64,000 nt of DNA from Eledone cirrhosa (Eukaryota): assembly GCA_964016885.1 (NCBI GenBank), contig OZ024742.1, positions 4,526,001 through 4,590,000 of the forward strand. The letters run 5' to 3'. The notes beneath the pieces are model-generated. The model saw nothing but the letters and a program-made list of their open reading frames with translations. It had not been told where the DNA came from and made no database searches. Shown here piece after piece: positions 1 to 64,000 of this stretch. Made by a program: the position numbers and the translations under genes. Position 1 is the first letter of the stretch. The number at the start of each line of letters is the position of its first letter.

Positions 1-428
1 ATATATATGACAATCTCCAACGTGTACGAGAGAAAGGAATGTAAATAATCTCTCAGTCGTCTTGTTCTATCTAAGAATATTTCAAACGATTACTTATATT
101 TTCTAATTAGTCACTTTCTCAAACCAGTTCTATGTTTTCCTCGTAAAAATGGCTGATTAACTTACAAGGACTTTCATCTGTAAAACTAAAACCATCTTAT
201 ATTCATAATCTAACATAATCTAATGATATAACTCCTAAACCATTTAAGATTTACTTTATGCTGCTGTTGTTGTTACTATTGCTTTTTATTTTATTTTTTC
301 CAGTCTCCTTTCGTTTTTTGTTTGTTTGTTGTTGTTTTTTTTTTTATTTGCTTGTGTTTAGCTTTTTAGTCTTAAATCTGAAGAAACATCTGTTATCAGA
401 TTTGTGGTTATATTAACACTAGATACAG

Positions 429-1235
429 CTATATATATAAAACTGAGGTTGTCTGTCTGTCTAATAAAAAGGTCGGCACCCATCTCCTCCTAAACCGTAC
501 GTTCAAATTTCGGTGAAATTGCTACACTTATAGATGAAGGTCTGGCGGAGACATCGGTCCAAGAAAATTTCAAATCGACCCCCACCAAGTGCAAAAATCG
601 AATTTGTAATGTATTGATTTTTCAGTTCAAATGTATAAAACATTTTTGACCGATAATCTCCGCCGGACCTTCATCTATAAGTGTAGCAACTTCACCGAAA
701 TTTGAACGTACGGTTTAAGAGGGGATGTGTGCCGACCGTTTTTGTAGACAGACAGACAGACAACCTCAGTTTTATATATATAGATGTTACGAATATACGA
801 CGCGTGCAAAAGTATAAAAATACATACATGAGATTTTCATTTAGAAGCAACGATTTTAAACGACAGACAGATAACGCATTTATTTTTTTTTTTCATGTCC
901 ATCCAATTTCTTTCTTTCAAAATAACTGATAGTTTGGTTACGCTGATGTTTTTCTCGGAGGCAAGTGTTGCAATGTTTAAATTTTCGATTTTTGTTAATA
1001 GATTACCAGAGCAGTTTTTATCCCCAGCATCCTCTTTTGTTTTAACATTCGGGTTATGGTTATGTTTTCATAACTTAATAAGGCTTACTGTTGGTTGAGG
1101 GAATATTAATCAAAAGTACCACATTAAAGTCTACACTGTAGACTCTACAGTTTTTAAGCCAAGAAAGGAACTTTAGATTGTAACTTTAACACAGCTACTG
1201 AGCAGCCCCGAGCAACGCCGGGCTTTACTGTTAAT
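429..1235 (+). mobile_element. Non-autonomous Helitron-like element with an internal inverted copy of its 5' end
   Basis: Starts ctatatatataaaactgag followed by (gtct)n. Bases 429-~575 are inverted at ~640-785. 3' hairpin cccgagcaacgccggg (1207-1222) is followed by a degenerate end (ctgttaat); the same hairpin followed by CTAG occurs at 52771-52798. Confidence 0.6.
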
Positions 1236-1404
1236 ATATGATATATTTATTCCCATGAGCTCCGCATACTTTCGCTATCCTAATTGACACACATATGTAA
1301 TTGTGCAACGTTTCGATCAAACTTGAATCCTCGGAATTTCGATGTAACCTTCCTAGCTATTCGTCTTTGCTATCTACATCATAATACTGTTATGTTTCCC
1401 ATAA

Positions 1405-1581
1405 TAGTTTCTGACTTAGGGACAAGCCCAACAATTTACGGTAAAGGGAAAGTCGATTAAATCGACACCAGTGAGTTACTGGTACTATTTTATCGAAAGG
1501 CAAAGCTAAGCTCGGGGGGTTTTGAACTCAGAATGTCAAGGGCTGTAACTATATGCCGCGAAGCACGCTGTCCGGCGCTCT
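1405..1581 (-). mobile_element. tRNA-type SINE, family A (decayed)
   Basis: Reverse complement matches family A motifs (gagttcaaa B-box-like, tttgcctttc, gataaaatagtaccag). Confidence 0.75.
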
Positions 1582-2324
1582 CTGCAAGCTTTAGACTTGT
1601 CCACTATCAATTAGAATGTTAAATTATATCAGGGACTTTAGATAGGTAACTGCAGGATACTTTATAGTAAAATACATTGAGATTACATTTTAGTCATATT
1701 CCTACGAACAACACTTCCCCCAGAAAACATATTTCAACAAGATTTAACTATTTGTTCAATGCCCATTGTATCAAGTTACATTATATAAAATCATATATGT
1801 AAATATATTATTAATATCAACCTGTGTTTGCAGATGTTGTGCAATGAAAAGTATAATCTTCCTAAATAATTAATCTACTTTTTTATTCGTTCCTGTTAAA
1901 CAAAAATAAGAAAAATAACAATGTTGAAAATATATCGTGTCTCATGGACTTATCAAATTATCAATGAGGTAGTTCCGTTGTTTCTCGAGAAAAACTGCTA
2001 TAATTTGGTAATATTTTGGGTGGAAACGCAATTTGAGTCTAAAAGCTTTTATAATATAGAAATTTAAAATGTCATTTTTTTTATTGAAGAGAATAGTTAT
2101 TAGTGGGAAATAATAGAATGGATCTCTGTCGGTTTCGACGATGATTGCTCTCGTTGTACGTTTAACGGAGCAGCCTCTTCGTGAAATGAACATGCAAGCG
2201 ACAGAATATATTGCAACAAGTATTAAATCCTGGCAGCGGGGTTTCAACTCTGGATGTTCAGAGCCGGAGAAGATACCACAAAATATCCCTCTCATCTGTT
2301 TAACAAACCATCAAACTACTAACC

Positions 2325-2435
2325 ATGGACTGTTACTTTATTTACCAACACCGAAAGCATGAAAGGAAAGGTTGACCTCGGCAATATTTGAACTCAGAGC
2401 ACAGTGAATCAACTGCGACTGCCAATTCGCCACTT
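2325..2435 (-). mobile_element. SINE family A fragment
   Basis: atgaaaggaaaggttgacctcggcaatatttgaactcag resembles the other family A copies. Confidence 0.6.
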
Positions 2436-3231
2436 GTTACAGTGTCATTAATTTAGTTCTCCGATAATTTGTATTGTATTCCTGTCCTTCCACATTATTC
2501 CCAGCATTCATTGGTTTATAACTCCTGGTCATAAATAAATTATTTATCTTAAAGGAATATTTTATTAGTAGAAATGTCCTCTCATTCACACACATAATTC
2601 GTGAATGATAGAAGACCTCATTAATGTTATCCACCAGATTTCGCTGAACCATATTGTTAATTTACTCAACGAATTCAAATGCATACGTTGTCCTGTTTGT
2701 TGTGTCGGTTATTTAAATGTGTAATGCACTGTGGTCGTGGATATTTTATATTTTAAAAAATTGATGAATTTATGGAAACAGCAAACACAACGTGTTCAAC
2801 CAATATGTTTACTTGTTCGTTGCTGTTCGTTTAAACTTCGACCAAAACTTGCTAGTGATATTTTATTACATTAACTAAGAAATTTCATTTTAATTTATAT
2901 ATATGTTAAAACGAATGATTTAGTGGTTAGGACGTTGGACTCACTGCAAGATGGAGCAGTGTACCACCTCCCTCTATCTCTCTTTACTGGGAGCCAGGAA
3001 ATGGATTGTCGTGAAGATTGTAACGGTCGACACCGTGATGTTACCCACTCATTTCTTCTCAAGTCCTTGTCTTCTTTTTACCTGAACTATTCCTGGGATG
3101 ATGCTCACACCGTCAGATCTTGTCACGTGACCGTATCATCACATTTTAGTTTTCGTTACAGTGGTTAACAGATCGTCTTTATTGTTGCCCAGATATTGTC
3201 TGGTTGTTGTGTGAATATTTTCGTTGCTTAT

Positions 3232-3312
3232 GTATAGGAAGATGCCTATAATTTCTTCTATAGGAAGATGCGTATAATTTCTTCTATAGGAAGATGCCTA
3301 TAATTTCTTCTG
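3232..3312. repeat. 26-bp tandem repeat, 3 copies
   Basis: tataggaagatgcctataatttcttc repeated. Confidence 0.85.
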
Positions 3313-3511
3313 TAGTGTTTCATATTTCAAAACTGAATACATTTTATCAATGTATGCATAATAAGTGGGTGTTCTCCTGGGGAAGAATCCATTCGTTATT
3401 TTTACATAAGATTCTTTACTGATTAAGAAACCATTTTGGTATTTCAAGATAAAGTAGTTTGAAAAATGAAGTTTAACATCCAGAAAAAAACATTAATGCA
3501 ATGTCCTTGAA

Positions 3512-3675
3512 GGCGAGGTTTGGTAGTTAGGATGTTCAGCTCACGACAGGAAGATCATGTGTTCGAATCCAGGTGGCAGAAAAATAAACTCTATCTGCAA
3601 TTCTAAGGACCAGCCTTGTCACGCCCTGTAGCAGACTGAATGTCCTTCAGAAATACGTTAATGATATAGGTGTAT
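3512..3675 (+). mobile_element. tRNA-type SINE, family B (decayed)
   Basis: A/B-box-like tggtagttagg...gttcgaatcc; body ccagccttgtcac resembles the copy at ~52050-52280 (minus). Confidence 0.55.
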
Positions 3676-3676
3676 G

Positions 3677-3775
3677 GCACCGACGGAGATCCCCTCTCTC
3701 ACACACACGACACCGACGGAGATCCCCCCCCCACACACACACATGGCACCGACGGAGATCCCCCTTCACACACAA
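3677..3775. repeat. ~33-36 bp tandem repeat, 3 copies
   Basis: caccgacggagatcccc...(ca)n repeated. Confidence 0.8.
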
Positions 3776-4277
3776 TACCTTATCCAGATCATTCCCACAT
3801 TTTCAATATCTCTCAGCTAAAGTATTTCATATTTTCTTATTGCTTTTTGTTTTCGGTTTCCTTAATCCCCCCCACCCATCTTCTCAGCTATTATTTTATT
3901 CATAAATCGAAAACCTGAAATCAACCCCAAAAGTATACCAACATCATAATTATCTGAACTGTTTTGTAGTATTCATTTATTTAGTACTTGAATAAAGTTT
4001 ACTAATGTGACTATTTAGAATACATTTTTTTTAATTCACAGTTTTGTATAAACAAGTTTTCTAACACTCTCTAGGGACTTGTCGTTAATTTTCAAGTCAT
4101 TTTCTTCTGTTAATCATTTGAGAGGATATGTAATCATGTCATCCATAATTCACAATTTCAATTCCTTTCTGCTTTGTTCTATACTTACGGCTATATATTT
4201 CATTAACACTGCTAACAATCAGTAGCCAACATTCTCTATTAATTTACCTGACAATCTATTCCAATCCTTCATGCTGA

Positions 4278-8775
<4,498 letters not shown>

Positions 8776-8835
8776 GACATGTTTATACTACTTCGCCTCT
8801 TCTGGTGTTCATTTTCTCTTTTCCTTAGCTGAATC

Positions 8836-9170
8836 TATTATATATACATCTTATGTTATACATAACTATCATATTATACATACATCTCATATTATACATA
8901 CATCTTATATTATATATACATCTTATATTATACATACATCTCATCTTATATATACATCTTATATTATCTATACATCTCATATTATATATACATCTCATAT
9001 TATGTATACATCTCATATTATACACAGATCTCATATTATATATACATCTTATATTATACACACATCTCATATTATACACACATACATACATCTTATATTA
9101 TACATACATCTTATGTTATACATACATCTCATATTATACATACATCTTATATTATACATACATCTTATAT
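8836..9170. repeat. 18-bp minisatellite, about 18 copies
   Basis: catctcatattatacata unit; gives HLILYI-type repeats in the ORF track. Confidence 0.9.
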
Positions 9171-9236
9171 TGTGTAATTTTGACTAATGAACCAAAAGAC
9201 AACAATTATTATAACAATCTTGATACATTTTAAGAC

Positions 9237-12200
9237 AAATATCTCCTTTCTCTGGATTACTTGGTCTAACGATATTACCAGATATATCTCCTTTCTCTGG
9301 GTTACTTGGTCTAACGATATTACCAGATATATCTCCTTTCTCTTGGTTACTTGCTCTAACGATATTACCAGATATATCTCCTTTCTCTGGGTTACTTGCT
9401 CTAACTATATTACCAGATATATCTCCTTTCTCTGGGTTACTTGCTCTAACGATATCACCAGATATATCTCCTTTCTCTGGGTTACTTGCTCTAACGATAT
9501 TACCAGATATATCTCCTTTCTCTGGGTTACTTGGTCTAACGATATTACCAGATATATCTCCTTTCTCTGGGTTACTTGCTCTAACTATATTACCAGATAT
9601 ATCTCCTTTCTCTGGGTTACTTGGTCTAACTATATTACCAGATATATCTCCTTTCTCTGTGTGACTTGCTCTAACGATATTACCAGATATATCTCCTTTC
9701 TCTGGGTTACTTGGTCTAACTATATTACCAGATATATCTCCTTTCTCTGTGTTACTTGCTCTAACGATATTACCAGATATATCTCCTTTCTCTGGGTTAC
9801 TTGCTCTAACGATATCACCAGATATATCTCCTTTCTCTGGGTTACTTGCTCTAACGATAGTACCAGATATATCTCCTTTCTCTGGGTTACTTGGTCTAAC
9901 GATATTACCAGATATATCTCCTTTCTCTGGGTTACTTGCTCTAACTATATTACCAGATATATCTCCTTTCTCTGGGTTACTTGGTCTAACTATATTACCA
10001 GATATATCTCCTTTCTCTGTGTTACTTGCTCTAACGATATTACCAGATATATCTCCTTTCTCTGGGTTACTTGGTCTAACTATATTACCAGATATATCTC
10101 CTTTCTCTGTGTTACTTGCTCTAACGATATTACCAGATATATCTCCTTTTCTCTGGGTTACTTGGTCTAACTATATTACCAGATATATCTCTTTTCTCTG
10201 GATTACTTGGTCTAACTATATTACCAGATACATCTCCTTTCTCTGGGTTACTTGGTCTAACGATATTACCAGATATATCTCCTTTCTCTTGGTTACTTGG
10301 TCTAACGATATTACCAGATATATCTCCTTTCTCTGGGTTACTTGGTCTAACGATATTACCAGATATATCTCCTTTCTCTTGGTTACTTGGTCTAACGATA
10401 TTACCAGATATATCTCCTTTCTCTGGGTTACTTGGTCTAACTATATTACCAGATATATCTCCTTTCTCTGGGTTACTTGGTCTAACTATATTACCAGATA
10501 TATCTCTTTTCTCTGGGTTACTTGGTCTAACTATATTACCAGATATATCTCCTTTCTCTCGGTTACTTGGTCTAACTATATTACCAGATACATCTCCTTT
10601 CTCTCGGTTACTTGGTCTAACTATATTACCAGATACATCTCCTTTCTCTCGGTTACTTGGTCTAACTATATTACCAGATACATCTCCTTTCTCTGGGTTA
10701 CTTGGTCTAACTATATTACCAGATACATCTCCTTTCTCTCGGTTACTTGGTCTAACTATATTACCAGATACATCTCCTTTCTCTCGGTTACTTGGTCTAA
10801 CTATATTACCAGATACATCTCCTTTCTCTGGGTTACTTGGTCTAACGATATCACCAGATATATCTCCTTTCTCTGGATTACTTGATCTAACGATATTACC
10901 AGATATATCTCCTTTCTCTGGGTTACTTGGTCTAACTATATTACCAGATATATCTCCTTTCTCTGGGTTACTTGGTCTAACTATATTACCAGATATATCT
11001 CCTTTCTCTGGGTTACTTGGTCTAACTATATTACCAGATATATCTCCTTTCTCTGGGTTACTTGCTCTAACGATATTACCAGATATATCTCTTTCTCTGG
11101 GTTACTTGGTCTAACTATATTACCAGATATATCTCCTTTCTCTGGGTTACTTGGTCTAACTATATTACCAGATATATCTCCTTTCTCTCGGTTACTTGGT
11201 CTAACTATATTACCAGATATATCTCCTTTCTCTGGGTTACTTGGTCTAACGATATTACCAGATATATCTCCTTTCTCTGGGTTACTTGGTCTAACGATAT
11301 CACCAGATATATCTCCTTTCTCTGTGTTACTTGGTCTAACTATATTACCTGATACATCTCCTTTCTCTGGGTTACTTGCTCTAACGATATTACCAGATAT
11401 ATCTCCTTTCTCTGGGTTACTTGCTCTAACGATATTACCAGATATATCTCCTTTCTCTGTGTTACTTGGTCTAACGATATCACCAGATATATCTCCTTTC
11501 TCTGGGTTACTTGGTCTAACTATATTACCAGATATATCTCCTTTCTCTGGGTTACTTGGTCTAACTATATTACCAGATATATCTCCTTTCTCTGGGTTAC
11601 TTGGTCTAACGATATTACCAGATATATCTCCTTTCTCTGGGTTACTTGGTCTAACTATATTACCAGATATATCTCCTTTCTCTGGGTTACTTGCTCTAAC
11701 GATATTACCAGATATATCTCCTTTCTCTGGGTTACTTGGTCTAACTATATTACCAGATATATCTCCTTTCTCTGGGTTACTTGGTCTAACTATATTACCA
11801 GATATATCTCCTTTCTCTGGGTTACTTGGTCTAACGATATTACCAGATATATCTCCTTTCTCTGGGTTACTTTGTCTAACGATATTACCAGATACATCTC
11901 CTTTCTCTGGGTTACTTGGTCTAACTATATTACCAGATACATCTCCTTTCTCTGGGTTACTTGGTCTAACTATATTACCAGATACACCTCCTTTCTCTGG
12001 GTTACTTGGTCTAACTATATTACCAGATATATCTCCTTTCTCTGGGTTACTTGGTCTAACGATATTACCAGATATATCTCCTTTCTCTGGGTTACTTGGT
12101 CTAACTATATTACCAGATATATCTCCTTTCTCTGGGTTACTTGGTCTAACTATATTACCAGATATATCTCCTTTCTCTGGGTTACTTGGTCTAACTATAT

Positions 12201-15200
12201 TACCAGATATATCTCCTTTCTCTGGGTTACTTGGTCTAACTATATTACCAGATATATCTCCTTTCTCTGGGTTACTTGGTCTAACGATATTACCAGATAT
12301 ATCTCCTTTCTCTTGGTTACTTGCTCTAACGATATTACCAGATATATCTCCTTTCTCTGGGTTACTTGGTCTAACTATATTACCAGATATATCTCTTTTC
12401 TCTGGGTTACTTGGTCTAACTATATTACCAGATATATCTCCTTTCTCTCGGTTACTTGGTCTAACGATATTACCAGATATATCTCTTTTCTCTGGGTTAC
12501 TTTGTCTAACGATATTACCAAATATATCTCCTTTCTCTGGGTTACTTGGTCTAACTATATTACCAGATATATCTCCTTTCTCTCGGTTACTTGGTCTAAC
12601 GATATTACCAGATATATCTCTTTTCTCTGGGTTACTTTGTCTAACGATATTACCAGATATATCTCCTTTCTCTGTGTTACTTGGTCTAACGATATCACCA
12701 GATATATCTCCTTTCTCTGGGTTACTTGGTCTAACTATATCACTAGATATATCTCCTTTCTCTGGGTTACTTGGTCTAACGATATTACCAAATATATCTC
12801 CTTTCTCTGTGTTACTTGCTCTAACTATATTACCAAATATATCTCTTTTCTCTGGGTTACTTGCTCTAACTATATTACCAAATATATCTCCTTTCTCTGG
12901 GTTACTTGGTCTAACTATATTACCAGATATATCTCCTTTCTCTGGGTTACTTGGTCTAACTATATTACCAGATATATCTCCTTTCTCTGTGTTACTTGCT
13001 CTAACTATATTACCAGATATATCTCCTTTCTCTGGGTTACTTGATCTAAGTATATTACCAGATATATCTCCTTTCTCTGGGTTACTTGGTCTAACTATAT
13101 TACCAGATATATCTCCTTTCTCTGGGTTACTTGGTCTAACTATATTACCAGATATATCTCCTTTCTCTGGGTTACTTGGTCTAACGATATTACCAGATAT
13201 ATCTCCTTTCTCTGGGTTACTTGGTCTAACTATATTACCAGATATATCTCCTTTCTCTGGGTTACTTGCTCTAACGATATTACCAGATATATCTCCTTTC
13301 TCTGGGTTACTTGGTCTAACTATATTACCAGATATATCTCCTTTCTCTGGGTTAGTTGGTCTAACTATATTACCAGATATATCTCCTTTCTCTGGGTTAC
13401 TTGGTCTAACGATATTACCAGATATATCTCCTTTCTCTGGGTTACTTTGTCTAACGATATTACCAGATACATCTCCTTTCTCTGGGTTACTTGGTCTAAC
13501 TATATTACCAGATACATCTCCTTTCTCTGGGTTACTTGGTCTAACTATATTACCAGATACACCTCCTTTCTCTGGGTTACTTGGTCTAACTATATTACCA
13601 GATATATCTCCTTTCTCTCGGTTACTTGGTCTAACGATATTACCAGATATATCTCCTTTCTCTGGGTTACTTGGTCTAACTATATTACCAGATATATCTC
13701 TTTTCTCTGGATTACTTGGTCTAACTATATTACCAGATACATCTCCTTTCTCTGGGTTACTTGGTCTAACGATATTACCAGATATATCTCCTTTCTCTTG
13801 GTTACTTGGTCTAACGATATTACCAGATATATCTCCTTTCTCTGGGTTACTTGGTCTAACGATATTACCAGATATATCTCCTTTCTCTTGGTTACTTGGT
13901 CTAACGATATTACCAGATATATCTCCTTTCTCTGGGTTACTTGGTCTAACTATATTACCAGATATATCTCCTTTCTCTGGGTTACTTGGTCTAACTATAT
14001 TACCAGATATATCTCTTTTCTCTGGGTTACTTGGTCTAACTATATTACCAGATATATCTCCTTTCTCTGGGTTACTTGGTCTAACTATATTACCAGATAC
14101 ATCTCCTTTCTCTCGGTTACTTGGTCTAACTATATTACCAGATACATCTCCTTTCTCTCGGTTACTTGGTCTAACTATATTACCAGATACATCTCCTTTC
14201 TCTGGGTTACTTGGTCTAACTATATTACCAGATACATCTCCTTTCTCTCGGTTACTTGGTCTAACTATATTACCAGATACATCTCCTTTCTCTCGGTTAC
14301 TTGGTCTAACTATATTACCAGATACATCTCCTTTCTCTGGGTTACTTGGTCTAACGATATCACCAGATATATCTCCTTTCTCTGGATTACTTGATCTAAC
14401 GATATTACCAGATATATCTCCTTTCTCTGGGTTACTTGGTCTAACTATATTACCAGATATATCTACTTTCTCTGGGTTACTTGGTCTAACTATATTACCA
14501 GATATATCTCCTTTCTCTGGGTTACTTGGTCTAACTATATTACCAGATATATCTCCTTTCTCTGGGTTACTTGCTCTAACGATATTACCAGATATATCTC
14601 TTTCTCTGGGTTACTTGGTCTAACTATATTACCAGATATATCTCCTTTCTCTGGGTTACTTGGTCTAACTATATTACCAGATATATCTCCTTTCTCTGGG
14701 TTACTTGGTCTAACTATATTACCAGATATATCTCCTTTCTCTGGGTTACTTGGTCTAACGATATTACCAGATATATCTCCTTTCTCTGGGTTACTTGGTC
14801 TAACGATATCACCAGATATATCTCCTTTCTCTGTGTTACTTGGTCTAACTATATTACCTGATATATCTCCTTTCTCTGGGTTACTTGCTCTAACGATATT
14901 ACCACATATATCTCCTTTCTCTGGGTTACTTGCTCTAACGATATTACCAGATATATCTCCTTTCTCTGTGTTACTTGGTCTAACGATATCACCAGATATA
15001 TCTCCTTTCTCTGGGTTACTTGGTCTAACTATATTACCAGATATATCTCCTTTCTCTGGGTTACTTGGTCTAACTATATTACCAGATATATCTCCTTTCT
15101 CTGGGTTACTTGGTCTAACGATATTACCAGATATATCTCCTTTCTCTGGGTTACTTGGTCTAACTATATTACCAGATATATCTCCTTTCTCTGGGTTACT

Positions 15201-18200
15201 TGGTCTAACTATATTACCAGATATATCTCCTTTCTCTGGGTTACTTGGTCTAACGATATTACCAGATATATCTCCTTTCTCTGGGTTACTTTGTCTAACG
15301 ATATTACCAGATACATCTCCTTTCTCTGGGTTACTTGGTCTAACTATATTACCAGATACATCTCCTTTCTCTGGGTTACTTGGTCTAACTATATTACCAG
15401 ATACACCTCCTTTCTCTGGGTTACTTGGTCTAACTATATTACCAGATATATCTCCTTTCTCTGGGTTACTTGGTCTAACGATATTACCAGATATATCTCC
15501 TTTCTCTGGGTTACTTGGTCTAACTATATTACCAGATATATCTCCTTTCTCTGGGTTACTTGGTCTAACGATATTACCAGATATATCTCCTTTCTCTGGG
15601 TTACTTGGTCTAACTATATTACCAGATATATCTCCTTTCTCTGGGTTACTTGGTCTAACTATATTACCAGATATATCTCCTTTCTCTGGGTTACTTGGTC
15701 TGACGATATTACCAGATATATCTCCTTTCTCTTGGTTACTTGCTCTAACGATATTACCAGATATATCTCCTTTCTCTGGGTTACTTGGTCTAACTATATT
15801 ACCAGATATATCTCTTTTCTCTGGGTTACTTGGTCTAACTATATTACCAGATATATCTCCTTTCTCTCGGTTACTTGGTCTAACGATATTACCAGATATA
15901 TCTCTTTTCTCTGGGTTACTTTGTCTAACGATATTACCAAATATATCTCCTTTCTCTGGGTTACTTGGTCTAACTATATTACCAGATATATCTCCTTTCT
16001 CTCGGTTACTTGGTCTAACGATATTACCAGATATATCTCTTTTCTCTGGGTTACTTTGTCTAACGATATTACCAGATATATCTCCTTTCTCTGTGTTACT
16101 TGGTCTAACGATATCACCAGATATATCTCCTTTCTCTGGGTTACTTGGTCTAACTATATCACTAGATATATCTCCTTTCTCTGGGTTACTTGGTCTAACG
16201 ATATTACCAAATATATCTCCTTTCTCTGTGTTACTTGCTCTAACTATATTACCAAATATATCTCTTTTCTCTGGGTTACTTGCTCTAACTATATTACCAA
16301 ATATATCTCCTTTCTCTGGGTTACTTGGTCTAACTATATTACCAGATATATCTCCTTTCTCTGGGTTACTTGGTCTAACTATATTACCAGATATATCTCC
16401 TTTCTCTGTGTTACTTGCTCTAACTATATTACCAGATATATCTCCTTTCTCTGGGTTACTTGATCTAAGTATATTACCAGATATATCTCCTTTCTCTGGG
16501 TTACTTGGTCTAACTATATTACCAGATATATCTCCTTTCTCTGGGTTACTTGGTCTAACTATATTACCAGATATATCTCCTTTCTCTGGGTTACTTGGTC
16601 TAACGATATTACCAGATATATCTCCTTTCTCTGGGTTACTTGGTCTAACTATATTACCAGATATATCTCCTTTCTCTGGGTTACTTGCTCTAACGATATT
16701 ACCAGATATATCTCCTTTCTCTGGGTTACTTGGTCTAACTATATTACCAGATATATCTCCTTTCTCTGGGTTACTTGGTCTAACGATATTACCAGATATA
16801 TCTCCTTTCTCTGGGTTACTTTGTCTAACGATATTACCAGATACATCTCCTTTCTCTGGGTTACTTGGTCTAACTATGTTACCAGATACATCTCCTTTCT
16901 CTGGGTTACTTGGTCTAACTATATTACCAGATACACCTCCTTTCTCTGGGTTACTTGGTCTAACTATATTACCAGATATATCTCCTTTCTCTCGGTTACT
17001 TGGTCTAACGATATTACCAGATATATCTCCTTTCTCTGGGTTACTTGGTCTAACTATATTACCAGATATATCTCCTTTCTCTGGGTTACTTGGTCTAACG
17101 ATATTACCAGATATATCTCCTTTCTCTGGGTTACTTGGTCTAACTATATTACCAGATATATCTCCTTTCTCTGGGTTACTTGGTCTAACTATATTACCAG
17201 ATATATCTCCTTTCTCTGGGTTACTTGGTCTAACGATATTACCAGATATATCTCCTTTCTCTTGGTTACTTGCTCTAACGATATTACCAGATATATCTCC
17301 TTTCTCTGGGTTACTTGGTCTAACTATATTACCAGATATATCTCTTTTCTCTGGGTTACTTGGTCTAACTATATTACCAGATATATCTCCTTTCTCTCGG
17401 TTACTTGGTCTAACGATATTACCAGATATATCTCTTTTCTCTGGGTTACTTTGTCTAACGATATTACCAAATATATCTCCTTTCTCTGGGTTACTTGGTC
17501 TAACTATATTACCAGATATATCTCCTTTCTCTGGGTTACTTGGTCTAACGATATTACCAGATATATCTCCTTTCTCTGGGTTACTTGGTCTAACTATATT
17601 ACCAGATATATCTCCTTTCTCTGGGTTACTTGGTCTAACTATATTACCAGATATATCTCCTTTCTCTGGGTTACTTGGTCTAACGATATTACCAGATATA
17701 TCTCCTTTCTCTTGGTTACTTGCTCTAACGATATTACCAGATATATCTCCTTTCTCTGGGTTACTTGGTCTAACTATATTACCAGATATATCTCTTTTCT
17801 CTGGGTTACTTGGTCTAACTATATTACCAGATATATCTCCTTTCTCTCGGTTACTTGGTCTAACGATATTACCAGATATATCTCTTTTCTCTGGGTTACT
17901 TTGTCTAACGATATTACCAAATATATCTCCTTTCTCTGGGTTACTTGGTCTAACTATATTACCAGATATATCTCCTTTCTCTCGGTTACTTGGTCTAACG
18001 ATATTACCAGATATATCTCTTTTCTCTGGGTTACTTTGTCTAACGATATTACCAGATATATCTCCTTTCTCTGTGTTACTTGGTCTAACGATATCACCAG
18101 ATATATCTCCTTTCTCTGGGTTACTTGGTCTAACTATATCACTAGATATATCTCCTTTCTCTGGGTTACTTGGTCTAACGATATTACCAAATATATCTCC

Positions 18201-21200
18201 TTTCTCTGTGTTACTTGCTCTAACTATATTACCAAATATATCTCTTTTCTCTGGGTTACTTGCTCTAACTATATTACCAAATATATCTCCTTTCTCTGGG
18301 TTACTTGGTCTAACTATATTACCAGATATATCTCCTTTCTCTGGGTTACTTGGTCTAACTATATTACCAGATATATCTCCTTTCTCTGTGTTACTTGCTC
18401 TAACTATATTACCAGATATATCTCCTTTCTCTGGGTTACTTGATCTAAGTATATTACCAGATATATCTCCTTTCTCTGGGTTACTTGGTCTAACTATATT
18501 ACCAGATATATCTCCTTTCTCTGGGTTACTTGGTCTAACTATATTACCAGATATATCTCCTTTCTCTGGGTTACTTGGTCTAACGATATTACCAGATATA
18601 TCTCCTTTCTCTGGGTTACTTGGTCTAACTATATTACCAGATATATCTCCTTTCTCTGGGTTACTTGGTCTAACGATATTACCAGATATATCTCCTTTCT
18701 CTGGGTTACTTGGTCTAACTATATTACCAGATATATCTCCTTTCTCTGGGTTACTTGGTCTAACGATATTACCAGATATATCTCCTTTCTCTGGGTTACT
18801 TTGTCTAACGATATTACCAGATACATCTCCTTTCTCTGGGTTACTTGGTCTAACTATATTACCAGATACATCTCCTTTCTCTGGGTTACTTGGTCTAACT
18901 ATATTACCAGATACACCTCCTTTCTCTGGGTTACTTGGTCTAACTATATTACCAGATATATCTCCTTTCTCTCGGTTACTTGGTCTAACGATATTACCAG
19001 ATATATCTCCTTTCTCTGGGTTACTTGGTCTAACTATATTACCAGATATATCTCCTTTCTCTGGGTTACTTGGTCTAACGATATTACCAGATATATCTCC
19101 TTTCTCTGGGTTACTTGGTCTAACTATATTACCAGATATATCTCCTTTCTCTGGGTTACTTGGTCTAACTATATTACCAGATATATCTCATTTCTCTGGG
19201 TTACTTGGTCTAACGATATTACCAGATATATCTCCTTTCTCTTGGTTACTTGCTCTAACGATATTACCAGATATATCTCCTTTCTCTGGGTTACTTGGTC
19301 TAACTATATTACCAGATATATCTCTTTTCTCTGGGTTACTTGGTCTAACTATATTACCAGATATATCTCCTTTCTCTCGGTTACTTGGTCTAACGATATT
19401 ACCAGATATATCTCTTTTCTCTGGGTTACTTTGTCTAACGATATTACCAAATATATCTCCTTTCTCTGGGTTACTTGGTCTAACTATATTACCAGATATA
19501 TCTCCTTTCTCTGGGTTACTTGGTCTAACGATATTACCAGATATATCTCCTTTCTCTGGGTTACTTGGTCTAACTATATTACCAGATATATCTCCTTTCT
19601 CTGGGTTACTTGGTCTAACTATATTACCAGATATATCTCCTTTCTCTGGGTTACTTGGTCTAACGATATTACCAGATATATCTCCTTTCTCTTGGTTACT
19701 TGCTCTAACGATATTACCAGATATATCTCCTTTCTCTGGGTTACTTGGTCTAACTATATTACCAGATATATCTCTTTTCTCTGGGTTACTTTGTCTAACG
19801 ATATTACCAAATATATCTCCTTTCTCTGGGTTACTTGGTCTAACTATATTACCAGATATATCTCCTTTCTCTGGGTTACTTGGTCTAACGATATTACCAG
19901 ATATATCTCTTTTCTCTGGGTTACTTTGTCTAACGATATTACCAGATATATCTCCTTTCTCTGTGTTACTTGGTCTAACGATATCACCAGATATATCTCC
20001 TTTCTCTGGGTTACTTGGTCTAACTATATCACTAGATATATCTCCTTTCTCTGGGTTACTTGGTCTAACGATATTACCAAATATATCTCCTTTCTCTGTG
20101 TTACTTGCTCTAACTATATTACCAAATATATCTCTTTTCTCTGGGTTACTTGCTCTAACTATATTACCAAATATATCTCCTTTCTCTGGGTTACTTGGTC
20201 TAACTATATTACCAGATATATCTCCTTTCTCTGGGTTACTTGGTCTAACTATATTACCAGATATATCTCCTTTCTCTGTGTTACTTGCTCTAACTATATT
20301 ACCAAATATATCTCCTTTCTCTGGGTTACTTGGTCTAACTATATTACCAGATATATCTCCTTTCTCTGGGTTACTTGGTCTAACTATATTACCAGATATA
20401 TCTCCTTTCTCTGTGTTACTTGCTCTAACTATATTACCAGATATATCTCCTTTCTCTGGGTTACTTGATCTAAGTATATTACCAGATATATCTCCTTTCT
20501 CTGGGTTACTTGGTCTAACTATATTACCAGATATATCTCCTTTCTCTGGGTTACTTGGTCTAACTATATTACCAGATATATCTCCTTTCTCTGGGTTACT
20601 TGGTCTAACGATATTACCAGATATATCTCCTTTCTCTGGGTTACTTGGTCTAACTATATTACCAGATATATCTCCTTTCTCTGGGTTACTTGGTCTAACG
20701 ATATTACCAGATATATCTCCTTTCTCTGGGTTACTTGGTCTAACTATATTACCAGATATATCTCCTTTCTCTGGGTTACTTGGTCTAACGATATTACCAG
20801 ATATATCTCCTTTCTCTGGGTTACTTTGTCTAACGATATTACCAGATACATCTCCTTTCTCTGGGTTACTTGGTCTAACTATATTACCAGATACATCTCC
20901 TTTCTCTGGGTTACTTGGTCTAACTATATTACCAGATACACCTCCTTTCTCTGGGTTACTTGGTCTAACTATATTACCAGATATATCTCCTTTCTCTCGG
21001 TTACTTGGTCTAACGATATTACCAGATATATCTCCTTTCTCTGGGTTACTTGGTCTAACTATATTACCAGATATATCTCCTTTCTCTGGGTTACTTGGTC
21101 TAACGATATTACCAGATATATCTCCTTTCTCTGGGTTACTTGGTCTAACTATATTACCAGATATATCTCCTTTCTCTGGGTTACTTGGTCTAACTATATT

Positions 21201-23905
21201 ACCAGATATATCTCATTTCTCTGGGTTACTTGGTCTAACGATATTACCAGATATATCTCCTTTCTCTTGGTTACTTGCTCTAACGATATTACCAGATATA
21301 TCTCCTTTCTCTGGGTTACTTGGTCTAACTATATTACCAGATATATCTCTTTTCTCTGGGTTACTTGGTCTAACTATATTACCAGATATATCTCCTTTCT
21401 CTCGGTTACTTGGTCTAACGATATTACCAGATATATCTCTTTTCTCTGGGTTACTTTGTCTAACGATATTACCAAATATATCTCCTTTCTCTGGGTTACT
21501 TGGTCTAACTATATTACCAGATATATCTCCTTTCTCTGGGTTACTTGGTCTAACGATATTACCAGATATATCTCCTTTCTCTGGGTTACTTGGTCTAACT
21601 ATATTACCAGATATATCTCCTTTCTCTGGGTTACTTGGTCTAACTATATTACCAGATATATCTCCTTTCTCTGGGTTACTTGGTCTAACGATATTACCAG
21701 ATATATCTCCTTTCTCTTGGTTACTTGCTCTAACGATATTACCAGATATATCTCCTTTCTCTGGGTTACTTGGTCTAACTATATTACCAGATATATCTCT
21801 TTTCTCTGGGTTACTTTGTCTAACGATATTACCAAATATATCTCCTTTCTCTGGGTTACTTGGTCTAACTATATTACCAGATATATCTCCTTTCTCTCGG
21901 TTACTTGGTCTAACGATATTACCAGATATATCTCTTTTCTCTGGGTTACTTTGTCTAACGATATTACCAGATATATCTCCTTTCTCTGTGTTACTTGGTC
22001 TAACGATATCACCAGATATATCTCCTTTCTCTGGGTTACTTGGTCTAACTATATCACTAGATATATCTCCTTTCTCTGGGTTACTTGGTCTAACGATATT
22101 ACCAAATATATCTCCTTTCTCTGTGTTACTTGCTCTAACTATATTACCAAATATATCTCTTTTCTCTGGGTTACTTGCTCTAACTATATTACCAAATATA
22201 TCTCCTTTCTCTGGGTTACTTGGTCTAACTATATTACCAGATATATCTCCTTTCTCTGGGTTACTTGGTCTAACTATATTACCAGATATATCTCCTTTCT
22301 CTGTGTTACTTGCTCTAACTATATTACCAGATATATCTCCTTTCTCTGGGTTACTTGATCTAAGTATATTACCAGATATATCTCCTTTCTCTGGGTTACT
22401 TGGTCTAACTATATTACCAGATATATCTCCTTTCTCTGGGTTACTTGGTCTAACTATATTACCAGATATATCTCCTTTCTCTGGGTTACTTGGTCTAACG
22501 ATATTACCAGATATATCTCCTTTCTCTGGGTTACTTGGTCTAACTATATTACCAGATATATCTCCTTTCTCTGGGTTACTTGCTCTAACGATATTACCAG
22601 ATATATCTCCTTTCTCTGGGTTACTTGGTCTAACTATATTACCAGATATATCTCCTTTCTCTGGGTTACTTGGTCTAACGATATTACCAGATATATCTCC
22701 TTTCTCTGGGTTACTTTGTCTAACGATATTACCAGATACATCTCCTTTCTCTGGGTTACTTGGTCTAACTATATTACCAGATACATCTCCTTTCTCTGGG
22801 TTACTTGGTCTAACTATATTACCAGATACACCTCCTTTCTCTGGGTTACTTGGTCTAACTATATTACCAGATATATCTCCTTTCTCTCGGTTACTTGGTC
22901 TAACGATATTACCAGATATATCTCCTTTCTCTGGGTTACTTGGTCTAACTATATTACCAGATATATCTCCTTTCTCTGGGTTACTTGGTCTAACGATATT
23001 ACCAGATATATCTCCTTTCTCTGGGTTACTTGGTCTAACTATATTACCAGATATATCTCCTTTCTCTGGGTTACTTGGTCTAACTATATTACCAGATATA
23101 TCTCCTTTCTCTGGGTTACTTGGTCTAACGATATTACCAGATATATCTCCTTTCTCTTGGTTACTTGCTCTAACGATATTACCAGATATATCTCCTTTCT
23201 CTGGGTTACTTGGTCTAACTATATTACCAGATATATCTCTTTTCTCTGGGTTACTTGGTCTAACTATATTACCAGATATATCTCCCCTCTCTCGGTTACT
23301 TGGTCTAACGATATTACCAGATATATCTCTTTTCTCTGGGTTACTTTGTCTAACGATATTACCAAATATATCTCCTTTCTCTGGGTTACTTGGTCTAACT
23401 ATATTACCAGATATATCTCCTTTCTCTCGGTTACTTGGTCTAACGATATTACCAGATATATCTCTTTTCTCTGGGTTACTTTGTCTAACGATATTACCAG
23501 ATATATCTCCTTTCTCTGTGTTACTTGGTCTAACGATATCACCAGATATATCTCCTTTCTCTGGGTTACTTGGTCTAACTATATCACCAGATATATCTCC
23601 TTTCTCTGGGTTACTTGGTCTAACGATATTACCAGATATATCTCCTTTCTCTGGGTTACTTGGTCTAACTATATTACCAAATATATCTCTTTTCTCTGGG
23701 TTACTTGCTCTAACTATATTACCAAATATATCTCCTTTCTCTATGTTACTTGCTCTAACTATATTACCAGATATATCTCCTTTCTCTGGGTTACTTGATC
23801 TAAGGATATTACCAGATATATCTCCTTTCTCTGGGTTACTTGGTCTAACGATATTACCAAATATATCTCCTTTCTCTGGGTTACTTGCTCTAACGATATC
23901 ACCAG
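9237..23905. repeat. 45-bp tandem array (~326 units) with higher-order repeats
   Basis: Unit gatatatctcctttctctgggttacttggtctaac(t/g)atattacca. Diagnostic variants recur at 1.5-2.0 kb and ~3.5 kb spacing. Only three single-base indels seen (~10150, ~11090, ~14600). Confidence 0.98.
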
Positions 23906-24107
23906 AGACTTTATACATGCTATTGGTTAACAAAATATTTTGTTCCAACTTAACACCAGCTCAATTAACAGTTTGTTACTTCGTTTTCATTATTGCTGTT
24001 ATTTCGCCTTATTGGTTAGCGTGTTGGGTTTAGAAGAGTTTGAGTTCGAATCCGGGATCATTTCTGTTCTTTCTTCTTTTTTAGTTTTCTTTATATTATT
24101 ATTATTT

Positions 24108-24321
24108 ATGGTGTATTGGCAGTATACGTAGAGGGTCGGACGCCATGCTTTGACGCATAGAGTTACGGCCCTTTATGATCTGAGTTCAAATCCCGCCGAG
24201 GTTAAATTTGCCTTTCATCCTTACAGAGTCGATAAAATAAAGTACCAGTCACGCACTGGGTCGATTTAATCGACTTTCCCCTCCCCCCAAATTACTGGCC
24301 TTGTGCCTATATAAGAAACCC

Positions 24322-24362
<41 letters not shown>
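24108..24362 (+). mobile_element. Near full-length SINE family A with (TTA)n tail
   Basis: tRNA-like head (tggcag...gagttcaaatccc), central gcctttcatcc...gtcgataaaataaagtaccag, then ggccttgtgcc...agaaac and (tta)n. Confidence 0.85.
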
Positions 24363-27300
24363 GGCGACCTACATAGGAAATCGTATTATCGTGAGCTCCG
24401 CAAAGATTTGTTGTTTTCAGTTGTTTAAAATTGCCATTTACGGAAAATCTTTATTGTTAACTGTATATAAGTGCACATACATTGTTTTCTGAAAAGGACA
24501 CTCAAAAAGATTGGGGCCTTGAGCCCAAAATTTAAACTTTTATAATTATCAAACAAAAATTTCTTTGAAAAAATCATGGACGACTCACTGTCACACCTTC
24601 CTCACAAACTAACACCTCACACCGTACCAGCATTGTAAATATTACTACGTTTGCCAACACTAAAAGTATAAGCAGTAGCAATATTTTAAATTTGTCTCAT
24701 GCAGACATTCATTTCCCGCCATTACCAATGACTACAGGTGTTGAAGCCGCCACCCCCACCACCACCACAGCGACAACAGAAACAAAAGAAAAAAATAAAT
24801 TATCTCGTGACATCGAAATGGATTCACCAAGAATGGACTCTTCCACACCGAACACCACTGACGCCACCACCACCACAACTGAAACTAAAAATAACAAATA
24901 CAAAAATAGCAATAACAACAACAGCAACAACAACAATGAGAATAACATCCTGTCATTTGCGAAGGCAGCCAGGAAATGCGAAACAATCCAGGTAACTCAG
25001 GAGGAATTAGATGAAGCCAAGAGAATGGTAAAGAAAGATGGGTACAGGGTCAGTCCCGCCCCCTCCACCATCACCACCAAATAAAATGGAGCATCGGCGC
25101 CTATGCACCGTGTCTTATCGAACAATTAATATAAAATCGCGCCGAGTGGAACGGGCATCTGAGTCCCAAATCCAAAAGAAAACCTACATCAGACGTGGGC
25201 AGAAATATGGAACCGTGGACGTGTTCTTTGGAACACCACAGGAGGCCAGAGAACACTCCATGGCCCCATTAAGAAGTGACGACTTCACAGTCGTCCCAAG
25301 CTATTGTGGCCAGAGACTCGTGAAGATCAGGGTGACCCACGTTCCACCGGCCATCGAAATTCCCTGGCTAATGGCTGCCGTCCTCGCCGGCATAGAGGCC
25401 AACACCAAGATAATCGAAATAGCGAAAGAAAAGCAGGAGAACTGGTCCGGAGCTGGGATGGAGCTCCTGATTCAAGCGTACCAAAAAAGCATTGAGGAGA
25501 TCCCAGATGTAATAGACCTCACTGACGGCAGCCACCTCACCGTAATCGTCGAGGGCAGAAGGCCTAGGTGTGTTGTTTGTGGTGAAAGAACCCACCTAAG
25601 GGCTTTCTGCCCTCAGGCTAAAAGGTTGAGGCCACCTCTCTTACCCACCCCAGTGACTCAACCATCAACACCACCAGCAGCAGAAATGGCAGCAACAACT
25701 GTAGCAGCAACAACAGAAGCAATTCTAACAGCAACAACCCCAGCAACAGTAGGAAAACCAACACCACCACCACCCAACGCGCTAGAACTAGCACCAGCGC
25801 CTACACCATCCACCACGCCACAACCAAAACCAACGCCTGTGGAGGATTTTCCACTCCCCGAGCTATCGCAACTGGAGATAGATTGTGACGACGAGGAGTG
25901 GGAAACGGTATCAGGAAAAAAAAAAAAAAAGAGAAGCCAAAAAAGAAAAAATCCACTTCCTTCCCCCTCCTAAAACAAAATACAGAGAGAAACAAATAAA
26001 CTATCAAACAAAAGAGTTAGGACAGCTATGCCACCATCCACACCAGCATCACCAACCCCATCACCACAAACACCAACACCATCACCATCATTAACCCCAA
26101 CACCAGCATCACCAACACCACAAAAGTCACAAAGAAGCGAAACAGGAACAAACCCACAGCAAACGCAAACAAAACAAAACAACCAAAACGATACACACTA
26201 CACAGCATTAAATTTGAACAACAACCATTCTGAGTTCAAATCCCGCCGAGGTTAACTTTGCCTTTCATCCTTATGGGGTCGATAAAATAAAGTACCAGTA
26301 ATGTACTGGGTAATTGCTGGCCTTGTGCCAAAAGTAGAAACAATTAAATTTGAACAACAACCAATTATTACACTACATCCAACACAACACCAGCATCACA
26401 GAAAAAGACTACACAACACTCCAAAAGTTCACACGACTTCCACACATACAAATCACTCGCATTACACAGAAAACGTACTCGACACTAAAACAAAAATTCC
26501 CCAAAGACATCGGAGACTGCCGACAAGCACTCTCCAGGAGGATTTATAAGGACATCCTTCCGGAGGAGGCCACAAGCAATGAAAAGTATGGAAAAACCAT
26601 CCTTCCTCTACGAGAAGTAAAGTAAGTGGTCTTTCCCGTCTTCTCCACTCCATTTCAAGATGACTTCACTCAGAATAGGCAGCATAAATGCGCGTGGCTT
26701 GGGGTCGTCATGGAAGCAGGGCCACCTGCTCAACGACCTCAGGTCACTAAACATAGATATAGTGGCCATCAGCGAGACCAGAATCTCCGAAGCACGGGCC
26801 TTCGCACCGATCTTCGGAGGCTACGATGTGTACGCATCTCCCAGCCGTCCTGTGATTTTTCGGAGAGGTTTGGATCTCGCCATACGGGCCATCTTCCTGG
26901 ACGCAGAAGGTAAGTTGGTGGTCCTGGACGTGACCAGCGGAGACGGGCAAACTTTCAGTCTAGTGGCCGTCTATGCCCCGACAGGAGCAGGGCGGCCTGA
27001 TTTCTTCCGGCGTCTGGAGACCTTTCTTGGAACGTCCCGCACTTTAGTGTTAGTGGGCGACTGGAACGGGATCTTAGATGCACGCTGGGACTGTGTGGGA
27101 TTAGCGGATAGAGGAGGAGGGTGCAAGAGGCTCACCAAGCTGCTCAGGCGTTTTGAACTGTCTGACAGGTACCGATTGGATTTCCCGAATGTGCCAATGT
27201 GGACTTGGACAAACCGCATAGGGTCATCCAGATCATATCTAGATTGAGTATTTTGTAGAGAAATAGATAGGGATAGCATAGGCTGTCCACAATTCAAGAT

Positions 27301-29340
27301 AGTCAGTTACACGGACCACAAATTCGTGATCTGTGTGCTTGACTTCATAGACGAGGACCCGGCTACTGGAATCTAAACGCGTCCTTACCAGAGCGCAAGT
27401 TCTACAGAGACCGGATTAGCGAACTAGTTAAGCGGGCGTTGACGGAGGCCATCGTCAACAACAAGTTGTGGTTTGCTCTGAAAAGAACGATTAGAATAGA
27501 GTCTATTAGGTTTAGTAAGGCTTTAGCAATAGAGAAAAATAGAGCAGAGGGAGAACTAGTTAGAAAATTAGACGAGGCGCTTAGCAAAGGCATCGCGACC
27601 GACGTACTTGCGGCGAAATTGGCCCTTGAACAATTCTTCAATGCAAAGCATGAAGGCTGCGTTGTCAGAGCTAGGGTGCGTGCTCTCAGACACGAGGGGA
27701 CCAAAGCCGTTCAATGGGCCTGAGTGGCGGAGGCGCGTCGTGGCAACAAAGCCACGATCCAGTCTTTGGTGGACCACGACGGGCGCATGATACTCGATCC
27801 CGGGCAAATGTGTGAAGCTTTTCAGCGACACTTCGCTCAGCTGTTCGGGGGCAGCGGCGGGCCGGATCGAGGCATGGACTTTAGTGTCTACCTCGACCGA
27901 CTGCGGCGGCTCTGGGCCACTGAGGCGGAGCGTTGCGAAAAGCCGATAACAGCTGCTGAAGTACGGGAGGCAATGACTGGCTGCACAAGGGGTAAATTGC
28001 CTGGTTTCGATGGTCTGCCCTATGAACTTTACGTACAGATGCCAGACTTGTTCGGAGGCCTCTTGGCGGACGTCTACTGCAACTGGCAACAGAACGGGAG
28101 AATTCCCAGCTCTGTGAGCCGAGGAGCGCTGGCGCTGCTGAGAAACGATCCGAACAAGGAGGATAACATAGATCATTTCAGGCCCATAACTCTGCTAAAC
28201 ACAGAGTTCAAGATTTTGGCCAAGGTGCTAGCAAAGAGGTTGGCGCTTGTCGTTGGTGGTCTGGTGGAAGAGGCGCAGACATGCGCCATTCCTTGACTGT
28301 GACATGCGCTCTTCCTCGACTGTGATCAGGTGTGGTTGCCGTTTGCTAGACGATCTTTCCCCAGCTCGTCTTTTTGACGGAGCTGCAGTCCTGGGTCAAG
28401 CGAAGACCGAGAGGGGGCGCTTGGAGACTGGAATGTCTTCAGGCGCTCACAGCCCTCGACCAATCGGGCATTGTGATCGGTGGAAACTCCACCTTGGCGT
28501 TCTATAGAGGATTAGTGGAGGGGAAGAGCGTCCACGAAAATCAACTAGCCAATCTCTTCGGAAGAACTTTCGGGCCGGGGCCTATGGAAATCCCTGGCAT
28601 GGCAGTGCTACCGAGGAGCTTTGCCCGTTCGGGATAAACTCTACATGCATGGAAGTTCCGTGAGCCGGGCATGGCCGAGATGCACGCAGGGCGACGAAAC
28701 CGTCCTGCACGCACTCGTCCAGTGTCCGAGCATTGCTGACTTGTGGGTTTATGTCGAACACCTGCTGTCGCGTGTAGGACGGATCCAGCTATCAGCTGAG
28801 TCCATCGTGAGGATTGCCCCGCCTTCTTCCTTTAGCCGGGAAGGGCAGGCAGTTTTTATCTGTCTGGTGGCCATGGCAAAAGAGATAGTATGGTGGACAC
28901 GTTTGAAAGGGAGAAGACGAGCACTTACCTCTTCGGTGATGCCCTGATTAACTTTTTCAAATTTCATTTGAAAAGGAGAATCAGGGTAGAGAGGGAAGTG
29001 CTCTCTTCCCAGCATTTTGTTGAAAGATGGGTGAGAGATGCAAGAATGGCCCGAGTGAATGGGCCTAATCTGAGTATGTGTCTGTAAATTAAAGGTGGAA
29101 AACTGGGAGAGGGCACTTGCCTTGGTGATCAGGGTCACTGTGGCTTTTTAATGGGCTTTCTCCACGAATGTCCCTCGGAAGTCTCCCCCGTATTGGGGAA
29201 TATTTCATTGTTATTTTTTGTTACATCCTCTGTTTTTGTTTTTTACACGCAGAAATGCACATTTGTACCGTCCTGTATTGTCCTGTACTATCCTTAATGT
29301 CTACTTTATGTAAACCCTTGTGGTTAATAAAGATAGCATT
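24363..29340 (+). mobile_element. L1/Tx1-clade LINE with both ends, internal RT deletion, flanked by (TTA)n
   Basis: ORF1 with CVVCGERTHLRAFC. ORF2 from 26660: INARGL, GDWN, SYLD, FRPITLLN; jumps from QTCAIP (~28294) to the C-terminal region; WPRC...ETVLHALVQC; aataaa then (att)n. Homologous to 4278-8650. Confidence 0.92.
26228..26342 (+). mobile_element. 5'-truncated SINE family A inserted in Tx1 ORF1, 21-bp TSD
   Basis: attaaatttgaacaacaacca at 26207-26227 and 26343-26363. Confidence 0.92.
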
Positions 29341-29361
29341 ATTATTATTATTATTATTATT

Positions 29362-31907
29362 CCTTGAATCTCAGTCATTGATGTTGGTTAACTGGAAAGT
29401 CCGTTGGATTGAATATCAAACCACTACCTGCAGCTTCAGATATTCAGGACGTATCGGAGGGTTCTTGCCGTTCCAAGCAAGCATGCCTTTTGAAGCGTTC
29501 CAAAAAGCGTGAAGGGGCCGATTTTCTTTAACCATCCCTGGAAACCTTTGGAGATAGTCCCCAGTGCGCCTATGACAATCGGGATCACTTTGACTTCATG
29601 GCAGTTCCAAATCCTTTTCACCTCCCACTTTAGGTCCTGGTATCGGTTAATTTTCTCCCTCTCCTTCTCTTGCACTCTCGTGTCGAACGGGCAGGCCACA
29701 TCCACAATCAGGCACGATCTTTTTTCTTTGTCCACAACCACCAGGTCAGGTCTATTGTGTTCCAGTTTTTTGTCCGTCTGTATCCTAAAATCCCACAGCA
29801 CCTTCACCTGACTGTTCTCCATCACCGCCTCTGGCCTATGCTCATACCATTTCTCAGAATGTGGTAGATTGTTTACTTTGCACAGGTGCCAGTGGATCAC
29901 CCTGCCCATCACATCGTGTCTCCAGCCCTTATAGTGGGTCTGGGCTAGGTGTTTACACTCGGACACAATGTGAGCCACAGTCTCCTCTCTCTCTCCACAG
30001 ATCCTGCACAGTGGGCTAGCCTCCTCCCTGTAGATATGGTGCTTCAACCACTTCGTTTTGAGGGCCTGCTCCTGCGCAGCCATTAGCATTCCTTCTGTAG
30101 CCTTTTTGAGGTCTCCTCTTCTCAACCAGTTCCATGTCTGTGGATCTCTAAATTCAGTTTTCTCAAAGAAGGTACTATGAAGGGATTTTCCCTTAAGGCT
30201 GCTCTTCCTCCTTGATGTTATTTCCTCCTTGGATATCCCCTGGCCTACTGTCCCCTCCTTCAGTACAGCTCTGAGCATTGGCTCCTTACTATAGGTCACG
30301 TATTTGTATAGGTTGTTTTTCTCCATCTGAACACAGTCCTCTATGCTGATAAGACCTCTTCCACCCTCAGATCTCCTTAGGTAGAGTCTATCGACATCAC
30401 TCCTCTTGTGGAACATGTTGTAGATAGTCAATAGCTTCCTAGTCTTCCTATCCATTTCTTTTTGTTCAGCAACATTCCATCTCAGAATTCCCGCACTGTA
30501 CCTAATAATAGACACAGCTCGGGAATTTACTGCGCTTATGGCATTTCTGCTGTTCAGATGTGACTTCAATACGCTCCTTACTCTCCGAATGTATTCAGTT
30601 CTTAACAATTCCTTCATTTTTTTGTTCTTTATGCCATCAGCCTCCAGAACGCCCAAATACTTGTATCCTTCCTCAGAGTCAATTTCCTTTATCATCTCAC
30701 CTGTTGGTATCTGGATCCCGTTACTTCTGCTCAACCTACCCCTCCTCATCACAATGACTCCACATTTACCAATACCAAACTGCATACATATATCACTGCT
30801 GAAAATACGGACAGTGTCAACAAGCACATCCAACTCCTTCTCACTTTTCCCGAAGAGCTTAAGATCGTCCATGAAGAGGAGGTGATTGATGGTAAGCTCT
30901 CCCCTTCCCAACTTGTATCCTGCTCTCACTTTTCGCAGCATAATGGTCAAGGGCATCAGGGCAAGGACAAACAACAGAGGGGACAGGCTATCTCCCTGGA
31001 AGATACCTCTCTTGATCTTCACGCTTCCCAAGGATACTCCAGTTGATGTCAACTCTGTCTCCCAGGACCCCATACTCCTGCCCAGCAACTGTCTGATGTT
31101 ATCCGCCACCCTGAAGATCTCCAGGCTTTTGGTGATCCAGGAATGAGGCACCATGTCAAATGCCTTTCTGTAGTCTATCCATCCCATGGCAAGATCAGTG
31201 TGTCTCCTCCTGCAATTCCCCATTACCATCTTATCAATAAGCAACTGGTCCTTTGTACGACGTGACTTCTTTCGGCATCCTTTCTGTTCGTCCGGTAACA
31301 AGTTGTTTGTGTGGAGGTGATGGCAGATTTCCTCAGACACAATGCTCGTCAACAGTTTCCACATTACGGGCAGACATGTGATAGGTCTATAGTTGGTAAC
31401 ATCATTACCCTTGATTCGGTCTTTCATTATCAGAACTGTGGTACCTTTTGTCAACCACTCTGGCACCTCACCCGACACCAAGCAGTCATTGAACATGGCC
31501 GTCAGCTTCGGGTGGAGGGATGTTAAATGTTTAATCCAATACCCCTGCACACCATCTGGGCCTGGTGATTTCCAGTTGGTTAGTTTTTTGGCTTGCCCCT
31601 TAAGAGTTTCAACTGTGATACTCAAATCAGTCTGTTGTTGTGCCTGCTCACCGATCTCCCTCTGTACTGTCTCAATCCACCCTGCCTGGGCATTGTGTCT
31701 AACATCCTGCTCCCATATTCCTCTCCAGAATGTTTTAGCTTGTTCCGCCCCAGGGATCAAGTCGTTGCCTCTTTCTTTCCCCTCAAGCTGTCCAAACAGC
31801 ATCTTCTGGTTGTTGTCGAACATGCGGTTCTGTTTATACTGACTGACTCTGTTCTCGTATCGCCTGATTTTGGCACTCTTTGCTACAATGCGTTGCTTCA
31901 ATTCCTC

Positions 31908-31908
<1 letters not shown>
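29362..31908 (-). mobile_element. 5'-truncated R4/Dong-like LINE (RLE type) in (TAA)n
   Basis: Bounded by (TAA)n on both sides; contains the 821-aa ORF listed next plus a short 3' UTR. Confidence 0.88.
29436..31901 (-). CDS. RT + CCHC zinc knuckle + restriction-like endonuclease (uninterrupted, N-terminally truncated)
   Basis: YRPITCL, QGDSLSPLLF, FMDDLKL, CRICGEREETVAHIVSEC, RHD, NRPDLVVVD..VDVACP..EKINRY. Confidence 0.92.
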   Translation of the reverse strand: MKQRIVAKSAKIRRYENRVSQYKQNRMFDNNQKMLFGQLEGKERGNDLIPGAEQAKTFWRGIWEQDVRHNAQAGWIETVQREIGEQAQQQTDLSITVETLKGQAKKLTNWKSPGPDGVQGYWIKHLTSLHPKLTAMFNDCLVSGEVPEWLTKGTTVLIMKDRIKGNDVTNYRPITCLPVMWKLLTSIVSEEICHHLHTNNLLPDEQKGCRKKSRRTKDQLLIDKMVMGNCRRRHTDLAMGWIDYRKAFDMVPHSWITKSLEIFRVADNIRQLLGRSMGSWETELTSTGVSLGSVKIKRGIFQGDSLSPLLFVLALMPLTIMLRKVRAGYKLGRGELTINHLLFMDDLKLFGKSEKELDVLVDTVRIFSSDICMQFGIGKCGVIVMRRGRLSRSNGIQIPTGEMIKEIDSEEGYKYLGVLEADGIKNKKMKELLRTEYIRRVRSVLKSHLNSRNAISAVNSRAVSIIRYSAGILRWNVAEQKEMDRKTRKLLTIYNMFHKRSDVDRLYLRRSEGGRGLISIEDCVQMEKNNLYKYVTYSKEPMLRAVLKEGTVGQGISKEEITSRRKSSLKGKSLHSTFFEKTEFRDPQTWNWLRRGDLKKATEGMLMAAQEQALKTKWLKHHIYREEASPLCRICGEREETVAHIVSECKHLAQTHYKGWRHDVMGRVIHWHLCKVNNLPHSEKWYEHRPEAVMENSQVKVLWDFRIQTDKKLEHNRPDLVVVDKEKRSCLIVDVACPFDTRVQEKEREKINRYQDLKWEVKRIWNCHEVKVIPIVIGALGTISKGFQGWLKKIGPFTLFGTLQKACLLGTARTLRYVLNI

Positions 31909-31989
<81 letters not shown>

Positions 31990-31998
31990 CATCATCAC
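31908..31998. repeat. (ATT)n(AGT)n(CAT)n microsatellite
   Basis: Directly visible. Confidence 0.95.
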
Positions 31999-35768
<3,770 letters not shown>

Positions 35769-35999
35769 TAACTAGTGGTTTTTGTTGTTGTAGTTGTTAT
35801 TATTTCAAAAATGTATTATGAGAGTTGTCACTGCTCCTGCTACTGCACCACGGCTTTCTAGAAGTGCCTGCACCATTGCCTTCTCAGATTGTAGGATTGT
35901 TATTAATATACGACAGAAGTCTCGCTTTGTAATAGCGTTTGATTTGCTGCTTTCCGAGTTGTTGTCATGTACCGAGTTTCGTATATATTTATAGTGAAG

Positions 36000-36105
36000 A
36001 CGTATGCTTAGTGAATGACTGCTCGGCTCACAATCGTGTGGTTGTGTGTTCGACTTCTGGCAGCCTGGTGTATCCTTGACCAAAACACTATTTTCACGTT
36101 GCTGA
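36000..36105 (+). mobile_element. Decayed tRNA/CORE-like SINE head
   Basis: cttagtg...gttcgact...tccttgaccaaaacactattttcacgttgct. Confidence 0.5.
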
Positions 36106-36774
36106 AGAAAATGAATTGATTCTGTAATTTAAAGAGCCTTCAGGACTGTGTTAAATGGTATAGTTCTGTGTAGAATACAAAGAAACTTGCACATTAATTT
36201 CATGGGCAGGCTGTTCCGTTGATTAAACAGCTGCAAAAATCGTCGTCCAAAATGATGGAGATCCAATAAGTACATATATGTTGAAACCATTTTATCCATT
36301 TATTCTTCGTAGGTTCCATATATATATATTGACAACTAGACATATCTATAGATGCCGATTCTATCAAGACTAGGAATATATTCGGACTTCGTTTGGCAGA
36401 AATGATAACCATTTGAGTGTTGTTAAAATTAGTTGTACGTTTGCATAGTTCAAAATCTGGGAGCTGTATTGTTACAGAAACGGTTGTCATGCAATAAACG
36501 GATGTAACATAAAGAGGCCTCCTTTATTTAACTTTATTATACTCAACGAAGGGAATAGTATTCGTAGATTTACAATTCTAATGGAATATAAATAAATACT
36601 TCAATTAATGTGTGTTTATAGTTATGTAAACAAACACACACACAAGCACATATATGTCTGTGTGTGTGTGTGTGTATGTGCGCGCGTGTGTGTGTGTGCA
36701 TGTGTGTATGTGCGCGCCTGTGTGTATGTGTATGTATGTGTGTATTTACACATATATATATACGTATATAACTG

Positions 36775-37075
36775 TGATAACTTTGATAAGTTTCGGCCAG
36801 TATTGGCCAAGGAAATGTCTAACTTAATTGCACCACCTGGCGAAGACTTTCAGATCAGGATTTGGACACCATGGCCCACTCAAGTAGAGAGTTATTGTTT
36901 ACGGAGGCATATCCGGGTGTTGGAGGTTTATCCGGGATTTCTTGAGGGAATTTGTCCAAAGATTTCTTGAACTTGATGGGGACTGTTTCTGTTTTAATGT
37001 GTTTTGGTGTAATATTAAAGAGCGGGGCCAATTGTGGTGAAATAGTTGTGCCGTATCATGTTGTCATGCTATAGA
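36775..37075 (-). mobile_element. 3' fragment of a CR1/Jockey-group LINE
   Basis: Minus-strand translation (with frameshift) IGPALFNITPKH..FKKSLDKFPQEIPDKPPTPGY..NSLLEW. Confidence 0.6.
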
Positions 37076-37089
37076 CTACGTTTCTAGAA

Positions 37090-37770
37090 ACGTAGTCTAT
37101 AGCATAAGATGTACAGAGGGTACTTGCAGAAACATGACAACAACATACATAGGCGAGACAGCTCGTAGCATAGGTGAAAGGATAGACCAACACTGGGGGG
37201 AACTAAAAGGACGAAAAAACGGGTCAGTACTATACGAACATGCCAGACAACAACACGACGGTAACATAGACAACATAGAAATTAGAATAATATCTAAACA
37301 TAGAAATGACCCAGCAGATAGGCAAATCAGAGAAGCCAGTGAAATAGAACTTAGAAGGCCAAGACTAAACAGAAAGAATGAATGGAATAACAACAACACC
37401 CAAACAAACAACACTGACCTAAGAGAAGTATAATTAAATAAATAAATAGATAAATAAATAAATAAATAAATACATACACAAGCACAATAACAACAAACAC
37501 ATATAAACACACACTAGTAAACATAGAATACATTAACCAATACACAGTCACCCAATCACGAACACACATCAAACAAAATACTATACACACAGGCAAACGC
37601 ATACGCAAAGAAAACAAAATAAAATAAACAAACAAACAAATAAATAAATAAAAATATAAACAGACTAAATAAAGATGGCGTAGAAATACAATGCAACGGG
37701 AGGAATCTATAGCACCACTGACGATGTTGCAGAAGTGCAACGAAAGAACTTTGATAAACTATATATATGT
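37090..37770 (+). mobile_element. 3' end of a Penelope-like element: GIY-YIG endonuclease, 3' UTR, hammerhead, ending at (TA)n
   Basis: VYSIRC..YIGETARSIGERIDQH..RQIREA..LNRKNEW (ORF 37134-37433), hammerhead motif downstream. Confidence 0.85.
37714..37755 (+). ncRNA. Type I hammerhead ribozyme
   Basis: acca CTGACGA t gttgca-gaag-tgcaac GAAA gaac TT tgat; stem I has one mismatch. Confidence 0.7.
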
Positions 37771-38288
37771 GTTTGTCTATATTGTATCTGTATTATTTTT
37801 GACCGTTGGTCAGTCAATGGCAACATTGAGGACCGAATAAATTAGATTACCGATATAAAAGACACAGAAGCGAAAAGCGAAAACCAACCAAACAGTGAGT
37901 GTGTTCTGTTATTAATTCTGGCAATATTACACAAATATGACCCTCCCCAAGTATAACAATATTTGTTTCGACACACAATTTCATATAAAAAACCTCCCAA
38001 AACTAATTCATCGCCGTTATATATATATATATTGCTGGCCTTGTGCCTAAAGTAGAAACAGTTAATTCCCAAAACTAATCAGATCAGAGCAAACAGCACG
38101 GACACTCTATCTCAAAATTATTTTTGAAAAGCATTTAGAAATGCGCAACCGGTAAAAACTTAAAAACTTAAAACCACAACCGAATACTAAGCCATACAAT
38201 CACTAATACTCTTTTATTCCTAATTAAACCATTTTTCAACTGTGAACAATTTGTCAGCATTTTCTATTCCGTTTACCAATATATATAT

Positions 38289-38365
<77 letters not shown>

Positions 38366-38368
<3 letters not shown>

Positions 38369-38570
38369 CGAAGGAAATGTGGTAAGGAACCAGGTGGACC
38401 ATAACGCACCAAAGTACTCAATACTTGAGGTAGTAGAGTGGGTAATAGGAACCAGTAAGACCCCGACAGCTGAGCTCAAGCCGTTTCGACGGCTAATTCT
38501 GGACTAAAAGTCCAGAATTAGCCGTCGAAACGGCTTGAGCTCAGCTGTCGGGGTCTTACTGGTTCCTATA
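38366..38570. mobile_element. Fold-back PLE terminal fragment in (TA)n: perfect 61-bp hairpin
   Basis: 38445-38505 is the exact reverse complement of 38509-38569. Same family as 44352-45565. Confidence 0.85.
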
Positions 38571-38901
38571 TATATATATATATTTATACGTATATACATA
38601 TGCATACACACACACTCATACACACACACACAAATATATATATAGTGAACCTAATAAACCTTTATTTGTCTGCCTCTCTGTTTTCGTTCGCATCCAATTT
38701 TTCACCATATATATATATATCCATATACTCTTTTACTTTTTTACCTGATCCAGACATCCAGCTGAGGCCATGATGGGGCACCGTCTTTGTTGTTACACAT
38801 TCTATCTCCATGCTGTGTTGGCTGGCCATTGGTGCAATAGCGAGTTCGTTGCTGCTGCCCAAATGTTAACTACATACCGTGCTGTAGGCTCATCCGGGAT
38901 C

Positions 38902-38969
<68 letters not shown>

Positions 38970-39429
38970 TAGTTTCTCTTCTGACTTTACTGACAATACT
39001 CTGTTTTGATTGACTATTGTGCACATCACATATCTCCTCCTCCCATTGTCCGTTGTTAGATGAAATATAAAGTTAGTACAGACAAGACATTATATTTTAT
39101 TTCCAAAGATCGTATACAGTCTTAAATTGTTTGTGGAAAACTGGAAAACTGGAAACAATACAACAAAACATATATATAATACATAGAACCATCTTTGTTA
39201 TCATAACGAAAAAACGTGACGAAATTCATAAATGCATGTGGTTAGCATTTTATACTGCATCTTATGCGAGGGATTGGTGAAGATGAAAGCTCTCTTTAAC
39301 TGTCTTTTTCGCAGAAAAGATTGTATTACTTAGTACTTATTAACATGGTAATCAAAGGCTAGAAAAAATTCAGTCTAGTGTCGATCATGTCCTTTGATAT
39401 AATTCTAAATATTATATATATATACTGTA

Positions 39430-39452
39430 TATGTGTGTGTGTATGTCTGTGT

Positions 39453-39495
<43 letters not shown>

Positions 39496-39563
39496 TGTAT
39501 GTATATATATGTATATGTATATATTTAATATATATATATGTATATATATATATAGAGAGAGAG

Positions 39564-39631
<68 letters not shown>

Positions 39632-39659
39632 AGAGAGAGAGAATGAGAGAGAGAGAGAA

Positions 39660-39740
<81 letters not shown>
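39430..39740. repeat. (TA)n/(GA)n microsatellite block
   Basis: Directly visible. Confidence 0.95.
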
Positions 39741-39744
<4 letters not shown>

Positions 39745-39756
39745 TGTTTAGCATTC

Positions 39757-39956
39757 NNNNNNNNNNNNNNNNNNNNNNNNNNNNNNNNNNNNNNNNNNNN
39801 NNNNNNNNNNNNNNNNNNNNNNNNNNNNNNNNNNNNNNNNNNNNNNNNNNNNNNNNNNNNNNNNNNNNNNNNNNNNNNNNNNNNNNNNNNNNNNNNNNNN
39901 NNNNNNNNNNNNNNNNNNNNNNNNNNNNNNNNNNNNNNNNNNNNNNNNNNNNNNNN
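39757..39956. other. Assembly gap (200 N)
   Basis: Run of N; tgtttagcattc on both sides. Confidence 0.99.
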
Positions 39957-41004
39957 TGTTTAGCATTCATATTTCGGGGTTTCCTTTTTTTCTGGTGGTG
40001 AATCCTGTAAGAAGAGACGGTCGGTCTGACTTTGTTTTATGGCATTACCAATATATCTCTGTTACATTCCTTTTTAAAAATGCCAGCAAATGAATACCAA
40101 AATGAAAGACTTATGAATAACTCGATAACGGCGCCATGGCCATAGAATATTTCATTAAAGATCTAACGGAAGGTAACCATTGATGTAATACCATGAAGAC
40201 AACAGTATAAAGAGTTCCCGACAACATTCAAAGACATTTTATATTCAATTATCTCATAGGAACTATCTATAAAACTATGAAGAGAAACGTTTATGTTCAT
40301 TGTTTTGTATTTTGTTTCGCTTTGTTGTTTTATATTTTTTGTGTTTTCTTTATCTTTTATCTCTTATGAAATATCATTGTCTTGCTTTTTCTGTGTTTTA
40401 CTTTAAAAAGTTATACATATTTCGTAATTACGAAGAGATGAAAAGTTTCATGAATGAAGTTTCAATCAAGGTGTATTTAACTTGAGGATAATAACAAAAA
40501 AAAATAGATGAAAGGTATTATGTGTCCAATGTCCAACCCAGGCGCCGTTTCTACAAACTTTCGTACAGATTTCTTCTCCACAGCTAAAACATGTAAGCTG
40601 AAAAATAGATCGATGCTGATTAGTTATAGCCCCAATTACTGGCCAATATATAGGGAATCAATTCCTTTTTATTTACAGAAATAACGAAAATAATATTAGA
40701 CTGTGAACAATATTGTTATTTTCCATGCCGAATATTTCTTTCTACTTGTCTTGTAGATTCTCCTTATATTAAATATGGTAGCACTCACTCAACTATTGCT
40801 ATTCGTGCTGATAGAAAAATTATTTCTTCTCTAAAGCATTTTACTTTTTCACACCAGACATTTTATAAAGTTATACAATGATAATTTATTTTTCAAACGA
40901 GATGTCTGCGAACATTTAATATAAACAGAGTGGTTTCTGAAAATATTAGGAACCATCCAATAAATGACGAGAACATTCCGACATTCTGATTTATAAACTG
41001 AGGC

Positions 41005-41235
41005 TCATCAGGCCGGTGTTTATCCCGTGAAGTGACTCCCCTCTGGACAGAACGCCAGTCCATCGCATGGTTAAACACCCAACTATTGCTGGTACTCATT
41101 GTCGGCTGTGCATAGTGGAGCAATGTGAAATGAAGTGTTTTGCTCAAAAACACAACACTCAACCCAGTAAAGAATCGAACCCATGACATTATGATCATAA
41201 ATCCAGCACACTTACTACTAGGCCACGTGACTCCA
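41005..41235 (-). mobile_element. tRNA/CORE-like SINE
   Basis: Reverse complement: gtggcctagtag...ggttcgattc...ttgagcaaaacacttcatttcacattgctc...gcgatggactggcg. Confidence 0.7.
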
Positions 41236-41330
41236 CGTTTTACCTGGCACGAGGCTACTTTATGCAGGAAATGGCTATGGATTGAATAAACGTGTAAATA
41301 AAGTATGTATGAAACAGGTGTAGACTACAA

Positions 41331-41627
41331 GACAGTTGGTTCGATGGGGTCTAGTTGACTGGACACTAGACAGTTGGTTCTATGGGGTCTAGTTGACTGG
41401 ACAATTGGTTCTATGGGATCTAGTTGACTGGACAGTTGGGTCTATGGGGTCTGGTAGACTGGACAGTTGGTTCTATGGGGTCTAGTAGACTGGAAAGTTG
41501 GTTCTATGGGGTCTAGTTGACTGGACACTAGACAGTTGGTTCTAAGGGGTGTAATTGACTGGACAGTTGGTTCTATGGGGTCTAATTGACTGGACAGTTG
41601 GTTCTATGGGGTCTAGTTGACTGGACA
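41331..41627. repeat. 31-bp minisatellite, about 9 copies
   Basis: gacagttggttctatggggtctagttgactg, two units with a gacacta insertion. Confidence 0.9.
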
Positions 41628-42459
41628 ACGATATTGGCATATTCTTAAGGGGCTGCTATATTCTATTACGCATGAGCCTATCGTTTTCTATGGCAGTTGT
41701 CTTCTATGGTCAATAGCCTACTAGGTATAATGGTATTTCCGTAGGGACTGGTTACATTTTACTGGATACAATCCCGTTGATTTCTAGCATATATCATTGA
41801 CTAGGAATGAGGCAACTATTTTATTGATGTGACTATATTTGACTGAGCCAGAGGTTTACTTTTGTAGTAGGCGACACCCGTCTACAGAATTATTCATACA
41901 TATTCTATGCATGGTAGACCACAGAAATTTGAATCTGATGAAAAACATTCGTAATAAAAATAAATAGCCAAACACTACTAAATAATGTAAACCCTATACT
42001 CGGAGAGTTTAAACATGAATGTAACGTCATTGTCCTGTAAATATCAAAGAAATATTAATTCGTTATGGCGGGCAGAATGCCATAATTTGGTATCACTGGA
42101 ATCGAGCAGCAATACAAACTCAATTAGTGATTATAAAATCGACAAGGAAAAGATCAAAGATGAACATGACAATTGGCAATGTTTCATGGTAGAATGCTGA
42201 GAGTCGAAACTGTTACCACTCTCATTGAAAAGAAAAAAACGCGGGTTTAATCAACAATATCTCTAAAATAATGTGTGACTGTGTGTTCAGCTGTTTGTTA
42301 AAAGTATCGTGGCAAATTATAATGTGATGTAGGTTATAGAAAACTGTTACAGGCATAAAAGATTGACTTGTAGGAAACGGTGCCATACATGTATTGGGAT
42401 TATGGCGGATATGGTACATCTGTTGACAGGATATTTTATGGTGGACTCTTCCATAATGA

Positions 42460-42730
42460 GAGCAGATATCGCTTGAATTGTAAGCATCCTTAAATACTTA
42501 TTTTTTAGAGTTCAGGTATATTTTCAATGAACTCAAACTCTCTAAAGTTTTGAATTTTTCCCTGTGGCATGAGGAACATCTCTTTGTTCTATTGATGTAA
42601 TATCTGGACCTACCTAACATCCTCCATTTTATCTTATAGGGGACTGCTTTATATTTTAATTGCCAAACTCGTTTCACCAAAGATGTGTAGATCTTTATTT
42701 CAGGGTGCCTAAATTAAAAGCTAATATTTG
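42460..42730 (-). pseudogene. Decayed PLE GIY-YIG C-terminal region
   Basis: VWQLK..YKIKWRML..KRCSSCHREK..LNSK, same pattern as 48266-48619. Confidence 0.6.
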
Positions 42731-42907
42731 GTGTTATAAAAGGCGGTATGTGTTTTCAGTGGTCATTTAATTCAATAGTACAGAGCGCTCAGAGATACAG
42801 AGTTTGATTCTCTGCTGACCCCTTCTTATGGTCTATATGGTATTATGCCCTATTTTCCAAATACCTGTTTTCACAGTTATTTTCCTTTTTTGGAAAATGT
42901 TCTTTAT

Positions 42908-43005
<98 letters not shown>

Positions 43006-43846
43006 GACACACATTAAAATTTTGTCTATAATAATAATTCTGTTTGGATATTTGCCCGTGTGTCTCACGAAAGCTACGCTCTCACAAATAAACATGTGCA
43101 ATTTTCATTGAGAACACATGGAACAGAACATGCGTTCTCTGTCCATGGTGTTGACTGCCTCTCTATTAAAGAGCTGAATATGCTACTTTAGTAATATCTG
43201 ATCCTACATCGACCAGGAGGTGTGGCCTACAGATAATATCAGTACCGAAAAGAGGAATGGAAACAGATTCCTTGATCGCATCTGACTATTGACTTCTTAC
43301 TTTTTCTTATATCTATTAAAAATGCTCGATTTCTTGAAACATAGTCATAAAACGTTCGCCATTGTCATGTATAATGTTTTATAACACCGGTTCAGGGGTT
43401 AGCATTTTATGTTCTAGTCAAACATTTCTAATTCCTGTGAGAAATATTCTAACACACCATTCAGGAATTCTCTGTGAATATAAAACGTAGATATAAAAAG
43501 TATATACCTAATGTTGTGATTATACGAGATAAGATCTCCCAATATCCTTCGTTTTATTTCATTCTTTTACTGGCCAATACAATAAGATGCCATATAAACT
43601 GTTCATGAAAGTTTTTTTGTGTTATCCTGTATGAACATAAATCATTACTACCTTCTATACATGATCGATATCGATGAAGAAACTAATCACAAATGACAAA
43701 TATACAATATGTCACATATCTTCGATTGTGGCTTCAAAAATCATATTTTTGACAAATCTTGTTACATTTTAATCAATGGTTATTAAAACCCTTTTATGGC
43801 ATTCGATATAAATATGTGTGCGTGTATCTGTGCATGTATGTGTGTT

Positions 43847-43906
<60 letters not shown>

Positions 43907-44351
43907 TATTCATGTATACTTACACATACATATACTTACAAACTTATATTTATTATTATTATATATTTGTTTGCATGTATAGACGTACATAAAAGTGTAC
44001 ATATATACAGGTTCGCGTCTGTCTTATAATAATGATGATGATGACTGATGTAGTTTGCTGAGAAAATGTCAGATATTTGGGATCGAATCGCATCAAATAA
44101 TCAGAAACTTGGTTGACAACACTAAAACTATTTTAGAAATATCTTGAGAAAAGAACAAATACAATACATGCATTGAAACACACACTCACACACGTACACA
44201 TATGTCTATGTATATATATATGTATATATTTGTAAATGCGCGTATATATGAATGTATATATATGTGTGCACATACATACATACGTACATATATATATATA
44301 CATATATATATATATGTATATATATACACACACACATATATATATATATAT

Positions 44352-45565
44352 AACAAAGAATTGTGGTAAGGAACCAGATGGACATTAACGCACCAGAGTA
44401 CTCAATACTTAGGGTAGTAGAGTGGGAATAGGAAAATGTATGACCCCGACGGTAGAGATCAAGCCGTTTCGACGGCTATTTCTGGACTAAATTAGAATGT
44501 TTAGCCTGGTGAATAAATACCCGAACTTGTCAAGGGGGTACTTCCTTATATGGGAAGATTGTAGTTGTCAAGAGGATTGGTTAAAATTTGTTGCAAACAC
44601 AAATAAGTCTATCATGGCATTTGATGGGAGGTAGGGGTGGCTGAACTTGCCTGTAGAACAATAGGGGAGTGAGTGGAGCGGTCAAGCGTTGAGAGTGATA
44701 TGTATACAGCAGATTCTAAGGATAGTGTATTAAGTGGAGGAGGGAGGTTATAGAATAGGTAAATCGAATGAGAGTAGGAGACAATAAAAGATAATAGAAA
44801 TAAATAAAAAATATATAAAATTAGATAGTGAGAGATGAATAAAAAAATCACAATGCTATCTTACAATTATAGGTTAATAAGTTGAGAATAGAAAAAACTT
44901 GTAGAAATTGAGTAGTAACAAAACTGATACAAAATTAAAGGGGTTTAACACATCTGCTATAAGTAGTTAGTAAAACGTATTTGGCCAATTTTATCTTAAA
45001 ATTAGAGGGTGGAGTAACTGATGCTACAGAGGCCCGATGGGCTGCATTGGGGTAGACGAAAGGGGAAAAGCAGACGAGGAAGAAAATAGGGGTGGAAGGA
45101 AGTGATAGGATGAGATAGGGGAAAGAAGAAGACAAAGAGGAAAAGAAAAGAGATACATCTACCTATGTAAGCTAATTTTATATATTTTTTTATTTCTTTC
45201 TATTATCTTTTATTGTCTCCTACTCTCATTCGACTTACCTATTCTACAACCTCCCACCTCCACTTCATACACTATCCTTAGAATCTGCTGTATACATATC
45301 ACTCTCAACGCTTGACCGCTCCATTCACTCCCCTATTATTCTACAGGTAAGTTCAGCCACCCCTACCTCCCACCAAATGCCATGATAGACTTATTTGTGT
45401 TTACAACAAATTTTAACCAATCCTCTTGACAACTACAATCTTCCCATATAAGGAAGTACCCCCTTGACAAGTTCGGCTATTTATTCACCAGTCTAGAAAT
45501 TCTAATTTAGTCCAGAAATAGCCGTCGAAACGGCTTGTGCTCTGCCGTCGGGGTCATATTTTTTA
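44352..45565. mobile_element. Fold-back PLE-type element in (TA)n, ~385-bp inverted arms
   Basis: 44440-44825 is inverted at 45172-45558; each arm holds a hammerhead motif. Confidence 0.85.
45458..45554 (+). ncRNA. Type I hammerhead with U3-A8 core and long stem II (mirror copy 44443-44539, minus)
   Basis: accccc TTGACAA gttcggctattt...aaatagccgtc GAAA cggc-loop-gccg TC ggggt. Confidence 0.7.
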
Positions 45566-45587
45566 CTATGTATATATATATATATAT

Positions 45588-47737
45588 AAAATTGAAAAAG
45601 TGGAGAATAACATGGTCAACAGTACACAAATGGGGATTTATTTGCAATTGTATTCACTGATAAAGTTGTCTAAAAATTGCTGAACACTAAAAGCAGTGAC
45701 ACTCAATTGTAAATACGATGTTAACTCTATCAGATCTTCGGAAACTGTTAAAAATATATATATGTATCCGGCAAATTTACAAATTCAAATTACATCATTA
45801 ATAATAATATTAATAATAAAGATATAGATAGAAAAGGAGGAACAAAGGGAGATAGATACATATAAGAAAGAAAGTAAAGGAAGGAGAAAGAAGAAGAAGG
45901 AAAACGAAAAAGAAAAAGAAAAAGAAAAAGAAAAAGAAAAAGAGAAAGAATAAGAAAAGGCGAAATTATTATAGATAGAAATATAAAGAGAGGAAGATAT
46001 ACAGATGGTTGATAGAGGAGAGAGAAACATAAGTAAAATAACGTAGGATAGAAAGAAGAATAGAGGGACACATAGATGAATAAACGTTAATACATGAATA
46101 AATGTAAATAAAAATAAAAATAGATATATAAAAAATATATGAACAAATATATTAAAAAATATATAAAAAATTGATAAATTAATAAATAAATAAGTTATAT
46201 CTAATGTGATATAAAACGGTATAAAATGTGAAAAATGAAGAATAAAAATAAATACGTAAAAGGAGTAAAAAGAGTAAAAATGTGCGAAGAATATTTAAAC
46301 ATATTAAAATTATTGAGAATGGTTTTTGAGAATTGTTGTAATATGTGGAGAGATAATGAGGTGAAAATATGATAATGTTAAATATATTTATGTATATTGG
46401 TTATTTTAATAAATAAATTAATTAATTAGTTTTAAGTTATATTATATGATAAATAAATAAAGAGATGAAATAAATTTAGGGAGAGAAATATAAAGATAAA
46501 GAGGGAAAAATAGAGATATATAAAATAAGAATGTAAATATAAGAGGTTTTGATGTTGTTCTTTGATAGATGATGACAATTATAATTATAATTATAATTAT
46601 AATGATGATGATGTTGATAATGTGATATCATAATAGATCCAAGTGGTACAAACTGGGTTATCGATATTTTTCACTCTTTATCTTTATATTTCTCTCCCTA
46701 AATTTATTTCATCTGTAATTTTATTTTATCATATAATATAACTTAAAACTAATTAATTAATTTATTTATTAAAATAACCAATACACATAAATATATTTAA
46801 CATTATCATATTTTCACCTCATTATCTCTCCACATATTACAACAATTCTCAAAAAACATTCTCAATAATTTTAATATGTTTAAATATTCTTCGCACATTT
46901 TTACTCTTTTTACTCCTTTTACATATTTATTTTTATTCTTCATTTTTCACATTTTATACCATTTTATATCACATTAGATATAACTTATTTATTTATTTAT
47001 TTATCAATTTTTTATATATTTTTTTATATATTTGTTCATATATTTTTTATATATCTATTTTTATTTTTATTTACATTTATGCATGTATTAACGTTTATTC
47101 ATCTGTGTCCCTCTATTCTTATGTTTCTCTCTCCTCTATCAACCATCTTCTATATATCTTCCTCTCTTTATATTTCTATCTATAATAATTTCTCCTTTTC
47201 TTTTTCTTTTTCTTTTTCTTTTTCTTTTTCTTTTTCTTTTTCTTTTTCTTTTTCCTTCTTCTTCTTTCTCCTTCCTTTACTTTCTTTCTTATATGTATCT
47301 ATCTCCCTTTCTTCCTCCTTTTCTCTCTATATCTTTACTATTAATATTATTATAGATGATGTAATTTGAATTTGTAAATTTGCCGGTTACACATATATTT
47401 TTTTAACAGTTTCCGATGATCTAATAAAGTTAACATCGTATTTAAAATTGAGTGGCACTATTTTTAGTGTTCAGCAATTTTTAGACAACTTAATCAGTGG
47501 AACAATTGTGAAACTGAAAATAAATCCCCTTTTTTGTACTGTTGACCATGTTATTCTCCACTTTTTCAATGTTATTACTCCAAGGTAAACTTACTTAGGA
47601 ATACAAGTGAAATCATAAACTCGTCATCTACGTAAACCTCTTGTTGAGTCCAGCAACGCCGTACGCTAAAACTATCCATAATAGGAAGTATTCACATCCT
47701 CTAATTGGATTACCTAAAAGGATATTTTGTTATCCTT
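45588..47737. mobile_element. Fold-back element in (TA)n, ~0.9-kb inverted arms
   Basis: 45591-46512 is inverted at 46665-47569. Degenerate hammerhead-like motif at 47407-47516 (cagttt CCGATGA...GGAA caattg TG aaactg). Confidence 0.8.
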
Positions 47738-47846
47738 TATATATATATATATATATAGTAATAATAATAAATTTGAAGACTAAGGATAAATATATATCAA
47801 ATATATAAGAACCGTAGAGCAAATATTTATTAAAATAACAGATTAA

Positions 47847-47897
47847 AGTTTAAGCAAAGAATCGCTGCTTTCACCCTTAACGGGATCTTCTGAAACT
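47847..47897 (-). ncRNA. Hammerhead-like motif with A at position 4
   Basis: agttt CAGAAGA tccc-gttaa-gggt GAAA gca..tgc TT aaact; further copies at 49588-49638 and ~53748-53790. Confidence 0.6.
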
Positions 47898-48265
47898 AAC
47901 AAAGTCAATCTGTAAACGCAGAAGTGGATATTTCAAAAAACGTTGCAACCGGAGGAAGACAGAAAGACGATACTTTGGTTCGTGGAAACGTTCCCTGGCA
48001 AAGAACGGGAAAAAACGAATATAATACGTCATTAATGGGAGCGGTGAAAAACAATTACGCGCAAAGACAGAACCACGTTTATGGTATAAAAGAAGTCGTA
48101 GACTAATATTCTCTTAGGTGGTTCATAGAGACGTTCTCTGGCAATGAACGGAAAAAACGAAGATAATACGTCATATGTGGAGCGTGGAGAACAATGCACG
48201 CAAAGACAAAACCACGTAAATGGTATAGCTGAAGTCATAGACTAAAGATTTAACTAGGAAACCGA

Positions 48266-48619
48266 ATGAATCTCCGCTTCAGTAACATTGTCTACAAAAG
48301 TAAGGTTGAAACACCCACGTCCCGTAGGGTCTACATAGGGTTAACCACCAATAGATTCAAGCAGCGTCTTTACATGCATACCCATTCTTTTCGTTACCCT
48401 CTAAGAAGGAATATGACGTCACTTTCGGCTTATATCTGGAGTCTAAAAGACAACCACACCCAATATAAGTTACACTGGGAGATCCTAGCTAGGGCTAGAT
48501 CGTATAACGGAAATAAAAGACCACGTGACCTCTCCGCCGCTGAGGCCCTGGAAATACTCTACGCCACAGACCACATCTTAAACAAAAAATCTGAGGCAAT
48601 TTCAGCTTGTAAACATTAA
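48266..48619 (+). pseudogene. GIY-YIG endonuclease domain (PLE, truncated)
   Basis: NIVYK..VYIGLTTNRFKQRLYMH..SF..TSLSAYIWSLK..WEIL..LNKKSE..CKH. Confidence 0.85.
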
Positions 48620-50097
48620 TTGCACAAAACTTTCCTGTATTACAGCCCCACGTTATACTCTAACGGATAGTACGATCTATACGTGGCTATTTTACGTCTT
48701 GATGTGGTAGCTAAGTATATGTTTTGTTTATACCATTACTTATTTGCATAGGTAAGTATATATTACCTGTATGTTTTGTGAAGGTACTTATACTTTCTCG
48801 TTTTTTTATATTTTTTATATATTCTGGTACGTATGGTATGGTTATGTGTATACGGGAGTTTTGCGTCTGTGTGAGTATGCTGGTTCGTACGTATGTAGGG
48901 TGTGTGTATATGTGTACTTCATGTTTTGGTTGACTTACGTCTCCGAACATTTGTGTATTTACATGTAGGTATGTGTGTGTGCTTGTTATATACGTATTTA
49001 TTTATTTATATACGTTTATTTAATTATTTATTTATTTGTATACACGCACACACACACACACATATTTATATGTGCGTGGTTTTGTATACCTATGGCAAAT
49101 GTTTTCGCGTATGCTTGTGTATGTACGTATTTGCATGCGTGTACGTATTTATTTAATTCCTAATACCTCTGTATTGTATTTTATTTACTTTATTCTTAAC
49201 TCTGAAGCGGAGATTCATTCGGTTTCCTAGTTAGATTTTTAGTCTACGACTTCAGCTATACCGTTTACGTGGTTTTGTCTTTGCATGCAATTGTTCTCCA
49301 CGTTCCACATATGACGTATTATCTTCGTTTTTTCCGTTCATTGCCAGAGAACGTCTCTATGAACCACCTAAGAGAACATTAGTCTACGACCTCTATTATA
49401 CCATAAACGTGGTTCTGTTTTTGCGCGTAATTGTTTTTCACCGCTCCTATTAATGACGTATTATATTCTTTTTTTCCCGTTCTTTGCCAGGAAACGTTTC
49501 CACGAACCAAAGTATCGTCTTCCTGTCTTCCTCCGGTTGCAACGTTTTTTGAAATATCCACTTCTGCATTTACAGATTGACTTTGTTAGTTTCAGAAGAT
49601 CCCGTTAAGAGTGAATGCAAGGATTCTTTGCTTAAACTTTAATCTTTTATTTTAATAAATATATATATATATATAAGTATGTACACGTACATACATATAT
49701 GTATACAGACGTACAGTAGTATGTATATATATATATATACATACATGCAAACATATATATATGTACGTATTGTTTCACCGAACATTTATTATAATGCTCG
49801 GTGCGTTTGTAAACAAACATCCCGTATAAAGCCGTAGTGTCCAGCAACCATCGTTGCTCGTTTGTTCCACACTGACAAAGGAACGCTGTACTAGTTTCAA
49901 GCTTATTAGCTATCGTCAGCAACGTATACCTTCTTGCCAGATTGTTGAACGTATATACTTACCTTATGCATATTAACGGCTGAGTAGCCCAATTTGCATA
50001 TCGAGTGGGTTACTCGAGTGGGTTAATCGTGTACATACTTATATTTAAGTAACAGCCGTACTAAGAGTGGGAAATGAAATTTCGTTTCATTTTTTCC

Positions 50098-50146
<49 letters not shown>

Positions 50147-50250
50147 GGAGGTGAGTTTTATTGAAAACACAAATATTATTGCATGATGATATTTGTTTTT
50201 GAAATGCGCATAATAAAATACATGGAACTCTTTTAACCATCTTTTGTTCT

Positions 50251-50333
<83 letters not shown>

Positions 50334-50731
50334 GAGAGATAGAGAGATCAGTTTGACAATCGCCACTGACGGATGCGAGAAGGTTAACCAGGATTTTTAA
50401 GAAAAAAATTCCACCGAAGTTAAAAAATGACTTATAAAATTATAAGATTGTAAATTTATAGAAATAAATTGTTTAGAATACCAACTGCAAGTGAAGTCAT
50501 TATTTTCCTTTTTTCAAATATATATATACATGAGTGTGTGAGTGTGTGTATGTCTATAAATATATGTGTATAAAGAATGATTGCGGTAAGGGTTAGTATT
50601 CACTTTTTAGATAGATAGGGTTTAATGTGAAACAGAACGCTGCGAGTTTTACAGATGTTTCAAATTCTAATCTATAGATATTTCCAGATTTCGGAAATAA
50701 TTTTACAGGCATCTGAAGAATTGGTATCCAT

Positions 50732-50823
<92 letters not shown>

Positions 50824-51096
50824 CGTATAAAGTACGATGCATTAACATGGACGCTAGAATCACGACACCATAATGATACAGGAGAGCAGGTCGTGTCCCT
50901 TGTTGATTTCAATGTGCTTTAATTGATTGCATGTTAATGAAAAACAAATAAAGTTACAAAACAATCAATTTTTCTTTAGATGTAAATTCTAATTAATCCA
51001 GAATTTCCATCGATGGAAAACAAAGGGAATTAATTCTTCATTTTTTTCTGTTTTAATCGACCAAGAGATTTTTTTTCTGTTTTCTTTGTATCTTCT

Positions 51097-51141
<45 letters not shown>

Positions 51142-51339
51142 CTCTGTATGTATATTGCATTGTATTTCATATTTCACTGAAAGCTACCTTCCATTTAATT
51201 AACTTTATTTCAACACATTTTACTTCGTTACACTTTCATTCTTGCTGATTGATTCAAATTGCTTCTCCTATAACTCCCACAAGATTTAATGTTTTAAATT
51301 TTATTCATTTTTATATTTATTCAATTCTGAACATAAATA

Positions 51340-51475
51340 TCGTTTCTGATTCGGGCACAAGGCCAAAAAAGCAAAGCTAATCTCGGCGGGATTTGAGCTC
51401 AGAACAAAAACGTCCATAACTCAATGCTGCAAATCATATTGCCCGACGCTCTTCCTATACTGTCAATCCACCACT
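51340..51475 (-). mobile_element. SINE family A (internally deleted)
   Basis: ggcacaaggcc..gcaaagctaatctcggcgggatttgagctcag..caatccacc. Confidence 0.7.
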
Positions 51476-52044
51476 CTGGACTCCCTAAATAATAGTATGT
51501 GTGATAAAGCATGATATAATGATATAAAGTATGATAAAGCATGATATAATGTCATTTTTTCCTATTTTCCGGAGTAAATTTCTCAGGCAAGGAGATACAG
51601 GTTTTCTCAGCATAAAAAAACCGCTCTTGTTCCTTAAGCTGCCTAACAGAGTTAGTCCGAATGAAAAGGATGGAATGTTCTTTTTGATGGTAGTATTGTA
51701 TTCGTTACTGTTTTTATCGTTTACTGTCTTTTTCTTCTTTTTCTATTTCAATTTTTGCAACTCACTTCTACTTTTTCCACTGTGCAAATATGAATGTTTA
51801 TGCTTGAAGCTATATCTTTATATTTAATATTCACATTGTCTATTTGTTTTAAAGTCTGTTTTCGTAATTGTAAATAATTGTGTGTTGTTTTGTTTGTTTG
51901 CATTAATGAGTTTACGTTCCTTCTAACGTGGCGGACTGGCAATGAAAAACAATACAAATAGGTACTATGAGAAAATATATGTTTGTGTTGAAACTCTGCC
52001 GGTGGTTCTGGCCACAAGTATTCCATTTTGTACAGACAATAGAA

Positions 52045-52280
52045 TATCCTGCACGTGAGATGTCATGCTTGTGATCGATCATTCCACAGACATGAGTACG
52101 CTTAAGGTAATTCTCGGAGTGATTCAGTGCGGGACGGTGTGTGACGAGGCTTGCCCTTTGAATTAGAGGTACAAGACATTTTTGCTAGTTGGTTGATCAG
52201 GAACACAAAACACCGTTTCATCCAGGAATCAAAATCGTGCCATAACTATCGTTAGCCCAAAACTCTACCTAAGCCCAGCA
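52045..52280 (-). mobile_element. SINE family B (decayed)
   Basis: gtgtgacgaggcttgccctttgaattagaggtac resembles 3595-3660 in reverse. Confidence 0.55.
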
Positions 52281-52607
52281 CTTTCAAGTAAAACATGTAC
52301 ATGGTTAAAAACAATGATTCGACTAATACCATGCCACACCACAATCATTATGGGAATGGGCGTTGACATATCTCAAAGTAGTTTGCTTGGAAAACCTTTC
52401 ATACCAAAAAAGGGGGATCCCGGAAATAATCAACTTTTTAATGGCGTTCTTTTAAATGTAGGCATCCTCGGTAAACAACAACAACAACAGTAATAACAAT
52501 ATGTTGGCTATGAAAACAAAAACTATTCTTGTGATAATGATAATAGGTGTTCTGGAAATGATTTTAAAAACATATACAAATAGATACATAACCACAAGCC
52601 GCTGGCC

Positions 52608-52647
<40 letters not shown>

Positions 52648-52769
52648 AATCCACCACCCTGGACTCCCGAAATAATAGTATGTGTGATAAAGCATGATAT
52701 AATGATATAAAGTATGATAAAGCATGATATAATGTCATTCTTTCCTATTTTCCGGAGAAAATTATATAT

Positions 52770-53200
52770 ACTAGCAGAGGTACCCGGCGTTGCTCGGGTA
52801 TTAAATACCAGTTATGTATACCATTTATGTCAATACTTCAGTGCTGCTTGGAAAACTATACTTTTACAAAATCATCGGCTTTTTTCAAAAGGGGGTTCCT
52901 GCCCCCAGGGGTCCCCTACTCAATATGTGCCAATTCTGAGAGTTCACATTCATCTGTAGAACAAACGTAGCCCATGTGTCAAGTTTTGTGAAAATCAGTT
53001 GCGAACTCCAGAAGTTATGACGTTTTGTTGCATTGCACAGCTGTGATTCAGTCAACTCCAAGGAAGTGGTTAAAGGGGGTTATCTGCCGGGAGACCCTAT
53101 AATCAATATCTGAAAAGTGAAAGTGCCCATGACCATCCGGAGTACCTAAGTAACCTATGTCTTAGGTTTGGTGAAAATACTGTAGAAATGCATAAGGTTT
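52770..53200 (-). mobile_element. Non-autonomous Helitron 3' portion
   Basis: Minus strand ends cccgagcaacgccggg-tacctctg-CTAG|t: GC hairpin just upstream of CTAG. The 5' limit is approximate. Confidence 0.7.
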
Positions 53201-53337
53201 ACACACACGCGCGCCTGTGCGCGCGCGTATGTGTGTGTGCGTGTGTATTTGTGCGTGCGTATGTATATGTATGTGTATGTCCGTCGGCGCATACGTATGT
53301 ACTGGCCTAAATCTTGACTATTTACTTTTACTATTTT

Positions 53338-53452
53338 AAGTTAAAATCCCGTCGAGGTTAACTTTGCCTTTCATCCTTACGGGGTCGATAAAATAAAGTA
53401 CTAGTAATGTGCTGGTTAAATGCTGGCCTCGAGCCAAAAGTAGAAACAACTA
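53338..53452 (+). mobile_element. 5'-truncated SINE family A
   Basis: Very similar to 26228-26342. Confidence 0.85.
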
Positions 53453-53544
53453 TTTTAATAACCTCTGTCATTTTCGTTTACAATTTTATTTACATCACTC
53501 TTAAACTCCGGTGCTGGAAATCATTCGGTTATTTTAAATAGAAT

Positions 53545-53792
53545 ATTAGTCTAACGACTTCATTTACACCGTAAACTTGGTCTCGACTTTGCATGAAATT
53601 GTTCTTCTCGGTCCACATATTATCCTCGTTTTTTTTTTCGTTCATTACCAGAGAACGTCTTCACGAACCAAAATATCGTCTTCCTGTTTTCCTTCGGTTG
53701 CAACGTTTCTCGAAATATTTAATTCTGCGTTCACGGATTGAATTTATTAGTTTAAGAAGATCCCGTTAATGTTGAAAGCAGCTTAAACTTTC
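53545..53792 (+). mobile_element. Diverged third copy of the pLTR at 49202-49660
   Basis: ccagagaacgtct..cacgaaccaaa..ggttgcaacgttt..gaagatcccgttaa..gcttaaact. Confidence 0.8.
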
Positions 53793-53904
53793 TTTCTTTC
53801 TCAACCCTCTCCCTTTTTCTCATACCCTCTTTCTCTCTATCTCTCTCATTCATACCCTCTCTCTCTCTCTCTTCCTCTACAGAATGTAGAACAATAAAGA
53901 ACGT

Positions 53905-53956
<52 letters not shown>

Positions 53957-54499
53957 TTGTGTGTGTGTGTATGTGTGTGTGTGTGAACCAGTGTTCGTCG
54001 CCATTCTCTCTCTCTCTGTCTGATTATCTTGTGCCTCTCTCTGTATAACGATCTATCTCACTCTCTCTATCTCTACATCTCCCTTTCTCTCTTTAGATGT
54101 ATATGTATATGTGTGTGTGTGATATATATATATATAGAGAGAGAGACTTACAACATGTATGTAGTTTCCTAAATTTTTGAGGGTAGTGAGAATTAAAATA
54201 TAAACAGAGCATATAAATAAATTTAGAGTAGAATAACATAACAAATATATTTTAAATATATACATAAATAACATTACAAATGCCTCGGAAACACTACAAA
54301 TGATGATACAATGAAAGATATATTCTTTCAATGCTACAATATTAAAGAAAATGTGAAGGAAAGGGTGAACAACGGAGCCAACACCAGAGCAAAAGACAGC
54401 AACGTCGCCAGTACTGGGCAACCTCTCTAATTTTGAGGCAAACCTGCACACTCACAGGGTTGCCTCGGGTGAGGGCCAGGCTGATGCGCTGAAATATTG

Positions 54500-54940
54500 T
54501 TTTAAAAGACTTTTGAAGACCGTATGCTATTGTTTTAGAGTAGTGACAAACTCACTTACTTTAAACTCACTTACTTTAATTAAGCATAAAATGTATTGCA
54601 AAATACATTATATATATATTCTTATATATATTGCTATTTCAGAGCTCCAATTCTAATTTTTAATTTCTGCCTGACCGGCAACCGCTCTGTATAATCAGTT
54701 CCTGATTATTTACTAGAATTCTATAAGAATATAACATCAGTGATCTCAGTAGACAGGAGGGAGTAGTTAGCCTTGATAAGCATGAAAAAATGCGAAACAA
54801 GGCCTTGTCGGCTTTATCTCCTCTGTTTGCTGAGATTAAAGTAAGTGAGTTTGTCACTACTCTAAAACAATAGCATACGGTCTTCAAAATGCTTTTAATT
54901 AAGCATAAAGTGTATTGCAAAATACATTATATATACATTC
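54500..54940. mobile_element. Rearranged PLE terminal element: ~65-bp inverted arms plus ~45-bp direct repeat
   Basis: 54501-54564 is inverted at 54836-54898; ttaattaagcataaa..caaaatacattatata occurs at ~54576 and ~54895. Confidence 0.7.
54769..54813 (+). ncRNA. Compact type I hammerhead with U3-A8 core
   Basis: agcc TTGATAA gcat-gaaaaa-atgc GAAA caaggccttg TC ggct; all three stems pair perfectly. Confidence 0.85.
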
Positions 54941-54980
<40 letters not shown>

Positions 54981-55070
54981 ATATTTATTATATATTATAT
55001 ATTATATGTTATCAAGTGAAATGACAGGAGGCCAAATATGCTGAATTTCCTTAATTATTTATTTCTGCAA

Positions 55071-55128
55071 ACACTATGAACATTTCAGTGATCTGGTTGC
55101 GTAAGAACACGGTGTCATCTTCAGGTAT
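55071..55128 (-). ncRNA. Type I hammerhead motif (weak stem II)
   Basis: atac CTGAAGA tga...tcact GAAA tgttca TA gtgt. Confidence 0.55.
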
Positions 55129-55444
55129 AAATTGCGTAATAGATGTATACCAACGGAATGATGGTAAACTTTAAGGAAACAAGCAAAGAAAAATCAGAGA
55201 AGAAAAAGGTGTTTATGTTTTTGACCCAGAGACGAACGAAGCAGCAATTGTTACAATGCCTCGCCGTCTCTGAGTGTGTATATATATATATATATGTGTG
55301 TGTGTATGTGTGTGTGTGTACTAATCACTAGCATAATTTTAAAACAATACAAACAACACCCCCAAATATAACATTACGCATTTGCAAGGCACACAGCGCT
55401 GTGATACAGCGACAGCACGTAATGTGAAAAAGATTAACAATAAT

Positions 55445-55885
55445 ACAGGTTTCTAATTTAGGCGCTTAGCCAGCACTTTGGAGGGGAGGAAAATCGATTA
55501 AAGGAACCCATTACTTGACTGGCTCTTTATTTTTATCGATCTCCGGGATAGATTAAAGGTAAAGTTTACCTAACTAGGATTTGAATTCAGAACGTAAAGA
55601 GCCGTAACTAAATATCACTAACTATTTGGTCCTATGCTCTAACGATTCTGTCGATCCTCTACCCTTGGACTAATGATAATAATAATGGTTACTTACTTAG
55701 GCACAAGGCCAGCAATTTGAAAGGAAGGGGGAAGTCGATTAAATTGACCCCAGTACGTTACTGGTGCTTTATTGTATTGACTCTGTAGAGATGAAAGGCA
55801 AAGCTAACCACGGCCGGATTTGAACTCAGACGTAAAGGGCCACAACTATATGACGTAAAGCATGTTGTCCGACGCTCTACCATAT
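55445..55885 (-). mobile_element. Two tandem SINE family A copies
   Basis: Family A motifs at ~55445-55660 and ~55685-55885. Confidence 0.8.
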
Positions 55886-56272
55886 TGACATTCGAATTAA
55901 TAATAATGAGTCTGATAAGCAGACATGAAGTCTGAGAGTGAAGCTGACATATTTTTCACATATCACAATCAGATTGTTCTTTTGTCGAAACTAGTCATAC
56001 CTTGAATTCAAACGAACAGAAATTAGAAATTCTACGACAGCAACAAAGAGAAGTAAATACGTAAACAATAAGGTAATCAATAGGAGAAATTGATCTTTGA
56101 ATGGAGGAGTAGAGCCAATATAAAAAGTTACAATAGTCCTACTAGAAATAGTAGTAAAATCTTCTTTAAATCTTATCACTCTATTAATTATTTACTGGTT
56201 CCAGGCATTAAAGTCAGGTATGAAATTCGTGTGTATGCACACACCGACCCACATAGACACACATGCACACAC

Positions 56273-56304
<32 letters not shown>

Positions 56305-56316
56305 GTATACACACAT

Positions 56317-56357
<41 letters not shown>

Positions 56358-56441
56358 GAGGGTTATATCTGTAGTAGTAGAGCACTCACTTCATGGGACG
56401 AGTTTGGTAGAAGTAGTTCCACAACTATTAGTTCACCATTT

Positions 56442-56482
56442 CCGAGAACAATTGTTTCACTTTAGTTGGATCATCAGCCCGG
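56442..56482 (-). ncRNA. Type I hammerhead motif (decayed stem II)
   Basis: ccggg CTGATGA tccaactaaagt GAAA caattg TT ctcgg. Confidence 0.55.
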
Positions 56483-56662
56483 TTTAAATGAGATTGTACG
56501 GAAATGGAAAAACAATTACGAATACGCATGTGCAAAAGAAGTCACTTCCCAAAGGGGAAAAACCCACGTTAGATAGGTGCAGGGACTCAACTGTGAAACT
56601 CAGAATATAATAGATTATTCATGTTAGTCAGTCAGTTATATACATATATATATATATATAGT

Positions 56663-56769
<107 letters not shown>

Positions 56770-56825
56770 GCATATATGTTATGAAATACTGTTAGCTTCT
56801 CGCTAAAACAATTTCTATACCTTTC

Positions 56826-56907
<82 letters not shown>

Positions 56908-57065
56908 CTAAAATATGTGATTGCTTGCTTGCCAAAAGGGTGCATAATGGGAAAATACTTTTAACGGAAGTTGCCCCTGAAATGGGAATACAAATGGAAT
57001 AAAACAAGTTTCGCGTAAATCGAAGCCTAGGTTCCCGAGATATGAAGTTTTCTGGATACCTTCAT

Positions 57066-57175
<110 letters not shown>

Positions 57176-57291
57176 GGGTAGAGAGAAAGAGATAGTGGTT
57201 GTGAGAGAGAGTAGATTGAAAGAGAGACATAGAGAGGGGGAGAGGAGACAGTGAAGGAAATGGAAGAGAGAGAATTGGTGGTGTTGTTGTG

Positions 57292-57363
<72 letters not shown>

Positions 57364-57649
57364 TGAGTGTGTGTGTATATATATGTGTGTATGTGTGTGT
57401 GTATGTCTATGACCAGTGTGTATAGATCACAGACACCCACATATCTATATACACACACATACATATATGAATATGTATATACATACACACACATTTATAT
57501 ATATAGAGACACACACGTATATATATGGGCCTTCCAGTTTCATTTCACATTATATTCATGTATGTGTATATTTTAACTATTAAAAATTATTTTGAAGTGA
57601 ACGTGATCTGTTGGGTCATGGGTGGTCTAGTGTGTATATATATATATAC

Positions 57650-58870
57650 AATATGTTGAAAAGGTAACACACTAGAGAGAGATACAGTGCGCTATCAATA
57701 AAACAGGGAAACACCACCAGTGTATGGAATCTATAACCTATGAAAGGCAGCTATAGACACGATAATTAAAAATATAAATTAAAGCGTAAATAAATACCTC
57801 CATAACCGCTATATAATATTTACCCAACATTTCAACAGCACGTGGAAATTAATTAAATATACGGTCAACCATACATAATTAGGTAAAACTTAATGTTAGA
57901 AATGCTTATATACATACCAGGATTGAATCACTAAATCCCGACCCTCGGGTTTCGCTCACTTTTGAGATACCCTATTAAGGAAATACTCGAGTTTTAGAGC
58001 TCTTCAGCGGTTGTGCACGAAGACGCCGTAATGGTATATTTATTTACTGTTTCTTCATAGATGCCTTTTATTCTTATAGCCTGGTCTAATTGATTTTTGT
58101 GTCGTTAATTATGCTGATTGGGACTAGAGATGATGTATATTTATTATCAAATAATTCTCTGGACATGTTTTACTCTAGTATATTGCTCTGATTATTTAAT
58201 TTATTAATTCTTCATTGAGCCACATCGTGAAAAGTTGCCAAAACAGATATATACCTATGACTTTGTTTAATTGGTGTATGTGTAAATATTTTTATATTTA
58301 ATAATCTCCCATAAGGTTGAGCTAAAATTTGGGCGATATTAGGCTGCGCTTTCTAGCAACCAACCCACTTGCTGTAAGCAACCAATCACACCCTTCCTGA
58401 CTTGACCACTGCCACGTCACAGTTCTCAACCATTTTGAATTCGTGTTTGGCGGGGGCCACTTCGGAAAATAATATGTCCTAGCGAGTTTGTCCCCTGAAG
58501 AGCTCTAAAACTCGAGTATTTCCTTAATAAGGTATCTCAAAAGTTAGCGAAACCCTAGGGTCGGGATTTAGTGATTTAATCCTGGTATGTATATAAGCAT
58601 TTCTAACATTAATTTTTACCTAATTACGTATGGTTGACCGTATATTTAATTAATTTCCACGTGCTGTTGAAATGTTGGGTAAATATTCTATAACGGTTGT
58701 GCGCGAAGACGCCGCAATGGTATATTTATTTACTGTTTCTTCATAGATGCCTTTTATTCTTATAGCCTGGTCTAATTGATTTTTTGTGTGGTTAATTATG
58801 CTGATTGGGAGTAGAGATGATGTATATATATTATCAAATAATTCTCTGGACATGTTTTACTCTAGTATAT
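57650..58870. mobile_element. Fold-back PLE-type element in (TA)n with nested direct repeat
   Basis: 57801-58008 is inverted at 58494-58701; 58007-58181 is directly repeated at 58695-58869. Confidence 0.8.
58491..58566 (+). ncRNA. Type I hammerhead with extended stem II
   Basis: tccc CTGAAGA gct...agc GAAA ccctaggg TC ggga; mirror copy 57936-58007 lacks the 5' strand of stem I. Confidence 0.8.
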
Positions 58871-58889
58871 ATATATATATATAATATAT

Positions 58890-59172
58890 AAGGGAGAGAA
58901 TTGGGAGTGTGTAACACTCCACTTATCAAATAGGCAGTATATGGTTAGCTCAATGTCAGGGGACAGAGCCGTAATACAATTAACAACAAAGAGCGCTTAG
59001 AACATAGGTATATCTTTAATTGCTAACAGTGTTTCGTCCACACTAGAAGTGGGACTCTTCAGAGCATAAAGAGTAAATACAAAGTATACAAGCAAGAGTC
59101 CCACTTCTAGTGTGGACGAAACACTGTTAGCAATTAAAGATATACCTATGTTCTAAGCGCTCTTTGTTGTTA

Positions 59173-59180
<8 letters not shown>
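58890..59180. mobile_element. Fold-back PLE terminal fragment in (TA)n, perfect 86-bp arms
   Basis: 58974-59059 is the reverse complement of 59094-59179. Confidence 0.85.
59021..59066 (-). ncRNA. Type I hammerhead ribozyme
   Basis: tgct CTGAAGA gtcc-cac..gtg-tggac GAAA cactg TT agca. Confidence 0.8.
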
Positions 59181-59236
<56 letters not shown>

Positions 59237-59599
59237 TATATTATATTAATTCTGAAACCAACAACCGGTTTCAAACTAACCTTCATCCAGCTTTGCATCT
59301 TTTAAACCTTATCCTAGACATGAAGTCTTTCCCGTTCTTGAATGGCATACATACATCTTTCTGAATAACATCAATTATCCTACCAAACTCCTCTTCAACC
59401 AAACTCAATTCTAGACTTGTATGCTTGCATGGCATACATGGTCCCGTATCTCCCGAGGGAGATGTAGAGGCGCCGTATTGACATACGGCATTTCTCGGGC
59501 ATTTTTTAAGCCTCTCCAGGTTTTAATACAGCATATTTCTCCGAGAGAAGGATAGAGAGTGCTAGAAAGGAAATGAGAAAGAGAAGAAAAATTGACTAC

Positions 59600-59742
59600 A
59601 TTAATAGACTGGTACATTGTTATCGACCTCGAAAGGATGAAGGCAAAGTTGACCTCGGCAGTATTTGAACTCAGAGAGCAGGGAGCCGAAACAAATATCG
59701 CAAAACATTCTATCTAATGTTCTAACGACTCAATTCGCCGCC
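59600..59742 (-). mobile_element. SINE family A fragment
   Basis: tatcgacctcgaaaggatgaaggcaaagttgacctcggcagtatttgaactcag. Confidence 0.75.
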
Positions 59743-61677
59743 ATAGATTTGTATATAAGAGAAGTCGCAAACATGCAGAGATTTAGCCAACTCTATCCTA
59801 CCCAGACTGACTTAAGTCACAGAACTCCAACCTATAGTTTGACTTTATACTATTGTTATAAATCGCATGACAGTACTTAACAAAAACCTCCTTAACCACT
59901 TCTAAAGCCTCATTAACCAAGATTACCACCCGTCTGTTCGTGCCCTCGCTAGTCCATTCTATAATCTACTCATATACGGTATATTATATTACTTAAGATT
60001 ATATAGATAGTAAGTTAGAGAAAAAGACAGAGATGTCCCTACTTGTTGATTACTACTGTGATTAACAGGAAACACGCTCTATGTGTATTAATCTGCTAAT
60101 ATGACATTCTGAACGATAATTACCTGCAATAAAAGCTCATTCGCATGTTAATAATTGGTGTTGGTATTGCTGTGCCCATTGTTGTTGTGGCAGGGGGAGG
60201 TGGTTGCTGAAGTTGTTATGGTTGTTATTGTTGTAACAGTGGAGGGAGAGGTGGTTGCTGTTGTTGCTATCGTTTCTATTGATGATTGTGTTGCTATTGC
60301 TGTTGCTGTTGATAATATTGTTGTTGTAGTTGTTGTTGTTTGATGGTTTCGGTAATGACGATAGCGACAACGAAGAAGATAATAAAATCTTTATAAAAGT
60401 ACGCAGCTGCCAATACGCTGATTGCCAATTAAATTATCTTCTCAGAGAAATAAACTATTGTGCAAGATATGTCCTTCGTTTTTCCTCCCTCTCACTCCCA
60501 TAAATGATCTTCACTGACTTCTTTAAGAAACAATGTTTACATTTCATGTACAGGCATTGTGTATCTGGGACTACAATATCATATGTATCCTTATTTGGTG
60601 AAGTGTTTTTGAGGCGGACAATAACTTATGACTGATATTTAGTAGACAGATAATGCGTGGAAGTCCGTCGAAATCGAAGTGAAGATTTATAAAGGATAAA
60701 AGCGATGGTTCCTTCAAGAGGATGTGGAATCAGCTGTGTGATTGCACATAATCTGTCTCATACAATGTCATACCATATCTAAAAAACAATATGTTTGATA
60801 GTGTCGCCTAGCATATTCTTTTATTGTCTCCAGAATAATAATTAAAAAGAGAGAAAACAATCCAGATTTGATTGCAACTCAGAATGAAATCAGAAAACAT
60901 TTCTGGGAGGCATTTTGCCCGGCGCTCAACAGACTTTTACAATCCACTTTTCTCTTGAAGTGATCATATGGCTTTCTAACAAAGCGTTAATACTTGATTC
61001 TGTGAGAGGTTAGGGTTAGGGTTAGTAGGTGTTGTTTTAAATCCCACCAAGTCCAAACTTACCTTTCATTCTTTCAAGACAAATAGACTACCACTCCGTG
61101 ACGAATTTTGTGGTGCATCAGACAGAATGCCTTGCGGTATCTGGTCCACCTCTGTGAGTTCTAAGTTCAAACCCCGAATATTGTCACTGAAAAATGACGA
61201 ACTTATACAAGCGGATCCCCCTACAATTAAAACACGCATGTGAAGAGTATTCCTGTGTTAAACATCTACATAGGAGACTGGAAAAACCTGTGAAAGTATG
61301 AACTTGTTACAGGTTCTTGATGGGCAATTTATGTTACCGGCCAAGGAAGAATGAAAATTAAAGTCAACGACGGTGGGACTCTACATCAATGTGAATTTGA
61401 CATACATTGTGTCGAGGGTAAAAGATTAGCAGAGTAGTTAAAGCGTCAGAATAGAAGGAGCGATATATGTTCCAGCCCGCTGCGTTCAGAGTTCAAATCA
61501 CACTGACAACTTTGCTTACTACCCTTTCAAAGTTGATAAATAAAGAAGCAGTCCAGAAGCAACGGATTAGCAAAATTGTAAAGATTCGTACAAGATGCTT
61601 TACTGTGTGTGATGAGGTTCTGAGCGTTCAGAATTTAATATATATTAAAACTAACCAAAATTATGAACGATAATAAT

Positions 61678-61854
61678 TGTTTCTACGTTGGCACAAGGCC
61701 ATCAATTAACTAGTGCATTACTGGTACTTTATTTTATCGACCCCGTAAGGATGAAAGGCAAAGTTAACCTTGGCGGGATTTGAACTCAGAATGGAAAGGG
61801 CCGTAACTCTAAGCATGGCGTCCGACCCTCTACCGATACTGCCAATCGACCGCC
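61678..61854 (-). mobile_element. Full-length SINE family A with probable TSD
   Basis: Family A sequence flanked by tatga(a/g)cgataataat (61662-61677 and 61856-61871). Confidence 0.88.
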
Positions 61855-62039
61855 ATATGAGCGATAATAATATGCTGTTATAAATTCCATTCATGTAATA
61901 ATACAATAAGTGGTAGGGTATGAAACATCCTCTGTTACGTAGTCCTTTCTAATTGTGTAGATGATATAGTCGAGGCCTGTCATATGGTCTTTATTTTTTT
62001 GTAACTGACTTTTCGGGTGATAAAGATTTTATGATACTT

Positions 62040-62265
62040 TCTTTCGTGTAAGAAGACCAGAGTAGACAGCAGTAGGTGGGACCAGGCAAAAGTAGAGAAG
62101 AGGAAGATTTAGGTGAGGATATCTCTCGACCGAAACTTTCCAAGAATCTTGCGAGACATGTCATCTCTGTTGTTCAAATGAGTATCACAGCTTAGGTTGT
62201 TATCAACAATTACTCCCAGGTCTCTGGTGTTGTTGGATGCTACGAGGGTTTCACCTAAGGGAATA
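62040..62265 (-). mobile_element. CR1/Jockey-group LINE RT fragment
   Basis: RDLGVIVDNNLSCDTH motif. Confidence 0.6.
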
Positions 62266-62507
62266 GAATATATATATAAGTATATAATATATATTTCGTT
62301 TCTGAATTTGTTTAGCAAGATTCTTTATCTGAAATCGTGTGTTGAAACCGATATTGTTATACTTTGGGAGGGTCATGTTGCCAATAAGAAACACACGCAC
62401 CATTGCTTTCACTTCAATATATTATATATTTATAAATTTATAAATTTACAAACTTATAAATTTCTGGTTGGTTGGTTGGTTCCACAACCAGATAGTTGTT
62501 TATATAT

Positions 62508-62552
62508 AGTCATAGTCCTTTCGTCACACACTCTGTGACCTCTTCAGTGACT
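62508..62552 (-). ncRNA. Type I hammerhead in the inverted pLTR upstream of the PLE RT
   Basis: agtca CTGAAGA g gtcaca-gagtg-tgtgac GAAA ggac TA tgact. Confidence 0.85.
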
Positions 62553-62604
62553 GGGGATTCCTTTCTTTGTTTCTGTGCCTTTCCTTTCTTCTATCCTACG
62601 CCAT

Positions 62605-64000
62605 TTAGGCAGTATGGATGTTGTGTCCCTGTATCCATCTATTGACGTGGATTTTGCTGTGGAGAAATGCGTAGAAATGATCAGCGAGAGCAAGGTTGAG
62701 TTCCGTGGGATTGATACCAGTGAGCTGGGACTTCTACTTAAGCTTACCCATATTAATAGTTACCTAGACACTTATGACCTTAGCAACCTGTGCCCTACAA
62801 GACCAGCAAGAGGCAGACCACCTACCATTACCTCACTGGCCAAGAAAACCCACACAGATAGATGGAACGGGTGGACCAGAGCCATACGGACACCCGAAAA
62901 CCACGATGAACTGAAGAAAATGATTGCACATGCGGTAGGGGCCAGCATAAAATTAACCCTTAAGGAACATATGTTCAAATTTAATGGTAAAACATATGCC
63001 CAAGAGGAAGGAGCAGCCATTGGTGTTAGCATTGCAGGCGACATAGCTAACTTATTCATGGTATGGTGGGACAGTAGACTTAAACAAAAACTTAAAGAAC
63101 AATTAGAAGACAGCTTAACCCTGATAATGTACTCCCGCTACGTAAATGATATAAACATCGTAGTTAAGACACCCCCACTAAAGAACAGTCAGGAACTAGA
63201 GAAAAACACAATGGAAAGCATCCAGCAAATAGCAAACTCCATCCACCAGAGCATTAGAGTTACTATAGACTACCCAATTAGACACCCCAACCATCGATTA
63301 CCTGTACTAGACACAGAGCTCTGGTTAGATACCATTAACAACCAAAAACAAATCCTCCATTCCCATTATGCCAAACCCATGACTTCCAAACATCTGATCC
63401 ACCGAAACTCGGCCATTTCGGACCATACCAAAATCAACATACTGATTGCGGATTTGGTACGGGTGATGAGAAATGTGTCCCGCATGTGCAACCCCGAAGA
63501 ACTAGAGAGACACATACAACACTTCATCCACCGTATGCAGTTCTCTGGCTACAATCAGAGAGATAGAATCAGAGTGTATAAAGGAGCCAGAACCAAATGG
63601 GAAAAAATGGTAAATAATTGTTTCTACTTTTGGCACAAGGCCAGCAATTACCCAGTACATTACTGGTACTTTATTTTATCGACCCCGTAAGGATGAAAGG
63701 CAAAGTTAACTTCGGCGGGATTTGAACACAGACCGTAAAGGGACGTAACTATGCTGGAAAGCATGGCGTCCGACTCTCTACTGATACTGCCAATCCACCG
63801 CCCTAAAAATGGTAAATAATGACATAAATGGGACCTGCCCCTTGTATAGGAGCAAATTTTGGAATAGAATAGAAAGAACTAGGAACAAGGCCAATAGAAT
63901 AAACTCATGGTATGATAGCAATAAATACCAGAGTGTAATGTTCATCAATACAACCCCTAGAGGCGAACTAACCTACAAATTTAGAAGGGCCCTAAATAAA
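62605..64000 (+). mobile_element. 5'-truncated Penelope-like reverse transcriptase, interrupted by a SINE, runs off the window
   Basis: SMDVVSLYPSI, QEEGAAIG..IANLFM, RYVNDI (YVDD altered), LPVLD, HYAKP, SGY. The frame stays open after the SINE is removed (CPLYRSKFW...VMFINTTP). Confidence 0.9.
63619..63804 (-). mobile_element. Full-length SINE family A with 16-bp TSD
   Basis: aaaaatggtaaataat at 63603-63618 and 63805-63820. Confidence 0.93.

What the first reader, a model, noticed from the sequence alone, without database searches (positions are those of the whole stretch)
54769..54813. Perfect compact hammerhead with compensatory U3-A8 core (UUGAUAA)
Seen: all three stems pair perfectly, GUC cleavage triplet, palindromic stem III (caaggccttg), but the core reads UUGAUAA rather than CUGANGA. 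Established: C3-G8 forms a Watson-Crick pair in the active hammerhead, so U3-A8 preserves it. Inference: a functional variant that canonical-core searches would miss; the palindrome may allow dimeric cleavage.
Basis: partly seen in the sequence, partly recalled or inferred. Interest (0 to 1): 0.75.

Follow-up and report, generated by a model that had tools for sequence, protein, structure and literature searches.

The report
Dimer-gated hammerhead in Penelope-type retrozyme
This is one copy of a 319-base non-coding repeat found in over a thousand places in this animal genome; it carries a self-cutting RNA fold with an already published U-A core swap, is predicted to cut only when two copies pair, and was likely pasted in by a Penelope-type jumping gene.

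Summary
The motif is real: a type I hammerhead with a U3-A8 core, GUC cut site after 54809 and a palindromic stem III. It lies in a 319-bp non-coding repeat (1,035 exact pattern hits in the 3.0-Gb genome; 0 with the usual core and the same stem II). Homologous sister families carry C3-G8 at the same place, and a tree built without the core shows one switch, so the change is compensatory. Stems I-III covary between subfamilies. Folding predicts that a lone copy is trapped in a competing hairpin, while two copies fold into a double hammerhead. The copies show Penelope signatures: partial tandems, inverted 5' arms, (TA)n targets, and two fixed 3' ends 26 bp apart, one per arm in 29 of 35 two-armed insertions. 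U3-A8 is published (Perreault 2011; about 1,300 hits in Schistosoma Penelope elements, Cervera 2014), as are dimeric cleavage and retrozyme-Penelope kinship. This scan has noted U3-A8 retrozymes before, on other DNA of this genome and in other genomes. Cleavage, expression and the helper element were not shown. Verdict: a new member of a known kind, modest interest.

The parts
54511..54569 (-). Inverted 5'-truncated arm (unit positions 257-315; holds no hammerhead)
   Evidence: BLAST of the unit on L001, 98% identity
54575..54893 (+). One full 319-bp non-coding repeat unit (start point set by the direct repeat; the unit is circularly permutable)
   Evidence: longest ATG frame 28-44 aa in five family representatives
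54741..54838 (+). Extended stem I hairpin that carries the hammerhead at its tip
   Evidence: 6 of 14 distal pairs change on both sides
54769..54813 (+). Type I hammerhead motif
54773..54779 (+). Core with U3 (54773) and A8 (54778)
   Evidence: U-A in 11 and C-G in 5 of 16 representatives
54780..54793 (+). Stem II and 6-nt loop 2; the G at 54784 is particular to this copy (C, A or T in others)
   Evidence: all 4 pairs change on both sides
54797..54808 (+). 12-nt self-complementary stem III segment; predicted helix between two copies
   Evidence: duplex -19.5 kcal/mol
54770..54803 (+). Predicted competing 'lock' helix in the monomer (54770-54775 with 54798-54803), which ties up U3, U4 and G5
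   Evidence: pair probability 0.99
54809..54809 (+). C17; predicted cleavage 3' of this base (GUC triplet)
   Evidence: sequence plus established hammerhead numbering; not tested
54894..54950 (+). Partial repeat of the unit, ending at the 'short' fixed 3' end
54928..55007 (.). (TA)n microsatellite into which the 3' end runs (likely target)
   Evidence: 55 of 70 arm ends run into TA

Best explanation
The motif is the hammerhead ribozyme of a 319-bp non-coding, non-autonomous retroelement (animal non-LTR retrozyme type) that is predicted to cut only as a double hammerhead and was likely copied into (TA)n runs by a Penelope-like reverse transcriptase-endonuclease. Shown: the repeat family, its tandem and inverted layout, the fixed 3' ends, the covarying stems and the single C3-G8 to U3-A8 switch. 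Predicted by folding: a lone unit (linear or circular) folds U3-U4-G5 back onto the 5' half of the palindrome and is off; two units in a tandem transcript, or two molecules, swap strands, pair their palindromes into a 12-bp stem III and form two active sites. Inferred from published systems: cutting at each GUC releases unit-length RNA that may circularise; a Penelope-type protein nicks AT-rich DNA on both strands and starts reverse transcription at two fixed sites, giving more-than-unit arms, one ending short and one ending 26 bp longer. The copy in this window has only one hammerhead, so it could cut only with a partner molecule.
For: Family: 1,035 exact hits for the core plus stem II pattern, control 0; 0 hits with the usual core. 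Sister families: 1,891 hits (316-bp unit, U3-A8), 658 hits (C3-G8), 18,158 hits to a motif outside the hammerhead of a 310/311-bp unit whose fetched copies have C3-G8. Tree of 162 copies with the 7 core columns removed: one change between U3-A8 and C3-G8, support 100/99. Structure count on 16 hand-picked representatives: 93.2% of cells paired, 59 cells with changes on both sides against 22.8 +/- 3.4 shuffled, slid controls at most 48.6% paired. Tandem folding: the double hammerhead is the lowest-energy fold in 3 of 5 real tandem pairs and within 0.2 kcal/mol in a fourth; co-fold of two window copies gives it at -12.1 kcal/mol against two monomers. Lock helix probability above 0.8 in 33 of 40 distinct U3-A8 motifs. 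Arms: one short and one long end in 29 of 35 two-armed insertions, P 5.8e-5 against p = 0.5. Published parallels: PLE partial tandems, inverted 5' copies, optional tail and (TA)n bias (PMC8557442); two RT start sites and extension of both strands (PMC11167929); U3-A8 in nature and active in vitro (PMC3088659; PMC4209133).
Against: No cleavage data. Minimal PLE hammerheads cut poorly even as dimers (PMC4209133); only 1 of 9 frog retrozyme dimers cut (bioRxiv 10.64898/2026.07.22.740005); hammerhead mutants did not change insertion by the anole PLE protein in vitro (PMC11167929). No autonomous element sharing this unit's sequence was found. Nearest-neighbour folding ignores Mg2+ and loop-loop contacts, so it underrates any hammerhead monomer. 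In the 316-bp tandem tested, the double hammerhead lies 2.3 kcal/mol above the best fold. Two of the five measures did not beat the shuffles clearly (pairs changed on both sides 41/500; further pair types 480/500), and related sequences inflate such counts. The core switch is a single event, so it cannot show selection by repetition.
Confidence: 0.72

Rival explanations
1. The fold is kept as a structural or protein-binding element of a Penelope-dependent RNA and cuts rarely, or only with the protein's help; U3-A8 is a tolerated, slower core.
For: The anole PLE hammerhead cuts only with protein and is dispensable for insertion in vitro; low activity of minimal PLE hammerheads; 8 of 9 frog dimers did not cut; the monomer is predicted to misfold.
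Against: The catalytic letters U4, G5, A6, A9, G12, A13, A14 and A15.1 are invariant across 16 representatives of families 63-93% identical while the stems turn over; more-than-unit tandem arms fit a circular or multimeric template.
Confidence: 0.2
2. The repeat is a DNA-level satellite or inverted-repeat element spread by recombination or a DNA transposase, and the hammerhead is a relic of a Penelope pLTR.
For: Long tandem arrays exist; the 2026 preprint discusses local amplification by unequal crossover; many insertions look like inverted-repeat elements.
Against: 5' ends vary while 3' ends are fixed at two sites; the one-short-one-long arm pattern; paired stem changes between successive subfamilies need selection on RNA structure.
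Confidence: 0.06
3. U3-A8 in this copy is chance decay of a C3-G8 hammerhead, or the whole match is chance.
For: None found; Rfam does not reach its cut-off.
Against: U3-A8 in 42 of 44 BLAST-found copies; 0 genome hits for the C3-G8 version with this stem II; 0 motifs in 20 shuffles.
Confidence: 0.01

Closest known systems
Animal non-LTR retrozymes (Cervera and de la Pena 2020, PMC7229834; passages and section 14 read)
   Same: Non-coding 170-400-nt unit, one type I hammerhead per unit, tandem copies, low GC, palindromic stem III with dimer-dependent cutting in amphibians.
   Different: Here the core is U3-A8, the palindrome is 10-12 nt rather than a short capped stem, arrays are mostly 1-3 units with an inverted arm, and no circular RNA has been shown.
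U3-A8 minimal hammerheads of Cercyon PLEs in Schistosoma mansoni (Cervera and de la Pena 2014, PMC4209133; parts 1-2 of 4 read)
   Same: Same core swap (about 1,300 hits there), type I, short proximal stem I, palindromic stem III, dimer model.
   Different: Those have a 7-8 bp stem II, an extra base before it and little or no stem III; this one has a 4-bp stem II with a 6-nt loop, a long distal stem I, and sits in a non-coding unit.
Natural U3-A8 hammerheads (Perreault et al. 2011, PMC3088659; passages read)
   Same: C3-G8 covaries to U3-A8 in several natural examples; such cores were already shown active in vitro.
   Different: Those were scattered examples; here the switch can be placed on one branch of one repeat lineage.
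Penelope-like elements and their non-autonomous derivatives (Craig et al. 2021, PMC8557442, passages; Frangieh et al. 2024, PMC11167929, parts 1-2 of 4; Li et al. 2026, bioRxiv 10.64898/2026.07.22.740005, parts 1 and 3 of 5)
   Same: Partial tandems, inverted 5'-truncated copy, optional tail between two RT start sites, microsatellite targets, hammerhead upstream of the start sites; retrozymes proposed as PLE derivatives.
   Different: No ORF; the tail is about 26 bp rather than 30-40; no autonomous partner with shared sequence was found.

Membership tests
Type I hammerhead ribozyme | Three-way junction with stems I-III and the conserved core in order | tested here: met
   stem III fully formed only between two copies
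Type I hammerhead ribozyme | Watson-Crick pair between positions 3 and 8 | tested here: met
   U-A in 11 and C-G in 5 of 16 rows, none unpaired; one change on the tree
Type I hammerhead ribozyme | NUH cleavage triplet | tested here: met
   GUC at 54807-54809; GUA in the 310-bp family
Type I hammerhead ribozyme | Loop 1-loop 2 tertiary contact | tested here: inconclusive
   6-nt loop 2 with invariant A at three positions and an internal loop in stem I, but no contact was modelled; this copy has a private G at 54784
Type I hammerhead ribozyme | Self-cleavage | not testable with these tools
   no assay possible
Rfam hammerhead families | Score at or above the gathering cut-off | tested here: not met
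   18.9 bits against 52 for RF02275; none
Non-LTR retrozyme | Non-coding unit of 150-450 bp with one type I hammerhead, in tandem copies | tested here: met
   the window's own copy is a single unit plus partial repeats
Non-LTR retrozyme | Expressed as linear and circular unit-length RNA | not testable with these tools
   no RNA holder listed
Non-autonomous Penelope-like element | Partial tandems, inverted 5' copy, optional tail, microsatellite target | tested here: met
Non-autonomous Penelope-like element | Sequence shared with the pLTR of an autonomous PLE | tested here: inconclusive
   none found in a limited search; one PLE family has a U3-A8 motif and a similar (TA)n end, but no wider likeness by eye
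Autonomous Penelope-like element | ORF with reverse transcriptase and GIY-YIG endonuclease | tested here: not met
   longest ATG frame 28-44 aa

The most novel reading that the evidence does not exclude
The element carries an evolved on/off switch: a helix between the core's own U3-U4-G5 and the palindrome locks every lone or circular unit, and only a second unit unlocks both. The pairing was kept while stem I, the palindrome and core position 3 all changed across subfamilies. With sister families that bracket the C3-G8 to U3-A8 switch and a one-start-site-per-arm insertion pattern, this would be a natural series for testing what hammerheads do in Penelope-type transposition.
Probability: 0.3. 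Interest if true: 0.5.

Novelty: new member of a known kind. Interest (0 to 1): 0.27.

Why it matters
The core swap itself is known, so the headline claim is ordinary. What remains useful: (1) thousands of hammerhead copies in this genome are invisible to Rfam and to CUGANGA descriptors; (2) the family ties an invertebrate retrozyme to Penelope-type insertion marks, which a 2026 vertebrate preprint left open for other animals; (3) homologous families with C3-G8 and U3-A8 and palindromes of 4 to 10 nt allow a direct test of dimer gating and of the role of hammerheads in Penelope mobility, which is still unclear.

Tried and rejected
Expression: no RNA holder listed for the unit; DNA contigs of 4 runs were laid and show only presence of related repeats. 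Autonomous partner: a permissive BLAST of five monomers on loci L001-L095 and the window gave only AT-rich noise outside family copies (output partly cut); a pattern for the tail followed by foreign sequence gave 17 hits, all variant or truncated family copies on reading 220 bases of each; 3' ends of PLE fragments in the loci and 30 loci of one abundant PLE family showed no shared unit sequence by eye. Only one PLE family was followed up, so a partner is not excluded. The idea that the lock helix is a special gain of U3 was tested and weakened: an in-silico C3-G8 version of the window copy raises the monomer hammerhead share from about 0.0006 to 0.07, but a 4-bp version of the lock is also predicted in 9 of 11 motifs of a C3-G8 sister family, and it is eroded in part of the 316-bp family. 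Rows B and C were mis-parsed by my script and are superseded. Literature: C3U/G8A terms gave 0 papers; 'U3-A8' with hammerhead gave PMC4209133; a search with cephalopod terms listed 20 papers, none with 'hammerhead ribozyme', and is uninformative; a search for a published monomer-lock fold gave nothing relevant in 15 listed papers. Lunse et al. (PMC5785218) and Przybilski and Hammann 2007 (PMC1986816) are not held; I saw only their titles in reference lists. No supplements and no Repbase entries were seen; they may already hold this family or this fold. A PDB search with the PLE protein found nothing.

Full report
Observation. The 45 bases read as described: stem I 54769-54772 with 54810-54813, core UUGAUAA 54773-54779, stem II 54780-54793, GAAA, a 10-nt palindrome 54798-54807, and U-C at 54808-54809. 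A relaxed scan found 2 hammerhead motifs in the window and none in 20 shuffles. Stem I continues into a long helix, and the 101-nt context folds at z = -5.98. Rfam gives nothing at its cut-offs and a weak best hit to Hammerhead_HH9, 18.9 bits against 52. Two corrections: stem III is only 4 bp in one molecule, and the best fold of one molecule is not the hammerhead.

Context. The window is a repeat-dense piece of a 3.0-Gb animal genome, with LINE and PLE fragments and microsatellites. I did not determine the host. The motif lies in a 319-bp unit (54575-54893), followed by a 57-bp partial repeat that runs into (TA)n and preceded by a 59-bp inverted piece. BLAST gave 210 matches from 40 scored of 1,821 candidates, many at 96-98% over the whole unit. 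An exact pattern of core plus stem II hits 1,035 places, control 0; the same pattern with the usual core hits 0. Five family representatives have no ATG frame above 44 aa.

Is U3-A8 compensatory? Among the distinct copies in the 30 BLAST loci, 42 of 44 have U3-A8; the other two are a junction misalignment and a deletion. Following loose ends in public contigs and variant patterns led to homologous families: a 316-bp unit with U3-A8 and a changed stem II (1,891 hits); a 310/311-bp unit, 63-66% identical to the others, whose fetched copies (15 overlapping loci from 2 sites) have C3-G8 (18,158 hits to a motif outside the hammerhead); and an older family with C3-G8 (658 hits). Of 165 distinct copies, 116 are U-A, 38 C-G and 11 other; this tally is biased because the patterns contained the core. 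A tree of 162 copies (3 junction chimeras dropped) with the 7 core columns removed separates the two states by one branch, support 100/99. With C3-G8 in three outlying groups the simplest reading is one switch to U3-A8; the root is by midpoint only. On 16 representatives that I chose, 93.2% of cells pair, 59 cells change on both sides (shuffled 22.8 +/- 3.4), all 4 stem II pairs and 2 of 6 stem III pairs change on both sides, and slid controls pair at most 48.6%; two other measures do not clearly beat the shuffles. The centre of the palindrome changes from GGCC to AGCU and stays self-complementary. Those bases would be a loop in a monomer, so this favours pairing between copies.

Predicted gating. 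In one copy, 54770-54775 pairs with 54798-54803, about 4 kcal/mol better than the hammerhead, which gets a share near 0.0004-0.0006. This lock has probability above 0.8 in 33 of 40 distinct U3-A8 motifs, but also, with 4 bp, in 9 of 11 motifs of a C3-G8 family, and it is weak in part of the 316-bp family. So U3 strengthens it in this subfamily (in-silico C3-G8 share 0.07) but did not create it. In real tandem pairs the unconstrained best fold is the double hammerhead in 3 of 5, within 0.2 kcal/mol in one, and 2.3 kcal/mol above in one; two separate monomer hammerheads have shares of 1e-11 or less. Two window copies co-fold into the double hammerhead, 12.1 kcal/mol better than two monomers, and a 319-nt circle folds locked. 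These energies ignore Mg2+ and tertiary contacts. The window's locus has one hammerhead only, and a private G in loop 2.

How it spreads. Copies have variable 5' ends, 1-3 tandem units (more in some arrays) and often an inverted arm. The 3' ends fall mainly at two fixed points about 26 bp apart. Prompted by an earlier scan note (e1-10313605), I tested arm pairing in 80 loci: 29 of 35 two-armed insertions have one short and one long end (P 5.8e-5 against p = 0.5; one row is spurious and two may be duplicates), and 55 of 70 ends run into TA. Partial tandems, inverted 5' copies, an optional tail and (TA)n bias are described for PLEs (PMC8557442, passages). The anole PLE protein cuts and extends both strands and starts at two sites that define the tail (PMC11167929, parts 1-2 of 4). 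I infer a Penelope-type helper. The genome has many PLEs; one abundant family (17,451 first-look candidates; 664-aa frame with RVT_1 at E 2.2e-7; GIY-YIG and Neptune-type linker judged by eye from recalled motifs) shows a hammerhead-like motif, nearly always with U3-A8 and with an unclear stem I, about 200 bases before a (TA)n end in 27 of 30 loci. It shares no wider sequence with this unit by eye, and a targeted pattern found no coding continuation of the tail. The helper is unnamed.

What is known. Natural U3-A8 cores were reported in 2011 and had been shown active in vitro (PMC3088659, passages). About 1,300 U3-A8 motifs were found with Schistosoma PLEs, with the dimer model and low in vitro activity (PMC4209133, parts 1-2 of 4). 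Animal non-LTR retrozymes are 170-400-nt tandem units with type I hammerheads, dimer-dependent in amphibians (PMC7229834, passages and section 14). A 2026 preprint proposes that they derive from PLE pLTRs and found cutting in 1 of 9 dimers (parts 1 and 3 of 5). Earlier notes of this scan describe U3-A8 retrozymes in this and other genomes; no note matched this sequence. I found no published account of the lock helix, but two key papers were not held and no supplements were seen.

Verdict. A real, conserved, compensatory U3-A8 hammerhead in a retrozyme-type element with Penelope footprints. It works like an amphibian-type dimer-dependent retrozyme; membership lacks the RNA and cleavage tests. 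New member of a known kind; interest 0.27. The lock-and-unlock switch is the one part that could be new (probability 0.3).

Noticed in passing
G000, L061-L075 (for example C1:1239932-1244209): A 310/311-bp sister family with a C3-G8 core, a 4-nt palindrome and a GUA site; 18,158 motif hits, in long head-to-head inverted arrays of near-identical units. A matching piece is in contigs of three other coded organisms.
   Followed up: partly
L076-L095; L142-L172; L101 and L159: Further subfamilies: a 316-bp unit with 9-nt interrupted palindromes, an older C3-G8 family with a 7-nt stem III, and two C3-G8 copies with a long palindrome that branch next to the U3-A8 clade.
   Followed up: partly
L006, L019, L046, L085: A separate repeat family with a minimal U3-A8 hammerhead (core UUGAAAA, palindrome CCGG, GUA site), in inverted pairs ending in (TA)n.
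   Followed up: no
L096-L125: An abundant autonomous PLE family with a U3-A8 hammerhead-like motif in its 3' region; stem I is ambiguous.
   Followed up: partly
window about 59020-59066, minus strand: A second hammerhead-like motif with the usual core.
   Followed up: no
window 37041-37433 (+), about 37700-37760 and about 38110-38160: A PLE endonuclease fragment, a minimal hammerhead-like motif in its 3' region, and a decayed U3-A8 motif further on (positions of the motifs estimated by eye).
   Followed up: no
window 48254-48619 (+) and 62551-63690 (+): Other PLE-like fragments (endonuclease and reverse transcriptase by eye; no Pfam hit).
   Followed up: no
window 9239-23906: A 45-bp tandem array of 326 copies, 95% matches, with long open frames on both strands.
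   Followed up: no
window 29436-31988 (-) and 32262-33779 (-): LINE-type reverse transcriptase frames of 850 and 505 aa.
   Followed up: no
L005, L011, L013, L034, L037, L050, L055, L076: Several other hammerhead families with the usual core and long stem II lie near these insertions, which suggests shared (TA)n targets.
   Followed up: no
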